Shown here: positions 1-64,000 of the stretch, piece after piece
Layout: each line of letters opens with the position of its first letter
How positions within the stretch are numbered: the stretch's first letter is position 1
NCBI GenBank assembly: GCA_030604405.1
Contig: JAUVVY010000024.1
Span: 301 to 64,300, forward strand
DNA length: 64,000 bases
Source: a bacterium
Lineage (GTDB): Bacteria; Armatimonadota; Zipacnadia; Zipacnadales; UBA11051
Reading direction: 5' to 3'
The notes under the pieces: generated by a model
What the model saw: only the letters and a program-made list of their open reading frames with translations
Told to the model about the DNA's origin: nothing
Database searches by the model: none
Position numbers and translations under genes: made by a program

Positions 1-903
1 GAAGAGCCCGACCGGGCGCCGCATTTTGAGGCCATGTTCGAGCTGGAAAAGCAGGCGTTCGGCCTGGAGTTTCCCGACCGTACGCTGTGGGAGCACGTGA
101 GCGGTCCCGAGAAGGCGCGGATGGTCGCGACGTGCATGGAGATATACGAGCGCATTGTCGAGCGTTACGCATGGGACGCACTGGTGGTGTGCTGGCCATG
201 GGCCGACCCCGACGGGGTCTTGGCTGCGCGGCGTACTTTCGGGGATGAGTTGCTGATCGGCGGCATCGTCGGCGGCGGCGTGTGGGCGATTGAGGTCATC
301 GCGGACTGGACACAGTTTGCCGTGGACCTCTACCAGAACCGGGCAAAGCTCCACGAAGAGGCAGAGGCGATGTGCGGGCGGGCGATCGATCAGGTTGACC
401 GGCTGGTGGATGCCGGCGCCGAGTTCATCTTCCTCGTCCATGACATCGCGTTCAACGCCGGCCCGTTCATATCACCCCAGCACTGCGCCGAACTGGTGAC
501 TCCGTACTTGACGCGGCTGGTGCAACGCGTGAAACAGCACGGTGCCGTCGCGATAGTGCACAGCGACGGGCAATTGATGCCGATACTTGATCAGATAGTG
601 TCCACCGGCGCGGATGCGTTACAGTCCATTGATCCGATGGCGGGGATGGACATCGCACGCGTGAAGCGTCAGACATACGGGAAACTGGCGCTGATGGGCA
701 ACGTGCAGTGCAATTTGCTGCAGGACGGCCCGCGAGAGGCGATCCGCGCGTCGGCGCTGTACTGTCTGGAGAATGCCGCACCCGGCGGGGGCTATATCTT
801 CTCGACATCGAACACGGTGTTCCAGGGGATGCCGCTGGAGAATTACGAGTACATGCTTGAGGTGTTCGCGGAGTACAACGGGCGCAGCCGCCCATGCCAG
901 TGA
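1..903 (+). CDS. Uroporphyrinogen decarboxylase (URO-D/MtaA-like) family protein; 5' end lies outside the window
   Basis: ORF 34..903 has no in-frame stop back to position 1. The length and overall pattern match the URO-D fold family. It is a paralog of the 28880..31210 pair. Confidence 0.65.
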   Translation, partial: EEPDRAPHFEAMFELEKQAFGLEFPDRTLWEHVSGPEKARMVATCMEIYERIVERYAWDALVVCWPWADPDGVLAARRTFGDELLIGGIVGGGVWAIEVIADWTQFAVDLYQNRAKLHEEAEAMCGRAIDQVDRLVDAGAEFIFLVHDIAFNAGPFISPQHCAELVTPYLTRLVQRVKQHGAVAIVHSDGQLMPILDQIVSTGADALQSIDPMAGMDIARVKRQTYGKLALMGNVQCNLLQDGPREAIRASALYCLENAAPGGGYIFSTSNTVFQGMPLENYEYMLEVFAEYNGRSRPCQ

Positions 904-918
904 AGGGAGCCGAGCCGA

Positions 919-1686
919 ATGGATCCACAGCCATTGCGGGAGAAAGTCGCGATTGTGACCGGAGCAGCGCGAGGTATCGGGTACGGAATTGCGCACCGCT
1001 TTGCGGTCGAAGGCGCGGAGGTCGTGATCGCCGACATCAACGCAGAGTTGGGGACCGAGGCGGCCGCACGGATCGCCGATGAGACCGGGCGCAAGACGCT
1101 TGCAATCCGCTGCGATGTGGCCAACCGTGCATCCGTGGACGGGATGATAGCGCAGACGATGGAGCAACTCGGCAGGCTCGACATCATGATGGCTAACGCC
1201 GGGATCTGCCCGTTCGTGGAGTTTCTCGAGCTTGATGTCGCGACCTGGCAGAAGACCATTGATGTGATCCTGACCGGCTCTTTCAACTGCGGGCAGGCGG
1301 CTGCGCGAGTGATGATTGAGCAGGGCTGCGGAGGCAGGATTATCTTCACGACCTCGCTGGCGACGCTTTCGGCGGGCAGCTCGCAGGTGGATTATGCCGC
1401 GGCGAAGTCGGGAGTGAAGATGTTGATGGCAACCATGGCGGGGGCCCTGGGCAAGCACGACATCACGGTGAATGCGGTCGCTCCCGGAATCATCTATACG
1501 CAGATGGGCGCGTTTCACTGGGATGTGTCCGAGCACCGCGAGGCGTTTGCCCAGACCAACCCGATCGGGCGGTTGGGTGAGCCATCTGATATTGCAGCGG
1601 CGGCAACGTTCTTGGCATCGCAAGAGGCAGACTACATCACCGCTGCGACGATACGCGTGGACGGGGGGAGGATGGCGCTAGGATGA
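919..1686 (+). CDS. Short-chain dehydrogenase/reductase (SDR) family oxidoreductase
   Basis: N-terminal Rossmann motif TGAARGIGYGIA and catalytic YAAAK (YxxxK). Length about 255 aa. A GGGAG ribosome-binding site lies upstream. Confidence 0.85.
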   Translation: MDPQPLREKVAIVTGAARGIGYGIAHRFAVEGAEVVIADINAELGTEAAARIADETGRKTLAIRCDVANRASVDGMIAQTMEQLGRLDIMMANAGICPFVEFLELDVATWQKTIDVILTGSFNCGQAAARVMIEQGCGGRIIFTTSLATLSAGSSQVDYAAAKSGVKMLMATMAGALGKHDITVNAVAPGIIYTQMGAFHWDVSEHREAFAQTNPIGRLGEPSDIAAAATFLASQEADYITAATIRVDGGRMALG

Positions 1687-2729
1687 GCACTCACCAGAAC
1701 CGTTCGGTGTACGTAAAGTCGCCCTGGCAGTTTGAGGTGCACGATAATCCGGTCTCCGAACCGGGGCCCGGGCAACTGCTGGTGCGGATTGCGGCCTGCG
1801 CGGTGTGCGGCACGGACTTCCATGTCGCAGACCGCATGGCGCAGGACTGGCAAGTGTTCGGCCACGAGGTGTCGGGCGTGGTGGAGGCTGTGGGCGAGGG
1901 CGTGACCCGGTTTGCGGCTGGAGACCGGGTGGCGCTGGACAGCTCGGCACCGTGCGGGCAATGTCGGATATGCCTGCCGCGCCCCTACGGCAGGGGCCGG
2001 CCCGAGCTGTGCCGGACGGCGGCGACATACTATGGCTCGGCGACGATGGGCTTCGGCAAGATGCTGTTGACGCCGCAGCAGTGCGCGGTCGCGGTGCCGC
2101 AGGGCATGAAGCTGGATGTGGCGGCGCTGACGGAGCCGCTCGGGGTCTCGAAGGACCTGGTCGAGACGGCGCAGGTTGGGCCGGGCGACCACGTGCTGAT
2201 CATCGGGCCCGGGCCGCTGGGGCTAGGCGCGGCGGCGCTTGCGCGGCATTATGGCGCGGAACGGGTGATCCTGGCCGGGCGCTCGCGGTCGGAGTCGCGG
2301 ATGGCGGCAGGCGAAGCGCTGGGCGCGGATCTGCTGATCCGCGTGGATGAGACGCCGCTTGCTGCCTACGACTTCGGCAGGCGGCGGCCCGACAAGATAC
2401 TGGTGACCGCCCCGCCTCAGGCGCTGGCCGAGGCAATCGCCATTGCGGCGTTCGGAGGCGTGGTGGCCTACATCGGGATTGCCTGGGGACCGGGCGCAAA
2501 AGTGACTTTCGACGCCGACGCATTCCACTTCAACAAGATGTCGCTGCGGGCATCACACGCAAGTCCGGGGACACATGCGGCCGAGACGATTCGACTGCTG
2601 GCGGACATGCCACAGCTTGGCGCTCAACTGATCTCGCACCGTTTCGGGCTGGAGCAGACAGGACCGACGCTGACGGCGCTGCGTGATGAAAAGCGCACGC
2701 TGAAGAAGGCCGTAATGGTCAATGACTAG
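1683..2729 (+). CDS. Zinc-dependent alcohol dehydrogenase (MDR family)
   Basis: CAVCGTDFHV and GHEVSGVV zinc-binding motifs. A GxGxxG-like IIGPGPLGLGAA NAD(P)-binding motif. Overlaps the SDR stop codon. Confidence 0.85.
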   Translation: MSTHQNRSVYVKSPWQFEVHDNPVSEPGPGQLLVRIAACAVCGTDFHVADRMAQDWQVFGHEVSGVVEAVGEGVTRFAAGDRVALDSSAPCGQCRICLPRPYGRGRPELCRTAATYYGSATMGFGKMLLTPQQCAVAVPQGMKLDVAALTEPLGVSKDLVETAQVGPGDHVLIIGPGPLGLGAAALARHYGAERVILAGRSRSESRMAAGEALGADLLIRVDETPLAAYDFGRRRPDKILVTAPPQALAEAIAIAAFGGVVAYIGIAWGPGAKVTFDADAFHFNKMSLRASHASPGTHAAETIRLLADMPQLGAQLISHRFGLEQTGPTLTALRDEKRTLKKAVMVND

Positions 2730-2752
2730 CGGGCGGCTGTGAATGCTTGGAG

Positions 2753-2837
2753 CGAATAATTCACAAGACGCGTAGCTCGGGCATCCCGTAGGCCCTGCCG
2801 CATGCGCCCTGAGCCTGCCGAAGGGAGCTTGTCGAAG
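2753..2837. repeat. Intergenic mosaic repeat (motif cgaataattcacaag-cgcgtagctcgg...gccgaagggagcttgtcgaag), copy a
   Basis: A near-identical about 65–85 bp element recurs at 21921..21984. Both copies lie just after a stop codon. The core cgcgtRSctcgg also occurs near 44368, 44508, 45888 and 63617. Confidence 0.5.
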
Positions 2838-3065
2838 TCCGCAAGGAGACCAGCCCGCCTCCGTTGCCGTTGGCGTTGTCCCCTCTCCCTGCGGGAGAGG
2901 GGCCGGGGGTGAGGGTGCCGTTGCCGTTGTCCTGGCCTTGCGGAGGGGCCGTGCCGAGTTGCGGAATCCAAGATTCCGCAAGGAGACCGGCCCGCCTCCG
3001 TTGCCCTTGTCGTTGCCCCTCTCCCTGCGGGAGAGGGGCCGGGGGTGAGGGCGTTGCCGTTGTCC
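2838..3065. repeat. Two direct copies of an about 93-bp element (2838..2932 and 2975..3065), each with the internal palindrome cccctctccctgcgggagagggg
   Basis: The copies align almost base for base. A 42-bp linker between them contains the ggaggggccgtgccgag module, which is also found at 45935..45951. Confidence 0.65.
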
Positions 3066-3190
3066 CAGCCCTCCTCTGCCCCCAGCATACTCACAAAGAA
3101 TTCGCGAAAAATGTCCGCAAGATTTCGCATCTGAACCTGGTAAAACGGCTCGCTCAGAGACACTCTACTAGTGGGGGACACTATTTCCGG

Positions 3191-3297
3191 GTAACTACTC
3201 ACCTAACCCCCTTTTCATTCCCCCTTCCCTGCAGGGAAGGGGGCTAGGGGGTTAGGAGGGCTAGGGGCTTAGGCCAAGCCACAACCTGAGTACTTAC
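3191..3297. mobile_element. MITE-like repeat, family A copy 1 (about 107 bp with imperfect 13-bp terminal inverted repeats)
   Basis: Left end gtaactactcacct and right end cctgagtacttac are reverse complements with two or three mismatches. The internal palindrome is cccccttccctgcagggaaggggg. An 8-bp direct repeat atttccgg flanks the element at 3183..3190 and 3301..3308. Confidence 0.55.
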
Positions 3298-3495
3298 ATC
3301 ATTTCCGGTGCATTGCGATGAGCCGCTTGCCCCAAACCTATTGGCTTACCCAATAGAAAAAAATTCGCGTTCTATTCTGCAACTTTGCCTGCTGGCAACT
3401 AAAGTACCATTTACTCCCCCCTAGTAACAAAGCCCGTAGTATCACGGTCTCGTGGCGTTGGCGGCGATTTGACCCCCTGGAGCAAAACGCCGATT

Positions 3496-3530
3496 TAACC
3501 CCCCTCAGCAAGGGCTTGCTCAGGGGGGTC
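3496..3530 (-). terminator. Palindromic hairpin downstream of proB (candidate terminator)
   Basis: Near-perfect inverted repeat cccccctcagcaag / cttgctcagggggg, 40–70 nt past the proB stop on the minus strand. There is no clean U-run, so the call is weak. Confidence 0.3.
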
Positions 3531-3569
3531 AAAGTTAACTCGCGGGCCTCTGTTAGTGCAACGCCTGGC

Positions 3570-4730
3570 TTACTCTGAGTTCGACTGCTCGGCCAGCACC
3601 ATATTGTCGCGGTGGACGACTTCGTCGTGGCCGATGTGGCCGAGGATTTCCAGGATCTGGCTGGTATGAGCCCCCTGGATCTTTTCAAGTTCGCTGGCTG
3701 AGTAGTTGCTCAGTCCCCTGGCGATCTCCGACTCGTCCGGGCCGATGATGCGCACCAGGCCCCCGGCGGCGAAGTTGCCGCGCACCTGGGTGATGCCGAC
3801 CGGCAGCAGGCTGGAGCCGTCGCGGTCGAGCAGCGCCCGGCGCGCGCCCTCGTCAACGCTGATGGTGCCGGCGGCGCGGACGGCCGTGGCGATCCACAGC
3901 TTGCGCCCCTGCACCGGCTCCCCGGGCACGAAGAATGTCCCCAGCTCTTCGCCGGCGATGATCCGGGTGATGATGTGCTCGGCGCGGCCGCGGGCCATGA
4001 CTACGGCGATCCCGCAGTCGGCCAGCATCTTGGCGGCGGCCAGTTTCGCGATCATCCCGCCGTGCGATTCGGGGCCGCCGGTGCCTTCGGCACAGGCGCT
4101 GAAATCCTGGTCCGGCTCGACGCGGCTGATGAGCTGCGCGTTGGAATCAACTTGCGGATCGGCGGTGAACAGGCCCTCCTGGTCGGACAGATAGATCGCC
4201 AGGCTCGCGCGGGCCGTGGCTGCGACCATCGCCGCCAGCTTGTCGTTCTCCTGGAAGGTGATACCCTCGATGGACACGCTGTCGTTTTCGTTGATGACGG
4301 GGATGACGTGCTTGTCCAGCAGCGTCTCGATGGTGTTGCGCAGGTACAGGTAGCGGCTGCGGTCGGACATATCGTCCTGGGTGAGCAGTATCTGGCCGCA
4401 GACCAGTCCGCGCGCGCGCAGGGCTTCCGACCAGTGCCGCATCAGTGCCGGCTGGCCGACTGCGGCGGTCGCCTGGCGCAGCGGCATGCTGTCCTCGGAG
4501 CTGCTGATGGCCAGGAGCCGGCGGCCCAGGAATATCGCGCCGGAGGTGACGATGATGAATTCGTGGCCGTCCTCGCGCAGGGCGGCGATCTGCTGCCCGA
4601 CGCTGTCGAGGAATCTTGTGTTAAGGCCGGTGGCACCGCCGGTTATCAGCCGCGTGCCGATCTTGACCACGATCCGCTTGCAGCGGCTGAATTGGTCGCG
4701 TTCAATTGCTGGTTCGTTGACCATTTGCAT
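3570..4730 (-). CDS. proB: Glutamate 5-kinase
   Basis: VVKIGTRLITGG amino-acid kinase N-terminus and a C-terminal PUA-like region. Length about 386 aa. Start chosen at the internal ATG (MQMVNEP) rather than the ORF-track start at 4805. Confidence 0.85.
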   Translation of the reverse strand: MQMVNEPAIERDQFSRCKRIVVKIGTRLITGGATGLNTRFLDSVGQQIAALREDGHEFIIVTSGAIFLGRRLLAISSSEDSMPLRQATAAVGQPALMRHWSEALRARGLVCGQILLTQDDMSDRSRYLYLRNTIETLLDKHVIPVINENDSVSIEGITFQENDKLAAMVAATARASLAIYLSDQEGLFTADPQVDSNAQLISRVEPDQDFSACAEGTGGPESHGGMIAKLAAAKMLADCGIAVVMARGRAEHIITRIIAGEELGTFFVPGEPVQGRKLWIATAVRAAGTISVDEGARRALLDRDGSSLLPVGITQVRGNFAAGGLVRIIGPDESEIARGLSNYSASELEKIQGAHTSQILEILGHIGHDEVVHRDNMVLAEQSNSE

Positions 4731-4860
4731 TTCAGTTACAGCCTCACGACGCCTCGGGGCTCCCGCCCGACGCCGTTGTCGTTGAGTCGTTTGGAGGGGC
4801 CGCATGGGTGGCCTGAGCGAAGCGAAGGACGGGCCCCATCCGGCCCAGCCGTTTGCTGTT

Positions 4861-5085
4861 GTCGTTTAGACCAGCCCGACACCGACGCCCTACTCCCTCG
4901 CCAGATACTCCCCGCTGCCGAGCCCTCCCCATCGCGTGGGTCGGGCTTTCCAGCCCGACACCGACGCCCTACTCCCTCCACAAATACTCCCCGCTGCCGA
5001 GCCCTCCCCATCGCGTGGGTCGGGCTTTCCAGCCCGACACCGACGCCCTACTCTCTCGCCAGATACTCCCCGGTGCTAAGCCATT
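4861..5085. repeat. Tandem array of a 79-bp unit (about 2.8 copies) that overlaps the 3' end of proA
   Basis: Unit starts at 4871, 4950 and 5029. Each unit carries the hairpin gtcgggctttccagcccgac plus a copy of proA's last codons (GEYLARE-stop), read on the minus strand. Confidence 0.75.
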
Positions 5086-6301
5086 TGTAGGTCGTCAGCT
5101 CGCGGATGCCGACCGGCCCGCGTGCATGCAGCCGATTCGTCGAGATGCCGATCTCCGCGCCCATTCCGAACTGCCCGCCATCGGTAAACCTCGTCGAGGC
5201 GTTGTGATACAGGCAGGCCGAATCGATCTCCGCCATGAACCGCCGCGCCGCCTCCGCGTCATCCGTGAAGATCGCCTCGGAATGGCTCGACGAGTATTTC
5301 TGGATATTGGCAATCGCCTCGCCTAGAGAGTCTACCACGTCCACGCTGATAATCAAGTCCAGATATTCGGTGTCGAAGTCTTCTTCAGTCGCCGCCACGA
5401 CATTTTCGCACACTTCTCGCACCCGCTCGGTCCCACGCACCTCCACACCGCAGGCCTGCAAATCCGCGACGATGGCCTGCAATGCCTCCATATTATCCGC
5501 ATGTACCCACAGGTTCTCGACCGCGTTGCAGACGCCCGGCCGCTGGACCTTGGCATTGTTCACGCAGGCCACCGTGCCCGGGATGTCGCAGGATGCGTCC
5601 ACGTAGATGTTGCACAGGCCGCGGTCGTGCTTGAGCACCGGCACCGAGGCGTTCTCGACCACCGCACGGATCAGGCCCTGCCCGCCGCGCGGGACGATCA
5701 GGTCCACGTACTCATCCGCCCGGATCATCTCCTGGACGCCCTGGCGGTCGGTGGACTCGATTATCTCCACACACGAGCCCGGCAGGCCGACCTGCTCACA
5801 GGCCTCGGACAGCAGCTTTGCCAGCGCGATGTTGGAGTTGATGGCCTCCTTGCCCCCGCGCAGCAGCACCGCATTGCCCGACTTGATGCACAGGCCGGCG
5901 GCGTCGGCGGTCACATTGGGCCGCGACTCATAGACGATCCCGATGACGCCCAGCGGCACGCTGACCTTCTTGATTTGCAGGCCGTTGGGCCGCACGGTCT
6001 CGGAGAGCACGATCCCGAGCGGGTCATCGAAGGTAGCGACCTGTTCCAGGCCGACGGCCATATCCTCGATGCGCTCATCGGTCAGCAGCAGCCGGTCGAG
6101 CATCGCCGAGGACAGCCCGGCCTCTTGGCCGGCTTTCATATCGGCGTTATTAGCCTCTTTGATCGCCGGCCCAGAGCCGCGTATCTTATTCACCATCGCG
6201 ATCAGCGCGGCATTACGCTTTTCGTCGCTGCTGATCCGGAGAGCGCCTGCGGCCTCTCTGGCCCCCTGCGCCTTCGTCAACACTTCCTGCTTGATGTCCA
6301 T
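5048..6301 (-). CDS. proA: Gamma-glutamyl phosphate reductase
   Basis: Aldehyde-dehydrogenase-fold ProA sequence, about 417 aa. Start taken at MDIKQEVL (6301) rather than the longer ORF-track extension to 6529. Confidence 0.9.
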   Translation of the reverse strand: MDIKQEVLTKAQGAREAAGALRISSDEKRNAALIAMVNKIRGSGPAIKEANNADMKAGQEAGLSSAMLDRLLLTDERIEDMAVGLEQVATFDDPLGIVLSETVRPNGLQIKKVSVPLGVIGIVYESRPNVTADAAGLCIKSGNAVLLRGGKEAINSNIALAKLLSEACEQVGLPGSCVEIIESTDRQGVQEMIRADEYVDLIVPRGGQGLIRAVVENASVPVLKHDRGLCNIYVDASCDIPGTVACVNNAKVQRPGVCNAVENLWVHADNMEALQAIVADLQACGVEVRGTERVREVCENVVAATEEDFDTEYLDLIISVDVVDSLGEAIANIQKYSSSHSEAIFTDDAEAARRFMAEIDSACLYHNASTRFTDGGQFGMGAEIGISTNRLHARGPVGIRELTTYKWLSTGEYLARE

Positions 6302-6410
6302 ATCTGATTCTCCAGAGAGTTGGGATCTTCGGTAGTATATTTGTGCGTCAGAATACCGAGGTCGCCATGGATGCAATGAGACCTCTGGGCGAAAAGCTTT
6401 GGAGATGGTA

Positions 6411-7028
6411 CTACGAACAAAGCTCTGTGGCAATACGAGCGAGTCTAGTGGCATAGTACTCATAGCGCGTCTCAGGTATGGGACTAATGGTGAACGTAGT
6501 GCGCAGGAAGGCGCATACCTTTCGATCACGTGGCGCCAAGGAATGATGAGCCACGACCTGCCTGTTGAATACGTTCAGCGCATGGCGGCTCTGATGGGCT
6601 ATCGCGTTGCGTATGCATACGCTTTGGTCCAGAAAGGCACGATCATCACCCGACATCGATGAAAAGGGACGGCCCCCCCGAAAAAAGGCTTCGGCCATCT
6701 CGATAGTGCGGTCGAATGGCAACCAGTCCACCCATTTCCGCTGGCCTCTGATCACGTCCCGCGCCACCTGTTTAGACCCCACCTGGATTCTTGGCCTTAT
6801 GTCGGCTCTTGCCCCCACAGCGCCACACAGCAAGCTCACAAATAGCTCTTCGATGAGGGCCTCAAAAGAGGTTATGCAGCGCAGGTAGAGGGCTTCATAT
6901 ATTTGCTCGACGTCCCGACGCGAGAGTTGGCCGTCCTGGTGCAGCGCCTCTTGCTTCCGGCGCAATCGGTCCAGCGCGTCGATGTGCTTAACGTAGTCTT
7001 TCGCCAAGTGCGACGAAGCCTTAGCCAA
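6411..7028 (-). CDS. All-alpha protein with an R-x4-H (RNAIAH) motif; putative HEPN-like partner of the upstream DUF262 gene
   Basis: A TTG start 7 nt downstream of AAGGAG overlaps the DUF262 stop codon (ttggctaa), which indicates translational coupling. Helical N-terminal region plus CIRNAIAHQ. Lower GC than the flanks. HEPN is inferred from the motif alone. Confidence 0.45.
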   Translation of the reverse strand: MAKASSHLAKDYVKHIDALDRLRRKQEALHQDGQLSRRDVEQIYEALYLRCITSFEALIEELFVSLLCGAVGARADIRPRIQVGSKQVARDVIRGQRKWVDWLPFDRTIEMAEAFFRGGRPFSSMSGDDRAFLDQSVCIRNAIAHQSRHALNVFNRQVVAHHSLAPRDRKVCAFLRTTFTISPIPETRYEYYATRLARIATELCS

Positions 7029-8088
7029 CTCCGCACTCCTTGGCCAGGAATTCGAGTACTGTTCTTCGAGAGGAGACGTGTGTGGTCCTGCGCGCAAGAG
7101 CTTCAGCAACTTCCTGCGAGACGTCTTTGTCGGCAATCCGTGCACTGGCTCGGAGTAGGCCCTGCCTCATTCCTGGGGGCGGCTTTCGGGCGGCCTTTCG
7201 CGTGAGTGGAGAATGCAGGCCAAATGACACGTCGTACACCAGTGCGAAAAGGTCGTAGAAGAGGGGTATCCTCTTCAATGGGAGCTCAGCTAAGTCCTTC
7301 CCCAGTAGGTTGTCTATAGTGTCCATGACTTTGCGGAAACGGCGAGATACTTGGCTTTGGTCCTCGAATTTGTCTTCATGTTTATTGTACAATCTGTTTA
7401 GTGCAGCGCTTTGCTTGCCTACTATTCCGTCATACATTAGCTGGGCGAATTCACTTGTGAGCTCAACCTCCTGCATTCGGGCGATCTGGTTTTCCTTGAA
7501 AACTTGGAAGTTACGCCAGCGCTCAAGCTGCTCATAAGCCAAGGTGTACATGCATTGTTTGAATGCGCCGAAGAAGTTAGCGTTTCGGAGTTCCTGAGGG
7601 TTGAGTTTGACACCTGTCGCGTTCATTCTAGAGAATATCTGGAGTACCTCAGCATCGTCCGTACCCGGCGGGAGTACATGGACACTGAACTGGTAGTCGG
7701 CAATGCGGGTCCGGAACTCCTCCTCCAATTCAGCAAATGGTCGCCCCGCCATATCAGCGTTGTGTTGTTTGCTCACCGTAAACGCGTCCTTGGTTGGGTC
7801 GAAGTCGCATAAGCAATCTGGGTCTATGAATCCGAGCACTGTACGGAGGCGCTGCTGGCCATCCACGACCTCGCGCTTGGGGCGCAGGGACTTGCGGTCG
7901 GTCCTCATGCGGATGAATATGATGGGAATTGGCAAGCCTTTCACGATAGTATCGACTAGGTACGACTTGGCGGAAACGCTCCAGACCGGACGACGCTGGA
8001 AGCTAGGGCTCAGTTGTAGTGTCCCCGACCGCTGCCAGTCGAGAAAGTCCGACACGGTGAAAACAGTGCGCGTAATGTCCGTCAACAT
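7021..8088 (-). CDS. DUF262 (ParB/Srx-fold, GmrS-like N-terminal domain) protein
   Basis: Hallmark DGQQR motif (VVDGQQRLRTV) and N-terminal FQR motif (SPSFQRRPVW). Start taken at the ATG (MLTDITRT), which is preceded by GGAGAG. Lies in the lower-GC stretch. Confidence 0.7.
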   Translation of the reverse strand: MLTDITRTVFTVSDFLDWQRSGTLQLSPSFQRRPVWSVSAKSYLVDTIVKGLPIPIIFIRMRTDRKSLRPKREVVDGQQRLRTVLGFIDPDCLCDFDPTKDAFTVSKQHNADMAGRPFAELEEEFRTRIADYQFSVHVLPPGTDDAEVLQIFSRMNATGVKLNPQELRNANFFGAFKQCMYTLAYEQLERWRNFQVFKENQIARMQEVELTSEFAQLMYDGIVGKQSAALNRLYNKHEDKFEDQSQVSRRFRKVMDTIDNLLGKDLAELPLKRIPLFYDLFALVYDVSFGLHSPLTRKAARKPPPGMRQGLLRASARIADKDVSQEVAEALARRTTHVSSRRTVLEFLAKECGVG

Positions 8089-8344
8089 GCCATAACTCTC
8101 CTTGTCCTCGTGGTCTTGGTCGCCCCGCCTGGGGCGGGGCAGAAACCTACGGCTTGCCGGCCGCGTTCTTCCAAGGCCCAAGGATGTTACTTGGGCGTCC
8201 TCATGTGAGCCTCAGCTTGACACGACATTCTCTGATGCGATCCTCAATTCCTACGCGTGCGAGGAGTCTATGTGTAACATAGGCCACCGCAGAGTCTCGT
8301 CTGAGGCTGCCACGGGCTCTGGTATGGCTATGTGAAGGCCTGTG

Positions 8345-8587
8345 TTATGCCTCTTTCGGCATCGGCGGCGAGAATCCTGCACGGCAGGCGTCCTCACGCG
8401 GCCACCTCACACCCGTAGAAGCCGCCTCGCGACTGTGCTCCGCGGTCGCACGGGCCGTTGTCACTATGCCCAAACCGTCATTTCCCCCAATCCGGTAAGA
8501 CAGGTCGTAGTCACAATAGTATAAGCCAAAATCAGGATTAAGTGAAAGGGTATCGAGAGGCAGAACAGAGCGCCAGCGTCGCCGCAT
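8345..8587 (-). pseudogene. Diverged fragment matching the C-terminus of the glycosyltransferase at 9107..9922
   Basis: The 80-aa ORF (…DFGLYYCDYDLSYRIG…AEHSREAASTGVRWP…) is about 65–75% identical to residues ~200–271 of the 271-aa glycosyltransferase. It sits on the same strand but has lower GC and lacks the N-terminal two-thirds. Confidence 0.5.
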
Positions 8588-8643
8588 CAGCCTTACACAC
8601 TAATCCATGCACGTGCTGAAATCCGGGTACATCAATATTTTAG

Positions 8644-8673
8644 TTGACATTTCTTTCCTGAAGATGCTATGCT
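8644..8673 (+). promoter_or_regulatory. Sigma70-like promoter for the cold-shock gene (TTGACA, 18-nt spacer, TATGCT) with a leader of about 145 nt
   Basis: Strong match to the -35/-10 consensus in an AT-rich stretch. Long 5' UTRs are typical of csp genes. A AAGGAGG ribosome-binding site sits 10 nt before the ATG. Confidence 0.45.
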
Positions 8674-8817
8674 CAGTTTGCTTTGGTGGTCAAATGCATG
8701 CCAAAGTGATGCGGCAAAAAAGCTAGAGTTGTTGGCTGATAGCTTGATGCAGAGACGCACCCCTTCCCAAGCTAGGCCCGAATGGCTAGCTTATACCAAG
8801 AAGGAGGTGCGCCTCTT

Positions 8818-9021
8818 ATGGCTACAGGCAAAGTCAAGTGGTTCAACGACTCGAAAGGCTTTGGCTTCATCGAGACCGAAGATAGCGAAGATGTGTTCGT
8901 ACATTTCTCCGCTATTACCGGTGAAGGCTATCGCTCTCTCGCCGAGAACGACGAAGTCGAGTTCGACATCGTCCAGGACGGCAAAGGCCCTCGCGCTGAG
9001 AACGTTAGAGTCATTAGCTAA
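8818..9021 (+). CDS. cspA: Cold-shock protein (CspA family)
   Basis: 67 aa beginning [18 protein letters not shown], which includes the RNP1 motif, and continuing with VFVHFSAI (RNP2). Classic ribosome-binding site. Start taken at the internal ATG of the ORF track. Confidence 0.9.
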
Positions 9022-9050
9022 GTACAAGCTCGTTTGCCACGAACACGGAA

Positions 9051-9082
9051 GCCCCTGCTGAAATCTAGCAGGGGCTTTTTTG
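9051..9082 (+). terminator. Rho-independent terminator of the cold-shock gene
   Basis: GC-rich stem gcccctgct / agcaggggc with a 7-nt loop, followed by a run of six T, 30 nt after the stop codon. Confidence 0.75.
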
Positions 9083-9106
9083 CCCCGGGATAGCCGTGCG
9101 AGCGCA

Positions 9107-9922
9107 TCAGAAGTGCCATTTTTGGCGGAGGGTGTGGTATGCTGCGGCCTCGACGGCGTGGCGGGCGTCCTCATCCGGCCACCTGACACCCGTGGAAGCC
9201 GCCTCACGACTGTGCTCTGCGACCGCCCGGTCCGTGATCACCAGGTCCAAACCGGCATTTTCCCTGATCTGGTGCGACAGGTCGTGGTCGCAATAGTACA
9301 GGGCAAAATCAGGATCGGGTGAAACGCTGTCCAGAAGCAGCGTGGAGCGCGGGAGCCATAAGCAGGCCAGGTGCGCCCACCATAGCACGTCGAGGCGCGG
9401 CTGACGCTGGTCCCAGGAGCCGATCTCCGTGCCGAGCTTCAGGCCGAGGAAGCTGCGCTCGGTCTCCTCGCCGCCGCTCATGCCGCCAAATGAGGAGATG
9501 GTGTTGCCGCCGACCTCAGTATAAAGCGGCGCGACCGCTCCGGTCCGCTCGCCGTGCAGCGCATGGGCCTCGCGGAAGGCCTCGACGATGCCGGGCCGGG
9601 CTATGACATCGGACTCCACGACCAGCAGTGCCTCGGAGCCGTTCTCGCGGGCGAGCCCGAAAGCATGGCCCAGCGACAGGCCCATGTTTGGCGAGTCCTC
9701 GGCGCCGAGTTCGCGGCAATGATACACCGCGCGCTGCCCGATCTCCTGCCCGTCGCGGATAACCGGGCCGGCTGACGCGGCGTACAGTTCCGCATCCGGC
9801 TGTGGCGAGAAGTCATCGCCGATCAGGTGCACGAAAGACGCCGGGACGACCTGCTCCAGCGCGGCGAAAGTGCGGCTCGCCACATCGTAGCGGCCGTGCA
9901 CCGGGGTGAAGAGTGTGATCAT
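9107..9922 (-). CDS. Glycosyltransferase (GT2-like)
   Basis: 271 aa with a glycosyltransferase-like fold pattern. Its C-terminal third is paralogous to the fragment at 8345..8587. Confidence 0.55.
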   Translation of the reverse strand: MITLFTPVHGRYDVASRTFAALEQVVPASFVHLIGDDFSPQPDAELYAASAGPVIRDGQEIGQRAVYHCRELGAEDSPNMGLSLGHAFGLARENGSEALLVVESDVIARPGIVEAFREAHALHGERTGAVAPLYTEVGGNTISSFGGMSGGEETERSFLGLKLGTEIGSWDQRQPRLDVLWWAHLACLWLPRSTLLLDSVSPDPDFALYYCDHDLSHQIRENAGLDLVITDRAVAEHSREAASTGVRWPDEDARHAVEAAAYHTLRQKWHF

Positions 9923-10019
9923 GGGATTGTTATCCTAGCGTTTGTGAGCCGGCGGGCGGCTATGGCGGACAAGCCCGCGGCCTACAATGAATGCCTCCAA
10001 ACGACGACGACGACACCTC

Positions 10020-10090
10020 CTAACCCCCTGGCCCCCTTCCCTATCAGGGAAGGGGGAATCAAAGGGGGATAGGCAAGGCTGCCCTGTCCA
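10020..10090. repeat. Internal fragment of the family A MITE-like element (copy 2, both termini missing)
   Basis: ctaaccccctggcccccttccctatcagggaagggggaatcaaagggggatagg matches the core of copies 1, 3 and 4. The gtaactactcacc and tgagtacttac ends are absent. Confidence 0.4.
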
Positions 10091-10127
10091 CGCGGATATG
10101 TTTCGTGACGCAAATGTGCAATATGAA

Positions 10128-10628
10128 TCAATCGGTCTCGGATTCGGGCGGGGCATCCAACTGCGGCAGGCGGGCCAGGACCGCGCGAACCACAACAGCT
10201 ACCACCAGCCCGATCCCAAACAGGGCAGCGCCAGCATAGACGCCGAAAAGCGCCGCAGCCACCGCGGCCATCGCCCCTGCATCCGCAGACAATAGCAATA
10301 ACTCGTAGGCGCGACGATGCTCCCGATCGAGGTGCTTTCCAAGCCACGCGGCCGCCAGCGCGACCACCACCGCGCCGGTCAGCGGAAGAAGTATCATCAT
10401 CGGCCGGTGCAGTTTCGGAGGCAATATCAACGCCCAGGCCGCGCCGATGAACGCCCCGGCAACTACCCCGCACATGCCGTAGCCGAACACCGTCAGATAG
10501 GCCCGCGGTTGCGGTGCCGTGCGCGTCGCAAAATCGTACCGGCACTGTGGGCACTTTCCGCTGAGTTTGTCCAATGGCAGCGGAAAGCCACAGTTGGGGC
10601 AAATTCGGTCAGAGTCGCGCCTGCTCAT
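10128..10628 (-). CDS. Membrane protein with an N-terminal zinc-ribbon (CPNCG…CPQC) and 3–4 predicted transmembrane helices
   Basis: A C-x2-C…C-x2-C motif is followed by hydrophobic segments. I recognise no family. Confidence 0.5.
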   Translation of the reverse strand: MSRRDSDRICPNCGFPLPLDKLSGKCPQCRYDFATRTAPQPRAYLTVFGYGMCGVVAGAFIGAAWALILPPKLHRPMMILLPLTGAVVVALAAAWLGKHLDREHRRAYELLLLSADAGAMAAVAAALFGVYAGAALFGIGLVVAVVVRAVLARLPQLDAPPESETD

Positions 10629-10777
10629 GCTCGCTTCCGTCGGAAATCAGACTGGAAGACTCTATTCGCGGTAGCAGTGCGAAATCCTTCCGTGGGGCTC
10701 TGGCGCACAAGCCGCGACGGACCTCAGTGCGGTGCCCCGAAGGACACTCCGCGCCAACGGCGAAACATACAAAGACC

Positions 10778-10867
10778 GTAACTACTCACCTATCCCCCTA
10801 GCCCCCTTCCCTGGTAGGGAAGGGGGAATCAAAGGGGGTTAGGCCAAGCCACAAGCTGAGTATTTGC
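10778..10867. mobile_element. MITE-like repeat, family A copy 3
   Basis: gtaactactcacc…cccccttccctggtagggaagggggaatcaaagggggttaggccaagccacaagctgagtatttgc. Lies immediately upstream of the rhamnose isomerase gene. Confidence 0.55.
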
Positions 10868-10926
10868 CAAACACCTGGCACACTCGCGAGCCGAGAGCTG
10901 AAAGTACAAGCGTGGAGGAGATATAT

Positions 10927-12150
10927 ATGCGCGATTTTCGGAGCGAATATAACACACTGGCCGAGCGTATGGCTGAAAAGGGCATTGCCATCGAGCCTGT
11001 CAAGGCCAGGCTGAAAGCCCAGGCGATTGAAACTCCCTCGTGGGGTTACGCAGACTCCGGCACCAGGTTCGGGACCTATCCTCAGCCCGGTGCGGCCATC
11101 ACTATCGAAGAGAAGCTGGCCGATGCCGCGCAGGTGCACAAGTTCACCGGCGTAGCGCCGGCCGTCGCCGTGCATGTGGCATGGGATTTCCCCGATGGCT
11201 TCGATCCGGCAATAGTCGAGTATGCCGAAAGCCTCGGAGTGCGGATCGGCGCGATCAATCCGACCTGCTTTCAGGACCCCGAAGGGCTGATGGGCACGAT
11301 CGCCAATCCGGACGCCCGCATTCGGCAGAAAGCCATTGATCACATGCTCGAGTCGGTCGAGATCGGCAGGCAGGTCGGCTCGCGGAACCTGAGTCTGTGG
11401 TTCACCGATGGCACGAATTACCCGGGCCAGGATGACCTGATACAGCGCAGGCACCGCGTCAGCGAGAGCTTGCAGGCGGTCTATGAGGCGATGCCTGAGA
11501 CGATGCGGATGCTGATCGAGTACAAGCCCTTCGAGCCGGCGTTTTATCACACCGACATCGCCGATTGGGGGATGGCTTACCTGTTCGCGAAGACCTGCGG
11601 CGAGCGGGCGAAGGTGCTGATTGACTTGGGCCACCACTTGCACGGCACCAACATCGAACACATCGTGGCGACGCTGCTGGATGAAGGCATGCTCGGAGGC
11701 TTTCATTTCAACAACGCCAGGTACGCCGATGATGACCTGGTGACCGGCTCGGTGAACCCGTACCAGGACTTCCTGGTATTCGACCAGCTCGTGGTGGCCG
11801 AAAGCAAGCCGCAGGCGGCGGATATCGCCTATATGATTGACCAGAACTTCAACGTGAAGCCGAAGCTAGCGGGGATGATCCAGAGCTGCTGCAACATCCA
11901 GCGGACCTACGCCAGGGCGCTGCTGGTGGATCGGGGGAAGCTGGCAGCGGCGCGGGAAGATGGCGATATCATCGGCTCCGAGCAGGCGCTGATAGAAGCG
12001 TTCAACACCGATGTGGAGCCGCTGCTGATGGTGGTGCGGGAGGAGATGGGGCTGGAGCCGGAGCCGCTGGCGGCATACCTGGCAAGCGGCTACCAGGAGC
12101 AGATCGAGCAAGCGCGGGGCATCCGGGAGGCCGGCGGCGGGCTGGGATAG
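10927..12150 (+). CDS. L-rhamnose isomerase (xylose-isomerase-like TIM barrel; non-E. coli type)
   Basis: About 407 aa, resembling the roughly 430-aa L-rhamnose isomerases of Pseudomonas and actinobacteria. GGAGGAG ribosome-binding site before the ATG at 10927. The ORF-track TTG at 10864 would add 21 aa. Confidence 0.6.
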   Translation: MRDFRSEYNTLAERMAEKGIAIEPVKARLKAQAIETPSWGYADSGTRFGTYPQPGAAITIEEKLADAAQVHKFTGVAPAVAVHVAWDFPDGFDPAIVEYAESLGVRIGAINPTCFQDPEGLMGTIANPDARIRQKAIDHMLESVEIGRQVGSRNLSLWFTDGTNYPGQDDLIQRRHRVSESLQAVYEAMPETMRMLIEYKPFEPAFYHTDIADWGMAYLFAKTCGERAKVLIDLGHHLHGTNIEHIVATLLDEGMLGGFHFNNARYADDDLVTGSVNPYQDFLVFDQLVVAESKPQAADIAYMIDQNFNVKPKLAGMIQSCCNIQRTYARALLVDRGKLAAAREDGDIIGSEQALIEAFNTDVEPLLMVVREEMGLEPEPLAAYLASGYQEQIEQARGIREAGGGLG

Positions 12151-12229
12151 AACGGCTGGGCAGGATGCCTCACCCACGGGCTTTTTGTGATGCTCGGCCC
12201 GCCCTCGCCGGGAGTTCTCTGCGGGAGAC

Positions 12230-13225
12230 ATGGTGTCCGAAATGATGGACTACACCTTCGTTGACCATACCCAGGTGCGTGACCTCATTGAGCAGGTTAC
12301 AATGCTCGAGGCGGTGGCGTTCGCTGAGTACGAGGGCGCGCCGACCTTTGACGAGAGCTTCACTGAATGGTACCTGAGGCGCCCCGGCTCCACTGCAAAG
12401 CTGTGCGTGGCTGCACTGGACGACGAGCAGATGGTCTCGGTGGTGCTGGTGGCAATCCAGCCGGTGCAGCTCGGCGGCAAGGTGCTGGACTGCGGGATCA
12501 TCGATTCGGTGGCCACCCATCCGCAGCACCGCAGGCAGGGCCTGGCACGCAAGCTGATGGAGATGGCGCATGAGCAGATGCGGGTGGCTGGTGCTGATGC
12601 AGGGGTGCTCTATACCAACCCCGAGGACCACCCGTACCCGTTCTATCAGCGGCTGGGATATCAGACGCGGGCGATCTGCCGGATGATGGAAGGCAGGAGG
12701 CCCGCCGAGAATGGGACGCTGACGGTGAGGGCGGCGGATGCGGTCGAGCATGAGATGATTGCCCGGATGCTGAATCAATTCTACAGCGCGCACGAGGGCT
12801 ACGCGCCGCTGAGTGCCGAGCTGTGGGAGTGGCATAAGGTGGCCAGGCCGATAGCAATGGAGCCCCTGCTACTGGTGGCTGAGGCCGATGGAAAACTGGC
12901 GGCGACCTGCACCTACGCTGAAGTGCCGGTGCTGCTGAGGGGCGAGACCGTTACCGTGGCCGTGCTTTCGGATTTTGCTTGCGAAGCCGATGCGTGCGAT
13001 GGGGCGGAGGCCGTGATGAGCGTGCTGGCGGCAGCGCCGCGAGAGAATGTGATGTGTCTGGTTGATGAAGCGGACCCGCTGGCCGACTTGTACGCCGCTG
13101 CCGGGTTCGAGAAGGCGGTCAGTGAAGTGAGCATGGTGCTGCCGTTTTCCAAAGCGGCGTACGAGGCGATGGCGAACAAGTGCGGGCCGTGGTACGTGAT
13201 GGTCGAGTCGGTGATCGGAGTATAG
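12230..13225 (+). CDS. GNAT family N-acetyltransferase (two-domain)
   Basis: Acetyl-CoA motif A HPQHRRQGLARKLM. A second GNAT-like half follows at the C-terminus. Confidence 0.7.
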   Translation: MVSEMMDYTFVDHTQVRDLIEQVTMLEAVAFAEYEGAPTFDESFTEWYLRRPGSTAKLCVAALDDEQMVSVVLVAIQPVQLGGKVLDCGIIDSVATHPQHRRQGLARKLMEMAHEQMRVAGADAGVLYTNPEDHPYPFYQRLGYQTRAICRMMEGRRPAENGTLTVRAADAVEHEMIARMLNQFYSAHEGYAPLSAELWEWHKVARPIAMEPLLLVAEADGKLAATCTYAEVPVLLRGETVTVAVLSDFACEADACDGAEAVMSVLAAAPRENVMCLVDEADPLADLYAAAGFEKAVSEVSMVLPFSKAAYEAMANKCGPWYVMVESVIGV

Positions 13226-13236
13226 GCGACAGCAGA

Positions 13237-14085
13237 ATGATCGAAGCAATCGTCAATATCCTGACGATGACTGTAAAGATCACCGTCATCGTGTTTCTGA
13301 TGATGGTGGTGATCGAATACCTGCAACTGCGCTATCAGGCGACAATGCGGCGGGGTCTGACCGGCCGGCGCTGGATACAGTACGTGGTGGCTGCGCTCCT
13401 GGGAGTGGTGCCGGGCTGCGTCGGGGCGTTCTTTGTGGTCAGCCTGTATATGCGCGGACTGACGAGCTTCGGGGCACTGGCGGCGGTGTTGATTGCAACC
13501 TCGGGCGACGGGGCCTTCGTGCTACTGACGGAAACGCCGCAGACCGCCCCCCTTCTATTTGCCATTTGCGCGCTCGCCGGTGTGCCAGTCGGCTTTATCG
13601 CTGATGCGCTGGTGGATAAGTTCAAGATCAAACTGTGTGAGCACTGTGAGCCGGAGCTGCACGAAGAGGACATGGCGGCATCCCCCTTTTCTCTGTCGCA
13701 TTTCGTCCGCGAGCATGTGTATCATCACATCATCCGTCAGCATCTGCTGAGCCTGTTTCTGTGGCTGCTGGGCGCGTTTGTGGTGCTTCAACTGATCCAG
13801 CCATACGTGGATGTGCGCGGGCTGCCGGTGAGTAATGTGGTGTTGGTGGCTATCGCTGCCGGCATCGGGATCTTGCCCGAAAGCGGCGCGCATCTGGTGT
13901 TCGTGCTGCTGTTTGCCGAGGGCGCGATCCCGTTTTCGGTGCTTCTGGCCATCAGCATCGTGCAGGACGGTCACGGCCTGATCCCGCTCTTGTCGGCATC
14001 GGTGCGCGACTCTTTGTACGTGAAGGCGGTCAATGTGGCGGCAGGGCTGATCATCGGCCTGGCGGCGCTGGGCTTGGGGTACTAG
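13237..14085 (+). CDS. Polytopic membrane protein, putative permease (ArsP_2/DUF2899-like?)
   Basis: Eight to ten hydrophobic helices. The family assignment is tentative. Confidence 0.45.
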   Translation: MIEAIVNILTMTVKITVIVFLMMVVIEYLQLRYQATMRRGLTGRRWIQYVVAALLGVVPGCVGAFFVVSLYMRGLTSFGALAAVLIATSGDGAFVLLTETPQTAPLLFAICALAGVPVGFIADALVDKFKIKLCEHCEPELHEEDMAASPFSLSHFVREHVYHHIIRQHLLSLFLWLLGAFVVLQLIQPYVDVRGLPVSNVVLVAIAAGIGILPESGAHLVFVLLFAEGAIPFSVLLAISIVQDGHGLIPLLSASVRDSLYVKAVNVAAGLIIGLAALGLGY

Positions 14086-14163
14086 GCCGGCAGGTGCGCG
14101 CGTCAGGTGCAAAGAAGCGTAAAGAGTGCTTTGGCGGCCAGATTACCCCACAGGGGGCCTGTG

Positions 14164-15024
14164 ATGGGTAAACCGATTATCTTCGATACTGACATCGGCA
14201 GCGATATAGATGACGCCTATGCGCTGGCGCTGATATTGCAGTGCCCGGAGCTGGAACTGACAGGCGTCACGGTGGGCCACGGGCCGACGCGACAGCGCGC
14301 CAAGCTAGCGCTGAAGATGCTGCACTACACTGGGCGTGACGCTGTACCGGTGGCGGTGGGTCGGGAAAGCGACTGGGATGTAAACCAGGCTCCGTGGGCC
14401 GAGGATTTCGACCTGCTGAGTCCGATAGAGCAGCCGGCGGCGGAGTTTGTGGTCGAAACGATTGACAGCCGGCCGGGCGAGATCACGCTCATCTGCGTGG
14501 GTCCCTTTACGAATCTCGGGGACGCTCTCGAACTGGACCCGGCAGTGATGCAGAAGGCCCGGCGGGTGATAGTCATGGGCGGCTGCATCGGCCTGCCGGA
14601 TGGCGCAACCCCTGAGCCGCACCCCGAATACAATGCCACAACGGACGCTGAAGCGACGCAGAAGCTGCTGGCAAGCTGCGGTGCGATTACGCTGGTGCCG
14701 CTGGACGTGACGAAGCATGTGCCGCTTTCGGAGCGCAACCGGCAGCTTCTGGCCGAGGCGGATTTGCCCCTGCCGCGTGCGCTCACAGAGCTTTATGAAT
14801 ACTGGCCGGGTGAGACGCCGCTGTTGCACGACCCGCTGGCGGTAGGGATGGCCGTATTGCCGCGCTTCTGCCAGACCGAGCGGATGAGAATAAGCGTGGA
14901 CGACGCTGGTGCGACGCTGATTTCTGAGGACGGCATCGAGATGGCGGTGTGCAGCACGGTTGAAGCAGAGGCGTTTCTGCATTTCTTCATGTCGCGGCTG
15001 CTGAGCGAATGGGGCGGGAAGTGA
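14164..15024 (+). CDS. Inosine-uridine preferring nucleoside hydrolase (IU-NH family)
   Basis: N-terminal DTDIGSDIDDAYAL aspartate cluster, which is the IU-NH signature. Start taken at MGKPIIFDTD. Confidence 0.8.
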   Translation: MGKPIIFDTDIGSDIDDAYALALILQCPELELTGVTVGHGPTRQRAKLALKMLHYTGRDAVPVAVGRESDWDVNQAPWAEDFDLLSPIEQPAAEFVVETIDSRPGEITLICVGPFTNLGDALELDPAVMQKARRVIVMGGCIGLPDGATPEPHPEYNATTDAEATQKLLASCGAITLVPLDVTKHVPLSERNRQLLAEADLPLPRALTELYEYWPGETPLLHDPLAVGMAVLPRFCQTERMRISVDDAGATLISEDGIEMAVCSTVEAEAFLHFFMSRLLSEWGGK

Positions 15025-15033
15025 GGAGCGACG

Positions 15034-17244
15034 TTGGCTGATTTCAGAGAGCAGCAAGCAGAGTTCCCCATAGATATGATGCTGGCGCGGCGGGGGCTGC
15101 GTCACCACACCCTGGGGCCAACCGGCAGGCGCGTCTATTGCGACCGGCTCGATAACCTAATCGGGCTGCGCGGCCGGTTTTGCTACCTCCACGACCGCGA
15201 GGACGGCCAGGCGATACGAGACCCAATCCTCATGAAGATAGCCGTCAACGGGACGCCGATTACCAGCAAGCGCGCGGCTGCATACTGGTATCCGTCGCAT
15301 CTTTATCGGCGCACCACCCAGCATGACCTGCGCATCCAGGAGTACAAGTTCATCACGCAAGATGACGTGCTGTGTGACCAGATCGAGCTGACTAATGAGA
15401 GTGATGCGGAAGTCACCATTACTATCGAGACGAGCAGCGGCGCGCTTTTGGAGGCGGCCCGGGTGGGCAAGGACGGTATCGCCGGCGGGTGGCGGACATA
15501 CGGCCAGTCGCTGCGGATGATCCTGGCCGCACCGGCGCGGCCTGATAGCAGCACGCGGGTCCTGAGCACCAGGCTGCGTCTGGGAGCGGGGCAGAGCACA
15601 GAGCTGTTCGTGGCCATGGCGGTCGCAGATACCCAACTTGTCGCACAGGAGGTATTGCGCGGGTGGGTGAAGCACGAGGACCCGCTCCTGGCGCACCGTA
15701 AGCAATATCAGGCCTGGTATGATGAGAATTGCCCCCGATTTGAGTGCTCTGATGAATGGGTCAGCCGCATGTGGTGGTATCGGTGGTTCGTGGTGCGGCA
15801 CAATTATGTTGACCCGCGCCTGGGCCACATCCGCCATCCGCTTTTCTACGAGGGCAAGCACGGCGGCTATGCGCGCGGGATCACTGCCAGTGCGCCGCTG
15901 ATTATCAATGAGGTGCGCTGGCTGCGCGATGCCGAGTACGCCCACGGCATGATGCGCAATTACATCGAGACACAGCCGCAACACGGCCTGTACCGCGACT
16001 TGTGGGTGGACTGGGTGCGAGACCTTGAGCCGGGACGCGAGGGCAATCCGGACCCCGGGTACGAGGAGTTCCTGCCGGCGGCGTTTTGGGGAGCGCTGCT
16101 GGTGCACCCGGATAAGGAATTGCTGGAAGATGCGGCGGCCTCGATGGTGGCAAACATCGCCGGGCTGCGCGAAATCCGCGACCGCAACGACAACCTGCTG
16201 CTCAACCCGGGCGGGCACCACATGACCCAGGAGCACGCGCCGTCGTTTGCCCACTTCCATAAATACAAAGACTGGTATGACTACACCGAGCTGGAGCGGC
16301 CGGATTACTCGGCCTTCTTCTACGCGAATCTGTGCGCGACGGCGGCTGCACACCGCAAGCTGGGCAACGCGCAGGAAGCGGAATGGTTCGGGAACCTGGC
16401 AGCGCGCTGTGCGAACGCGATCTGTGAGCAGCTGTGGGACCCCGAAGACGGCTGCTTCTACAGCATCCGCGAGCAGGACGGAGAGTTCGCCAGGTGCCGC
16501 GAGGCCAACGGGCTCTTCCCCTTTGCCTTCATGGCGGTGCCTGATGCGCCCGAGTACCACCGGGCGGTCGAATACCTGCTGGACGAAGAGGAGCTGCTGA
16601 CACCGTGGCCGTTCGCAACGGCCTCGCAGCGATGTCCGGCCTTCTCGGCGCAGCCCGGCTACTGGGGCCGGCAGAAAAAGCGCGCCTTCTGCATGTGGAA
16701 TGGCCCGACGTGGCCGTACACCAACAGCATTTTAGTCGAGGCGCTGGGCAACCTGGTCCGTCACCATTCGCAGGAGCTTGTGAACGCGGAGATACTGCGC
16801 GCGTTTATGGGCAAGTTTGCGCGGCTGATGCACGAGGACGGTGACGCCGGCTTGCCGCTGGTGCGGGAGTGCTACGACGGCGAGACCGGCAAGGGCTACG
16901 GCTGCCCGGACTATTTGCACAGCTCCTACAATGACTTGATAGTGCGCTTCATGTGCGGGCTGACGCCGGCGGACGAGCAGGAGCTTGTGATTGACCCGCT
17001 GTGTGCCGGGTGGTCGCATTTCCGCCTCGAGGGGCTGCGCTACCAGGGCCATGACATCAGCATAATCTACGAATCGCGGCCCCGCAAAAAAGCGTATCAG
17101 GACGTTGAGGCAGGCCTGACCGTGATTGTTGATGGAGAAGTCGCCGCGCACGCAGCCCGGCTGGAGGCAGTGGCGATAGAATTGCCGGCAGCAGAAGAGG
17201 CGGACGCTGAAGATGATGACGCGGGCGGCGAGGTTGTGCATTGA
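15034..17244 (+). CDS. Six-hairpin (alpha/alpha)6 glycoside hydrolase (GH63/GH37/GH78-like)
   Basis: 736 aa with a WNGPTWPYTNS-type motif and overall similarity to the (alpha/alpha)6 glucosidase, trehalase and rhamnosidase clan. I cannot fix the family. Confidence 0.5.
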   Translation: MADFREQQAEFPIDMMLARRGLRHHTLGPTGRRVYCDRLDNLIGLRGRFCYLHDREDGQAIRDPILMKIAVNGTPITSKRAAAYWYPSHLYRRTTQHDLRIQEYKFITQDDVLCDQIELTNESDAEVTITIETSSGALLEAARVGKDGIAGGWRTYGQSLRMILAAPARPDSSTRVLSTRLRLGAGQSTELFVAMAVADTQLVAQEVLRGWVKHEDPLLAHRKQYQAWYDENCPRFECSDEWVSRMWWYRWFVVRHNYVDPRLGHIRHPLFYEGKHGGYARGITASAPLIINEVRWLRDAEYAHGMMRNYIETQPQHGLYRDLWVDWVRDLEPGREGNPDPGYEEFLPAAFWGALLVHPDKELLEDAAASMVANIAGLREIRDRNDNLLLNPGGHHMTQEHAPSFAHFHKYKDWYDYTELERPDYSAFFYANLCATAAAHRKLGNAQEAEWFGNLAARCANAICEQLWDPEDGCFYSIREQDGEFARCREANGLFPFAFMAVPDAPEYHRAVEYLLDEEELLTPWPFATASQRCPAFSAQPGYWGRQKKRAFCMWNGPTWPYTNSILVEALGNLVRHHSQELVNAEILRAFMGKFARLMHEDGDAGLPLVRECYDGETGKGYGCPDYLHSSYNDLIVRFMCGLTPADEQELVIDPLCAGWSHFRLEGLRYQGHDISIIYESRPRKKAYQDVEAGLTVIVDGEVAAHAARLEAVAIELPAAEEADAEDDDAGGEVVH

Positions 17245-17337
17245 ACGGCGGACTACACGCAACATGGGCCTTCGATGCGACGGTGTCTGTTCCTGCAGAC
17301 ATTGTATCATCTGGTCGTCGTGATGGCTGGGCTGTTG

Positions 17338-18255
17338 CTAGCGTTGAGTGCCGTCGTACGGATCCTCTGTTAGCCATGGGCCCGGGCCGACCGTGCCGGT
17401 GTCGGCCTTGTACGTCGCCCTGACGTCTAAGCTGCTGTCCACGTTGAGTACCTCGCCGGCCTTGAGGAGTACCTTGCCGGGTTTCACCCGCGATGTGACC
17501 ATCACCTCTCCCTTATACACCATCACGTAACTGGCCCAGAGGTAGCGCTCCTTATACACGGTAACGCGGAAGTGGGTACCCCGGACGGCAGCGACTACCT
17601 CAGGAGTGAGAACCTCAAAGCGAGACCCGGGAGTAACTGTCACGTCAACCGAGCCTTGTTGCCCGTCGGGGATCCATACGACAGTGTGAAGTCCGGCGTC
17701 ACTGGAGACCGATGTCAACACAGCAACGCTCAGGCCGTCTTGAATATCTACCCGGCTGCCATCCGCGAATTTCAGTACGCCTCCCTCAACAAACTCGCCC
17801 GCACCTATTATCGTCGCATTGTGGGTTATGGCTCCCATCGGGCCGACTTCGGACTTGCTCTTGCCGCAGAGCACTGCGGCCTTGCGGCCGCGGTTGTGGC
17901 GCGGGCATCCGACCACGAATTCGCTGGCCTTGGCGACATTATAGCGGCCCACAAAGAAGGCACTGTAGCTGTCATCTGAATCGCGATCCTTGGGACACAC
18001 GAAGATGCTGTTAGTGTCCACATAGGGGCCCACGGAGACAGGCAGCCGCGACATCGGCGGCCCATGGTGGTCCTGATGATACAATTGGGCCGCAACGCCG
18101 ATCTGATGCAAATTAGCGGCGCACTGGACTACTCTAGCTGACTCCCGGGCGCCGGCGAAGACAGGAAAGAGAATCGCCGCCAATACAGCGATTATGCCGA
18201 TAACGGCAAGCAGCTCACTGAGAGTGAAGCCCCGAGCCCTGTAGTCGCCTCGCAT
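17338..18255 (-). CDS. Prepilin-type N-terminal cleavage/methylation protein with a DUF1559 N-terminus and FecR-like C-terminal domain (paralog 2)
   Basis: GFTLSELLAVIGIIAVLAAILFPVFAGARESARVVQCAANLHQIG is the prepilin plus DUF1559 signature. The C-terminal …FADGSRVDIQDGLSVAVL…GSRFEVLTP…VRGTHFRV fits the FecR pattern. GGGAGGA ribosome-binding site. Confidence 0.7.
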   Translation of the reverse strand: MRGDYRARGFTLSELLAVIGIIAVLAAILFPVFAGARESARVVQCAANLHQIGVAAQLYHQDHHGPPMSRLPVSVGPYVDTNSIFVCPKDRDSDDSYSAFFVGRYNVAKASEFVVGCPRHNRGRKAAVLCGKSKSEVGPMGAITHNATIIGAGEFVEGGVLKFADGSRVDIQDGLSVAVLTSVSSDAGLHTVVWIPDGQQGSVDVTVTPGSRFEVLTPEVVAAVRGTHFRVTVYKERYLWASYVMVYKGEVMVTSRVKPGKVLLKAGEVLNVDSSLDVRATYKADTGTVGPGPWLTEDPYDGTQR

Positions 18256-18474
18256 TTGTCGTCCTCCCTACCACATTGATGTGTGATATGTGCCGAATCC
18301 CGGTGGGATCGGCCGGCCTGTCACGGCTGAGTCTCGCAGCCTCATTGGTTCCGATTGCCAGGAGGATTCTACCCCGTTACGCTCAACTTATTCATAATTG
18401 ATTCTCAAGACGCGGTCAAAGTCAATGCCAGCGTGGCGAAAGCCGCATAGCAATGGCATCACAACTGTGACTGG

Positions 18475-18510
18475 GCGAAAAAAAGGCTGCGCCTGAATCT
18501 CGGGCGCAGC
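18475..18510 (-). terminator. Rho-independent terminator after prepilin paralog 1
   Basis: On the minus strand: gctgcgcc…ggcgcagc stem followed by cttttttt. Confidence 0.5.
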
Positions 18511-18573
18511 GGACCTGGGTGCGACGATACCCGTTACGGCTAAGGTTGTGTCACTCGGGCATTATCGTCATCC

Positions 18574-19461
18574 CTATCTTTCCTTCTTGTCCTTCTTAGG
18601 TTTCTTAGGCGTGGGCTTCGCATCGTCGGGGTTTTCCACGACGATTGACTCGTCGGCATTCAGGACTACTATCCCGGGCTTGAGGCGGCATTCGACCTCG
18701 ACCTCTCCTTCGTCCACGCTCACGCGAGTGGCCGCGTAGTGGTCGCGGCCCTTGGTCTTATACACGGCAACCTGGAAGCTAGTACCGCGGACGGCAGCGA
18801 CTATCTCAGGAGTGACGACCTCGAAGCGCGACCCTGGAGTAACTGTCACGTCAATCGAGCCTTGGTTGCCTTCGGGGATCCACACTACGCTGTGAAGGCC
18901 TCCCTGCGTGGTGACAGACGTTAGTACAACAACGCTGAGGCCGTTTTGAATATCTACTCGGCTGCCGTCGGCGAAGTTGAGTACGCCACCTTCAACGAAT
19001 TCCCCGATTCCAATCTTCTGCTCGTTGTGTGTCACAGCTCCTGCCAGACCGATTTCGGTCTTGGCCTTGCCGCAGATAACTGCGGCCTTGCGGCCGTTGC
19101 TGTGCCGCGGACATCCGACCACGAATTCGGTGGCCGCCGCCGGACGATAGCGGCCCACAAAAAACGCACTATAGCTGTCCAACGAGTCATGATCGGCGGG
19201 ACACACCAAGACGCCGGCGCTGTCCACGTACGGCCCTAGCGAGGCAGGAAGCGGGGTCATTGGCGACCCGTGGTGGTCCTGGTAATAGACCTGGGCCGCA
19301 ACGGCAATCTGGTGGAGATTGGCAGTACAGCGAACTAATCTGGCTGAATCGCGAGCACCTGCAAACACGGGGAAAAGAACCGCCGCCAAGACGGCAATCA
19401 CGCCCATGCTGGCAATGAGTTCGCTGAGAGTAAAGCCACGACCGGTGTTATTTTTGCACAT
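18574..19461 (-). CDS. Prepilin-type N-terminal cleavage/methylation protein with a DUF1559 N-terminus and FecR-like C-terminal domain (paralog 1)
   Basis: About 65% identical to 17338..18255 along its whole length. GFTLSELIASMGVIAVLAAVLFPVFAGARDSARLVRCTANLHQIA. Confidence 0.7.
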   Translation of the reverse strand: MCKNNTGRGFTLSELIASMGVIAVLAAVLFPVFAGARDSARLVRCTANLHQIAVAAQVYYQDHHGSPMTPLPASLGPYVDSAGVLVCPADHDSLDSYSAFFVGRYRPAAATEFVVGCPRHSNGRKAAVICGKAKTEIGLAGAVTHNEQKIGIGEFVEGGVLNFADGSRVDIQNGLSVVVLTSVTTQGGLHSVVWIPEGNQGSIDVTVTPGSRFEVVTPEIVAAVRGTSFQVAVYKTKGRDHYAATRVSVDEGEVEVECRLKPGIVVLNADESIVVENPDDAKPTPKKPKKDKKER

Positions 19462-19850
19462 TTAGGTGTCCCCCCGTCACCGGACTTACGATGTGGCGGT
19501 TGCTACATACGGTTTACCTCCGCGAATCTCTCACGTCTTTGCCCAGAGCCCCCTTGGTTGGCGCTGAGGCCATCATGGTACCATCAAGTTGCTCAATTGT
19601 TTCTCATCGTAGTCTCAAGGTATGCTCAAGTCCAGAAAATGCCCGATAGCCTCGAAATACGCATTTTCGCGCAGCCTTGTCGAAGCAGGTTTGATGCCAG
19701 GCAGAAGGTGAGGCGGCGAATCAGAGCGAAAGCGACAACTGAGCATCACATCCAAATACCTTCCGCATCAATTACCGCAGTCAGCTTTGAGACCTGCAAC
19801 TGACCGTCTCTGTGCTGATGATGCGACGAAAATGGTGGTGAGAGGCAGAT

Positions 19851-20513
19851 ATGGCGCGCGAAGCAAACAAGCAGATTGCCGAGCGGGCCCGGAAGATACT
19901 GGCGGCCCTGCGTGAAGAATACGGCCCGCCCAGAACAGCTCTTCGCTACCGCGACCCCTGGGAGCTGCTGGTGGCGACGATACTTTCGGCGCAGTGTACT
20001 GACGAGCGCGTCAATCAAGTCACGCCAGGGCTTTTCGCCAGATACCCGGCAATTAAGGATTTTGCGGCGGCCGACCGGGCTGAGCTGGAGGAGTTAGTGC
20101 GGCCCGCCGGCTTCTTCCGCAACAAAGCGCGCGCCATTCACGAATCGGCACAGCAGATTATGGAGCAATTCGACGGCAAGATGCCGCAGACCATGGAGGA
20201 CTTGACCAGCTTGCGCGGCGTGGCGCGCAAGACGGCCTCGGTCGTGCTGCAGGATGCGATCAAGCCCGACGGCCCACATGACGGTGTGGTAGTGGATACG
20301 CATGTGCAGCGGCTGTCGAAGCGGATGGGGCTGGTGCCCGCGAGCTGGGACAACGCCGCTAAGACCGAGCGGCGGCTGATGGAGATCTTCCCGCAGGAGG
20401 AATGGGACCTGTCTTTCACCTTCATCGAGCACGGGCGGGCGGTCTGTGCGGCACGCAGGCCCAAGTGCGAGCAGTGCGTGGTCTATGATCTATGCCCCCG
20501 CCGCGGAGTTTGA
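19851..20513 (+). CDS. nth: Endonuclease III
   Basis: Helix-hairpin-helix glycosylase core and a C-terminal C-x6-C-x2-C-x5-C [4Fe-4S] cluster. 220 aa. Confidence 0.9.
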   Translation: MAREANKQIAERARKILAALREEYGPPRTALRYRDPWELLVATILSAQCTDERVNQVTPGLFARYPAIKDFAAADRAELEELVRPAGFFRNKARAIHESAQQIMEQFDGKMPQTMEDLTSLRGVARKTASVVLQDAIKPDGPHDGVVVDTHVQRLSKRMGLVPASWDNAAKTERRLMEIFPQEEWDLSFTFIEHGRAVCAARRPKCEQCVVYDLCPRRGV

Positions 20514-20792
20514 GCACAGCGGGCCACCCCCCCACCCACTCGTCCGGAGTGGGCACTCGCCCTTCCTCACCCACACATCAGGCACGGCTACCCCGGCCAT
20601 CCCAATGATCGGCGCAAAACAGGCAGGAGCGCTTCAGATCTCTAGCTTTGACGAACGAATGTTGTCTCGGGGGAGGACTTGCTGCGCGGATGAAAGAACG
20701 TGATACCAGGTAAAAGCCTCCGTGGAGCCGTGGAAGTGAGGCAGTTCGGGGGAGTACATTTCAATGTCTCGTCCGAAAGGAGCTGAATTGCC

Positions 20793-21905
20793 TTGAAGAT
20801 AACCCATCTGGAAACGCTCCACGTTGCCCCTCGCTGGCTCTTTGTAAGAGTCCACACTGACGAGGGCCTCGTCGGCTTAGGGGAGTGCCTGGGCGATAAG
20901 GCAAGGGCAGTGGCCGGGGCGGTGGATGAATTGGCCGGGTATTTGACAGGCCAGGACCCCTTCAGGATCGAACATCACTGGCAACTCATGTACCGAGGTG
21001 CGTTCTGGCGAGGCGGCCCGATTCTCAATGCAGCGATCAGTGGCGTGGAGATCGCGCTCTGGGACATTCTGGGACAGGCGCTTGGGGTGCCCATTTATCA
21101 GTTGCTCGGCGGCAAGTGCCGCGAGCGAGTGCGCATGTATCCGCACATCAGCGGGGACACGCTGGAGGACTTGGCGGAGAGTGCTGCCTCGGCCGTGGCG
21201 CAAGGCTTCACGGCTGTGAAGTGGTGTCCTCTGCCTCCCACCAGAGCCGTGGACACTCCCAAGATGCGCCAGGAGGCTGCGGAGCAAGTCCGCGTTGTCC
21301 GGGAAGTCGTCGGGGATGAGGTTGATATCTTGATTGACATGCACGGGCGACTTTCTCCCGCTATGGCGATTCTCCTCGGCGAGAGATTCGCGGAGTACGA
21401 ACCTATGTTCCTGGAGGAGCCGTGCCTGCCGGAGAACGTTGACGCCATGGCCCGCATCGCCCGGACTCTCAGGACGCCCATTGCTACCGGCGAACGCTTA
21501 TTTACCAGGTTCGGCTTTCGAGAAGTACTGGAGAAACAGGCGGCCGCGATCGTGCAGCCAGACGTCACCACATGCGGCGGGATTATGGAACTGAAGAAGA
21601 TCGCGGCGATGGCTGAAGCACACTATGTCGCCATAGCACCTCACAATCCCTATGGTCCTGTAGCCACGGCGGCATCGCTGCACGTGGATGCTTGCGTCCC
21701 CAACTTTCTCATCCAGGAATTCGTCGCCCTGGGTGAGGGATGCCTGAAACAGCCCATAACTGTGACCGACGGGTATGCTGACATCCCCGACGGGCCGGGA
21801 CTGGGCGTCGAACTTGACGATCGGGCAGTCCGGGACAGGCCACGCCAATTGTGGGACATCCCTACGTGGTGTCACGCAGACGACGGCTCTGTGGCAGATT
21901 GGTAG
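20793..21905 (+). CDS. Enolase-superfamily sugar-acid dehydratase (mandelate racemase/muconate lactonizing family; galactonate/rhamnonate dehydratase-like)
   Basis: N-terminal capping domain plus the metal-ligand pattern (IDMHG…EEP…) of the MR/MLE family. TTG start with AAAGGAG ribosome-binding site. Confidence 0.8.
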   Translation: MKITHLETLHVAPRWLFVRVHTDEGLVGLGECLGDKARAVAGAVDELAGYLTGQDPFRIEHHWQLMYRGAFWRGGPILNAAISGVEIALWDILGQALGVPIYQLLGGKCRERVRMYPHISGDTLEDLAESAASAVAQGFTAVKWCPLPPTRAVDTPKMRQEAAEQVRVVREVVGDEVDILIDMHGRLSPAMAILLGERFAEYEPMFLEEPCLPENVDAMARIARTLRTPIATGERLFTRFGFREVLEKQAAAIVQPDVTTCGGIMELKKIAAMAEAHYVAIAPHNPYGPVATAASLHVDACVPNFLIQEFVALGEGCLKQPITVTDGYADIPDGPGLGVELDDRAVRDRPRQLWDIPTWCHADDGSVADW

Positions 21906-21920
21906 AAGTGGGCTCTGGCC

Positions 21921-21984
21921 CGAATAATTCACAAGCCGCGTACCTCGGCCTGCCCTGAGCTTGCCGAAGGGAGCAACGTCGAAG
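21921..21984. repeat. Intergenic mosaic repeat, copy b of the 2753..2837 element
   Basis: cgaataattcacaagccgcgtacctcggcctgccctgagcttgccgaagggagcaacgtcgaag, directly after the dehydratase stop codon. Confidence 0.5.
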
Positions 21985-22032
21985 GGCAGCCCGAGGTCGT
22001 TCTAGCTCTTACAACACTCGCCAGGAGGCTTC

Positions 22033-24126
22033 GTGGACATGGCAGAATTGATGCTCCGCTACCAGGGATACGAGTATGTGGTCGCAGGTGAGCGACTGCA
22101 ACTGCAGAGCAATGGCACGGTGTTAGCCGAGTTCAACCTGGCCCCGCTGGTCAATGGGCAGGCCACCACTATTGAGCAATGGCATGAGACTGAGCGCCAA
22201 CACTTTTGCGCTGATCTGCAGCCTGAGGGACAGGTTCACCTGGCTGTGCGTGAAGGCTATGTCTGTTACTGGATGGAGACGTGCACTGAGCAGTTCGACA
22301 CGCTCACCTACTTCCCTCAGTCGGTCGCCACCGGCAGCGACTGGCAGACATATCTGTCCGACGAGCACGACCGGCGCTGGGACCTTGCTGTTGACACTGA
22401 GGTAGCCCTTTCCAGCGCCTATCCGCGCATGAATGTGGATGGTGCAGAAGGGGCTGGTATGTGCGATCCTGGCGACAGGCCTCCGAGCTGGATATGGAAC
22501 CTGCCGGTACGGGCCTGCAGCTTCGCCACGGACCAGGGCGACTGGCTGGGCCTCTGTGTTCCTGGCCCGCTGGCAGTGGGCGTTACGCGCCTGAAGATGG
22601 AGCAGCAGCGTTTTTCCATGACCTTCCAGATTCTGCGGCCGGCCTGCGATGAAGGTCGGATGCCGGAAGTCTATCTCGTCCCCGGATTGCCAGGCCCCTA
22701 CGACTGCCTGGAGAGCCAGCGGACGATATCCGAGGCGCGCGGCTGGGTGGTGGCCAAAAGCCCCGACCATCCCCAGTGGTGGACTCATCCCACCTTCAAG
22801 TGCTGGGATGAACTGGTTCGCCTGCAAGGCGAGGCCTTCGTCTATGATGAGCAGGGCAACGCCACCACGATCATGACCACGGACAATCTGCTCAAATGGC
22901 TCGACATGGTTGAAGAGTCTTGCGGTCTGGAGGGCCGCATCAACATCGTCATTGACCAGTACTGGTTCTACCGCTACGGCGACCGCGGCGTCATCAACGA
23001 ACTGGGTGGGCAGGCCGGACTACGCAACACGATAGACGAATTGCGTGAGCGCGGCGTTCATACCGGACTCTACCTGCATCAGTACATGGTTGATACCCTG
23101 GTTGCGTTCTACCAGGAACATCCTGAGGCCTTCTGCAAATGTAAAGACCCCGATTTCGAACTGTCACACGGCGTGCGAGTTGGTGCCGATGCGACTACGG
23201 CCTACGTTGACTGGACTCATCCGTTGGGACGGCAGTACATGCTGGATACGGTCGAATATATTCTGTCTGATGGCGACGGCTGCTTGAACGCCGACTGGCT
23301 TATGATCAATAACAACTTAGCTCCCGATCCGCGCTTGTACGATTTCCACGATCCCGACTGGGGCATCGGGGACTTGATGCAGTACAAGGTGCAGCGCGCG
23401 ATGTACACGCGAGCCAAAGAGGTCAAGCCTGACGCGCTGGTGCGCCGGCAGTCGCCGGCTGAACCGTGCTTCCAGGCATTCTGCGACAACGCGAATCTGT
23501 GCGAGCACTGGACCTCGGTAATGACGCCATCTTACCGACGCGGACGGATCGCGACACGGGTGCTGCGCGACGTAATCTTCAGCACCGACGCCTGGTTTGT
23601 GAGCCTGACCAAGGCCTACGAATACTACATGAACATGTGCGTGTGGAACGTGCCGGAGATCGAGTCGGTTGAGCATGCAATCCACCCATACATGTACTGG
23701 CGACCACTGCAGGAGAAGGACTTCCGCCGGCGCAGAGCCGGGCTGCAGGTGTACATGAACGCTCCCATCAACATCACAGATCAGTGCTGGGTGGACCTGG
23801 ACGGCGACCACCTGCTCGCCTGGCGAAAATACACCCGCGGGCCTCTGGCCGGCTTCTATGCGGCTCTGGCCCTCAGCACGCGCTGCTTCGTCACTTACAG
23901 CCCCACCCAGGCGCTGACAGCCGCCACAGAAACACGCCTGGCCGACATTCCTCTGCCTGCGAATGCGGAGATTGCGGCTGTGCAACGCGTGCTTCATTCG
24001 GGGGAGGCCCAAGCGCACGAATATGAGCTGTGCAGATGTGACCACGGCCCTGCGCTGCGCACCCAGATTCCCGACTGTGCGGGCGAAGTGGCGTATGTAC
24101 GGATTTGCTACACACTCGGAGATTAG
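22033..24126 (+). CDS. Hypothetical 697-aa protein; possibly a TIM-barrel glycoside hydrolase
   Basis: Sits between the dehydratase and the DSD1-family enzyme, so a role in sugar metabolism is plausible. I recognise no diagnostic motifs. Confidence 0.35.
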   Translation: MDMAELMLRYQGYEYVVAGERLQLQSNGTVLAEFNLAPLVNGQATTIEQWHETERQHFCADLQPEGQVHLAVREGYVCYWMETCTEQFDTLTYFPQSVATGSDWQTYLSDEHDRRWDLAVDTEVALSSAYPRMNVDGAEGAGMCDPGDRPPSWIWNLPVRACSFATDQGDWLGLCVPGPLAVGVTRLKMEQQRFSMTFQILRPACDEGRMPEVYLVPGLPGPYDCLESQRTISEARGWVVAKSPDHPQWWTHPTFKCWDELVRLQGEAFVYDEQGNATTIMTTDNLLKWLDMVEESCGLEGRINIVIDQYWFYRYGDRGVINELGGQAGLRNTIDELRERGVHTGLYLHQYMVDTLVAFYQEHPEAFCKCKDPDFELSHGVRVGADATTAYVDWTHPLGRQYMLDTVEYILSDGDGCLNADWLMINNNLAPDPRLYDFHDPDWGIGDLMQYKVQRAMYTRAKEVKPDALVRRQSPAEPCFQAFCDNANLCEHWTSVMTPSYRRGRIATRVLRDVIFSTDAWFVSLTKAYEYYMNMCVWNVPEIESVEHAIHPYMYWRPLQEKDFRRRRAGLQVYMNAPINITDQCWVDLDGDHLLAWRKYTRGPLAGFYAALALSTRCFVTYSPTQALTAATETRLADIPLPANAEIAAVQRVLHSGEAQAHEYELCRCDHGPALRTQIPDCAGEVAYVRICYTLGD

Positions 24127-24204
24127 CCTGGCAAAGCGCACCAATGCTATTGCCCCGGACAGGGTGTTGGCGAAACCCACCACAGAACGAGGAGCGAGGC
24201 TAGG

Positions 24205-25317
24205 ATGAAATCGCTGTTGGATATGCCAGTTTCATGTGTAGATACGCCTGCTCTGCTGGTTGATTACGCGATACTGCAGCGCAATATCCAGCGGCTGCAG
24301 GAGGCCAGCGCTGCGGCTGAGATTGCAGTGCGCCCGCACATCAAGGCGCACAAGACCCCGCAGGTCGCCCAGATGCAGATACAAGCCGGAGCCATCGGGG
24401 TGACATGCGCCAAGCTCGGTGAGGCGGAGGCGATGGCCGCCGGCGGCATCGAAGATATCTTCATCGCCAACTGCCTGGTCGGGCCGACCAAGATGGCCCG
24501 GCTGGTGGGCCTGGCTAAGCACGTGCGGCACTTGTCTGTGGCCGTGGAGAGCATTGAATCGGCCCGGCAGATGAGCAGCGCGTTTTCCGAGGCTGACATG
24601 CAGCTCGATGTCATTATCGAAGCCAACATCGGCTCCAACCGTGCCGGAGTGGAGCCTGATGCGGCTGTAGAATTCGCAAAGGCGCTGGCCGATTTCCCGG
24701 CGCTGCAGATCAGAGGCATCATGGGGTATGTCGGCTTTGCGTACTACGGCGGCGGGCCGGAGGACTTCGCCGAATCCGCAGCCAGAGAGGCAAAGGCGCT
24801 GAGTGATGTCGCTGCTGATCTGCAGGAGGGGGGATTCGAGGTGCAGGTGATATCCGGAGGCTGCACTCCGACTGCGGGGCGCTACCAGAAGGGCTGTGGC
24901 CTGACCGAGGTGCGCTGCGGAACATACTGCCTCAATGACCACAATCAGGTTGACCTGGGCGCGTGTAGCAGGCAAGACATTGCCGCGACGGTGCTAAGCA
25001 CGGTGGTCAGTGTTCCGGCTGAAGACCGGATTATCATTGACGCCGGAACCAAGGCGCTCGACCAGGCCGTCAGCGACCTGACCGAGGGCTATGGGTGGTT
25101 GAAGGGGTACGAGGGCGGAAACGTGTACAAGATAAACGATGAGCACGGATATGTAGATAGGCGACGGCTGCAGGGCGATTTCGCGATAGGGGACAAGGTG
25201 GAGATCTACCCGCCGCGCATCTGTACCTGCCTGAACCTGTACGATTACATGTACGTCATCGAGAACGGCCAGGTGCGGGATGTCTGGCAGATTACCGCGC
25301 GCGGGGCCAATACCTGA
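24205..25317 (+). CDS. Alanine-racemase-fold PLP enzyme of the DSD1 family (D-serine deaminase / D-threonine aldolase / 3-hydroxy-D-aspartate aldolase-like)
   Basis: HIKAHKT PLP-lysine motif. Fold-type III N-terminal domain plus the C-terminal D-serine-dehydratase-like domain. Good ribosome-binding site. Confidence 0.7.
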   Translation: MKSLLDMPVSCVDTPALLVDYAILQRNIQRLQEASAAAEIAVRPHIKAHKTPQVAQMQIQAGAIGVTCAKLGEAEAMAAGGIEDIFIANCLVGPTKMARLVGLAKHVRHLSVAVESIESARQMSSAFSEADMQLDVIIEANIGSNRAGVEPDAAVEFAKALADFPALQIRGIMGYVGFAYYGGGPEDFAESAAREAKALSDVAADLQEGGFEVQVISGGCTPTAGRYQKGCGLTEVRCGTYCLNDHNQVDLGACSRQDIAATVLSTVVSVPAEDRIIIDAGTKALDQAVSDLTEGYGWLKGYEGGNVYKINDEHGYVDRRRLQGDFAIGDKVEIYPPRICTCLNLYDYMYVIENGQVRDVWQITARGANT

Positions 25318-25404
25318 GTTGGTCGTCCTGTACCAGGACTCCTCACCTTGACACCTGTCAGAACTGCCCCCTATACTGCTGGCGGAAGGACTGATGCTGC
25401 AGAA

Positions 25405-26937
25405 ATGACTCTGGTAGAAACGATCACCGACGATATGGAGCAACTCCTCGCCGTACTCCCTGAGCGGGTACGCGAAGAGCTGGAAGATCACCCGCGCCTG
25501 GGCGAACTGGTTGAGGTAGTAATAGATTTGGGGCGCCCCATTGAGGCGCGTTTTCCCGGCAGCTTTGAGATCCTCGGCGAGCAGCAGGCACCCCACGAAG
25601 ACATCCAGCACGTGGTGACCGGTGTCGGCGAATTTGACCGCGACAATCGTGCCGGCATCGAGCGCACCCTGCATCGCATCTCGGCGATACGCAACCGCTT
25701 GGGCGAGATCGTTGGTCTGACGTGCCGCGTCGGGCGCGCGGTATATGGCACCATAGATATCGTCAGTGACGTCATCGAATCCGGCCAGAGCGTCCTGTTT
25801 CTGGGACCGCCCGGGATTGGCAAGACCACCAGGCTGCGCGAGGTTGCCAGGGTGCTGGCCTCCGAGTTTGACAAACGGGTCGTCATCGTTGATACCAACA
25901 ACGAAATAGCCGGTGACGGCGATATCCCTCATCCGGCGATCGGACGCGCGCGGCGCATGCAGGTGCCAAACGGCTGCCAGCAACACGATATCATGATCCA
26001 GGCCGTGGAGAATCACATGCCCGAGGTTGTGGTGATTGATGAGATCGGCAACGAAGCCGAGGCCGCTGCAGCCCGCACCATCGCCGAACGCGGAGTGCAA
26101 CTGATTGCCACGGCGCACGGTAACGCGCTCGAGAACCTGATGGCGAATCCGACGCTGGCGGACCTGGTCGGGGGCATCCAGGCAGTTACGCTGGGTGATG
26201 ACGAAGCCCGCAGGCGCGGGACCCAGAAGGTTGTGCTGGAGCGCCAGGCTCCGCCGACGTTTGCGATCGCCGTGCAGCTTGAAGGGCTGCGCCGCCTGGC
26301 CATCTACCACGATGTAGCGGCCACAGTTGACCAGATCCTGCTGGGGCAGCCGGTGGCCCCTGAGATCAGGCAAAGGGACGCTGACGGCGAAGTCGAGATC
26401 GTCAAGGAAGCACAACTGGCGCCGGTGCCGGCGGATCCCCACAACCGCGAACTGGCGCGACTTCAGCGCGAGATCCAGCACGCCCAGAGCATCGCCGACC
26501 ACCAGCGGCTCTTTGTCAAGGGATTGACGCGCAGCAAGGTGGAAAGGGCCGTACGGGAGCTGCGCGCCGATGTGACGCTGGTCCACGACCCCGCGGAAGC
26601 CGACATTATCCTGGCATTACAGAATCGCGCCGCCGAAGTCTCCGCCTACAGCAGCGACCAGCGGCGAGTCATAATCGTGCGCAGCAACACCTACGCACAG
26701 ATCTACCAGGCGTTGCGTGAGATGTTCGGCACAGGGAATGGCTCGATCGAGGAGTTCGCCCTGCGCCAGGTCGAGGAAGCTATCGAAGAGGTCACGCGGA
26801 CCAATCAGGCGGTCGAACTGCTGCCGCAGAACGCCTATGTCAGGCGCTTGCAGCATGAGCTGGCCGGCAAGCACAACTTCCGCTCCGGCAGCGTCGGCAA
26901 GGAGCCCCGCCGCCGCGTGACGATATACCCGGACTGA
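25405..26937 (+). CDS. R3H-domain AAA+ ATPase (Ycf45/SpoIIIAA-like)
   Basis: Walker A LFLGPPGIGKTT and Walker B VVVIDEIG. C-terminal nucleic-acid-binding R3H-like region. The ORF-track TTG start at 25348 is an alternative. Confidence 0.6.
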   Translation: MTLVETITDDMEQLLAVLPERVREELEDHPRLGELVEVVIDLGRPIEARFPGSFEILGEQQAPHEDIQHVVTGVGEFDRDNRAGIERTLHRISAIRNRLGEIVGLTCRVGRAVYGTIDIVSDVIESGQSVLFLGPPGIGKTTRLREVARVLASEFDKRVVIVDTNNEIAGDGDIPHPAIGRARRMQVPNGCQQHDIMIQAVENHMPEVVVIDEIGNEAEAAAARTIAERGVQLIATAHGNALENLMANPTLADLVGGIQAVTLGDDEARRRGTQKVVLERQAPPTFAIAVQLEGLRRLAIYHDVAATVDQILLGQPVAPEIRQRDADGEVEIVKEAQLAPVPADPHNRELARLQREIQHAQSIADHQRLFVKGLTRSKVERAVRELRADVTLVHDPAEADIILALQNRAAEVSAYSSDQRRVIIVRSNTYAQIYQALREMFGTGNGSIEEFALRQVEEAIEEVTRTNQAVELLPQNAYVRRLQHELAGKHNFRSGSVGKEPRRRVTIYPD

Positions 26938-27005
26938 CGGCCCTACGCGACGATTATTTGTGGATGTCCGAACATGATGAAGTATCGCGCTTAGCGAGGT
27001 ATGCG

Positions 27006-27698
27006 ATGGGTTCGCGTTTCATAGTCCTCGACGGGCCTGATGGCTGCGGAAAGACGACACAGGCGCGGCTGCTCGTCAAAGCGCTTGAGCAGGCCGGCGT
27101 CGAGGTCGTACATACCCATGAGCCCGGTGACACTCCGGTAGGCGAGAAGATACGTCAAATCCTGCTCGACCCTGACACCGGCGACATCGAGGCCTTGACC
27201 GAGACTCTGCTCTTCTGCGCCGACCGCGCCGAGCATGTGGCCACCGTCATCAAGCCGGCTCTCGAGCAGGGCAAGACCGTGGTGTGTGACCGCTTTGCCT
27301 CCGCCACGGCGGCCTATCAAGGCTACGCCGGCGGGCTCGGCTTCGAGCTAGTTGAGCAGCTCAATGCGATCGCCACCGGTGGCCTGCAGCCGGACCTGCT
27401 GATCGTGCTCGATATTGACCGCGACTCCGCACGCGAGCGTCTCAGTCGTGTCGCGCGCGGCCACGACCGTATCGAACAGAACGTGCAATTGTCGCTGACC
27501 GGCTTCGCACAGGATATCGACGATAGCGGATGGACAGACGCACGCCTCGCCCACGATCGCTTCAGCCGCCTGCGAGAAGGCTTCATCCACTATGCAGCCA
27601 TCATGCAGCACCGCGGCGTCGTAATAGACGCAAGCCAGAGCGTCGAGCAAGTCCATGAACAGGTAATGCGGAGCGTGGAAAAGGTCGCAGATCGATGA
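27006..27698 (+). CDS. tmk: Thymidylate kinase
   Basis: FIVLDGPDGCGKTTQ P-loop, DRF motif and a lid region. Start at MGSRFIV, which is preceded by GAGG. Confidence 0.85.
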   Translation: MGSRFIVLDGPDGCGKTTQARLLVKALEQAGVEVVHTHEPGDTPVGEKIRQILLDPDTGDIEALTETLLFCADRAEHVATVIKPALEQGKTVVCDRFASATAAYQGYAGGLGFELVEQLNAIATGGLQPDLLIVLDIDRDSARERLSRVARGHDRIEQNVQLSLTGFAQDIDDSGWTDARLAHDRFSRLREGFIHYAAIMQHRGVVIDASQSVEQVHEQVMRSVEKVADR

Positions 27699-28870
27699 GC
27701 TTTGCGCAGATAGCCGGCCACGAGGGCACTTTGCAGGTGCTGAAGAAGGCGGTACTGACCGGCCGCATCCCCCAGGCGTACCTGTTCGTCGGCCCGTCCA
27801 ATGTCGGCAAGACGTTGACCGCCGTCGAGCTGGCCAAGGCGCTCAATTGCGAGACCTTGACGGCCCCCGAAACGGTAGATGACATCGAGCCGTGTGACCA
27901 GTGCAGTTCATGCGTGCGGATAGAAAAAGGCATTCATCCGGACTTTCGCATCGTACAACCGCTCACGCGCATAGGTGCTATTGACGACGAAGAGACGGAA
28001 GCTGATCCTGTAACCGGCGAGCCCAGCAAGAAAAAGGACGAGTTCGTACAGATGGAGGGGGCGGAGATCCGCATTTCGCAAGTGCGGGAGCTTATTGAAA
28101 GCGCCTCTCTCATGACTAATCAAGCCAGGCGGCGGATGTACATAATAACTGGTGCCGAAACCATGAACATTGCCGCGGCCAACGCTTTCCTGAAGACCCT
28201 GGAAGAGCCATCGGCCGCGACGACGTTCGTTCTCACGACCGCCAGTCCTAATGACCTGCTGCCCACGATCGTGTCGCGCTGCCAGGTAGTCAACTTCCAC
28301 CCGGTGCCTGCCGCCGTAGCCCGCGATTTCCTGGTAAGTCGTTACCCGGAAGTGAGCGCCGAGCAGATACAGTCAATCGTGGCCATGTCGAGCGGGCGAA
28401 TCGGCTGGGCCATCAAGCTGCTGCAACAGCCGGACGTGCTGCAGATACGCAGTGATCTGCTGGATTTGTGTGTGCGGCTGGCCGCCGCGGACTGGGTGGA
28501 GTGCCTGCGCGGCGGCGAACTGCTCGTGGATGCGGCGGAGAGATGGTGGCTGGCCACCAACGAGGAAGAGATCGCCGAGAAAGCTCTGAAGGCGAGCCGC
28601 GACCGGGTCTTGCGCACCAGCATGGGCGACATCCTCGACATTCTGGCGACCTGGTTCCGCGACCTGCTGCTGCTGTCCTCAGACGCTGGGGCGGATGGGC
28701 TGATCAACATGGACCGGGCCGAGCAATTGCGTGATTTAGCGGGGCGCTATGATGCCAAGAAATGCGAGGCGGCCTGCGAGCACCTGCAGAGGATGCACGC
28801 GCAACTGGGTCAGAACGCCAACCTGCGCCTGGCCGCCGAGAACCTCGCCCTGCGCCTGATTGTGACCTGA
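27695..28870 (+). CDS. holB: DNA polymerase III delta' subunit
   Basis: AYLFVGPSNVGKT Walker-A-like motif and a C-x2-C…C-x2-C zinc module. Its start overlaps the tmk stop (ATGA). Confidence 0.8.
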   Translation: MSFAQIAGHEGTLQVLKKAVLTGRIPQAYLFVGPSNVGKTLTAVELAKALNCETLTAPETVDDIEPCDQCSSCVRIEKGIHPDFRIVQPLTRIGAIDDEETEADPVTGEPSKKKDEFVQMEGAEIRISQVRELIESASLMTNQARRRMYIITGAETMNIAAANAFLKTLEEPSAATTFVLTTASPNDLLPTIVSRCQVVNFHPVPAAVARDFLVSRYPEVSAEQIQSIVAMSSGRIGWAIKLLQQPDVLQIRSDLLDLCVRLAAADWVECLRGGELLVDAAERWWLATNEEEIAEKALKASRDRVLRTSMGDILDILATWFRDLLLLSSDAGADGLINMDRAEQLRDLAGRYDAKKCEAACEHLQRMHAQLGQNANLRLAAENLALRLIVT

Positions 28871-28879
28871 CGCACAAGC

Positions 28880-30040
28880 CTACCCCGCCCGCAGTTTCTG
28901 CCACTCGTCAACCATTGCCAGGAAGTTCGCCCACGGGTGCATGCTGTGCATGCAGTTGCACGGCGTCAGCAACAGTCCCGTGGTGCCAAAGACACCGAAC
29001 ACCTCACGCACCACCTCCCGCACGATCTCGGGATCCTTCGCCTGCGTGTGGTCGGTGTCGTTGGGGCCGGTCCAGAAGCTCTTGGTGCCCTGCTGGGAGT
29101 CGCGGATTGCCTCCAGGTCAACGCCGGGGAAGCCGACTGCGACTGAGTTGAGACAGTCGAAATCGAGCCCGCGCAGGTAGTCAAGCATCGGCATGATGCC
29201 GGTATGGACGGTGTAGGTAATCGCAATGCCGCCCTGGTGGGCCAGGGCGATCTCAGCCTGCAGCCTGTCGTAGAGGAAATCGTGCAGCATTACAGGGCTG
29301 TAGAAGTCGCCGGTTTCATAAAAGCCGTTGCGGGTGATGATGTCCGCTCCCAACTCAGCGGCGATTTCGAGATTGCGCAGGTTGACCTGGTGCTCGATCT
29401 CGAGATACTCGTCCACCAGAGCTGGGTTGTCCACCGTCATCATGCACAGTTGCGTCGGACCGAACAGAGGCAGTGCGCCGGTCAAACCCAGGCCGCAACT
29501 GGCGCGGGTGGCGAGATTCCACCTGTCGGCCAGGCGCCTGGCCTCATTGAAGTAGAAGCGGGTTGCCTCAAGCCTCTGCAGGTCGTCCACGGGCTGCAGG
29601 ATGTGGCGGAAACACTCCAGGTCGTGCTCGTCTTGAATCCAGAACTTCGTGGCGTAGCTGGGGTTGAAGTCGCTGTACAGAGGGATGTCGAAGCCATGAG
29701 GCCAGTTCTCGTCGTACCTGATGGCAGCCTCGACATCGCCGGCGGCGGTGGCATAGACCTTGTGGATGATGTTGCCTTCGATCCACACCTTGCTGGACAC
29801 CTCCGGGGCAGGCTGCGCTCCGGCCAGGGAGACCTCGACTACCGGATCAACACCAAGCTGGCTGACACAATATTGCAGCCGTTCAGCCTGCGACGGCCCC
29901 CACGGGAACTGGTACGGCAGGCCGAGACGCTGGTGCACCTGCATATCACAAAACGTCGGTGTGCAGGGCGCGTAGTCAACCGGCTCGCATCTCAGTGCGG
30001 CCAGGACACGCTCGCGGGAAGTCATTTGCCCGGCTTGCAT
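28880..30040 (-). CDS. URO-D/MtaA/CmuA-like family protein (paralog B)
   Basis: 386 aa, about 60% identical to 30047..31210. Lacks the HemE PxWxMRQAGR motif, so it is probably not the haem enzyme. Confidence 0.7.
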   Translation of the reverse strand: MQAGQMTSRERVLAALRCEPVDYAPCTPTFCDMQVHQRLGLPYQFPWGPSQAERLQYCVSQLGVDPVVEVSLAGAQPAPEVSSKVWIEGNIIHKVYATAAGDVEAAIRYDENWPHGFDIPLYSDFNPSYATKFWIQDEHDLECFRHILQPVDDLQRLEATRFYFNEARRLADRWNLATRASCGLGLTGALPLFGPTQLCMMTVDNPALVDEYLEIEHQVNLRNLEIAAELGADIITRNGFYETGDFYSPVMLHDFLYDRLQAEIALAHQGGIAITYTVHTGIMPMLDYLRGLDFDCLNSVAVGFPGVDLEAIRDSQQGTKSFWTGPNDTDHTQAKDPEIVREVVREVFGVFGTTGLLLTPCNCMHSMHPWANFLAMVDEWQKLRAG

Positions 30041-30046
30041 CGTCAG

Positions 30047-31210
30047 CTAGCCTCCGCGCAGCTTCTTCCACTCGTCAACCATCGCCAGGGTGTTTTCCCA
30101 CGGATTGGGGCCGTGGATTGATGGACAGGAGCCAAGCACCACACCCGTAGTGCCCAGAACGCGGAAAACCTGCCGCACCACTTCACGCATAATTTCCGGG
30201 TCGTCGGCATTGGTGTGATGCGTGTTGTCGGGGCCGATCCAGAAGCTTTTCGCATCCTCCTGCGAATCGCGGATTTTCTCCAGATCAACGCCGTGGAAGC
30301 CCAGGCCAATCGAATCGAGACAATCGAAGTCCAGCCTGCGCAAATAATCGAGCATCGGCATGACGCCGCTGTGGACGAGGTAGGTGACCAGGATTCCGCC
30401 TTGGTGGGCCAGGGCGATCTCGGCCTGCAACCTGTCGTAGAGGAACTCCTGCAGCATCGCCGGGCTGTAGAAGTCAGAGGTCTCGTAAAAGCCGTTGCGG
30501 GTGACGATGTCTACCTCGAGGTCGGCAGCGATCTCGAGATTGCGCAGGTTGACCTGGTGGTCGATGTCGAGATACCCATGCACAAGGTCGGGGTTATCGA
30601 GCGTCATCATGCACAACTGCGTGGGTCCGAAGAGCTGCAATGCGCCCGTCAGGCCCGTCCCGCAGCCGGCTCTGGTCGCCAGATTCCACTTGTCGGCCAG
30701 GAGCCTCTTGGCCTCGTTGAAGCTGAAACGTATTGCCTCGCGCCTCGCCGCATAGTCCACGGGCTGTAGGATATGGCGGAAGCAGTCCAGATCCTGCTCG
30801 GTTTCAATCCAGGGCTTCGTGTAATGGGCGGGCAGGAAGTCGCTGTAGAAGGGGATGTCATAGCCGCCGGGCCAGCGGTCGTTGTACTCAACGGCCGCCT
30901 CGACATCGCCGGCAGGAGTGCAATAGACCTTGTGGATGACATTATCTTCCATCCATACCTTGCTCGACACGTCGGGTGACATCTGCGACCCGCCAAGACC
31001 GACGTTCACCACCGGATCAAGGCCCAGTTCGTTGATGAGGTACTCGATCTGTTCGCGCGCCGACGGCCCCCACGGGAATTGGTAGGTGTAGCCGATGCGC
31101 GACTTTTCGTGCAAGGGATTGAATCCCGGCGAGCACGGGACGTAATCCACCGGCTCACGCTTGAGTGCGGCCAGGACTCTTTCGCGTGAAGTCATCTCCT
31201 GGGAGCGCAT
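30047..31210 (-). CDS. URO-D/MtaA/CmuA-like family protein (paralog A)
   Basis: 387 aa. Tandem duplicate separated by 6 bp from paralog B. Confidence 0.7.
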   Translation of the reverse strand: MRSQEMTSRERVLAALKREPVDYVPCSPGFNPLHEKSRIGYTYQFPWGPSAREQIEYLINELGLDPVVNVGLGGSQMSPDVSSKVWMEDNVIHKVYCTPAGDVEAAVEYNDRWPGGYDIPFYSDFLPAHYTKPWIETEQDLDCFRHILQPVDYAARREAIRFSFNEAKRLLADKWNLATRAGCGTGLTGALQLFGPTQLCMMTLDNPDLVHGYLDIDHQVNLRNLEIAADLEVDIVTRNGFYETSDFYSPAMLQEFLYDRLQAEIALAHQGGILVTYLVHSGVMPMLDYLRRLDFDCLDSIGLGFHGVDLEKIRDSQEDAKSFWIGPDNTHHTNADDPEIMREVVRQVFRVLGTTGVVLGSCPSIHGPNPWENTLAMVDEWKKLRGG

Positions 31211-31281
31211 AGGGGCTAGTGCTCCTTTCTCGGACTTGAGGACATGCAGCAGGGAAAGCGGCTGTCTAAGTTTGCGGCGTG

Positions 31282-31839
31282 CTAGTTAAACTTATTCATG
31301 GCCGCCTCGATGCCCTCTTTCAGGACGAACTCGATACATGCAACGGCCTCGATAGCCAGCTCGTCGGCGATTTGCTGTTCCGCGGGCCTGAAGGGGGACA
31401 GTACGTAGTGGCGAGCGTCCTGATTGGGCGGCGGGGAGCCGATGCCGAGACGGACCCGGGGGATTTCGTCGGTGCCGATGCAGTCAATGATGCTTTGGAT
31501 GCCCTTGTGGCCGCCGGCGCTGCCCTTGCGACGCAGCCGGACAGTACCCGGCTCCAGGGCGATATCATCATAGACAATCAGCAGATCAGAAGCGGCAAGC
31601 CGATAGAAACGGGCAACCAGATCAACTGATTGCCCGCTGTTGTTCATGAATATCTGCGGCTTGACCAGGAGCACTTCATGGCCGGCGACGCGGCCCTTGC
31701 CGAACAGTGAACGGAATCTGCGCCGGTTGACGGGGATGCCGTGGACTTCGGCGAGCGCGTCAACTACCCAGCAGCCGATGTTATGCTTGGTGTTGCCATA
31801 TTCGCGCCCGGGATTGCCCAGACCGACGATGCAGTGCAT
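31282..31839 (-). CDS. pth: Peptidyl-tRNA hydrolase
   Basis: GLGNPG…H and NIGxxxxD motifs. 185 aa. Confidence 0.9.
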   Translation of the reverse strand: MHCIVGLGNPGREYGNTKHNIGCWVVDALAEVHGIPVNRRRFRSLFGKGRVAGHEVLLVKPQIFMNNSGQSVDLVARFYRLAASDLLIVYDDIALEPGTVRLRRKGSAGGHKGIQSIIDCIGTDEIPRVRLGIGSPPPNQDARHYVLSPFRPAEQQIADELAIEAVACIEFVLKEGIEAAMNKFN

Positions 31840-31856
31840 GTGGGTTCCCGCCCGGA

Positions 31857-32612
31857 TTATTCGGAGCCCTCGTCCTCGGAGGCCTCGCCCTCTTCGCCCT
31901 CTTCGCCCTCAGCGACCTCTTCGCCCTCTCCAACTTCCGCCTCTTCTTCCATATCTTCAGGCGCAACTTCGCCCTCTTCGAGTTCCAGCTCTTCGAGTTC
32001 GCCCTCCGGAAGCTCCTCGTCAACGCGCACCTCGAGGTCCTCGTCGGTAATCGGCCGCGCAATCGTCACGACGCCATCGTCGGGGTCCATAAGCAGCTTG
32101 ATGCCCTCAGGCACAGTGATGTCAGAGGCGTGGCGCGTATCGGCGATGTTCATGTCGGTTATGTCTATGACCAGGTGCTGCGGGATGTTGGTGGGCAGGC
32201 ACTCGACTTCGGCCTCGTAATAGAGCTGGTTCACTGAGCCGCCCTCCTCGACGCCCGGAGCATCGCCCTGGACAACTATGGGGACGCTGACGACGATGGA
32301 CTCGGTCAGCGAAATCCACTGCAGGTCCACACTGAGCGGTTCCTTGTGCACCGGCGACCACTGGATCTCCTTGATGATGGCGGCGATGTCGGGATCGGCT
32401 TCAGCGCCGGTGAGCTCAAGCGAAATTAGCACATTGCCGCCGGTAGCGCGGTCAAGCACTTCGAAAAGCCGGCGGCGATCCACCGCGAACTCCAGCGTCT
32501 CCCTCCCCAGTCCATAAACTACGCCCGGGACCTTACCGGCGGCCCGCAGCTTCCTGGCTGCGCCGGAGCCGGAATCCTTCTTCTTTTCTGCAACAAGCGT
32601 TATCTGTTCCAC
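31857..32612 (-). CDS. rplY: 50S ribosomal protein L25 / general stress protein Ctc with a long acidic C-terminal tail
   Basis: RxxGxVPxVxYG N-terminal L25 motif and the Ctc-type second domain. The last ~50 residues are almost entirely E, G and D. Confidence 0.85.
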   Translation of the reverse strand: MEQITLVAEKKKDSGSGAARKLRAAGKVPGVVYGLGRETLEFAVDRRRLFEVLDRATGGNVLISLELTGAEADPDIAAIIKEIQWSPVHKEPLSVDLQWISLTESIVVSVPIVVQGDAPGVEEGGSVNQLYYEAEVECLPTNIPQHLVIDITDMNIADTRHASDITVPEGIKLLMDPDDGVVTIARPITDEDLEVRVDEELPEGELEELELEEGEVAPEDMEEEAEVGEGEEVAEGEEGEEGEASEDEGSE

Positions 32613-32783
32613 CGTGAGTTCAGCCTCCTGAGGCTAAGCCTACCGCCGTACCGCTACGGTAAGGCTTTTGACATTGCCTGATTATCTTTTCCCGCGGGCA
32701 CCAGCAGGTGGCCCGTGAGCCTGCACGTCATAGCCCGGCCCTGCGCCACTGTTTGCGCGCAAGGCCGGTATCCAATACGAAAC

Positions 32784-32858
32784 TGGCTGGGGCGGAAGGA
32801 TTCGAACCTTCGCATGCGGGATCCAAAGTCCCGTGCCTTACCACTTGGCTACGCCCCA
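32784..32858 (-). tRNA. tRNA-Gln (anticodon UUG)
   Basis: 75 nt, UGGGGCGUAGCCAAGUGGUAAGGCACGGGACUUUGGAUCCCGCAUGCGAAGGUUCGAAUCCUUCCGCCCCAGCCA. U1-A72 acceptor stem, 7-nt anticodon loop CUUUGGA, TΨC stem-loop GAAGG-UUCGAAU-CCUUC, encoded CCA. Close to E. coli tRNA-Gln. Confidence 0.85.
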
Positions 32859-32919
32859 ACTAACTGAGTGTCGGCTGCGCCAATCCACTTGGCCGGTAAC
32901 CACAAGCGCACGGCCCTGG

Positions 32920-33696
32920 TCACCGATCGGCAAGCCACTGCCTGGCGAGTCGCAGATCGCTCACCTTGTCTATGTCAAAGGCAACGCCGGGATGCGGGCT
33001 GATGACGAGCAGCGCTTCGCATCCCAGTATCTCTTCAGTACGCCTGACGGTCGCAACCAGTGAAAGACGTTTCAGCAGTAGTTTAACCACAAATCGCCAG
33101 CCTAGCAAGCTCCCGAGTGCAATTTTGCTCTTGCGAGCGGCGAAGAATACCCTGACCTGCTCCAGGTTATGCTCAAGAAAATGCCTGCTCATGGCACTTA
33201 AACAGCCGCTGATAAAGGCCTCCTCGACCAGGTTCACCGTCGTTCGCTTCGTATTGGGCAGCTCGGCCCTTACCACCGACGCCTTGACCACCGAATACGC
33301 CAGGTCGGCGCTCGGCCGGTTGCGACAGGCCTGAACGAAGTGGCTGACGGCCTCGGGCGTAAGCATCGGCGCATCGCAGGTGCAGATGACCAGATAGTCG
33401 AATTCCCTCAGCGCCTCGCCGGCGGCCTCGACAGCGTCCGCAAAGCTTTCGCCCTGCGGCCGCACGATCGGCAGGTCGGTATCGAGATGCGGCGCAGCAC
33501 CCGATTCGTGAGCGACAATGATGACTTCGTCCAGCTCCGGGCACTGCCGCACCGCCTTGATAACATAATCTATCTGCGGCTTGCCGCCCAGCTCGATAAG
33601 CGCCTTGTGGGGCACCTTCAGCTTGCGAGCCAGTTTGTCCGCCCCGCCACTGGCCAGGATCGCCGCAGCGAAGGTCGGTTGCGCATTCTCAGACAT
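32920..33696 (-). CDS. Nucleotidyltransferase-domain protein (MobA/IspD-like NTP_transf_3)
   Basis: AAILASGGADKL N-terminal sugar-nucleotidyltransferase motif. Start taken at MSENAQP. Confidence 0.55.
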   Translation of the reverse strand: MSENAQPTFAAAILASGGADKLARKLKVPHKALIELGGKPQIDYVIKAVRQCPELDEVIIVAHESGAAPHLDTDLPIVRPQGESFADAVEAAGEALREFDYLVICTCDAPMLTPEAVSHFVQACRNRPSADLAYSVVKASVVRAELPNTKRTTVNLVEEAFISGCLSAMSRHFLEHNLEQVRVFFAARKSKIALGSLLGWRFVVKLLLKRLSLVATVRRTEEILGCEALLVISPHPGVAFDIDKVSDLRLARQWLADR

Positions 33697-33722
33697 GCCT
33701 GTAGCTTTCCACAGCTTTGTTT

Positions 33723-34616
33723 CTACTGCTTCCGTGTTGCTCCAGCAGCGCAAGGCAAATAGTTTAGCATTTTTCCCGCATAAGTCCAATAGCCGGCTTT
33801 GCGCAAATCCTCAGCACAGCGCCTGGCTGCGGTCGCGTCGGCGAACAGACCGAATACGCATGAGCCACTGCCACACAGCATTGCGACGCCTGCTCCGGCC
33901 TCCAGGAGCTGTTGGCGCAGCCTCCGCACCGGCGGGTACTCGCCCTCGATGACTCGCTCAAAATCATTGACAAGCAGGGCCGCGCAGTCAAGCAAGTCAG
34001 CCCCCTGCTGCAGTCTGTCGAAAAGCTCTCTGGTCTTTGCGCCATCGGAATAGCTCCCCGGGCCGAGCAATCCGTAGGCGGTCTTGGTGCTGATGCTGAG
34101 GTCGGGCCTTGCCAGGACTACGTCGCCCGCAGCGGATTGTGGTGACCGGACAATCTGCTCGCCTCGACCGGTGCCCAGAGCCGTGCCGCCCTGCAAGAAA
34201 AATGCGACATCGCTGCCGACGGCACTAGCTACCGCCTGCAGGTCCACCCCGGCATCCAGCAGCCGGTCCAGAGCACAGATAGTGGCCGCAGCGTCGGAGC
34301 TGCCGCCTCCCAGCCCCGCGCCGACCGGGATGTTTTTGGTGAGCTGAATAGTCGCGACCGGCTCTTTGCCCGCGACCTCAAAATATAGCCCAGCCGCGCG
34401 GATGCACAGGTTGTTCTCGTCCTCGGGCACGTCAAAGCCGTCGGCGGCCATGTGCAGGCCGGGCTCCTGGAGCCTCACCGTCAGTTCATCAGCCAGGTCC
34501 ACGGTCTGGAATATGGTGATCAGATCGTGATACCCGTCCTGGCGCTTGCCGAGTATCTGCAAGCCCAGGTTAATCTTGGCGCAGGCTTTCAGGCTGACCG
34601 TGCGCGTGCGTCCCAT
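33723..34616 (-). CDS. ispE: 4-diphosphocytidyl-2-C-methyl-D-erythritol kinase
   Basis: GHMP-kinase motifs KINLGLQILGKRQDGYH and PVGAGLGGGSSDAAA. Confidence 0.85.
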   Translation of the reverse strand: MGRTRTVSLKACAKINLGLQILGKRQDGYHDLITIFQTVDLADELTVRLQEPGLHMAADGFDVPEDENNLCIRAAGLYFEVAGKEPVATIQLTKNIPVGAGLGGGSSDAAATICALDRLLDAGVDLQAVASAVGSDVAFFLQGGTALGTGRGEQIVRSPQSAAGDVVLARPDLSISTKTAYGLLGPGSYSDGAKTRELFDRLQQGADLLDCAALLVNDFERVIEGEYPPVRRLRQQLLEAGAGVAMLCGSGSCVFGLFADATAARRCAEDLRKAGYWTYAGKMLNYLPCAAGATRKQ

Positions 34617-34620
34617 CTCT

Positions 34621-35496
34621 CTATTCGCCTTCCATGACGCTGTGAATAGCGGCAGCCAGTCTCACGAAGTCCTGCACGGCTAATTCCTCGCCGCGGCGGC
34701 CCCCATCAACGCCCGCATCCGCCAGTGCCTCATCGAGCTCCGATTTGGTGATGTCGAGGTGATGGCTCATAGCCATCGAGTTACGCAGCGTCTTGCGGCG
34801 GTGGGCGAAGGCGGCCTTGATTGTCCGGAACAGCAGTTCCTCCTGCTGCGAGTTCAAGCCGGCAGCTTCGGCAGGATCAGGCAGCGGATGTAAAGCCAGC
34901 GCTGCCGAATCCACGTCCGGTCGCGGCAGGAAGGCACCAGGCCCCAGACGGCGCAGCATTTCGACGCGGCCCAGGTAATAATCGGCGAATACCGACAGCA
35001 CCCCGTATTGCTCGTCACCCGGCCCGGCCACAAGCCGCTCAGCCACCTCCGTCTGGACGGTGACGATGATGATGTCGCAGCGGTGGCCGATCTCCATCAG
35101 CCTGCGCAAGAGCAGGCCCGTAATATGATAGGGGAGATTGCCCACTACTGCCAGTCGCCGGCCGGGGGCGAAGTTGCCCAGATCCTCTTTGGTAATGTCG
35201 CAGTGTCTGACAGCCACATTGGGAAACGGCTCAGTGAGCAACTGCAGGGGCGGGATGAGATGCTTGTCGGTCTCGAAGCCGGCAAGCTCCCTGCCCAGGT
35301 TCGCCAGCGGCACTGTCAGCGCGCCCAGGCCAGCGCCGATCTCGATTATCAATGTGTCAGGCTCGGTGTACCGGTCAACGGCCTGCGCCAGCGCGTCGGC
35401 GGCGGCGTCATCAATCAGGAAGTTCTGGCTGAGAGACTTGCGCGGACGCAGGTCAAAAAGCTGCAGCAGGCGTCGAGTGCGGGCCTTGAGCGGCAT
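34621..35496 (-). CDS. rsmA: 16S rRNA (adenine1518/1519-N6)-dimethyltransferase
   Basis: LSQNFLID N-terminal motif and IEIGAGLGALT SAM-binding motif. The ORF track extends to 35592 with a 32-aa N-terminal extension. Confidence 0.85.
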   Translation of the reverse strand: MPLKARTRRLLQLFDLRPRKSLSQNFLIDDAAADALAQAVDRYTEPDTLIIEIGAGLGALTVPLANLGRELAGFETDKHLIPPLQLLTEPFPNVAVRHCDITKEDLGNFAPGRRLAVVGNLPYHITGLLLRRLMEIGHRCDIIIVTVQTEVAERLVAGPGDEQYGVLSVFADYYLGRVEMLRRLGPGAFLPRPDVDSAALALHPLPDPAEAAGLNSQQEELLFRTIKAAFAHRRKTLRNSMAMSHHLDITKSELDEALADAGVDGGRRGEELAVQDFVRLAAAIHSVMEGE

Positions 35497-35667
35497 TTCC
35501 AGCAAGTCGCTCGCGGTCGCACCCGGCGGCTGGGGCAGTTCCGCCTGGCCGGGCTCGGTACCATTGGAGCGCGAGTTCTTTTGGGGGGCCATGTTTGTGA
35601 TCCTAACTGCTCCAACGGCCAGACAGGCTGGAAAGCCTGTCCCACGCGATGTAGGAATGGTGCTGCG

Positions 35668-36444
35668 TCAAATCAGCTCGCGGAGGAACTGCAGGCCGCG
35701 CTGGCAGTCGCCCAGCCGGTCGTCGCCACTCTCGCGCTCGATGCACAGCCAGCCGTCAAAGCCCACGGCGCGCAGGGCGGCGATCCATTCAGGGAAACCA
35801 ATGTCGCCCTCGCCCAGCGGTGTCTCTTCGGTGCTGCCATCCGGGTTGAGCCTGGCATCCTTGGCGTGCGTGTGCTCGGTCAGGTCGCCGAAGAGCTTAA
35901 CGCCCTCGAACCAGTCGAAGCCGCCAAGCAGGAAATTGGCCGGGTCGTAGTTGACTTTCAGGCCCGGGGAATTGACGGCGCGGATGAATTTGAGCATGGT
36001 GCGAGCGTCTTCCGGGCCGGTTTCGCAGCATAGCGTCTTGCCCATCACCCCGGCTTCATCACCGATGGCTCGCAGGGCCTCGATCATTGCTTGGGCCTCC
36101 GGCGTGCGCAGATCAGCGGGCATGACACCGACATGGCTGGTGATGCGCGGGATGTCGAGGATCTGGCAGACGACTAACTCATCGCGGGCCTTCTGCATGG
36201 CCACCGGGCGGTGCTCGGGGTCCAGGAAGCTGCCGAGTCCGCCGGTGATTGCGCAGATTTCCAGCCCGGCCTGCTCGCAGGCTTCGCGGACACGAGCGCC
36301 GTCGTCGGAGCGCACCTGCTCGAGTTCCACAAAGCCCTCGGCCATCCACAGGGCGATACCGTCAAAGCCCATTTCGCCCGCCGCTTCAATGCCCTCATAC
36401 ATCGGCAGACCGAGATTCCAACTGCGGACGCTGATTTTCATCAT
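35668..36444 (-). CDS. Sugar phosphate isomerase/epimerase (xylose-isomerase-like TIM barrel)
   Basis: AP-endonuclease 2 / TIM-barrel pattern. Start taken at MMKISVRS. Confidence 0.7.
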   Translation of the reverse strand: MMKISVRSWNLGLPMYEGIEAAGEMGFDGIALWMAEGFVELEQVRSDDGARVREACEQAGLEICAITGGLGSFLDPEHRPVAMQKARDELVVCQILDIPRITSHVGVMPADLRTPEAQAMIEALRAIGDEAGVMGKTLCCETGPEDARTMLKFIRAVNSPGLKVNYDPANFLLGGFDWFEGVKLFGDLTEHTHAKDARLNPDGSTEETPLGEGDIGFPEWIAALRAVGFDGWLCIERESGDDRLGDCQRGLQFLRELI

Positions 36445-36752
36445 TAACCCTTCCCAGATGTGATGGCGAGGCACACACGGAACCGGACTCGGGCTGGAGC
36501 AGTGCTCATGCAAATATTGGATACCTTTGGTTGCCGGCTGATGGCTCATAGCCGTAAGTCGTAATGGAGGGGCCTGTCGCAGCAGGCCGAGCTTGTCGAG
36601 GCCTGCAAGCCTGGCCCAGCCGTTGTCGTTGGCCGTTTAGGTGTATAGACTCGCCAGGATAGCGTCCTGCGCGGGCCGGGCTCCCATCGGACGACTGTGT
36701 CGCCCGATGCTCGACGCGGCCCCTCCGAAAGCCAACGTCTCAACCTTTCAGC

Positions 36753-36860
36753 GCGTGGGTCGGGTTTTCCAGCCCGACGCCGTTGTTGTTGAGTCGTCCG
36801 GAGGGGCCGAATGGGTGGCTGTCGCGTAGCGACAGACGGGCCCCATCCGGCCCAAGGACT
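36753..36860. repeat. Hairpin repeat module (gtcgggttttccagcccgac plus cgccgttgttgttgagtcgtccggaggggccgaatgggtggc…gggccccatccggccca) downstream of the methyltransferase
   Basis: The hairpin plus an about 90-bp module is about 85% identical to 4778..4860 and is related to the 4871..5085 tandem units. Confidence 0.5.
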
Positions 36861-36993
36861 GTCAGAGCCCCATCGCCCACCATCACACATGCGCCGGTCA
36901 CAAACCAATAATCTGCATGACTACACTGGAAGCCCGAGCGACGCGGCGATGAATTGTGATGCTCACTGCCGCGCCAGCGCCCTCTTGAGGCCA

Positions 36994-37812
36994 TCACTCC
37001 TTACGGAAATTGAGGCAGTAGTGGTGCATGGTGTTGGAGACCCAGGCCCAACGCATGCCATACGGACTCAGGCGCAGGTCGTCCTGGCACCAGATCTTCT
37101 CATCCTTCAGAGTAAGAAATTCAGACATCCGCCCCGCCAGGTCCCAGGCCAGCGGGTAGATCGTGCCGCCCTTTTTGATATTCTTGACGATGACCGTCAT
37201 ATAGGCCTGTTCTCTAAGCAGTTCGGCAACCTTACGATAGATATGGCTGAGGGTGTCGAGAAAGTGGCGGTAATCCTCGATGTTGCCAAGGTCGGCCTCA
37301 TCGTCGGAATAATGCACATCCAGGCTATCGTCCTCACGGCGCTCTTGCTGGGTGTCAAAGCCCTTGCGGTGCAGCATGTCCCAGTAGGGCGGAGAGGTGA
37401 TGCAATAATCTATCTCAGGAAAGTCGAGGTCGGCGATGTTGGCCGCGTTGGCGGCTTCCAGGCGATACTCAGGCGGGTCGTCCAGTTTCTCGTGTAGCTC
37501 TTGCAGGCGCTCGCGGGCGATGTCGGCGTATTTATCCTGCAGCTCGACGCCGTATGCGCGCCGGCCGCTCTGCAGGGCCGCAATCAAGGCGCTGCCGGTG
37601 CCGGCCATCGGGTCGAGTACGGCCTGGCCCTGCTTGGTAAAGAAGGTAATGAACTCGGCGATGAGCTTTTCAGGGAACTTTGCCGGGTGCAAGAGCACGT
37701 CGGAGTCGCGCCGCGCCGGTCTGTGGATGAACCACGATTTCTGGAACTTGATCCACTCTTTGGAGTATAGGTCATTGAGCCGGTTGTGCTTCAGTGGCTT
37801 GCCCCGGTTCAA
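36994..37812 (-). CDS. N4/N6 (SPPY-type) nucleic-acid methyltransferase, apparently orphan
   Basis: HPAKFPEKL…VLDPMAGTGS SAM-binding region followed by catalytic ITSPPYW. TTG start chosen 8 nt after GGAGG. The ORF-track frame runs on to 38163 without a better start. Confidence 0.6.
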   Translation of the reverse strand: MNRGKPLKHNRLNDLYSKEWIKFQKSWFIHRPARRDSDVLLHPAKFPEKLIAEFITFFTKQGQAVLDPMAGTGSALIAALQSGRRAYGVELQDKYADIARERLQELHEKLDDPPEYRLEAANAANIADLDFPEIDYCITSPPYWDMLHRKGFDTQQERREDDSLDVHYSDDEADLGNIEDYRHFLDTLSHIYRKVAELLREQAYMTVIVKNIKKGGTIYPLAWDLAGRMSEFLTLKDEKIWCQDDLRLSPYGMRWAWVSNTMHHYCLNFRKE

Positions 37813-37913
37813 GGCATCAGCCTCCAGATGACAGCAACTTGCTTTACCGGCTGCTATTTCAACAGCCGCGCCGCCGTATCCTGCGCGAGTAAATGAAAGT
37901 GCAAGCGTGTGCT

Positions 37914-38738
37914 TCAGGCCGACGCCGTCATCGCGAGCACGATGGGCAGGCTCTTGTACAGCAGCAGCAGACCGGCAGCACAAAGCACCACGTAGGTCAC
38001 CTTGCGGAACGTCGCCTCGGGCAGGCGGTGGTGGAAGTGATCGCCGATAAAGACGGCCAGGATGATGAAGGGAATGGTCAATCCCGCCAGCGGCCACACC
38101 TCGGCTGGAATCTGCTCGTTCAGCAGCCAGCCGGTGACCATTACCAGGTTCAGCGTAAGCCACAGCAGGCCGAGCGTCACGCGGAACAGGCCCTTTGTCC
38201 TGAGTGCTCTGGCTGCGTAGATCACGATCAGAGGGCCGCCTGTTGTGAAGATGCCGTGGATGATTCCGCCGGCTATCAGGACCACACGCAGGTACAGGCG
38301 CATGAGCGGCCGCTCAGTGCCGCTTTCCTCTGGTGCCTGTCTATCGCTCTTGATGATGCTTGTGAGCGCAATGATGACGACAAAAGCGCCCAGGATGAAC
38401 CTGAGTACGACCTCCGGCGCGTAGCTGGCAGCGAAAAAGCCAATCGGCAAACCGAGGGCCGCATAGACGAGGATAGTGAGATACTCGCCCCACACAATGT
38501 CTTTGTGCCCGACCCATACTATGCCCACACAGCAGACGATGTTCCCTAACGCCAGCACGGGAACCAGGGTGTGGATAGGTAAGCTGGGCGTCACAACCGC
38601 CAGGATTGGCAGAGCCACGACCGTTCCCCCAAAGCCCATAATGCTTTCGAGGAACCTGCCTGCAAAGATGACGGATACCACGATTGCAACTACATGAACT
38701 TCAGGCAAGATAAAAGTGTCCCTTCGTGGTTCAGGCAT
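37914..38738 (-). CDS. TauE/SafE (DUF81) family sulfite/anion exporter
   Basis: Two-repeat, 8-helix topology with GG-rich helices, typical of DUF81. Confidence 0.7.
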   Translation of the reverse strand: MPEPRRDTFILPEVHVVAIVVSVIFAGRFLESIMGFGGTVVALPILAVVTPSLPIHTLVPVLALGNIVCCVGIVWVGHKDIVWGEYLTILVYAALGLPIGFFAASYAPEVVLRFILGAFVVIIALTSIIKSDRQAPEESGTERPLMRLYLRVVLIAGGIIHGIFTTGGPLIVIYAARALRTKGLFRVTLGLLWLTLNLVMVTGWLLNEQIPAEVWPLAGLTIPFIILAVFIGDHFHHRLPEATFRKVTYVVLCAAGLLLLYKSLPIVLAMTASA

Positions 38739-38826
38739 ACTGAAATGCCGGCCCGCAGGCCGACACCTAAAGTGAACTATAATTCTGCAATACAGCGAAA
38801 GTCAAGTGAGCCGCTGCCGGCAACCG

Positions 38827-39768
38827 CTATTGCAGGAAGCCGCCGCTGGGAAAGACGTTGCGGCTGAAGCATAGTTCCATGACGCGAACATATTTGCGTA
38901 GGCGGGCCAGGACCAAGTCTGCCTTGCCCAGTGGCAGTGCCACCGGTAGTGCGAGCGCGGTGAGTACGCCGCGTAACAGGACGCCAACGATTGTCGTCAG
39001 GCGGGTGGCCCACAGTGCGAGCGGGCCTTGATGGCGATGGACGAAGAGGAACACCGAGCGGTGGGCTTCCAGGATTGCCGGCAGGGCCACCTGCGCTGCG
39101 CTTGCCCCGCCGATGTGGATGATGTGGCGCGGCCCGTAATAGTACGTCTTGCCGCCCACGCGCTTGACCTGAGCGCACAGGTCGGCGTCTTCGGCGTAGA
39201 AGAAATAGTCTTCACACCAGCCTCCGACGTTCTCAAAATACTCGCGGCAGATCATCAGACAAGCGCCTGCGACGTAGTCCACTGGCTGGGGCCGCTGGTC
39301 CTCAAGAGATGTAAGGCCCAGGCGGCCGAGGCAGCAATAGCCGAGCAAAGTATTGAGCGGGCCGGGGAACGTGCGAGCGCTGTATTGCAGGCTGCCATCA
39401 GGATTGAGCAGGCGTGGGCCGACGATGGCGGCGTCGGGCGTGTCATCCAGGAAGTCCGAAAGAGCCGTGATAACGCCAGGCAGCACCACCGTATCGGCGT
39501 TGAGAAAAAGCAGATGGCGCCCCGTAGCGATCTTTGCTCCGCGGTTGTTCGCTCCAGCGAACCCGATGTTGCGGTCTAAAGCCACCAGTGTCGCCTGCGG
39601 GAACTGTCTGGTCGCCATCGCGACGCTGTCATCGGCCGAAGCATTGTCAACAATGATGATCTGCCACTGCTCGCGGTCCGGGTCGTCGTACAGCGACCGC
39701 AGGCAGTCGGCAAGCAACTCTTGCGTGTTGTAGTTTAGAATGACAATGGACAGCCGCGCATCAGCCAT
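38827..39768 (-). CDS. Glycosyltransferase family 2
   Basis: SIVILNYN…IVDNASADDS…D-x-D region typical of GT2. Confidence 0.8.
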   Translation of the reverse strand: MADARLSIVILNYNTQELLADCLRSLYDDPDREQWQIIIVDNASADDSVAMATRQFPQATLVALDRNIGFAGANNRGAKIATGRHLLFLNADTVVLPGVITALSDFLDDTPDAAIVGPRLLNPDGSLQYSARTFPGPLNTLLGYCCLGRLGLTSLEDQRPQPVDYVAGACLMICREYFENVGGWCEDYFFYAEDADLCAQVKRVGGKTYYYGPRHIIHIGGASAAQVALPAILEAHRSVFLFVHRHQGPLALWATRLTTIVGVLLRGVLTALALPVALPLGKADLVLARLRKYVRVMELCFSRNVFPSGGFLQ

Positions 39769-39772
39769 GGAT

Positions 39773-40564
39773 TCAGCCGCCGATACGTCTTGTCAGTAGT
39801 TTGGCCGAGTCGGCGTCCAGGTACATGATTGTCGCCGCATGGGTGCGCAGAGCCGTAGCCGGGCACTGATTGGTTATGGGCCCCTCCAGAGCGGCCTTGA
39901 CCGCTTCGGCCTTCGGCGCGGCGGGGACAATGCAGAAGATCTGCCGCGCGGCGCAGATGGCCGGTATGGTCATGGTGATGGCATTGCGCGGCACGTCATC
40001 AAGGCTGGCATAACGCGCTGCGGGATCCGGGTGGTCCTTGTAGTCGCGATACTGCTGCTGAACGGACTTCTCATCGAGCGTGATCAGCTCAGTCTGTCTA
40101 TCACTAAAGAAGTCCGCGCCGGGCTCGTTGAAGGCAATATGCCCATTTTCGCCGATACCAATGCAGGCGATGTCAATGCCACCGTGCTCTTTCAGCAGTT
40201 CATCGTAAGCCGCCGCTTTTTGCTGCGGGTTGCCTTCCATATCGGCCATGAAGTAGATTGTGCCCGGCTTCACGGTATCAAAGATGTGGATGTTGAGATA
40301 GCCCTCGAATGAGTTCTTGTGGCCGCGGGGCAGGTCAATGTACTCGTCAAGGTGGAAGGCGATAACCTTGTCCCAGGGCAGGTCGGGAGTGTCAACGAGT
40401 GCAGCCAGAAAGTCGTCCTGTGATGGCGCAGCGGCAAAACACATGGTAATGTCGTCTTTCCTGGCAGCAACGGCCTTCATCGCCTCGGCAATGTCACCGG
40501 CCGCTGCCGCACCCATCTCAGCACGAGTGTCAAGCATCTTCACTACAGTTGAAATACGTTTCAT
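39773..40564 (-). CDS. nagB: Glucosamine-6-phosphate deaminase
   Basis: FHLDEYI and GIGENGHIAFNEP motifs. Sits 4 nt downstream of the GT2 gene. Confidence 0.8.
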   Translation of the reverse strand: MKRISTVVKMLDTRAEMGAAAAGDIAEAMKAVAARKDDITMCFAAAPSQDDFLAALVDTPDLPWDKVIAFHLDEYIDLPRGHKNSFEGYLNIHIFDTVKPGTIYFMADMEGNPQQKAAAYDELLKEHGGIDIACIGIGENGHIAFNEPGADFFSDRQTELITLDEKSVQQQYRDYKDHPDPAARYASLDDVPRNAITMTIPAICAARQIFCIVPAAPKAEAVKAALEGPITNQCPATALRTHAATIMYLDADSAKLLTRRIGG

Positions 40565-40624
40565 ATCCTCACGTTCCCGCATGTATTAGAATACGCACGT
40601 CCGTTAGCGCCACATTGCTCAATG

Positions 40625-40736
40625 GTAACTACTCACCTTGCCCCCTTTGATTCCCCCTTCCCTAGCAGCGGGTACCCGCGCCGAAGGCGTGGGTGAGGGC
40701 TAGGGGGTTAGGCCAAGCCACAACGTGAGTACTTAC
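40625..40736. mobile_element. MITE-like repeat, family A copy 4
   Basis: gtaactactcaccttgccccctttgattcccccttccctagcagcgggtacccgcgccgaaggcgtgggtgagggctagggggttaggccaagccacaacgtgagtacttac. Has an about 20-bp internal insertion relative to copy 1. Confidence 0.55.
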
Positions 40737-40812
40737 CTTAATTTTGAGGCATCAGCCAAGGGTTGGGTTCACAGGAGTGAAGAATTAAGTATGGTGTCCC
40801 CAAAATTCCAGA

Positions 40813-42192
40813 CTACGCTCGCCTCTGCTGCGTTTCGCCGATGGCCTCCTCCAGCACTTCGAGCCCTTCACAGATGGCGTCCTGCGGTATCATCAACGGT
40901 GGCGCGATCTTCACCGTCGCTCCCATATAGCCGACCGGGCTGAACATCAGCAGCCCCTTCTCCATGCAAATCCGAACGATGTCGAAGGCCAAATCCGGGT
41001 CCGGCTCAATCCCACCAGCTTGTACCATATGTACGCCTGCCACCAGGCCCTTGCCGTGCACCGCACCAATGACGTCCGAGTACTTCTCCATTAGCGCATT
41101 CAGGCCTTGCTGCAAGATAGTGCCCATCGCGGCCGCATTCTCCGCCAGATTCTCCTTCTCGATCAGTTCGATGCTGGCCAGGGCCGCGGCCACACAGATG
41201 GGATTGCCCGTGTGCGTGCTGGTCATCGAACCGGCTGCATACTGATCCATCAGGTCCTCGCGTCCCACCACAGCGGAGATCGGAAGGCTGCTGGAAATAC
41301 CCTTGCCGAAGCAGGCAAGATCGGGCACGATGCCATAGTGCTCGAACCCGAAATCCTTCCCACAGCGCCCGAAGGCCGCCTGGACCTCGTCCATAATCAG
41401 CACAACGTCGTGCTGCTCACACCACTCGGCCAACGCCTGGATGTACTTGGGCGGTGCGAAACTTGCGCCGCCGCCCTGGTACGTCTCGGTCATAACCCCG
41501 GAGATGTTCTCCGGGCCCATGCCCTGCTCCGCAATGCTGTTCAAGAACAGGTCAAAACTCGTATCAGGGCAGCGGAACCCGTCGGGGAAGGGCACCTGAA
41601 TAAATGTGGGATCGAGCTTCACAATCCAGGCTTTCAGGCTGGGAATGCCACCGGCGGTCTGCGCGCCCAGTGTCCGGCCGTGGAAGGCATGCTCGAAGCT
41701 GACTATCCCGATCTTCTCATCGCCCCCAACGGCGCGCCCGTGGGTGCGAGCCAATTTGATGGCGCATTCGGTGGCCTCCGAGCCCGTAGTGAGCAAGAAA
41801 GCCTTGGCCAACTTCTTCGGGGTAATCTCCACCAGCTTCCGGGCTAACGCGGCCCGAATTGCGCTGGGGAAGCAGTAGTTGTGCAGCAGGCCATGCTGCG
41901 CCTGCCGCTGAATTGCTTCAACGATCGCTGTGCGGCCGTGGCCCGCGTTCGTCACCAACACCCCACTGCTCCAGTCCAGCCATTTATTACCGTAGGCATC
42001 ATAAACGCAGCAGCCTGCGGCTCGATCCCAGATGACTGGCGGCTGGCCGCTCATTGACAGCGGCTCGTAATCATGAAGGTCCTGAAGAACGTCCAGCGAT
42101 TCCGGCACCGGTATCCGGGTGACAATCTCCCGATACCTGGTGCTGACAAGTGCCACGTCCTTGGGTGTCAGATCATAGCTGCGTCCGGCCAT
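40813..42192 (-). CDS. Class III PLP-dependent aminotransferase
   Basis: Aminotransferase class-III pattern including …MDEVQAAFGRCG… and a PLP-lysine region. Start taken at MAGRSYDL. Confidence 0.8.
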   Translation of the reverse strand: MAGRSYDLTPKDVALVSTRYREIVTRIPVPESLDVLQDLHDYEPLSMSGQPPVIWDRAAGCCVYDAYGNKWLDWSSGVLVTNAGHGRTAIVEAIQRQAQHGLLHNYCFPSAIRAALARKLVEITPKKLAKAFLLTTGSEATECAIKLARTHGRAVGGDEKIGIVSFEHAFHGRTLGAQTAGGIPSLKAWIVKLDPTFIQVPFPDGFRCPDTSFDLFLNSIAEQGMGPENISGVMTETYQGGGASFAPPKYIQALAEWCEQHDVVLIMDEVQAAFGRCGKDFGFEHYGIVPDLACFGKGISSSLPISAVVGREDLMDQYAAGSMTSTHTGNPICVAAALASIELIEKENLAENAAAMGTILQQGLNALMEKYSDVIGAVHGKGLVAGVHMVQAGGIEPDPDLAFDIVRICMEKGLLMFSPVGYMGATVKIAPPLMIPQDAICEGLEVLEEAIGETQQRRA

Positions 42193-42637
42193 ATCTCTCT
42201 CTTCTGCCTCTTCTCTAGTTGGATGCACAGATACCAACGAAAATAGTGTTAGCGCCGAGCCCACGGCAGTGCCAACTGCCAAAGTGGGGCCGGCTGAGAT
42301 GCAATTCCTTGTGACATGCGCGAATTCCTTCACACCGCTAATTCGCCATTTGAGCGCAGATGCCTTTGTTGCTTGCCAGTGCGAACCAATGAATCGAGCG
42401 TCCGGGGCTCAACTGGCAGCTTTGCAGGCATTCCGCTGCCACACGGGACACGCCCGCAACTGGCGGCCCGGTATTTCTCACACAAGCTTGCAGTTGTTGT
42501 GTCATTCTTTGCCCGATGCGCGAATTCCTCCCGCGCACAAGCGCTCTTGTCCTCGACCCGCGCCACATATATAATTCACACGCCATAGCCAGGATGACCG
42601 AACGACGCGCCCAAGCAGCACCGGAGGTCAAAGTCGA

Positions 42638-44344
42638 ATGTGCGAGGCGACAGACAACGCCGGCAGCAAAACTGCCGGGCTGACACAGCCGGGCCGCAAA
42701 GTCAAGATCGTCATAGGGCTGCTTATCGTATTGTGCTCGCTGTTCTTGAGCGCTGCGGGAAAGCAGAACCTGGACGTGGGTGCTATTGACGAAACAGCGT
42801 ACCTGTCGCTGGCTTGTGAGATTGCTGATGAGACGACCTTCTGGGGATTTCCCGCCTACTACCTATCGGGAGAATTCGACGACCGGTATCGAGGGCCGAT
42901 ATATCTGTGGCTGCTCTCCACCTTCTGTCACCGCGACTACGAGGTGGCTGGCTCCGTCAGGGTGCTGAATGTCGTGATAGGCGCGGCCGGGGCCCTGCTC
43001 TGTTACGTCCTGGTGTCGCTGCTTGCCGGTTGGACGGTGGGCGCCATCGCCGGCTTCCTCGTGGCATTCAGTACGGATGTCACCGTCTATAACGGCATCG
43101 CAGCCGCAGAGCCGCTGGTGATATTGATTTGCCTGCCCACCTGGTATTTCTACCTGCGAGGCTTTGAGGGCCGCCACAGGTATTGGATCTGGGCGCTAGC
43201 ACTCACTGGCGTCTGCTACTACACTAAAGCACAGGCAGCTTTTCTTGTGCCGGCGTTCTTGCTGGCCGGCGTAATAAGCTACAAGTGGCAGTTTTTCAGG
43301 ATGCGGAGCTTGTGGATCGGCCTGGCGGCGTTCTTCATAGTCATGCTGCCGGCCTTCATACGAAACGTAAATGCGTTCGGCACTCCGCTTTACTCGATAC
43401 CCTCGCAGGAACTGTGGCTGGACAAGCTGGATCAACACCACGAGCCCGGGTGGGAGCAGAAATACGGCCTCGTGCAGTACTTCCAGACACACTCGATCGC
43501 CGAGTTCGTCGAACGCACCGGCGACGGCTTTTCGCAACAGATAGGGGTCATTTCAGCCGGCATACTCGCCCCCAGCAGGATTTCCGGCGTCGTCGGCATA
43601 GTATCCACTATCATCGGCGCTGTGGCCTTCTTGGCTTTTCTACTCGGGCTGGCGGCTGATAGCGATCGCAAGCGATTTACCTTCCACCTGATATTGCTTG
43701 CAATGTTCGTGGCCGTTTTCAGTCAGAGGACAGGCATTGGCTGCTACGCACGCTTCTACTATCCGATCATTGGCATGTTCGTTCTATATGCGGGAAGCGG
43801 CTTCGTGCTTGGCTATCAAGCATTGAACGGCGCTCTTCCCCGCACAAGTATGCGCTGGCTGGCATTCTTCTGCATTTTCGTGTTGGCATTTTACGGTCTG
43901 CTCACGGCCCGCAAAGGTGTGACGGAGGCAGGTCTGGCGGTATGGAGGGTGCCCTCGCTGGAGAATACTGCAACAGAGCATGCGATGCGATACATCGAAA
44001 GCAACCTACCCGAGGGGCAAACCGTATATATGGCCCCCAGCGCAGTCATGGGGTCGGTAGAATGGCTGCTTGACGGCAAGTACGCTGTTAAGTGGGTACC
44101 TTATCTGCAGGATTGGGAGGCAGCCAGAGGCGAGCTGCTCGAGACGCCGGGCGGGTACTTGCTAGTGGACGAAGCGACAATGCAGCGCCGCGACGCGGTG
44201 CTTGGCGGCTTCATTGATGTCGCCGCAGACGGCAGCCTGGAATTGGCCGTGGACAACGTGCCCGACATACTGAAGCCGGTCTGGCAGTACGGCGAGCCGG
44301 CCGAGGTCATCATCCTGCAGATCGTCCCGCCTGAGGGTGATTAG
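42638..44344 (+). CDS. GT39/ArnT-like polytopic glycosyltransferase (PMT_2 family)
   Basis: About 12 transmembrane helices, with an extracytoplasmic loop after the first helix and a soluble C-terminal domain. Confidence 0.55.
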   Translation: MCEATDNAGSKTAGLTQPGRKVKIVIGLLIVLCSLFLSAAGKQNLDVGAIDETAYLSLACEIADETTFWGFPAYYLSGEFDDRYRGPIYLWLLSTFCHRDYEVAGSVRVLNVVIGAAGALLCYVLVSLLAGWTVGAIAGFLVAFSTDVTVYNGIAAAEPLVILICLPTWYFYLRGFEGRHRYWIWALALTGVCYYTKAQAAFLVPAFLLAGVISYKWQFFRMRSLWIGLAAFFIVMLPAFIRNVNAFGTPLYSIPSQELWLDKLDQHHEPGWEQKYGLVQYFQTHSIAEFVERTGDGFSQQIGVISAGILAPSRISGVVGIVSTIIGAVAFLAFLLGLAADSDRKRFTFHLILLAMFVAVFSQRTGIGCYARFYYPIIGMFVLYAGSGFVLGYQALNGALPRTSMRWLAFFCIFVLAFYGLLTARKGVTEAGLAVWRVPSLENTATEHAMRYIESNLPEGQTVYMAPSAVMGSVEWLLDGKYAVKWVPYLQDWEAARGELLETPGGYLLVDEATMQRRDAVLGGFIDVAADGSLELAVDNVPDILKPVWQYGEPAEVIILQIVPPEGD

Positions 44345-44596
44345 GCCCGCATCATTCACCAACGCCTGGCTCGGCCTGCCCTGCCTGTCCGCCATAGCCT
44401 CGGCGAAGGCGGGAGCTTGTCGAAGGGCCGGTGAGAACGCGGGGCACCCACGCGTACCCACTGCGAAGCAGTGGGTGTGGCGTGGGTCAGTTCTCAGCTT
44501 CCACAAAACGCGTGGCTCGGCCTGACCTGCGCCAAGCGCAGGTCAGGTGAGAACGCGATAGCGTTCTCAGCTTCCAGCCCGGGGTCGTTGGGGTGA
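44345..44596. repeat. Convergent intergenic region packed with mosaic hairpin repeats (gtggctcggcctg, gagcttgtcgaagg, ggtgagaacgc…gttctcagcttcca modules)
   Basis: Contains two copies of the gagaacgc/gcgttctc inverted repeat and the cgcctggctcggcctgccc motif shared with 2768, 21936 and 45888. Confidence 0.5.
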
Positions 44597-45685
44597 TCAC
44601 AGTCCGGCAAACAGCGCGGCCGCCTGTTTCAGTTGTTCTGGAATATTGATGCCGGCCGGGCATTTCTCCATGCACTTTTCGCACTCGACGCACGCCTCCG
44701 GCTTGACCTCCACTGACTCCCAGACCTCGCTTGCCAGGTAGTGGAGCTTTTCGTCGTAGCCGCGTTTCATATCCGCGGCCTTGAACACCGCCGGAATATC
44801 AATGCCCACCGTGCAGGGCTGGCAGTACCCGCAGCGCAGGCAGACCTGCCCGTAGCGGAACTCAGTACTCAGTTGGCCGATTAGCCGCAGCAACTCCTCA
44901 TGCTCCTGCCCCGACAGCGGCGCGAAGTTCTCGGCCACAGCCACGTTCTCTTCCACTTCGGCAACTGCCTGCATGCCCGGGATGACTACATCCACGTGTG
45001 GGTTCTGCATGACGGACCTGAGCGTTCCGGCGATGACAGCATCCGGCCCACCCAGGCCGGCAATGCGGCTGTTCTTGGGCTGAGTGAGCTGGCCGCCGGA
45101 CAGCGGCTTCATAATAATGACGCCCATATTGGCCTCTTTGGCCAGGGGAAGAATCTCGCCGGCCACATCCTCCGCGTCCATCGGGTTGTAGCAGACCATG
45201 ATCGTCTCGAACAGACCCGATGCGATGGTTTCTTTCATCACCTGCTTATCGCGGTGAATGGTAACCCCGATATGGCCTATCTTGCCTTCTTCCCTGGCTT
45301 TCAACGCCGCCTCATAGGCTCCGCCGGGGGCCCTGACCGCCTCCCATGTGTCGGCATTACTTACAGTGTGCAACTGGTAGATGTCAATGTAGTCGGTCTG
45401 CAGATTGCGCAGGCTGATGCCCAGTTGCTCCTCCACCGTTCTGGCGTCACGGGCCGAGGTCTTAGTAGCAATATAGAATTCGTCGCGGCGCTTGTGGAGG
45501 GCCTTGCCGATCTTCTCCTCGCTGTCGCGGTAGTTGCGGGCGGTGTCAATGAAATTGACGCCCAGGTCCAGCGCCAGGTTGAGACATTCGGCGGCTTCCT
45601 GCTCGCTGATATTGGGCAGCTTGATACCGCCGTAGCCGAGCATGGTCACTTCCAGGCCGGTCTTGCCGAGGTGGCGTTTGTCCAT
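44597..45685 (-). CDS. Aldo/keto reductase fused to a C-terminal 2x[4Fe-4S] ferredoxin domain
   Basis: AKR N-terminal domain (GYGGIKL…DTARNYRDSEEKIG). C-terminal CLRCGYCQPC and CVECEKCMEKCP cluster motifs. Confidence 0.75.
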   Translation of the reverse strand: MDKRHLGKTGLEVTMLGYGGIKLPNISEQEAAECLNLALDLGVNFIDTARNYRDSEEKIGKALHKRRDEFYIATKTSARDARTVEEQLGISLRNLQTDYIDIYQLHTVSNADTWEAVRAPGGAYEAALKAREEGKIGHIGVTIHRDKQVMKETIASGLFETIMVCYNPMDAEDVAGEILPLAKEANMGVIIMKPLSGGQLTQPKNSRIAGLGGPDAVIAGTLRSVMQNPHVDVVIPGMQAVAEVEENVAVAENFAPLSGQEHEELLRLIGQLSTEFRYGQVCLRCGYCQPCTVGIDIPAVFKAADMKRGYDEKLHYLASEVWESVEVKPEACVECEKCMEKCPAGINIPEQLKQAAALFAGL

Positions 45686-45820
45686 GAGAAGATGCACTCC
45701 CTGAGTCAGTAGTGCTATACATTACTCACATATTGAAGCAAATGACGCTCCTCCACACCCTTATCGCGTGGCACAGGCTTTCCAGCCTGTGATCTATTGC
45801 GTTTTGCAGGCGTGGCTTGG

Positions 45821-45901
45821 GCATCCCAAAAAATCCGCGTAGCTCAGGCATCCCAAAAAATCCGCGTAGCTCAGGTATCCCAAAAAATTCGCGTGGCTCG
45901 G
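45821..45901. repeat. Three tandem copies of a 27-bp unit (gcatcccaaaaaatccgcgtagctcag) in a divergent promoter region
   Basis: Units at 45821, 45848 and 45875; the third is degenerate. It runs straight into ctcgggcatcctgcccgag and ggaggggccgtgccgag modules shared with other loci. Confidence 0.7.
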
Positions 45902-46095
45902 GCATCCTGCCCGAGTCCGTTGCCGTTGCCTTCCGGAGGGGCCGTGCCGAGCGAACGGTTGCGCCGTTGCAACCGTTCGGGAGACCGGCCCACGGCTTCG
46001 CGCATGGACTGGGGCACGTCTCCGGCCCGCTGGCAGGGAAGCCCGAGGCATTTTCAGCAAAACGGGTTTGTGAACACCTGCCCTCTAGATTATAA

Positions 46096-46605
46096 TTGAA
46101 TTCGAAGCCTACAGAAAGGGTCGCAGCCAAAGTGGCATCAGAAAAGAGTCCGGGCGCAAAGCTTCTAGAGTTATTTGTAATCTTTGCTATGGTACTCGGT
46201 GTAGCGCTGCTGCTGCTGAGAAAGTGGGAGGGGCGTTCCGAGAACAAGCAGCGCAGAGTAACCGTGAACCGTATCCTGGCCATCGAGGCAGGGCTGGCGA
46301 AATATATGATCGATTCCGGGGGCTTGTTGCCGACCGCAGAGCAGGGGCTGGCCGCCCTGCTCAGAGAACCCGCGTCAGGCCCACGGCCGGTGTCGTGGCG
46401 AGGCCCCTATGTTGACGGCGAGGAGGCCCTCGAGGACGCCTGGGGCCGGGATTTCCAGTACTTTTGCCCCGGCAAGCCGATCAAAGGCCACACAGATATC
46501 CACCAGCCTTACTCGCTATCGAGCTATGGAGCCGACGGAGCTGAAGGCGGCGAGGCAATGGATCGTGACATCTGCTCCTGGAAGCGCACGACAATGATCC
46601 CGTAA
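46096..46605 (+). CDS. Type II secretion pseudopilin GspG-like protein
   Basis: Prepilin site G-AKLLE followed by a hydrophobic helix. C-terminal DAWGRDFQY…YSLSSYGADG matches the GspG C-terminal signature. A GTG at 46132 with an upstream AGAAAGGG would give a typical 8-aa leader. Confidence 0.6.
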   Translation: MNSKPTERVAAKVASEKSPGAKLLELFVIFAMVLGVALLLLRKWEGRSENKQRRVTVNRILAIEAGLAKYMIDSGGLLPTAEQGLAALLREPASGPRPVSWRGPYVDGEEALEDAWGRDFQYFCPGKPIKGHTDIHQPYSLSSYGADGAEGGEAMDRDICSWKRTTMIP

Positions 46606-46625
46606 TCACGAAGAGGCTGACATAT

Positions 46626-49604
46626 ATGTGGAAATCTGTGTCCTGGCTGCCACTACTTGCGCTACTGATGGCACAGTCCGCCGCTGCAGCGCCGGAAAGA
46701 TCGGCGCAGGCGCTTGCCGGCTACATGGCGCGGTTGATATCGGACTGCGAGCGGGTCGAGAGCGTCTTCCGCATGCACCAGCCAGATGGCAGCTACAACG
46801 TGTTCAAGCTGATGCCGACGGCCGCGGCCAAAGTTGTCGGCAAGAGTGTGCGCTGGCAGGTGGCGATGGACAGTGGCGACAGCGCGGTCCTGGAGCTGCG
46901 ATGGCGACCGGACGCGCCGGCGAATTTCGTGGCACTGTGGCTTAAGAACCCCCGTGGGCACCGCATCAGCCTGACGGTGGAGCTGAGTCTGGCCGACGCG
47001 ACCACAGTCGAGCTGGACACACAGGCCCTGGGCGATGAACTCAACTGGTATCAGTTGGCCTATGCGCTTCCAACAACGGAGATCGAATGGTCGGCTGTGG
47101 AGGGGCTGCTGCTGCGGCTTACCGGCCTGCAGCCGAATCAGACCTACGAACTCTACATTGACGAGGTGGAGGCTTACCGCGCGCCGCCGCTGGCGCTGAC
47201 GGTAGAGAATAGTGGGGCCGATGCCACCATAACCGCTGGTGCGCCACTCAGCCTGGAGCTAGCAGTCAGGCCGGCTGAAAGCCGGGCGAGCTGGCCTGAG
47301 CTTTACGCTGAGGTCGTCCAGGGTAGCTTTGTGGTCGCGCGGACGGCCCTGGAGTTTGCGCAGGCCGGGCCCGAGGGCGGCCGCATTGCCATCTCCAAAC
47401 CGGCAAGAATGCGGCTGCCGCAATACCTGCCCTCTGGCGACTATGAAGTGCGGGTCGCTGGTGATGTGCAGACAGCCGCCGGCTCGCCGTATCTGCGGCT
47501 GGTCGTGGAAAGCACGCGCCCGGCCCCGCAAATCAGCGTGCAGGCCGAATCCGGACAGGGAGCCATAGTCTGTGACGGGCAGCCGCTGGGGCCGGTGCTG
47601 CTGGAGGCTCCTGCAGCACAAGGACAGCAGTGGTCGGATGTAGGGCGGCTTTTCATGCTCGACGCCACCAGCGACTACGATCTATATGGCGGCAGCGCCG
47701 ACGTATGGCTGGCTCGCGACCGGTTTGACTATGCCGACTTGGACCGGCGGCTGAGCCAACTATTGCTGGCGCGGCCGGATGCGCTGGTGATGCTGCGAGT
47801 TTATGTCGGATCCCCGCCTTGGTGGGACGTTGAGAACCCCGGCGAGCTTGTGAAATTCGGTGACGGTTCGGTCAGCTCACCGTCGCGGGTGCCGGGCCGC
47901 AAGCATAGTTACGCATCCTGGGCATCGCCGAAATGGCGCGAGGATGCGGGCAGGGCCCTGGTGAAGCTGGTAGAGCACGTAGAGAGCTTGCCGGCAGGCC
48001 GCACGGTTGCTGGTTATCTGCTGTGCTCCGGCGAGTGGGGCAACTGGCAGTACCCGGGAGCCAGCCGCGAGCTTTTCTCCGATTACAGCGCCAGCCAACA
48101 TGACGCCTACCGGAAATGGCTGCGGGACAGCTACGGGAGCCTGGGTGCCCTGCGGGTGGCTTGGGGGCAGCCACTGGAGCCGCTGACCACCCCTGAAGCG
48201 ATCGCCGACGGGCGACCGATCCTGGGGTGGCACCAGGCCGGGATCCCCACACCTAAGCAACGAGTGCGCAGTCATTTGGGGGTACTACGTGACCCCGCGG
48301 GAGAACAGGACCTGGTTGATTATGACCTGTTCGCCTCCGAAGTGATCGTCGAGACTATCAACGAATTAGCGGCGGGGGTGAAGCAGTCGGCTCCGGGCAA
48401 GCTTTGTGGGGCCAGCTACGGCCACATCTTCGATCAAGCCCGGTACCGCTACGCCCTGCAAAACGGTGGCCACCTGGCCGTGGGGCTTGCGCTGCAATCG
48501 CAGCAACTGGATTTTCTCACCGTCCCGGCGATAGGTCTGCCCGGCGAGAGCGTTGACCTGGCTACCTTCGGCTCCTGCGAAAGCTCAGTCAATTCGCACC
48601 ACAAGATGCTCATCTACGAATGGCCCGCGTACGTGCACCGCGATTATTCGGAAGAATGGGTGAAGAATAAGCTCGCACAGGCGCTTTGCGCGGGCTGTGC
48701 GACCAGCGTGTCGTCAGAGATACTGGACGGTGAGCTGGGCGCGCAGTTGTCTTGTGCGGCGCGGATTGCTGCGGCTGCGAATCGACAATCGGCTGCCGAG
48801 ATCGCCGTAGTGGTGGACGATGTCAGTGTCGCGTACACGGTCTGCGGCAATGAGCTGACCGGCCCACTTCTCGACGAACAGCGGCGGGCCGTAACGCTGC
48901 TGGGCGCGCCGGTGGATGTGTGGCTGCTCGATGATGTGCTGTCCGGGCGAGCGCCACTTTACAGGATGTACCTGTTCCTGAATGCTTTCTATCTGACCAG
49001 AGCCGACCGTGAAGCGCTGCGTGCCGAGCTTGCTCGCGCAAAAGCGACCGCGGTATATGTGTACACCGCAGGGGCCATTGATAAGAACATCGGCGGACGA
49101 ACGGCAAAGCACCTCACAGGGATAAGCATACTGCCGCTGCGGGGCGAGGGCCTGCTCCAGGTGGTGCTCCCGGAGGGGGCGGGCACCTACGGCACGCACA
49201 GCCCGGTGCGCCTGCGTTTCACTTGCGACCCCACTGCCGATTGGATGGCCACGCTCCAGGGCACACATACAGCGGGGCTGGCACAGTTCAGCACCGAGCA
49301 GGGCACCGTGGTGTGGTCCGCCGCACCAAATGTTCCCAGCAGCATCCTGCGCGGCCTGGCCCTCGACGCCGGCGTACACATGTATGCCGACCCGGGCAAT
49401 GCGGTCTATGCGTGCAAGGAACTGGTGGGCATACGAGCTGGCACGAGCGGCCGGCACAGCGTGTATCTGCCCGACGCGGCGGACGTCTATGACTGCTTCA
49501 GCGGGGAGTTGCTGGGTCGCAGTACCGACCAGGTCACTCTGGCATTGGAGAAGGGGGAGACCGCGTTACTCTATGTCGGCGGCTCGCCCCCAGAACTGCC
49601 ATGA
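46626..49604 (+). CDS. Large secreted protein with a GH42-like (beta-galactosidase family) central region
   Basis: Signal peptide MWKSVSWLPLLALLMAQSAAAAP. The …YRKWLRDSYGSLGALRVAWGQPL… segment resembles the GH42 FxxWLkxkYgtxxxLNxAWG motif. Confidence 0.45.
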   Translation: MWKSVSWLPLLALLMAQSAAAAPERSAQALAGYMARLISDCERVESVFRMHQPDGSYNVFKLMPTAAAKVVGKSVRWQVAMDSGDSAVLELRWRPDAPANFVALWLKNPRGHRISLTVELSLADATTVELDTQALGDELNWYQLAYALPTTEIEWSAVEGLLLRLTGLQPNQTYELYIDEVEAYRAPPLALTVENSGADATITAGAPLSLELAVRPAESRASWPELYAEVVQGSFVVARTALEFAQAGPEGGRIAISKPARMRLPQYLPSGDYEVRVAGDVQTAAGSPYLRLVVESTRPAPQISVQAESGQGAIVCDGQPLGPVLLEAPAAQGQQWSDVGRLFMLDATSDYDLYGGSADVWLARDRFDYADLDRRLSQLLLARPDALVMLRVYVGSPPWWDVENPGELVKFGDGSVSSPSRVPGRKHSYASWASPKWREDAGRALVKLVEHVESLPAGRTVAGYLLCSGEWGNWQYPGASRELFSDYSASQHDAYRKWLRDSYGSLGALRVAWGQPLEPLTTPEAIADGRPILGWHQAGIPTPKQRVRSHLGVLRDPAGEQDLVDYDLFASEVIVETINELAAGVKQSAPGKLCGASYGHIFDQARYRYALQNGGHLAVGLALQSQQLDFLTVPAIGLPGESVDLATFGSCESSVNSHHKMLIYEWPAYVHRDYSEEWVKNKLAQALCAGCATSVSSEILDGELGAQLSCAARIAAAANRQSAAEIAVVVDDVSVAYTVCGNELTGPLLDEQRRAVTLLGAPVDVWLLDDVLSGRAPLYRMYLFLNAFYLTRADREALRAELARAKATAVYVYTAGAIDKNIGGRTAKHLTGISILPLRGEGLLQVVLPEGAGTYGTHSPVRLRFTCDPTADWMATLQGTHTAGLAQFSTEQGTVVWSAAPNVPSSILRGLALDAGVHMYADPGNAVYACKELVGIRAGTSGRHSVYLPDAADVYDCFSGELLGRSTDQVTLALEKGETALLYVGGSPPELP

Positions 49605-50281
49605 CACCCTTGCAGCACTTGCTTGTAGCCGAGCGTGTGTGCGCACGACTGGGCTGGGATGTAGCAGTCCGGCCGACGATGTGCCTGGGTGCGATCGCTC
49701 CGGACGCACACAGGATCGCAGAGCATATTGACCACCGCGCCCTGCATTTCAGAAGTCGCAAGACCAGGGACCGGCGCTTGATTGATTTTCTGCGCAACTA
49801 CCTGCGGCCCGCAGTCAACGGGCCGGCGGGCGCTCTGGAGTTCTGGGCTGGCTGGCTATGCCACATCAGCGCCGACGATATATGGCGCCGCAACCTGCAG
49901 CGGGATGTGCCACAGTTGTGGGATGGCATCGTGCACGGCACCGCCAGGCAATCCGACGAGTTGCGCGACAAGTACCTGAGGGAATGCAACCAACTTGACT
50001 TGGCGTTTTTCTCTCTTTATCAGCATACAGTCGCAGGGCTGAGAGAAGAACTGCTGGCCGCTGAGGCGCATTGGACGGCGGACCCGCTGACACCGCAAGA
50101 CCTCCATACATGGCGGCTGACGGTGGTGCAGTCTATGTTGCCGCCGCTGGCCGCTTCTGATACGGGGCTCGAGTACCTGACTATGGACTTCGTGGAACAA
50201 TGCATGTTTCAGTCCGAGCAGGAAACTTTCCGAATCTTGGAGTGGGAAATAGACGAGTCGGAGCTCTCCCCGATCTTCTAA
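49601..50281 (+). CDS. Hypothetical protein (possible H/D-rich metal site HxxxxDxxH)
   Basis: 226 aa. Its start overlaps the stop of the preceding gene. I recognise no family. Confidence 0.4.
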   Translation: MTPLQHLLVAERVCARLGWDVAVRPTMCLGAIAPDAHRIAEHIDHRALHFRSRKTRDRRLIDFLRNYLRPAVNGPAGALEFWAGWLCHISADDIWRRNLQRDVPQLWDGIVHGTARQSDELRDKYLRECNQLDLAFFSLYQHTVAGLREELLAAEAHWTADPLTPQDLHTWRLTVVQSMLPPLAASDTGLEYLTMDFVEQCMFQSEQETFRILEWEIDESELSPIF

Positions 50282-50427
50282 AAGTAGCTAGCCCGGATTA
50301 TTGGTAAATGGAATAATATGCCGAGCAAAATCAGCCGGTTAGTCGTAGGACAGGCTGTCCTCCATGTTTTTCAAGAGCCTCCTGTTTCACCGGCAATCCT
50401 TACATCCACCCAAGCCCCTGGCTGGTC

Positions 50428-50456
50428 TTGACCGCCGCTGAGGTGTATGCTACACT
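50428..50456 (+). promoter_or_regulatory. Candidate sigma70 promoter of the arg operon (TTGACC, 17-nt spacer, TACACT) with a leader of about 175 nt
   Basis: Good -35/-10 match 200 nt upstream of argC. The leader contains a small palindrome ccgcgccaggcgcgg. Coordinates are approximate to within 1–2 nt. Confidence 0.35.
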
Positions 50457-50631
50457 AAAGCCCACACCGGAGCGAAAAGATATGCTATACATGCGCACAA
50501 GCTGCAACTCAATAAGTTGTTGCGTACTCCGCGCCAGGCGCGGCTAGTACAACCTGCGCAGTGATCAGCAAGGCATGTGTGTTGATGCCGCCCGAAGTCA
50601 GGGGGGCATCGTTTATTTTGGGGGTACGGAA

Positions 50632-51690
50632 ATGAGTCCCACGCAGATGAAGATTGCAATACTGGGCGCCTCCGGCTACGGCGGCGTGGAATTGCTCCGC
50701 TTAGCCGCCGAGCACCCTTATCTGGAGGTCACCTACTGCGCCGGCCATACCAGCGCAGGCGAGAAAATGAGCGACCTCTACCCGCACTTGCCACCGCCGC
50801 TGGGCGACATCGTGCTGGGCGACATCGCCGTCGGGAAGGCCGCCGCTGCCGCCGACATCCTCGTATTCTGCCTGCCGCACAGCGCCGGTATGGATATGGT
50901 CGCGGAGGCCTGCGAGATGGGCAAGACCGTGCTGGACTTCTCCGCCGACTACCGCCTCAAAGACGTGGCCGAATACGAGGCCTGCTACGAGGTGAAACAC
51001 ACTCACCCGCAACTGCTGTCAGAGGCAGTCTATGGCCTGCCCGAGTTGCATCGCGAGGAAATCATCGGCTCGCGCCTCATCGCGGTGCCGGGCTGTTATC
51101 CGACTGCGGTCATTCTCGCGCTGGCTCCGGCGGTGAAGCACGGGCTTATATCAACTGATATGCTCATCGCCGACAGCAAGTCCGGAGTCTCGGGCGCGGG
51201 TCGCACAGCCTCATTGACCACACACTTTTCCGAAGTCAATGAATCGCTTACCGCCTACAAGATCGCCAGTCACCGGCACACGCCCGAAATGGATCAGGAG
51301 CTGAGCGCGCTGCAAGACGCCGGCAAGCTGCAGGTCACATTTGTCCCGCACCTGGTCCCGCAAATACGCGGCATTCTCAGCACCTGCTATGCGCACCTGG
51401 CCAAAGCCATGACCGTCGCTGAGATTCATGAAGTCTATTCTGATTTCTATGCGGATGAGCCATTTGTGTATCTCCACCCGCTCGGCAAGGTCCCGGCCAC
51501 CAAGCACGTCAGCGGCACCAACCGCTGCGACGTGGGCATAGCGGTTGACGAGCGCACCGGCCGACTTGTGGCCGTGTCGGCAGTGGATAACCTGATTAAG
51601 GGACTGTCCGGTGCGGCAGTGCAGTGTCTCAACCTGGCCTGCGGCTGGGAAGAGACAACCGGCCTGCCGCTGGTAGCCCACTGGCCTTGA
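50632..51690 (+). CDS. argC: N-acetyl-gamma-glutamyl-phosphate reductase
   Basis: KIAILGASGYGG NAD-binding motif and catalytic VPGCYPTA. Confidence 0.9.
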   Translation: MSPTQMKIAILGASGYGGVELLRLAAEHPYLEVTYCAGHTSAGEKMSDLYPHLPPPLGDIVLGDIAVGKAAAAADILVFCLPHSAGMDMVAEACEMGKTVLDFSADYRLKDVAEYEACYEVKHTHPQLLSEAVYGLPELHREEIIGSRLIAVPGCYPTAVILALAPAVKHGLISTDMLIADSKSGVSGAGRTASLTTHFSEVNESLTAYKIASHRHTPEMDQELSALQDAGKLQVTFVPHLVPQIRGILSTCYAHLAKAMTVAEIHEVYSDFYADEPFVYLHPLGKVPATKHVSGTNRCDVGIAVDERTGRLVAVSAVDNLIKGLSGAAVQCLNLACGWEETTGLPLVAHWP

Positions 51691-51825
51691 ACGGCAACGT
51701 CAACGGATAACGACGACACCTTGGGGGGAGACTTTTTGGAAAAAGTCCCCCCAAACCCCCTTCAAAAACTTTCAGAAGGGGCGGGAAGTCGTCGAGGCGC
51801 TGACGTATATGGAGGGTAATTCATA

Positions 51826-53076
51826 ATGACAAGTTTTGCGGACATAAATGAGGTTTCCGGCGGCGTGCTGGCCGCGCAAGGATTTGTGGCCGCCGCTGTC
51901 AGCAGCGGCATCAAGCCGCCGCCCGCACTGGACTTGGTGATGATTCATTCCCAATATCCGGCGTCCGCTGCTGCGACCGTCACCCGCAACGTATTCCGCG
52001 CTGCGCCGACATACATCACCGAGGAAGCCGTCACCAACGGCAAAGCGCGCACCATCATCGTCAACTCCGGTAATGCCAACGCCGGCACCGGCCGGCAGGG
52101 AATGAGCGACGCCCGCCAGATGGCCGCACTGGCAGCAGAGGCGACAGGCGTTGAGGTCCTGGAGGTCGTTGTGTGCTCCACCGGCCACATCGGAGACATC
52201 CTGCCGATGGACAAAGTGGCCGCCGGTATCGACCAGCTTGACGGCCGACTCAGCCGCGCGAACCCGGAAGAGATCGCCCGCGGCATCATGACTACTGACA
52301 CCGTGCCCAAGCATTGTGCCGTCGAGTTCACGGTGGGCGGCAGGGGCGCTCGGCTCGGCGGCATCTGCAAGGGCGCAGGGATGATCTGCCCGAACATGGC
52401 CACCATGCTCTGCTTCATCACCACCGACGTGGCGATCGCAGCCACAGCGCTGCAAGACGCCCTCAACTGGTCTGTCGCGCGCTCCTTCAACTGTATCAGC
52501 GTTGACGGCGATATGAGCACCAATGATACCGTCGCGCTGCTGGCTAACGGCCAGGCCGGTAATGAGACGATTACCGGCGCGGTGTCGGAAGATTATGCGG
52601 TCTTCCGCGCGGCGCTGCTGCACGTGACCCAGGACCTGGCGAAGAAGATCGCTGCCGACGGCGAGGGCGCAACGAAATTCGTTACCGTGAAGATCACCGG
52701 GGCGGCCAGCTACGAAGAAGCACGCACGGCCGGCCGCGCGGTGACCAACTACAGCCTGCTCAAGACCGCTATCTACGGCGGCGACTTCAACTGGGGCCGC
52801 ATCGCAGCCGCGGTCGGAAGCAGCGAGGTGCCGTTCGACCCCGATAGGGCAGCCATCAAGATCGCCGGCATCACCGTGTTCGCTGAGGGTAAGGTGCAGG
52901 ACTTCGACCTGGCGCGGGGCCGCGCGCAGATGGCTGCAAAAGAAATCGAGATCGAGATAGACCTGGCCAGGGGCGATGAGTCGCTGACACTGTGGACCTG
53001 CGATCTGACGCCCGAGTATGTGCACCTCAACGCCGAATATGATGCGTCGGACTTGGCCGGGGCAGAGGCAGACTGA
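51826..53076 (+). CDS. argJ: Bifunctional glutamate N-acetyltransferase / amino-acid acetyltransferase
   Basis: ArgJ fold with the autoproteolysis site ATML(CFITTD). Confidence 0.9.
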   Translation: MTSFADINEVSGGVLAAQGFVAAAVSSGIKPPPALDLVMIHSQYPASAAATVTRNVFRAAPTYITEEAVTNGKARTIIVNSGNANAGTGRQGMSDARQMAALAAEATGVEVLEVVVCSTGHIGDILPMDKVAAGIDQLDGRLSRANPEEIARGIMTTDTVPKHCAVEFTVGGRGARLGGICKGAGMICPNMATMLCFITTDVAIAATALQDALNWSVARSFNCISVDGDMSTNDTVALLANGQAGNETITGAVSEDYAVFRAALLHVTQDLAKKIAADGEGATKFVTVKITGAASYEEARTAGRAVTNYSLLKTAIYGGDFNWGRIAAAVGSSEVPFDPDRAAIKIAGITVFAEGKVQDFDLARGRAQMAAKEIEIEIDLARGDESLTLWTCDLTPEYVHLNAEYDASDLAGAEAD

Positions 53077-53097
53077 ACAGAAGAACGGGTGAGATAA

Positions 53098-53983
53098 ATG
53101 GATAAGCACAATAGCTCCGTGAACGGACGTGTGGGCACGCTGATTGAGGCGTTGCCCTACATGCGGAAGTGGGCCGGCAAGACAGTGGTGGTAAAATACG
53201 GTGGCGCGGCGATGACCGACCCGGCCCTGCAGCACAGCGTCATGAAGGACCTGGTGCTTCTGCACTACGTCGGCGTGCGCGTTGTGGTGGTGCACGGCGG
53301 CGGGCCGAAGATTAGCGAGATGATGGAGCGGCTGGGCGAAAAGCCCGAGTTTGTCGGCGGCCTGCGCGTCACCGGCGAAGCAACGATGGAGATCGTCCAG
53401 ATGGTGCTGATCGGCCTCGTCGGCCAGGAGCTGGTGTCGTTGCTCAACGCCGAAGGCGGCCGGGCGGTCGGACTCTCCGGCAAGGACGCCAAGCTCATCA
53501 CCGCCACCAAGAAGCACTCCGACGAAGGCGATCTCGGCTGCGTCGGCGAGGTCGAGCACATCGACACCAAGCTGATTGATGTGCTGAATGACGCCGGCCA
53601 TATCGTGGTGCTGTCGCCCGTCGGGGTCGGCTCCGATTCTGAGAGTTATAACATCAACGCCGATACGGTGGCCTCTGAAGTCGCCGCAGCGCTGCAGGCC
53701 GAAAAGCTGATTATGCTCACCGACGTGGCCGGCGTGCTGCGCGATGTCGCAGACCCCTCAAGCCTCATCAGCGTGATGAATCCTACCCGGGCCCGCCAAC
53801 TCATAAGCGATGGTATCGTCAGCAAGGGCATGATCCCGAAAGTCGAGGCAGGCGTCCAGGCCATCGACAAGGGTGTAACCAGCGCTCACCTGATAGACGG
53901 CCGGGTGGAACACTCGCTGCTGGTGGAGCTTTTCACCGAAGAAGGCATCGGAACGATGATCGCCGCACACGGAGGCACAACTG

Positions 53984-53991
<8 letters not shown>
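53098..53991 (+). CDS. argB: Acetylglutamate kinase
   Basis: Amino-acid kinase family. VVVKYGGAAM and VVHGGGP motifs. Confidence 0.9.
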
Positions 53992-55177
<1,186 letters not shown>

Positions 55178-55345
55178 CGCCTCGCAACGGCACCTTAAAC
55201 ATGCCCGCGTGGCACAGGCTTGCGCGCCGTAGCTTTAGCGAAGGCGGGGCTTTCCCGCAGGGGCTGAGCTTGTCGAAGCCCAGCCTGTGAATGTCGTTAG
55301 CTGATGTCAATTGCTCTGCCAATGCCTTTCTTTCGCAGGCACGCG

Positions 55346-56521
55346 CTACCACATGCCGTGGATCTGGGTGCCACAGAAACGGCAGGCACCGTTGGATTTG
55401 ATGTTGCGGGCAAGGATCTGATAGCCGTCCCGTTTGATCACGATCTGTGCGCAACTGGGGCAATGCGTCGAGGCCAGATCGCTGCCGGAGACATTCCCGA
55501 CATAGACGTACTTGAGGCCCGCCTGGCGGCCGATGTGGCGGCAGCGTCGCAGCGTGTCTATGGGAGTAGGCGGTAGATTCTTCAGCCGGTAGGCCGGGAA
55601 AAAGCGCGAGAAATGTAGCGGTATGTACGGCCCGCCCACCTTCACCAGCCACTTTGCCATCGCCTCGATCGTCTTCGGATTGTCGTTGACCGTCGGCACC
55701 ACCAGATAGACGATCTCCAGCCACTTGCCCAGCGCTACCAGCCGCTTGATGGTGGTCTTGACCGGCTCCAGTTGCCCCGCTGTGTATTCGCGATAGAAAT
55801 CATCTGAAAAGCCCTTCAGGTCAATTTTCACCGCGTCAAGATATGGCGCCAGAGCCAGCATCGGCTCACGGTTGATGCTCCCCGAGGATATCATCACCGA
55901 CTTGATGCCCTGCTGGCGGGCAAGTTTGGCGGTATCGTACATGTACTCGTAAAACGCAATCGGCTCATTGTAGGTGTAGGCGATTGTCGCAACGCCGTTG
56001 GACTTGGCTTTGGACACCAGCGTCTGAGGCGACATGCTGACGAGGCGGTGTTCGGCGCGAAGCTGCTCGGGAGTGCGCTGGGAGATCTCCCAATTCTGGC
56101 AGTCCTTGCAGCGCAGGTTGCAGCCGGCGGTGCCCACCGAAAGCGCCCGGGTGCCGGGGTAAAAGTGAAACAGCGGCTTCTTCTCGATCGGATCTATGTG
56201 CAGGGCCGCCGCCTCGCCATAGACCAGCGTGTAGTACTTGCCGCCACGGTTCTCGCGCACCCGGCAAGCACCCCGCTGGCCGTCGGAAGTTATACATTGC
56301 CACGGGCACAGAGTACACTGGACCCGGTTGCCAGACAGCCGCTTGTAGTACAGCGCCTCGTGCACGCCGGCCCCGCTCGCGGCTTGTGCAGACGGCAGCA
56401 GTCGGCTCAGCCCGGCAGCTCCCGCAGCCAGCCCGACACCGGCCAACGCGGCCTTCTTAAGGAACTCGCGCCGCGTCATGGTCTCTTCGGAGGTATCTTT
56501 TTCGGACTGCTCGCTATCCAT
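55346..56521 (-). CDS. AmmeMemoRadiSam-system radical SAM enzyme with an N-terminal twin-arginine signal
   Basis: CNLRCKDC radical-SAM cluster motif. PFL-activase-like scaffold. N-terminus …MTRREFLKKAALAGVGLAAGAAGLSRLLPSAQAAS is a Tat signal; an alternative start is at 56479. Adjacent to the Memo-AMMECR1 gene. Confidence 0.8.
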   Translation of the reverse strand: MDSEQSEKDTSEETMTRREFLKKAALAGVGLAAGAAGLSRLLPSAQAASGAGVHEALYYKRLSGNRVQCTLCPWQCITSDGQRGACRVRENRGGKYYTLVYGEAAALHIDPIEKKPLFHFYPGTRALSVGTAGCNLRCKDCQNWEISQRTPEQLRAEHRLVSMSPQTLVSKAKSNGVATIAYTYNEPIAFYEYMYDTAKLARQQGIKSVMISSGSINREPMLALAPYLDAVKIDLKGFSDDFYREYTAGQLEPVKTTIKRLVALGKWLEIVYLVVPTVNDNPKTIEAMAKWLVKVGGPYIPLHFSRFFPAYRLKNLPPTPIDTLRRCRHIGRQAGLKYVYVGNVSGSDLASTHCPSCAQIVIKRDGYQILARNIKSNGACRFCGTQIHGMW

Positions 56522-56523
56522 TT

Positions 56524-58086
56524 TCAGTGCTCTTCCGATTCGCCGAAAACCTGGGCGGTGAAGACGTACAGCTCGGTGTTCGGGTCCTTGTAGGCGTCAC
56601 CCGCCAGGCCGGCCTTGTGGCTGCACAGATTCTCCAGCATCTGCTCGCGATTCCAGCCCTGCTCCGGAGCCACCTGCGGCAGATACACCCCGTTGCGACG
56701 GCCCCGCACCACCATTACCCCATGCTTGCCAACCTTGATGTCGGTGTAGCTGGCTACCGGCTCCATGGGTGAAAGCACGCTGATTTCGATGTGCAATTCC
56801 TTCAGCTCGTCGCGCGTCACCGGCGAGAAGCGATGGTCGCGAACCGCCGCCGAAACCGCTGCGTCGCGTACAGCCACTGCCAGCGCATGCCGGGCGATAA
56901 TCTGACCGATGCAGCCGCGCAGCTTGCCGTCCTTGGTAAGCGTGACGAACACCGCCCGCTGCTCGTGCATGGCCGGGTCCGAGGTTGCGATGTCCGGAAG
57001 CGTACCGGTGCCGAGGTGCGCCTTGATACTGCTGCGGGCCAGCTTGAGCAGGTACTGCTGCTGGGCCTTGTCTAGTTCGACGCTTGGGGCGGCGCCAGGT
57101 TCGCCGGAAGAGGTGGCAGCTTTCCGCGCGCCGACGAACACCACGGCCCCGTAGCCGACACAACGGCTCGCACTGCGTGGGTCGGCGTCGGCTGAGTTGG
57201 CATAGTGCAGCATATCGGCTCTGGTGGCTCCCAGCATCTTGGCCGCGCCCATCCCCGCCACCACCGGCCCCAGCCCGCAGGCGGTGCAGTGCAGATTCGG
57301 TATGTCACGGGCCAGCAGCTCCCTGTCAGCGGCATACACGGTATCCACATCAAGGCTGCAGATGGCGTCCAGAATCTCATGGTCAACTGTCTTGGCCTGC
57401 TCGGCAGTCGGAAAATGCGAAAGATCGGTGCTGACCACCAGCAGCGTCTTTTCATTAGCCACCGACGCAATCGCTTGCCCTAGCGGTTGGGTGTTGTGAG
57501 GGCCAAAATCGCTGAACACGATCGGGACGATGGAAAACTCCTCAAGCACCGTCTGCAGGAAGGGAAGCTGCGTCTCCAGGGAGTGCTCGCCGTCGTGGGC
57601 GGTATCACTCATCTTGAAGCGACTGCTCGCGGCCAGCAACTTTTCGTTCATCTCTTGGCTGACAGGGACCTTGCCCAGCGGCGTCTCCCAGAAATCGTGC
57701 GAACTCAGCGCCGCACCGCTCAGCGGCATGCCACGGTGCGACGGGCCGACGAGAATCACCGTATCGTAGCTGCGGTCTTTGAGAATGGCGTAGGAATAGC
57801 CCGCGACGGCTCCTGAGAATTCGTAGCCGGCATGTGGGGCGATGACGGCGATGATGTCATCGGTTATCTCGGGCACCTGCGCGGCAGCAAGGTAGCCATT
57901 GACATCTGCTGCAAGCCCTTCGGGATCGGCCCTGTAAAACTGGCCCGCTACACACGTAGCCCGCACCGAGGCGGTCTCGGCAGGCGCAGGCGGCTGGGCG
58001 GCGGCTTGCTGAGGTTCGAGGTTCCTGGAGCAGCCTAGAATGGCGATCAGCACCAGGCCGGGCAAATGCTGAGCGGCGCGTTTCAT
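56524..58086 (-). CDS. Memo-like (AmmeMemoRadiSam protein B) fused to an AMMECR1 domain (protein A), with a lipoprotein-type signal
   Basis: APHAGYEFSG Memo motif. C-terminal RGCIG AMMECR1 motif. N-terminus MKRAAQHLPGLVLIAILGCS has a lipobox-like motif. Confidence 0.75.
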   Translation of the reverse strand: MKRAAQHLPGLVLIAILGCSRNLEPQQAAAQPPAPAETASVRATCVAGQFYRADPEGLAADVNGYLAAAQVPEITDDIIAVIAPHAGYEFSGAVAGYSYAILKDRSYDTVILVGPSHRGMPLSGAALSSHDFWETPLGKVPVSQEMNEKLLAASSRFKMSDTAHDGEHSLETQLPFLQTVLEEFSIVPIVFSDFGPHNTQPLGQAIASVANEKTLLVVSTDLSHFPTAEQAKTVDHEILDAICSLDVDTVYAADRELLARDIPNLHCTACGLGPVVAGMGAAKMLGATRADMLHYANSADADPRSASRCVGYGAVVFVGARKAATSSGEPGAAPSVELDKAQQQYLLKLARSSIKAHLGTGTLPDIATSDPAMHEQRAVFVTLTKDGKLRGCIGQIIARHALAVAVRDAAVSAAVRDHRFSPVTRDELKELHIEISVLSPMEPVASYTDIKVGKHGVMVVRGRRNGVYLPQVAPEQGWNREQMLENLCSHKAGLAGDAYKDPNTELYVFTAQVFGESEEH

Positions 58087-58167
58087 CGCAATGTCCTCGT
58101 GAATTGTAATGTTTCCCGTGTGTATATCTTCGCCACGGCCCCGGCAATATCCTTGTCGCATCTGTCG

Positions 58168-59316
58168 CTAACGGCTCCATTTGCGGACGATGGTAATCAA
58201 TATCAGGCTCATTGTCAGCAGGCCGACTACGACTTCCAGGCCGGCCAATGTCTTGCTTATGCCAGTAGCCGGCTGCATGTCGCCATAGCCAAGGCCGGTA
58301 AAGGTCACGACGCTGAAATAGACTGCATTGAGGAAGTTAAACACCCCGCCAATAGTCGGCGCCCACGCCACACCAGGACCGATCTGCACGTTCGCCGCGG
58401 TGTCAGTGAATCCACACAAATAGGCCTGGATTGTGGCAAAGATAAGCACCAGTAGCACGGCGATTTCGACCAGCCACCACGGCCGCTCCCCGTAGCCAAA
58501 GGAACGGTACATAAGCCACCACGCCAGCCGTTGGTACCACGGCGCCTGGGGGTGGTTGGGGGTCGCTATTGACATCTGCGCCCGCTTGCACTCCATCTCG
58601 CGGATGAAGAATTCCCCTGCCATCTGGTAATCCCCGGATTCGTGATAGCTCTGCTTTATCTTGCGACATGCGGTCTCCCCGGTCCTGAATAGCGGCAGTG
58701 CCGCTTCCTGTTTGCCTTCTCTCCTGGCGGCACGGGCCTCGCGTTCTTCGCGAATCACTATACTGCCGTCGTCAGCCCACGTCACATGATCCAGCCTGCT
58801 CTGCGGATCGAGTTGAACGCCTGAGAGCCGTGCGTTGGAGAGGTTAGCGCGGCGCAGATCTACCTTGCCTTCCAGCCTGGCGTCTGTCAGGTCGGCATGT
58901 TGCAGGTCGGCAAAGCGTAGGTCAGCGTCTTGCAGGTTGGCGTCCGTCAGATCGGCGTTATGCAGATCGGCTCTGACCAGGAATGCGTTTTGCAGGTTGG
59001 CGTCCATCAGTTGGGCATTTCGCAGTTTAGCGCCAAATAGCCTGGCATCTTCCAGGTCCGCCTCCCACAAGAGTGCACCGCGGTCTGCCGCCCGCTCTAA
59101 CTTTCGCTGAAGCTCACTCGGATCGCGCTCGCCCTCGTAATGAAATATGCAGCGCGGCTCGGCCAGCTCAGTGCCAAGATGGCGGGGCAAGCCGCAGCGG
59201 GTAGCTCTTCCGAACTCGTACTGGCACCGCTCGCCATGGTCTGGCCCGCCTTCGGGCCACTCGTCTGCCGGCCATCGCGCTTCGTTGTTCAAATACTCGA
59301 TACTGTGATCTGACAT
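58168..59316 (-). CDS. Pentapeptide-repeat domain fused to a two-transmembrane K+-channel-like pore
   Basis: ADLxxANLxxA(D/N)L pentapeptide repeats across residues about 85–165. C-terminal two helices flank TFTGLGYGD, a selectivity filter with Gly in place of the first Thr. Confidence 0.7.
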
Positions 59317-59339
59317 AGCAGATTCTCCATCTCAATTCA

Positions 59340-60005
59340 TCACTGGCCGAGGTTGACCCGCATCCCGATGAACGCACCGAAGCGGCAGCGGGCCGGCTGC
59401 TTGATCACGAGCTGGCGGAGGCAAACCGCGCCGCTCCAGTAGATGTCGGCCTGCTTGGTATTTGCGGCTGTGGCCTGGCGGCATAGCCGAGCAAGCTCGC
59501 CGGGTGTGAAGAACCGGGCGTCGCTGTAGCTATTACGCTTTAACAGGCCGGTGAATTTCCGCCATCTGCCCAGGAGACTCTGCTTATTCAGCACTCCCAG
59601 GATGATGCTTTCGCGGGCTACGCGGGCCGCCTCGCTCAGGGCCTTGTCCGGGTCATCAACGAACTCCAGCGCAGTGACTATCAAGGCAATGTCGAAGCTG
59701 TTGTCGGCAAATTCCAGATTCTCAGCGGACATCTGCTGCACCGTGGCTTTGTCGCCGAGTTTGGCCCGAGCTGCCTGCAGCATGGCATCGGAGTTGTCTA
59801 TGGCCGTGACCTCGTAGCCCATTTCGACCAGCCATAGGGAGAAATGGCCGGTGCCGCAGCCGATGTCGAGGATGCTCTTGCCCTGCGCCTGGCCCAGTAG
59901 TTCCGCCAGCAGTTGCTTTTCGAGCCTGTCGGCCCAGCGCCCAAAGCGCGTCTGGTACCAGCGGTCGTAGCGTCTCGCAATCCCTTCGGGAGAGTCTTGT
60001 GTCAT
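59340..60005 (-). CDS. Class I SAM-dependent methyltransferase (Methyltransf_11-like)
   Basis: ILDIGCGTGHFS motif I and acidic motif II. Start taken at MTQDSPEG. Confidence 0.75.
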   Translation of the reverse strand: MTQDSPEGIARRYDRWYQTRFGRWADRLEKQLLAELLGQAQGKSILDIGCGTGHFSLWLVEMGYEVTAIDNSDAMLQAARAKLGDKATVQQMSAENLEFADNSFDIALIVTALEFVDDPDKALSEAARVARESIILGVLNKQSLLGRWRKFTGLLKRNSYSDARFFTPGELARLCRQATAANTKQADIYWSGAVCLRQLVIKQPARCRFGAFIGMRVNLGQ

Positions 60006-60194
60006 GGTCCACCCCCTCTGGTCTGATGATTTGGGATCGCGCCTGCGCCCTCTGCAACCTACCACCCTCTGCTTCTACACTTGGGGTGCTCAGACCTGTC
60101 GCTCGCGGCGGAAATAGCCTTGCGGCAGGAATTTAGGTATAATGTACCGAAGCTGGGTTTGCTTTCAACCTGCGCATATAGAGGAAACAGCCGA

Positions 60195-61049
60195 ATGTTA
60201 GAACATGTCTTGATAGCGACTTCGCGCGCGGAGCTTAATGTTGACCTGCTTGTGGACCTGATTCGCAATATGCCGGTAGAGCAAGTGACACTGGTGCATT
60301 GCGTGGAATCAGTGCTGCCCTGGCCGCAGCGGGACAGGCGGCTAGTGCGTCGGGCCGAGGAGCAACTCGACCAGGAGGTGGGAGAGGCGCAAGAGCGCAC
60401 CGAGGTGCCGCTGGCGGCCGCTGTGCGGATCGGCATACCGGCCCAGCAGATACTGCAGGTCGCAAAGGACCGCAGCGCCGACACAATCATCATGAACGCC
60501 TTTGTCGGCATCCCCTGGCAGGAGTTTTTCCTCGGCAGCGTTTCGCTGGATATTATAAGACACGGCCCTACCAATATGCTGGTGCTGCACCCGCCGGCAG
60601 AAGACCAGGAGATGATCGGCGGACTGAAGCGACCGCTTCTGGAGCACATGCTGTTTCCCACCGACTTTTCGGACTTTGCGCTGTCTGCATTTGATGATTT
60701 CATCTCACTGGCCGACAAGGGAATGAAGCACGTCAGCCTGCTGCACGTGCAGGACGCCACCCGCCTCGAACCGCACCTGATGAACCGCCTGGCCGAGTTC
60801 GACGCTACTGATCGGGAGCGGTTGGAGGATATGGCCAAGCGGCTACGGCAGAATGGTGTGGAAGTTGACTTAAGAATTGAGTTGGGCGTTCCCGAGCAAA
60901 GCATCATCAGGGTAGCCAGCGAGCTGGAGGTGTCGTGCATCGCCATCGGCTCGCGCGGCCGCAGTCCCAACCAGGAGGAGCTATGGGGCAGCGTCTCCGA
61001 GCGCGTTGTGCGCAGAGCCGAGATGCCGGTGCTGATTATCAAGCAATAG
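60195..61049 (+). CDS. Tandem universal stress protein (UspA) domain protein
   Basis: Two USP alpha/beta domains. The C-terminal domain carries G-x2-G-x9-G(S/T)-like ATP motif remnants (IGSRGRS…GSVSERV). Confidence 0.75.
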   Translation: MLEHVLIATSRAELNVDLLVDLIRNMPVEQVTLVHCVESVLPWPQRDRRLVRRAEEQLDQEVGEAQERTEVPLAAAVRIGIPAQQILQVAKDRSADTIIMNAFVGIPWQEFFLGSVSLDIIRHGPTNMLVLHPPAEDQEMIGGLKRPLLEHMLFPTDFSDFALSAFDDFISLADKGMKHVSLLHVQDATRLEPHLMNRLAEFDATDRERLEDMAKRLRQNGVEVDLRIELGVPEQSIIRVASELEVSCIAIGSRGRSPNQEELWGSVSERVVRRAEMPVLIIKQ

Positions 61050-61128
61050 ATGATGGACCCCCTTTTTCCGTGAAACTCCCCGCTCGAATTGCGGCCGCTG
61101 ACATACCGAATCTCTCTGGAGTAAAGCC

Positions 61129-62688
61129 ATGAACCGGGGAAAAATCCTGCGCAGGTTGAGCCAGGTGGTATTCCTGGTCATTTTTGTGCTGCTGCTGCGC
61201 GCCGCGAAATGGCCCCTGCAAGACACAACTGCGGTGAGCCTGTTTCTGCGGGCCGATCCCCTGGCGGCACTGGTTACGGCTCTGGCACTGCCCCACTTCA
61301 CCAGCGCCGGCCAGCTCCTGTATCTGTTCGTCCCCGCGCTGGTCTTGCTGGTGCTGACAGCGCTGTTGGGGCGCTTCTTCTGCGGCTGGATATGCCCCCT
61401 GGGCACTTGCATTGACATCTTCCATACGGTGCTGGTGCGTCCGTTGAGGAAAAAGGACAGCCAGCGCGCCAACTGGCCGCAGTTGAAGTACTACATACTC
61501 GTCGCCATGCTCATCGCCGCGTTCTTCGGCACGCAGATCGCGTGGTTTCTCGACCCCATGCCGCTGATCACCCGCAGCTTCGCCACGGCGTTGCATCCGG
61601 CCCTGCTGAAGCTGCAGAACTGGCTGGTTGCGCATCCTGACGGGCCGCTTGCAGTACTGAGCTCGCGCCTGAGCCTCGAGGCAGTACGCGGCCGCAGCTT
61701 TGCGCTGGCCTGGCCGGTGGTGGGCTTTTTTGCCTTCGTGCTGGCACTGGGCTTCATCAGCCGGCGGTACTGGTGCCGCAACCTCTGCCCGCTGGGCGCT
61801 CTGCTGGCATTTGTGGGTCGGCATGGAATCTGGCGGCGGCATGTTACGGAGGCATGTGTGCGGTGCGAGCGCTGTATTAGCGACTGCAAGATGGGCGCTA
61901 TACCCGCCGACGAGCCGAGCCAGACGCGGACGCCGGAGTGTATCCTGTGTTACGACTGTGTCTCGTGCCCGCAGGTCGGGATCACTCGCATCAGCATATC
62001 GGTGGGCGGCGAGGGCATAGAGACCGGCACCGATGTGACGCGGCGGCGGCTCTTGGGAGCCGTGGGTGCGGGAGTGGTCTATGGCCTGTTAGCGCGCAGC
62101 CCACTGCCCGCTGCCCGCAAGGCCCGGGCGACACAGCACCAGTTCCTCATCAGGCCGCCCGGGGCCATCGTGCGCGACGAAAACGGCCAAATCGCCCGCA
62201 TGATGACCGAGAGCGAATTCCGCTCGCAGTGCCTGCGCTGCGGTGAGTGCATGAAGGCTTGCATCACCAACGTGATTCAGCCCGCCCTGCTCGAAAGCGG
62301 CCTTGACGGTCTCTATACGCCGGTCATCGTCGGGGCGGCCGGCTGGTGCGAGCAAACCTGCAATGTCTGCGGGCAGGTCTGCCCCAGCGGGGCCTTGCGG
62401 CCCTTCACACCAGAGGAAAAATATGGCATCCTGATCGCCGAGGCGCGCATTGACCAAACCAAGTGCCTCTCCTGGGGCAAAGGCGATGACTACCTCCTGT
62501 GCCTGGTGTGTGACGAGATGTGTTCGTATAATGCCATCACCGCCGAGGATACCGATGGCAGCGGGCAACTGCGCCCCGTAGTGCATCCGGATATCTGCGT
62601 CGGCTGCGGCATCTGCGAGTACAATTGCCCGGCCCAACCCGCAAGGGCGATTAGAATCTATCGCAGGGACGATCGGGATGCAACTTAG
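61129..62688 (+). CDS. NapH/MauN/NosR-like membrane-bound polyferredoxin
   Basis: N-terminal transmembrane region with FCGWICPLG and CRNLCPLG motifs. C-terminal C-x2-C-x2-C-x3-CP ferredoxin motifs. Confidence 0.7.
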   Translation: MNRGKILRRLSQVVFLVIFVLLLRAAKWPLQDTTAVSLFLRADPLAALVTALALPHFTSAGQLLYLFVPALVLLVLTALLGRFFCGWICPLGTCIDIFHTVLVRPLRKKDSQRANWPQLKYYILVAMLIAAFFGTQIAWFLDPMPLITRSFATALHPALLKLQNWLVAHPDGPLAVLSSRLSLEAVRGRSFALAWPVVGFFAFVLALGFISRRYWCRNLCPLGALLAFVGRHGIWRRHVTEACVRCERCISDCKMGAIPADEPSQTRTPECILCYDCVSCPQVGITRISISVGGEGIETGTDVTRRRLLGAVGAGVVYGLLARSPLPAARKARATQHQFLIRPPGAIVRDENGQIARMMTESEFRSQCLRCGECMKACITNVIQPALLESGLDGLYTPVIVGAAGWCEQTCNVCGQVCPSGALRPFTPEEKYGILIAEARIDQTKCLSWGKGDDYLLCLVCDEMCSYNAITAEDTDGSGQLRPVVHPDICVGCGICEYNCPAQPARAIRIYRRDDRDAT

Positions 62689-63610
62689 TCCGCAGGAGCG
62701 CAGCCGGCGGCTCAAGGGCTACGCGGCGATAGTAGCGTCTTCGGTCTGCAGTGGCTCGATGTGGCCGGTGCAAAAGGACCTGATGACCGAGGTCTCCCCG
62801 CTGCAGGCCAACTGGCTGATGATTGTGCCGGCGCTTGCGATGATACTGGTGATCTACCCGTGGCGCCGCCGCGGCCAGCAGCTCATTCCTCAGGGCGCTC
62901 CCCTCGGCTGGCTGGCGCTCTTCGCCATTTTCGCCTCCGCCATCTTCTACACGCGCAACGTCGGCACCCATCTTACCAGCGCCACCACTGCCGCACTGGT
63001 CGTGCGCCTGGAGTTGGCGATTGTCTTCGTGCTGAGCTATCTGATACTCAACAGCCGCGTATCGGCGGCAGGATGGATTGGTACGCTCGTGCTGCTGGTC
63101 GGAGCGTTAAGCGCGATGGACATTTCCTTCAGTGAGCTCAGCTTTGCCGCGCTGGGCATGGCTGCTCTTCTGACGGCGGCCATGCTGACGGCCACGAACG
63201 CCATCATTATCAAGCTGAACTTCAACAGGATTTCCAGCGACCTGCCGACAGCGGCGAGCATCGTCTGCCAGACCGTAGTATTCTCCGCGATACTGCTGGC
63301 TACCGGCAGGATGGGAGAGACGGTCGCAGCACTGGCCTCCGCAAAGGTGGTTGTCGAGGCTGTGCTATTGGGGTTGCTACTGCTGTGGGCGCTGCTGTTC
63401 TACTACTATTCGATGAAGCGCATCCCGTTGTGGTCGTGTCGGATACTTTCGCTGATCGCGCCGGTTGTGGCGGTGCTGGGCGACCATTTCTGGCTCGGCT
63501 CGACCATCAGCAGCGGGCAGCTCGTCGGCCTATTCGCCGTCCTGGTCGGCGCTGGCCTGGTGATCATGTCCAGCCGGGATGATACCAGCGAGCGCGTGCC
63601 CCATAGATAA
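62678..63610 (+). CDS. DMT-superfamily (EamA-like) transporter
   Basis: Ten hydrophobic helices in two 5-helix repeats. Confidence 0.7.
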   Translation: MQLSPQERSRRLKGYAAIVASSVCSGSMWPVQKDLMTEVSPLQANWLMIVPALAMILVIYPWRRRGQQLIPQGAPLGWLALFAIFASAIFYTRNVGTHLTSATTAALVVRLELAIVFVLSYLILNSRVSAAGWIGTLVLLVGALSAMDISFSELSFAALGMAALLTAAMLTATNAIIIKLNFNRISSDLPTAASIVCQTVVFSAILLATGRMGETVAALASAKVVVEAVLLGLLLLWALLFYYYSMKRIPLWSCRILSLIAPVVAVLGDHFWLGSTISSGQLVGLFAVLVGAGLVIMSSRDDTSERVPHR

Positions 63611-63617
63611 TCATCAC

Positions 63618-63668
63618 GTAGCTCAGCCATCCCCCAAAAAATCCCGTGGGTCGGGCTTCCAGCCCGAC
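63618..63668. repeat. Terminator-like hairpin repeat gtcgggcttccagcccgac preceded by a gtagctcagccatcccccaaaaaatcccgtggg module
   Basis: Same hairpin family as 4941..4960, 5020..5039 and 36759..36778. Sits 8–60 nt after the transporter stop codon. Confidence 0.45.
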
Positions 63669-63777
63669 TCCTTTGTCCGCCTTTGCTTCGTCGCAGTGTT
63701 ACGGGTACGGCCGTCTCAAAGCGGCCAATCTCTACCGTCTGACCTCATTGAACCAATCGTGCAAAGGAGTGTAAGCA

Positions 63778-64000
63778 ATGGCGCAAAAGATCGAGTGCCC
63801 TAAATGTGGGGCAGAAAACTACAGCACCGATAGCATTTGTTTGGAGTGTGGACAGTCGCTCATACAAGAGCGTGCTCCGGCGGCAAGAGACGCCCCTGAG
63901 CCCGTTCGGCCCGCCGAAGCAGAGCCCAAAGACGAACCTGAAGCCGGTAAGCAAGCCAAGGCCGGGATGCCCCTGCTTTGGCGCGTCTTGCTGGTATCAG
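63778..64000 (+). CDS. Zinc-ribbon protein (C-x2-C…C-x2-C); 3' end lies outside the window
   Basis: MAQKIECPKCGAENYSTDSICLECGQS, then a low-complexity P/E/A-rich linker and a hydrophobic segment. Confidence 0.4.
   Translation, partial: MAQKIECPKCGAENYSTDSICLECGQSLIQERAPAARDAPEPVRPAEAEPKDEPEAGKQAKAGMPLLWRVLLVS

Follow-up and report, generated by a model that had tools for sequence, protein, structure and literature searches.

A candidate two-gene defence module pairing a DUF262 protein with a stand-alone HEPN-fold protein

Organization of the locus

The window, i.e., the whole 64,000-nucleotide stretch of DNA analysed here, carries two adjacent minus-strand genes, designated A and B, which code for a DUF262 protein and a small protein of predicted HEPN fold, respectively. 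An earlier note, made from the sequence alone, had described both reading frames, and its coordinates, motifs, TTG start, AAGGAG element and start-stop overlap all matched the sequence. The features of the locus are as follows.

8098..8103, minus strand: AAGGAG ribosome-binding site of gene A, 9 nt 5' of the ATG, read from the sequence
7021..8088, minus strand: gene A, 355 aa, with ATG at 8088 and TAA at 7023-7021
7570..8049, minus strand: DUF262 (ParB/Srx-fold NTPase) domain of A, residues 14-173, as delimited by the Pfam match
7849..7863, minus strand: DGQQR of A, residues 76-80, read from the sequence; the nucleotide-pocket motif of GmrSD-like proteins
7024..7566, minus strand: C-terminal domain of A (residues 175-355), helical; part of it aligns with the post-DUF262 region of NsnA
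7036..7041, minus strand: AAGGAG ribosome-binding site of gene B, within the 3' end of A and 7 nt 5' of the TTG
7021..7028, minus strand: junction TTGGCTAA, with the TTG of B over the TAA of A; 8-nt overlap, read from the sequence
6411..7028, minus strand: gene B, stand-alone HEPN-fold protein and predicted RNase effector, 205 aa, with TTG at 7028-7026 and a stop codon ending at 6411
6861..6863, minus strand: E56 of B, an acidic residue in the long N-terminal helix pair, invariant in alignments of 25 and 69 sequences
6594..6611, minus strand: R140-N-A-I-A-H145, the R-x4-H motif of B, read from the sequence
6330..9100, no strand: low-GC stretch, with a GC content of 0.50-0.60 versus 0.61-0.71 in the flanks

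Since the TTG codon lies within TTGGCTAA, gene B overlaps the stop codon of A by 8 nt. The choice of this start codon is backed by homology, as homologues of about 205 aa begin at the aligned position. The two genes are translationally coupled. Gene B is followed by proA on the same strand.

The base composition of the pair differs from that of its surroundings. Its GC content is 0.548, compared to a mean of 0.610 (sd 0.022) for segments of the same size across the window, and only segments overlapping the A/B region are as low. Likewise, the GC3 values of the two genes (0.63-0.65) are below those of proA, proB and the upstream 271-aa ORF (0.81-0.85). Besides the pair, the low-GC stretch holds a gene for a cold-shock protein and a truncated copy of a gene. 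These values bear out the lower GC, and the suggestion of horizontal origin, recorded in the earlier note, and the pair indeed looks horizontally acquired. Regarding the flanks, Pfam identified proA by its Aldedh domain, as previously labelled, and proB by AA_kinase and PUA domains, but lent no support to the glycosyltransferase formerly assigned to positions 9107-9922.

The DUF262 protein

The upstream gene had been described as a member of the DUF262/GmrSD_N group, and the Pfam search confirmed this assignment: GmrSD_N is the sole significant match of protein A (E 1.2e-23, residues 14-173), and its FQRR and DGQQR motifs are intact, within the stretches SPSFQRR and VVDGQQR. The same search detected no DUF1524 domain in A, consistent with the prior view that this partner domain is absent from the pair and replaced by an all-helical HEPN protein. 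In GmrSD, BrxU and SspE, the DGQQR pocket of DUF262 is associated with NTPase activity, and DNA cleavage is the function of DUF1524 (review PMC10952713).

More than 2,900 homologues of A were found, with a length of about 357 aa. The best 120 of these share 50-57% identity with A, except for two closer ones, and include proteins from an Elusimicrobiota MAG and an Asgard archaeal MAG. In an alignment of 21 homologues, F30, Q31, R32 and R33 as well as D76, G77, Q78, Q79 and R80 are invariant, and the same is true of an N-x-T-G-x-x-L-N-x-Q-E-L-R block; in the C-terminal domain, EVExTSE and RRTTHxxSR blocks are conserved. The AlphaFold model (pLDDT 87.6) is all-helical from residue 164 on, and a Foldseek search with it returned BrxU as the top match (probability 0.99), followed by the CTPase domains of ParB and Noc. 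A phmmer search of A against PDB sequences gave no match.

Among the PADLOC models, A is best matched by NsnA (E 1.4e-43, 148 bits), an alignment that covers model positions 45-295 of 385 and extends to residue 265 of the protein. The PD-T4-2_A model also matches A over residues 13-262 (E 3.3e-29), with a score of 100 bits that lies below that of NsnA. Protein A is hence homologous to the A-type proteins of two validated defence systems.

The HEPN-fold partner

Two features were used to recognize a HEPN protein, namely a helical-bundle fold and an R-x4-6-H motif in which the arginine is usually followed by a polar residue, and both were found in B. The predicted structure, computed from 25 aligned sequences (24 homologues in addition to the window protein), is all-helical with a HEPN fold (pLDDT 94.5), and its closest structural matches are stand-alone HEPN toxins, i.e., HepT/SO_3166 and MNT-HEPN toxins. 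The motif lies in CIRNAIAHQ, at residues 138-146. An alignment of 69 homologues, drawn from species genomes that represent many phyla, shows no variation at E56, R140 or H145 and hardly any at N141, S147, G119, P121 and F122. The earlier identification of the downstream product as an R-x4-H HEPN protein is upheld by the predicted fold and by the invariance of R140 and H145.

The window protein has no direct match in Pfam, NCBIfam or PADLOC, with neither a Pfam nor a PD-T4-2_B hit at E<=1. Its homologues show sub-threshold Pfam matches, mostly to HEPN_RiboL-PSP (14 of 25 in one set and 21 of 69 in the other) and also to HEPN_Swt1. The best HEPN_RiboL-PSP E-values are 3.4e-4 in the set of 25 and 1.3e-3 in the set of 69, and the gathering threshold of this family (PF18735, 28.4 bits) is not reached. 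Comparison of the B profile with PDB sequences returned noise only, and a tblastn search of B against plasmids found nothing. Close homologues of B number 31, and the profile search, with a cut-off of E<=1e-3, collected 1,666 cluster representatives. Most of the best 150 have a length of about 200-210 aa.

On the basis of the fold model, the invariance of E56, R140 and H145 and the weak Pfam matches to HEPN families, B is a HEPN protein whose active site appears to be intact and for which RNase activity is predicted. Judged by the profile searches, it belongs to a sequence family (family B) outside the coverage of Pfam, NCBIfam and PADLOC.

Conservation of the pair

The earlier note had proposed a survey of gene neighbourhoods, and this survey showed the pair to be conserved. 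At all five loci found through B, a GmrSD_N gene lies immediately upstream, and the flanks are unrelated; two further loci (L092 and L093) also carry A upstream of B. A scan with the A alignment, using one genome per GTDB species, yielded 543 confirmed loci. Among the best 80 of these, which span many phyla, a family-B ORF lies directly 3' of A in 77, and the other three run into a contig edge; B is thus directly downstream in 77 of the 77 evaluable loci. In IMG/VR viral contigs, counting only loci with a full-length A-like gene, a downstream ORF of 205-240 aa with RNxxAH is present in 28 of 30 evaluable cases, and the motif is kept even in those partners that have diverged too far for the family-B HMM. 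The pairing of A with B is obligate across the evaluable loci, in unrelated contexts that include viral contigs, of prophage or phage nature.

The junction between the two genes varies from locus to locus. Most values lie between an overlap of 23 nt and a gap of several nucleotides, and a few are larger. Each of the three relative frames is represented, and no arrangement is more frequent than the 8-nt overlap (15 loci).

The surroundings of the pair are highly diverse. At related loci, 112 flanking ORFs match 130 different Pfam families. Those that recur do so in 2-3 ORFs each, and among them are DNA methyltransferases, phage integrases and class I tRNA synthetases. Neither a third conserved partner nor a conserved ATPase was found among these 112 ORFs. 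Many loci are chromosomal, amid housekeeping genes. Related pairs reside on mobile DNA: one adjoins an integrase in the E. coli phage vB_EcoM-689R6, a prophage (L089), another occupies the greater part of a 3.9-kb E. coli plasmid (L090), and a third is carried by a conjugative actinobacterial plasmid (L091). The closest relative of the window pair is that of L092 (80% identity for A and 75% for B), which is also located directly upstream of proA (81% identical). Because the two pairs share this position, the insertion of A and B is placed before the split of the window and L092 lineages. No recognisable defence island surrounds either pair.

Relationship to known systems

The earlier note had not recognised a DUF262 protein with a stand-alone HEPN partner as a named system. 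This view has to be abandoned, since the pairing is already known and named: PD-T4-2 of E. coli ECOR65, about 1.5 kb in size, is listed as 'DUF262, HEPN' in the supplementary tables of Vassallo et al. 2022, and operons of ParB and HEPN genes were listed by Anantharaman et al. 2013. Deletion of PD-T4-2 from ECOR65 restores plaquing by T4, and the system protects from T4 both natively and when transferred (Vassallo et al. 2022). Its B protein matches HEPN_RiboL-PSP with an HHpred probability of 97.8% (Vassallo et al. 2022). In ECOR65, this protein is encoded by the unannotated CDS #2 beside RCO39066.1 (contig QOYX01000002:338334-339873). Anantharaman et al. 2013 described the RiboL-PSP family as 'operon with ParB' and the MAE_28990 family as 'operon with ParB nuclease and DNA methylase', treated the ParB domains as DNases of restriction-modification contexts, and reported a fused ParB-HEPN protein, Saro_3948. 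A 'ParB/HEPN' fusion together with a methyltransferase constitutes PD-lambda-5 (Vassallo et al. 2022). In these families and in PD-lambda-5, as in the present lineage, a ParB-like protein is linked to a HEPN protein, sometimes with a methyltransferase nearby.

The window pair resembles PD-T4-2 in several respects. In both, the gene for a DUF262 protein without DUF1524 precedes that for a small stand-alone R-x4-H HEPN protein, with no other conserved gene in the present case; the sizes are comparable (1.68 kb here), and A is matched by the PD-T4-2_A model. There are also differences, in that A scores higher on NsnA than on this model, and B has 205 aa compared to the 168 positions of the PD-T4-2_B model. 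The latter model matches none of 94 family-B proteins (the sets of 25 and 69), so that strict membership in PD-T4-2 fails on the second component, although the A model and the architecture agree. The PD-T4-2_B model itself appears narrow, as bona fide RiboL-PSP partners of DUF262 proteins reach E 3.7e-5 at best.

A genuine DUF262 and RiboL-PSP pair is found on the 3.9-kb E. coli plasmid (L090), with 66 bits in Pfam and 169 bits for PD-T4-2_A. When the RiboL-PSP family of this type was compared to family B by hhalign, the probability was 3.7% and the alignment was confined to the RNxxAH region. A link between family B and PD-T4-2_B-type proteins was sought by sequence-profile and profile-profile comparison and by permissive and global hhalign, all of which aligned only RNxxAH. 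HEPN_RiboL-PSP is the most frequent weak Pfam match of family B, yet its best E-value there is about 1e-3. An intermediate group of partners, from viral contigs and the E. coli prophage pair, links to family B (hhalign probability 94.4%, E 9e-8) and shows no link to the RiboL-PSP group (4.8%). Since family B and the RiboL-PSP group align in the motif only, at least two mutually unalignable lineages of HEPN partners are considered to accompany NsnA-like DUF262 proteins, and the window pair is assigned to one without an existing model. The homology of B to a validated effector is accordingly shown at the level of fold and motif only, given the absence of PD-T4-2_B matches and the motif-level alignment.

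Among the components of known systems, A is most similar to NsnA of Menshen (NsnABC; Millman 2022), with which it shares the ParB-DUF262 domain and the helical domain that follows it. In the logic proposed for Menshen, a DUF262 DNA sensor controls an RNase effector (PMC12065111). In contrast to Menshen, the present pair has neither the NsnB ABC-ATPase nor the inPIN-containing NsnC: next to the NsnA-like gene lie the B gene and then proA, and membership in Menshen was rejected. As the downstream HEPN protein is the only conserved partner of A, the ATPase transducer step is missing here.

The GmrSD, BrxU and SspE proteins have in common with A a DUF262 domain with DGQQR, and BrxU is its best structural match. 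They are, however, single polypeptides with a DUF1524 His-Me DNase or nickase domain, whereas the present system has a separate HEPN protein and DUF1524 occurs in neither A nor B, which rules out a GmrSD-type assignment. Dazbog (DzbAB) was likewise rejected, DzbA not being among the PADLOC matches of A at E<=1; the DzbB model matched one of 25 B homologues, at E 0.01, and none of 69. The HepT/MntA-type toxins (SO_3166, PDB 5yep; 7ae2; HI0074, 1jog) are minimal HEPN proteins of 120-145 aa, and those from toxin-antitoxin systems have MNT nucleotidyltransferases as their antitoxins, whereas B has 205 aa, extra helices and a DUF262 partner.

Proposed function and alternative explanations

The combined observations favour, with a probability of roughly 0.6, a self-contained and horizontally acquired two-gene module directed against phages or mobile elements, belonging to the same DUF262-HEPN class as PD-T4-2, in which A would gate the predicted RNase B. 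Protein A may serve as a sensor or switch that binds invading, possibly modified DNA, coupled to NTP binding or hydrolysis, in the manner of the DUF262 domains of GmrSD, BrxU and SspE. It would then control B in place of a DUF1524 DNase, probably through a complex of the two proteins. Upon its release or activation, B may dimerise to form a composite HEPN RNase site and cut cellular and/or phage RNA, such that translation and phage production would be halted, leading to abortive or growth-arrest immunity. The literature searched contained no mechanistic study of PD-T4-2, and the proposed sensor-to-effector logic therefore rests on analogy.

The alternative that survives best, although improbable, is an addiction module resembling a toxin-antitoxin system, whereby B would be a HEPN RNase toxin and A its antitoxin, and the pair would stabilise the mobile DNA that carries it and would not sense phages. 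Its appeal derives from the stand-alone HEPN toxins that most closely resemble B in structure, from the overlap of the two genes with the larger one first, and from relatives that occur on plasmids, beside VbhA/Fic modules. Protein A is nevertheless atypical of antitoxins, being large, enzyme-like, invariant in its NTP-pocket motifs and more conserved than B; moreover, its known relatives are components of defence systems, and many loci are chromosomal, between housekeeping genes. Toxin-antitoxin behaviour and abortive-infection defence can coexist.

A second alternative, to which a still smaller chance is given, is modification-dependent restriction of a type IV-like kind, with A as a ParB-like DNase and B as an accessory nucleic-acid-binding or regulatory subunit and not an RNase. 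Such a role for A would conform to its best structural match, as BrxU is a type IV enzyme of the GmrSD family, and to the treatment of ParB domains as DNases by Anantharaman et al. 2013, and the few neighbours that recur include DNA methyltransferases. Yet cleavage by GmrSD, BrxU and SspE is assigned to the DUF1524 domain that is lacking here, their DUF262 domain being the NTPase and sensing module, and the invariance of the E/R/N/H set in B speaks for a catalytic HEPN protein and against a degenerate one.

A housekeeping role in RNA processing or in the nucleoid, tied to the adjacent proline-biosynthesis genes, is very unlikely: the pair does immediately precede proA, in the same orientation, in both the window and L092, but the flanks at other loci are unrelated, the distribution over many phyla is patchy and includes viral contigs and plasmids, and the GC3 of the pair is about 20 points under that of proA and proB. 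The earlier suggestion of a single DUF262-HEPN fusion split by a frameshift or sequencing error, for which fused ParB-HEPN proteins elsewhere (PD-lambda-5, Saro_3948) and the overlap of the maximal ORFs over 7021-7145 could be cited, is effectively excluded, since two genes of the same sizes occur separately in the 77 evaluable species loci, in 28 viral loci and in L092 (75-80% identical), with junctions in all three frames, the 8-nt overlap as the commonest arrangement and an AAGGAG element belonging to B itself.

Significance

The preferred reading of the pair as a defence module of the DUF262-HEPN class does not introduce a new category of biology, as the association of DUF262/ParB with HEPN proteins was published in 2013 and validated as defence in 2022. 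The remaining interest lies in the large, unannotated family of HEPN partners that defence models do not detect. The extent of this lineage is considerable, with relatives of A in 543 GTDB species genomes, 1,666 cluster representatives of B, a homologue of A in an Asgard MAG, and occurrences on viral contigs. A locus of this kind would be annotated as 'DUF262 protein + hypothetical protein', and model-based annotation of defence systems probably misses the pair, because the PADLOC model for the B component does not match.

It may be, at slightly less than even odds, that the window pair is a member of a very widespread and unannotated DUF262-HEPN defence lineage, whose HEPN family is distinct from PD-T4-2_B and which would embody a minimal relay, missed by current models, whereby a DNA sensor gates an RNase. 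If so, the relay would in effect be a Menshen system minus its ATPase transducer, and the PD-T4-2 class would gain a second and larger lineage of HEPN partners. Being compact and limited to two proteins, the pair would also lend itself to studies of the control of an RNase by a ParB-like NTPase, a step that is likewise at issue in PD-T4-2 and Menshen.

Insertion site of the pair

The closest relative of the DUF262–HEPN gene pair (A and B, respectively) has the same 8-nt A/B overlap as the pair in the window, with A and B proteins that are 80% and 75% identical to those of the window.

L092:736-3083, closest relative of the pair

Directly downstream of this relative, too, lies proA, 81% identical to the window gene, and the shared position of the pairs directly upstream of proA means that the insertion site is common to both and old. 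Upstream of the L092 pair is an HTH_3 gene, and the corresponding place in the window is taken by a truncated ORF copy.

Window 8345-8587 (-), 80-aa ORF, partial copy of the 271-aa ORF
Window 8782-9021 (+), csp, cold-shock protein gene (CSD), between the two ORFs
Window 9107-9922 (-), 271-aa ORF

The 80-aa ORF is a copy, with 68% identity, of the last 65 residues encoded by the 271-aa ORF, which lies farther upstream, and the underlying DNA repeat (8383-8573 versus 9160-9350) is 79% identical. At the edge of the low-GC stretch, this repeat, with csp between its copies, looks like what a duplication or rearrangement left behind. The "glycosyltransferase" label of the 271-aa ORF is unverified, since a search of the ORF against Pfam gave no match.

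Other repeats in the window

Window 4871-5107, 79-nt tandem repeat (three copies), between proB and proA
Window 10019-10079 and 10789-10849, two copies of a 61-nt element

Identity to the first copy of the 79-nt unit is 96% for the second and 73% for the third, which overlaps the 3' end of proA. The 61-nt copies, 87% identical to each other, flank an ORF (10128-10628); each contains an internal hairpin (CCCCCTTCCCT...AGGGAAGGGGG), and they look like intergenic repeats of the REP/MITE type.

Related loci

Related pairs also occur in mobile elements of E. coli.

L089:2477-4188, DUF262 + 216-aa RNacAH pair, Escherichia phage vB_EcoM-689R6
L090:52-1755, DUF262 + RiboL-PSP HEPN pair, E. coli plasmid pLR-27_3

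In the former, a prophage-type genome, the pair immediately follows the integrase; the 3.9-kb plasmid consists mostly of the pair, together with a VbhA antitoxin gene.

Five family-B proteins (L069, L072, L073, L075 and L078) are 272-316 aa long versus about 205 aa, and therefore carry extra sequence; their loci belong to Actinomycetota and one alphaproteobacterial MAG. Among the 77 evaluable species loci (from the best 80 of 543 found via A), B is split into two ORFs in five (L012, L017, L027, L052 and L074), one of which, L052, also has a split A; either these copies are decaying or the MAG assemblies are in error. In the metagenomic locus L001 (172-3168), a C5 DNA methyltransferase and a HATPase_c_3 protein are encoded just upstream of the pair, which is adjoined by transposase fragments, a setting that is defence-island-like, in contrast to that of the window.

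Follow-up and report, generated by a model that had tools for sequence, protein, structure and literature searches.

Conservation of Memo and AMMECR1 extends from archaea to humans, and human AMMECR1 has also been studied in disease contexts. As to their function, a modification of nucleotide bases or isoprenoids was reportedly proposed by Burroughs in 2019. Human MEMO1 has been reviewed in disease contexts (PMC7694686). Two sources (PMC6393860; bioRxiv 10.64898/2026.08.21.746120) still give the biochemical function of Memo, AMMECR1 and their radical SAM enzyme as unknown, and one published proposal is RNA base modification (PMC2034487). The locus described here shares with the canonical, cytoplasmic AmmeMemoRadiSam system the matches to TIGR04335, TIGR04336 and TIGR04337, the adjacency of the genes and the cysteine and catalytic columns, but it differs in that every component carries an export signal, Memo and AMMECR1 are fused, and the exported forms make up their own clade with their own recurrent neighbours. 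The canonical family models begin only after the signals, at residue 58 of the radical SAM enzyme and at residue 67 of the 545-aa open reading frame of the partner (residue 42 when counted from ATG 58086).

Three further groups of proteins offer a comparison. NapG, HybA, DmsB and the Rieske proteins are iron-sulfur proteins exported by the Tat pathway that serve as electron carriers; like the enzyme described here, they combine a twin-arginine signal with the need for iron-sulfur clusters to be inserted in the cytoplasm before export, but no radical SAM enzyme, with its dependence on a diffusible co-substrate like SAM, is to our knowledge among them. AtsB/anSME, the anaerobic sulfatase-maturing enzymes, are radical SAM enzymes with a periplasm-bound client; they do their work in the cytoplasm, ahead of the client's export, and have no signal peptide, whereas here the signal is on the enzyme itself. 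Finally, the NapH-like and NosR-like extracytosolic electron-transfer systems with ApbE-flavinylated FMN-binding domains of Meheust et al. 2021 (PMC8238504) resemble ours in that relatives of the radical SAM enzyme are fused to FMN_bind and Fer4_5 domains with a flavinylation motif, and in that a NapH-NapG-like gene lies nearby; they differ in that the NapH-like protein found here has no FMN_bind domain. The partners listed in that study are nitrous oxide, organohalide and nitrite reductases and an alcohol oxidase, and radical SAM and Memo are not mentioned.

The original prediction had described four minus-strand genes, two of them with export signals, in the window (the whole stretch of 64,000 nucleotides that was analysed), and the analysis confirms these genes at the same coordinates. 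The features are:

55346 to 56521, minus strand: AmmeMemoRadiSam radical SAM enzyme, 391 aa, with a PFL-activase-like fold
56381 to 56521, minus strand: twin-arginine signal peptide of the radical SAM enzyme, residues 1-47 (TIGR01409 match and conservation in homologues)
56524 to 58086, minus strand: Memo-AMMECR1 fusion protein, 520 aa (PF01875, PF01871, TIGR04336, TIGR04335)
58030 to 58086, minus strand: lipoprotein (Sec/SPII-type) signal of the fusion protein, MKRAAQHLPGLVLIAILG followed by C (sequence and relatives)
58087 to 58167, minus strand: leader of 81 nt preceding the Memo-AMMECR1 gene (alignment with the relative L082)
58168 to 59316, minus strand: fusion of pentapeptide repeats and a two-transmembrane K+ channel with a GYGD filter (Pfam)
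59340 to 60005, minus strand: class I SAM-dependent methyltransferase, 221 aa (Methyltransf_11, E = 1e-24)
61129 to 62688, plus strand: NapH-like module fused to a NapG-like polyferredoxin (NCBIfam NapH/NapG, Pfam Fer4_5, motifs)

The radical SAM enzyme matches TIGR04337 with 369.9 bits (cut-off 220) over residues 58-390, and together with the matches of its partner to TIGR04335 and TIGR04336, all above cut-off, this upholds the assignment to the AmmeMemoRadiSam system. The segment CNLRCKDC contains the CX3CX2C motif (C134, C138 and C141), which is invariant in the family alignment, and two additional four-cysteine sets, one N-terminal (C69, C72, C76 and C86) and one C-terminal (C354, C357, C380 and C383), occupy columns that are invariant or nearly so across family members. 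Cysteine and catalytic columns are identical between the exported and cytoplasmic clades. In the AF2 model (pLDDT 93.4) a confident domain begins at about residue 51, with residues 1-50 of low pLDDT lying outside it. The closest solved fold is that of PFL-AE (3CB8, 3C8F and 8FO0; TM-score 0.77-0.81 normalised to the target), 3CB8 and 8FO0 being the nearest PDB entries, and it holds the same CX3CX2C site, but PFL-AE is cytoplasmic, shares only 16-18% identity with the enzyme and has neither of the extra four-cysteine sets. From the conserved motif and fold we predict a SAM-cleaving radical SAM activity. An identity as glycyl-radical activase was rejected: TIGR02493 gives 57 bits where its cut-off requires 232, matches to PFLA, YjjW and NrdG are weak and far below the family cut-offs, only the fold resembles PFL-AE, and no glycyl-radical enzyme gene is found near the radical SAM gene.

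Directly upstream, the gene combining the Memo and AMMECR1 families ends 2 nt before the ATG of the radical SAM enzyme, a spacing which suggests that the two are translationally coupled; the same adjacency is seen in 37 of 80 species-level loci and in the close relatives L081-L086. Fusion of the two families in one reading frame, as predicted, is borne out by both models: the Memo part (about 57142-57954) matches PF01875 with E = 3e-58 and TIGR04336 with 251.5 bits (cut-off 26), and the AMMECR1 part (about 56545-57048) matches PF01871 with E = 5e-55 and TIGR04335 with 176.9 bits (cut-off 99). The translation contains APHAGY, GPSH, EHSLE, DLSH and LRGCIG, which we take to be conserved Memo/AMMECR1 motifs. 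The best start, ATG 58086, has a GAGGA ribosome-binding site 7 nt before it and is not the first ATG of the reading frame, which lies at 58161. This start yields the N-terminus MKRAAQHLPGLVLIAILGCS, in which MKR-AAQHLPGLVLIA-ILG-C combines a charged n-region, a hydrophobic h-region and a lipobox (criterion [LVI][ASTVIL][GAS]C), the predicted site of lipidation being Cys19. The lipobox cysteine is kept in all six close relatives (L081-L086), in agreement with the lipoprotein-type signal that had been proposed, and lipidation and cleavage by Lgt/LspA are predicted. Among adjacent Memo-AMMECR1 fusions from other phyla, 37 of 38 have a strongly hydrophobic, Sec-type N-terminus; there the signal is kept, but the lipobox cysteine is not always present.

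The N-terminus of the radical SAM enzyme reads MDSEQSEKDTSEETM-TRREFLKK-AALAGVGLAAGAAGLSRLLPSAQA/AS, the slash marking the predicted cleavage site. It has the build of a Tat signal, with a long acidic n-region, TRREFLKK, an h-region rich in Ala and Gly, a basic residue in the c-region and AQA/AS, and it scores 22.3 with the Tat model TIGR01409 (cut-off 16.7). Among the 120 closest homologues, 112 have the motif, in many phyla and down to about 50% identity, with the consensus [T/S]-R-R-[E/D]-[F/M]-L-[K/R], and 85 of these 112 have A-x-A after it. The twin-arginine signal of the original prediction thus stands; the comparison of orthologues, in which those 112 keep the N-terminal extension, gave no evidence for an internal start. 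Since the closest homologue (93% identity) has Leu at the position of the second Met, ATG 56521 is the true start. A six-frame scan of the window found a convincing RR with a hydrophobic stretch only here and at one internal site of the NapH-NapG-like gene, besides three weaker RR matches in other reading frames; rare in the window and conserved in homologues, the motif is not due to chance. Furthermore, the 12-residue hydrophobicity maximum of the h-region is 1.78, compared with 2.52 for the Sec-type signal of the partner, and across homologues the mean signal hydrophobicity is 1.70 for the radical SAM enzymes (Tat-like low) versus 2.63 for the partner fusions (Sec-like; Mann-Whitney p = 6e-18). 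An iron-sulfur protein leaving via Tat and a clusterless partner leaving via Sec would be the pattern expected of genuine export, and we predict Tat-dependent translocation of the enzyme.

Judging by this conservation across homologues, the signals on the enzyme and its partner are not a local oddity. Indeed, in a neighbour-joining tree of 149 TIGR04337 family members the signal-bearing enzymes group together in a single clade (48 of 51 terminals). Recurrent neighbours of this clade are a membrane aminopropyltransferase-like protein, a DUF362 protein with a Tat signal, DsbD_2 and NapH-like genes; by our reading of the neighbour table the DUF362 gene lies directly upstream in roughly 20 loci. 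Five clade members (P0121, P0125, P0126, P0131 and P0133) have a Sec-type signal or a polytopic module and no RR motif. These would need either an unfolded iron-sulfur domain to cross the membrane or another topology, which counts against export.

With regard to the electron supply, the NapH-NapG-like gene lies 3.8 kb upstream of the four-gene cluster and is divergently transcribed. Its NapH-like part is a membrane iron-sulfur module with two CX3CP motifs, joined to the NapG-like part through the internal twin-arginine-like segment TRRRLLGAVGAG, and the protein is a candidate transmembrane electron conduit for an exported radical SAM enzyme. The gene also accompanies the system in L081 and L082, and NapH-like genes are found near the system in 5 of 80 other loci. 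In three relatives (P0126, P0131 and P0146) NapH/NosR-like modules are fused to the radical SAM domain itself, and in some relatives DsbD_2 membrane modules are, DsbD_2 or NapH-like proteins also being encoded nearby. P0136 and P0147 consist of a transmembrane segment, FMN_bind and the radical SAM domain, with no predicted membrane helix between the latter two, and all five FMN_bind-radical SAM fusions carry the ApbE flavinylation motif D-x-[IV]-[ST]-G-A-T. Flavinylated FMN-binding domains have been described as extracytosolic (PMC8238504). The NapH/NosR and FMN_bind fusions and the neighbouring gene suggest a reductant route, although the restriction of NapH-like linkage to those five loci, the window, two close relatives and three fusions counts against it.

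Because every part of the system bears an export signal, the site of action of the radical SAM enzyme appears to be extracytoplasmic. We consider it probable that the locus holds a two-gene, envelope-located AmmeMemoRadiSam operon, with export by Sec and Tat, electrons from a NapH/NosR-type protein, and the methyltransferase and channel genes as bystanders. The gene identities, the signals with their conservation, the single clade and the domain fusions are observed; the export itself, the electron route, the SAM source and the substrate we infer as follows. The Memo-AMMECR1 fusion would leave unfolded via Sec and be lipid-anchored at Cys19. The radical SAM enzyme would fold and gain its iron-sulfur clusters in the cytoplasm, then be transferred across the membrane by Tat and probably be cleaved after AQA. 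As the catalytic residues are unchanged, the exported pair would keep the chemistry of its cytoplasmic relatives, and with this chemistry taking place outside the cytoplasm the target would therefore be reachable from the periplasmic side, i.e. either some molecule of the membrane or envelope or else the partner protein. The most likely route for electrons would be through a membrane iron-sulfur protein of the NapH/NosR type, either alone or together with a flavinylated FMN-binding domain in the role of a periplasmic flavodoxin. For SAM, our best guess is that it would be bound before export and either used once, in an activase-like manner as in PFL-AE, or regenerated.

We put forward tentatively, and with slightly more doubt than confidence, the wider reading that this is a member of the first extracytoplasmic radical SAM family, exported folded via Tat, with a lipid-anchored Memo-AMMECR1, electrons from NapH/NosR-type proteins and flavinylated FMN domains, SAM carried out bound or supplied by an unrecognised exporter, and an ancestral function of the triad on a membrane or envelope molecule or partner and not on RNA. 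Several points count against export. SAM and low-potential reductant are cytoplasmic commodities, and we found no SAM supply route for the exported enzyme. We know of no extracytoplasmic radical SAM enzyme, and none was found in literature searches.

The SAM and reductant problem would disappear if the N-termini served to target or anchor the proteins at the membrane, with the radical SAM domain staying on the cytoplasmic side, using cytoplasmic SAM and reductant and acting on a membrane substrate; the Tat-like peptide would then be an anchor, or the protein a non-exported client of the Tat pathway. Such an arrangement would also suit the relatives with hydrophobic N-termini lacking RR or with their domain behind polytopic membrane modules, and the anchor of P0125, which is more positive on its C-terminal side and so by the positive-inside rule suggests an N-out anchor. 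We nevertheless regard it as unlikely: the enzyme has a full consensus Tat peptide with A-x-A and an h-region less hydrophobic than the Sec-type signals of the partners (1.78 against their mean of 2.63), the lipobox would place Memo-AMMECR1 outside, FMN_bind domains with flavinylation motifs are fused directly to the radical SAM domain with no helix between, and Tat-signal DUF362 genes often adjoin.

Returning to the two-gene operon, the original prediction had instead treated the four genes as a single functional unit, in which methyltransferase and channel would work alongside the AmmeMemoRadiSam proteins. The genes share a strand, a sequence scan found no terminator-like sites between them, and the gaps are 23, 81 and 2 nt (the 6 of the predicted range of 6-81 bp arises from a start at ATG 58161 in place of ATG 58086), so co-transcription of all four is possible. 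The same order recurs in L081, and in L062 about 280 nt separate the end of a methyltransferase homologue from the opening of the reading frame that follows and holds a Tat-radical SAM enzyme. Against this, methyltransferase and channel, the latter with pentapeptide repeats and Ion_trans_2 by Pfam, are both absent from L082, whose radical SAM enzyme is 81% identical and whose flanking synteny is the same, as well as from L083-L086 (59-73% identical). Among the 80 species-level loci, two have a methyltransferase homologue, one a channel homologue and none the pair. Furthermore, about 75 nt of the leader directly before the Memo-AMMECR1 start are conserved with L082, which lacks the two genes, and a promoter-like site, itself weak evidence, lies at 58218-58190 just upstream of the Memo-AMMECR1 gene. 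The leader has no Rfam match, and the stability of its predicted fold does not exceed that of shuffled sequence. The expression signals of the pair itself probably lie in it. A four-gene unit is thus quite unlikely, and on the comparative evidence the methyltransferase and channel are a lineage-specific two-gene indel upstream, bystanders and not parts of the system. The idea that the signals are start-codon artefacts of cytoplasmic proteins beginning downstream, for which there is a GTG at residue 53 of the radical SAM enzyme just before the family-model alignment begins, has next to no chance and is in practice refuted by the upstream peptide, whose protein sequence 112 of 120 homologues retain, its match to the Tat model and the equally conserved signal of the partner.

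The underlying system is already known, but a putatively exported variant of it is new; the literature we could search held no paper describing one. The existence of a large single clade in which all components are predicted to be exported and the catalytic residues are unchanged limits the possible substrates of the family. If export is real, radical SAM chemistry can no longer be assumed to take place only in the cytoplasm, and one has to ask by which route SAM and low-potential electrons get to the periplasm. The NapH-like and flavinylation-based electron-transfer systems, for most of which the reactions are unknown (PMC8238504), would in addition gain a new type of client.

Four genes on the minus strand of the window are arranged head to tail, with intergenic gaps of 23, 81 and 2 nt.

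Genes of the region, with neighbours in the window
59340-60005 (-), class I SAM methyltransferase, 221 aa (Methyltransf_11, E = 1e-24)
58168-59316 (-), protein joining pentapeptide repeats to the pore of a two-helix K+ channel (GYGD filter), 382 aa
56524-58086 (-), Memo-AMMECR1 fusion (matches to TIGR04336 and TIGR04335)
55346-56521 (-), radical SAM enzyme (rSAM), 391 aa (match to TIGR04337)
51826-55177 (+), argJ-argB-argD (ArgJ, acetylglutamate kinase and acetylornithine aminotransferase), arginine biosynthesis
61129-62688 (+), NapH-like membrane module (two CX3CP motifs, 2x[4Fe-4S]) and NapG-like polyferredoxin in one protein, 519 aa
62678-63610 (+), EamA/DMT-family transporter, sharing 11 nt with the 3' end of the NapH-NapG-like gene

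Pfam and NCBIfam firmly identify the Memo-AMMECR1 fusion and rSAM as an AmmeMemoRadiSam system, as the original prediction had it: all three NCBIfam models score above their cut-offs, with 369.9 bits for rSAM against TIGR04337 (cut-off 220), and 251.5 and 176.9 bits for the fusion against TIGR04336 (cut-off 26) and TIGR04335 (cut-off 99), respectively. By every sequence criterion tried, the enzyme and its partner are members of this system, for which RNA base modification was proposed as a function in 2007 (PMC2034487); AMMECR1 was still given as uncharacterised in papers of 2019 and 2026. Only 'AA' lies between the stop codon of the fusion and the ATG of rSAM, which suggests that translation of the two genes is coupled. 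At its 3' end the rSAM gene converges with argJ-argB-argD, a junction kept in one closer relative of the window locus (L082) and not in another (L081).

Export signals had been predicted on both proteins, a twin-arginine signal on rSAM and a lipoprotein-type signal on the fusion, and both predictions held up. The N-terminus of rSAM reads MDSEQSEKDTSEETM-TRREFLKK-AALAGVGLAAGAAGLSRLLPSAQA followed by AS and scores 22.3 against the Tat signal model TIGR01409 (cut-off 16.7). The alignment to TIGR04337 opens only at residue 58, and in the AlphaFold model (pLDDT 93.4) the first 50 residues are of low confidence, the confident part beginning at about residue 51. A homologue that is 93% identical (P0001) has Leu at the position of the second Met of rSAM yet keeps the entire N-terminal peptide, arguing that ATG 56521 is the true start. 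In the fusion, the first ATG of the ORF (58161) is without a ribosome-binding site and ATG 58086 has GAGGA ahead of it; from the latter the protein begins with MKRAAQHLPGLVLIAILG followed by C, a lipoprotein signal, whose lipobox Cys is retained in all six closer relatives. When all 64 kb of the window were scanned in six frames, convincing cases of an RR motif with a hydrophobic stretch after it came up at two sites only, the rSAM N-terminus and an internal site of the NapH-NapG-like gene, along with three weaker matches in other ORFs.

Comparison of orthologue N-termini, the check suggested with the original prediction, extended the observation well beyond the window. Among the best 120 database homologues of rSAM, down to about 50% identity, 112 carry an RR motif and a hydrophobic stretch, with the consensus [T/S]-R-R-[E/D]-[F/M]-L-[K/R], a textbook Tat motif, and an A-x-A after it in 85 of the 112. 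Where a source is named, these homologues stem among others from Armatimonadota, Aminicenantales, Desulfobacterota and KSB1, and the best species-level match is an Armatimonadota MAG (75% identical). In a neighbourhood sample of 80 loci from species-level genomes, with Solibacteraceae, Bryobacterales, Prolixibacteraceae, Caldithrix and Desulfobacca relatives among the sources, a Memo-AMMECR1 fusion adjoins rSAM in 37, and 37 of the 38 Memo N-termini that we looked at are strongly hydrophobic directly ahead of the Memo domain. The maximal hydropathy of the h-region averages 1.70 in the rSAM signals and 2.63 in those of the partner (Mann-Whitney p = 6e-18), which matches the known difference between Tat and Sec signals. 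Export of an iron-sulfur protein by Tat and of its clusterless partner by Sec is the pattern to be expected if the system truly works outside the cytoplasm.

That partners in cytoplasmic systems are without signals is supported indirectly, since the family models start past the signals and since locus L036 encodes a signal-less Memo and locus L055 a paralogue without the extension. At L036 (3707-9134) an exported Memo-AMMECR1 fusion and unfused, signal-less Memo and AMMECR1 genes lie beside one Tat-type rSAM gene, and at L055 (6673-9119) an rSAM paralogue without N-terminal extension adjoins a Tat-type one. Two extended rSAM paralogues stand in tandem at each of L059 (4028-6323) and L077 (6809-9098).

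With the mature domain alone as query, a search of 1.84 billion cluster representatives returned 1558 clusters at E <= 1e-30. The best 150 of these comprise 93 without N-terminal extension, 28 with RR signals, 8 with other hydrophobic N-termini, 9 with other, non-hydrophobic or uncertain extensions and 12 with long N-terminal fusions, a few members of the last three groups having RK, KR or degenerate RR variants. Sequences with a signal or anchor group together when the core domains are placed in a neighbour-joining tree, making up 48 of the 51 terminals of one clade, and extensions are almost entirely missing from the rest of the tree. Catalytic residues are the same in the exported and cytoplasmic groups. 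The cysteines of CX3CX2C and of the N-terminal and C-terminal Cys4 sets are equally conserved in both, and only two positions are clade-specific, weakly so. The exported form would be a distinct subfamily with unchanged chemistry. The system in the window is no peculiarity of this locus; it is typical of an exported clade with a wide distribution. The nearest solved structures to rSAM are those of PFL-activating enzyme (3CB8, 8FO0 and 3C8F; TM-score 0.77-0.81 on the target); the PDB holds no structure of the rSAM family itself. In one cytoplasmic-type homologue (P0175) the rSAM domain is matched in two separated stretches, interrupted by an intein with a LAGLIDADG endonuclease domain, and a split match probably also occurs in the cytoplasmic-type P0185, P0251, P0261 and P0265.

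The other part of the original interpretation, a functional unit of four genes, did not stand; the observation itself is confirmed, and the export signals hold. The closer relative L081 (rSAM 87% identical) has the same four genes. The methyltransferase and channel genes are absent from L082 (81% identical), whose flanks agree with those of the window (EamA, NapH-NapG-like and Usp to one side, argD-argB-argJ-argC to the other), and from the further relatives L083-L086 (59-73% identical), three of which have an operon of Memo-AMMECR1, rSAM and then a membrane protein of 754-774 aa with a spermine/spermidine-synthase domain. Of the 80 loci, two have a methyltransferase homologue, one has a channel homologue and none has the pair together. 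The stretch of about 75 nt just ahead of the Memo-AMMECR1 start aligns with the intergenic region of L082, which assigns this leader to Memo-AMMECR1 and rSAM and places the two extra genes upstream of it. Judged by this gene content, METHYLTRANSFERASE and the K+ channel do not appear to be part of the exported system. We found no intrinsic terminator on the coding strand between the four genes, and read-through transcription from the methyltransferase promoter is possible. A riboswitch or structured leader upstream of Memo-AMMECR1 was considered and rejected, as Rfam has no match there and the region folds no better than shuffled sequence (z = 0.67). The sole Rfam hit in 55.0-60.5 kb is a sub-threshold match to K_chan_RES (58180-58293, minus strand; 24.6 bits, gathering score 51) inside the channel coding sequence, almost certainly a coding-sequence similarity and not an RNA element.

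Clustering of the neighbours in the 80 loci yielded four recurrent partners: the fusion, an aminopropyltransferase-like protein, DUF362 and DsbD_2.

Examples of recurrent partners in other loci
L084 8169-10448; L085 8172-10496; L086 8148-10412; about 30 further loci such as L004 9123-11264: PF01564 membrane protein beside the Tat-rSAM gene
L008 6970-7998: DUF362 protein, itself bearing a twin-arginine signal (MRRRAFFKSL...), immediately upstream of the Tat-rSAM gene
L030 10470-11120; also L011, L014, L017, L024 and others: DsbD_2 gene beside the system

The membrane aminopropyltransferase-like protein (35 of 80 loci by clustering; about 710-820 aa) consists of about 6-7 helices, a spermine/spermidine-synthase domain (PF01564) and about six more helices, hydropathy and the positive-inside rule giving anything from 5 to 7 helices before the soluble domain, and its gene adjoins Tat-signal rSAM genes in many phyla. 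A DUF362 (PF04015) gene with a Tat signal lies directly upstream of rSAM in roughly 20 of the 80 loci, a figure read from the neighbour table, as the 27-locus DUF362 cluster takes in antisense ORFs. In the Aminicenantes-type loci L004, L005, L009 and L040 the cluster consists of DUF362, rSAM and the aminopropyltransferase-like gene, and Memo-AMMECR1 was not found within their flanks of up to 8 kb on each side (L009 being a 5.3-kb contig). The DsbD_2 (PF13386) membrane protein occurs in 14 of 80 loci by clustering, mostly Omnitrophota; it could act in thiol-based electron transfer or as a transporter, since the family also includes ArsG-type efflux permeases. By tblastn, the window contains none of the aminopropyltransferase-like, Tat-DUF362 and DsbD_2 genes. 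The EamA transporter belongs to a family that includes known SAM carriers, and in L081 and L082, too, an EamA gene is next to the NapH-like one; neither EamA nor Usp has a homologue in the 80 loci, and we therefore regard them as local synteny only and not as conserved partners.

An exported rSAM would need electrons, for which the fusion proteins suggest a source. Two homologues (P0126 and P0131) combine FMN_bind, a NapH/NosR-like Fer4_5 membrane module, one further helix and rSAM, and P0146 has DsbD_2 ahead of the same layout. P0122 and P0141 join DsbD_2 to rSAM; P0136 and P0147 have one N-terminal helix, FMN_bind and rSAM, with no helix predicted between the latter two. All five FMN_bind fusions contain the flavinylation motif D-x-[IV]-[ST]-G-A-T. 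In the window, the NapH-NapG-like gene is found 3.8 kb upstream of Memo-AMMECR1, divergent from the four-gene cluster, and is retained at the same place in L081 and L082; NapH-like genes also occur in 5 loci of the 80-locus sample (Acidobacteriota and Omnitrophota). The two halves of the window's NapH-NapG-like protein are linked by an internal twin-arginine-like segment, TRRRLLGAVGAG / TRRRLLGAVGAGVVYGLLA, conserved in L081 and L082. The protein looks polytopic, and Tat might insert its last helix together with the C-terminal iron-sulfur domain, so that each face of the membrane would have iron-sulfur clusters. Given these fusions and the NapH-like genes nearby, electrons probably reach the exported enzyme through NapH/NosR-type conduits, with the FMN domain, where present, standing in for the flavodoxin that serves cytoplasmic radical SAM enzymes.

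The supply of SAM could be met in several ways. The enzyme might take up SAM ahead of Tat export and use it a single time, as an activase would, an option that fits the PFL-AE-like fold; SAM might instead stay with the enzyme and be regenerated in each cycle, as it is in lysine 2,3-aminomutase; or there might be an unrecognised exporter, for which the aminopropyltransferase-like and DsbD_2 membrane proteins are conceivable candidates. Alternatively, some or all enzymes of the exported clade could sit on the cytoplasmic face. The main argument for this view is that members with Sec-type signals or without RR leave the passage of the iron-sulfur domain through the membrane unaccounted for. Five exported-clade members (P0133, P0125, P0124, P0128 and P0135) have Sec-type or lipoprotein signals in place of RR, among them signal-Memo-AMMECR1-rSAM, anchor-rSAM-Memo-AMMECR1 and CBM_11 or beta-propeller fusions; P0133 is a triple fusion in the order Memo, AMMECR1 and rSAM with a Sec-type signal in front. 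In P0126 and P0131, helices without RR precede the rSAM domain.

Our literature searches, which did not extend to Burroughs et al. 2019 (JBC), a paper that may mention signal peptides, brought up no publication in which a radical SAM enzyme is periplasmic or targeted to Tat. As far as we have checked, the Tat signal on rSAM is visible in databases, automatic annotation pipelines flagging such signals too, and has gone undiscussed. ApbE-flavinylated domains and NapH-like proteins have been described as extracytosolic electron-transfer modules with mostly unknown client reactions, in a study that mentions neither radical SAM nor Memo (PMC8238504). The actual finding is the exported two-gene system, as read from these sequences, and the joining of rSAM to flavinylated and NapH-like modules in its relatives makes it directly testable.
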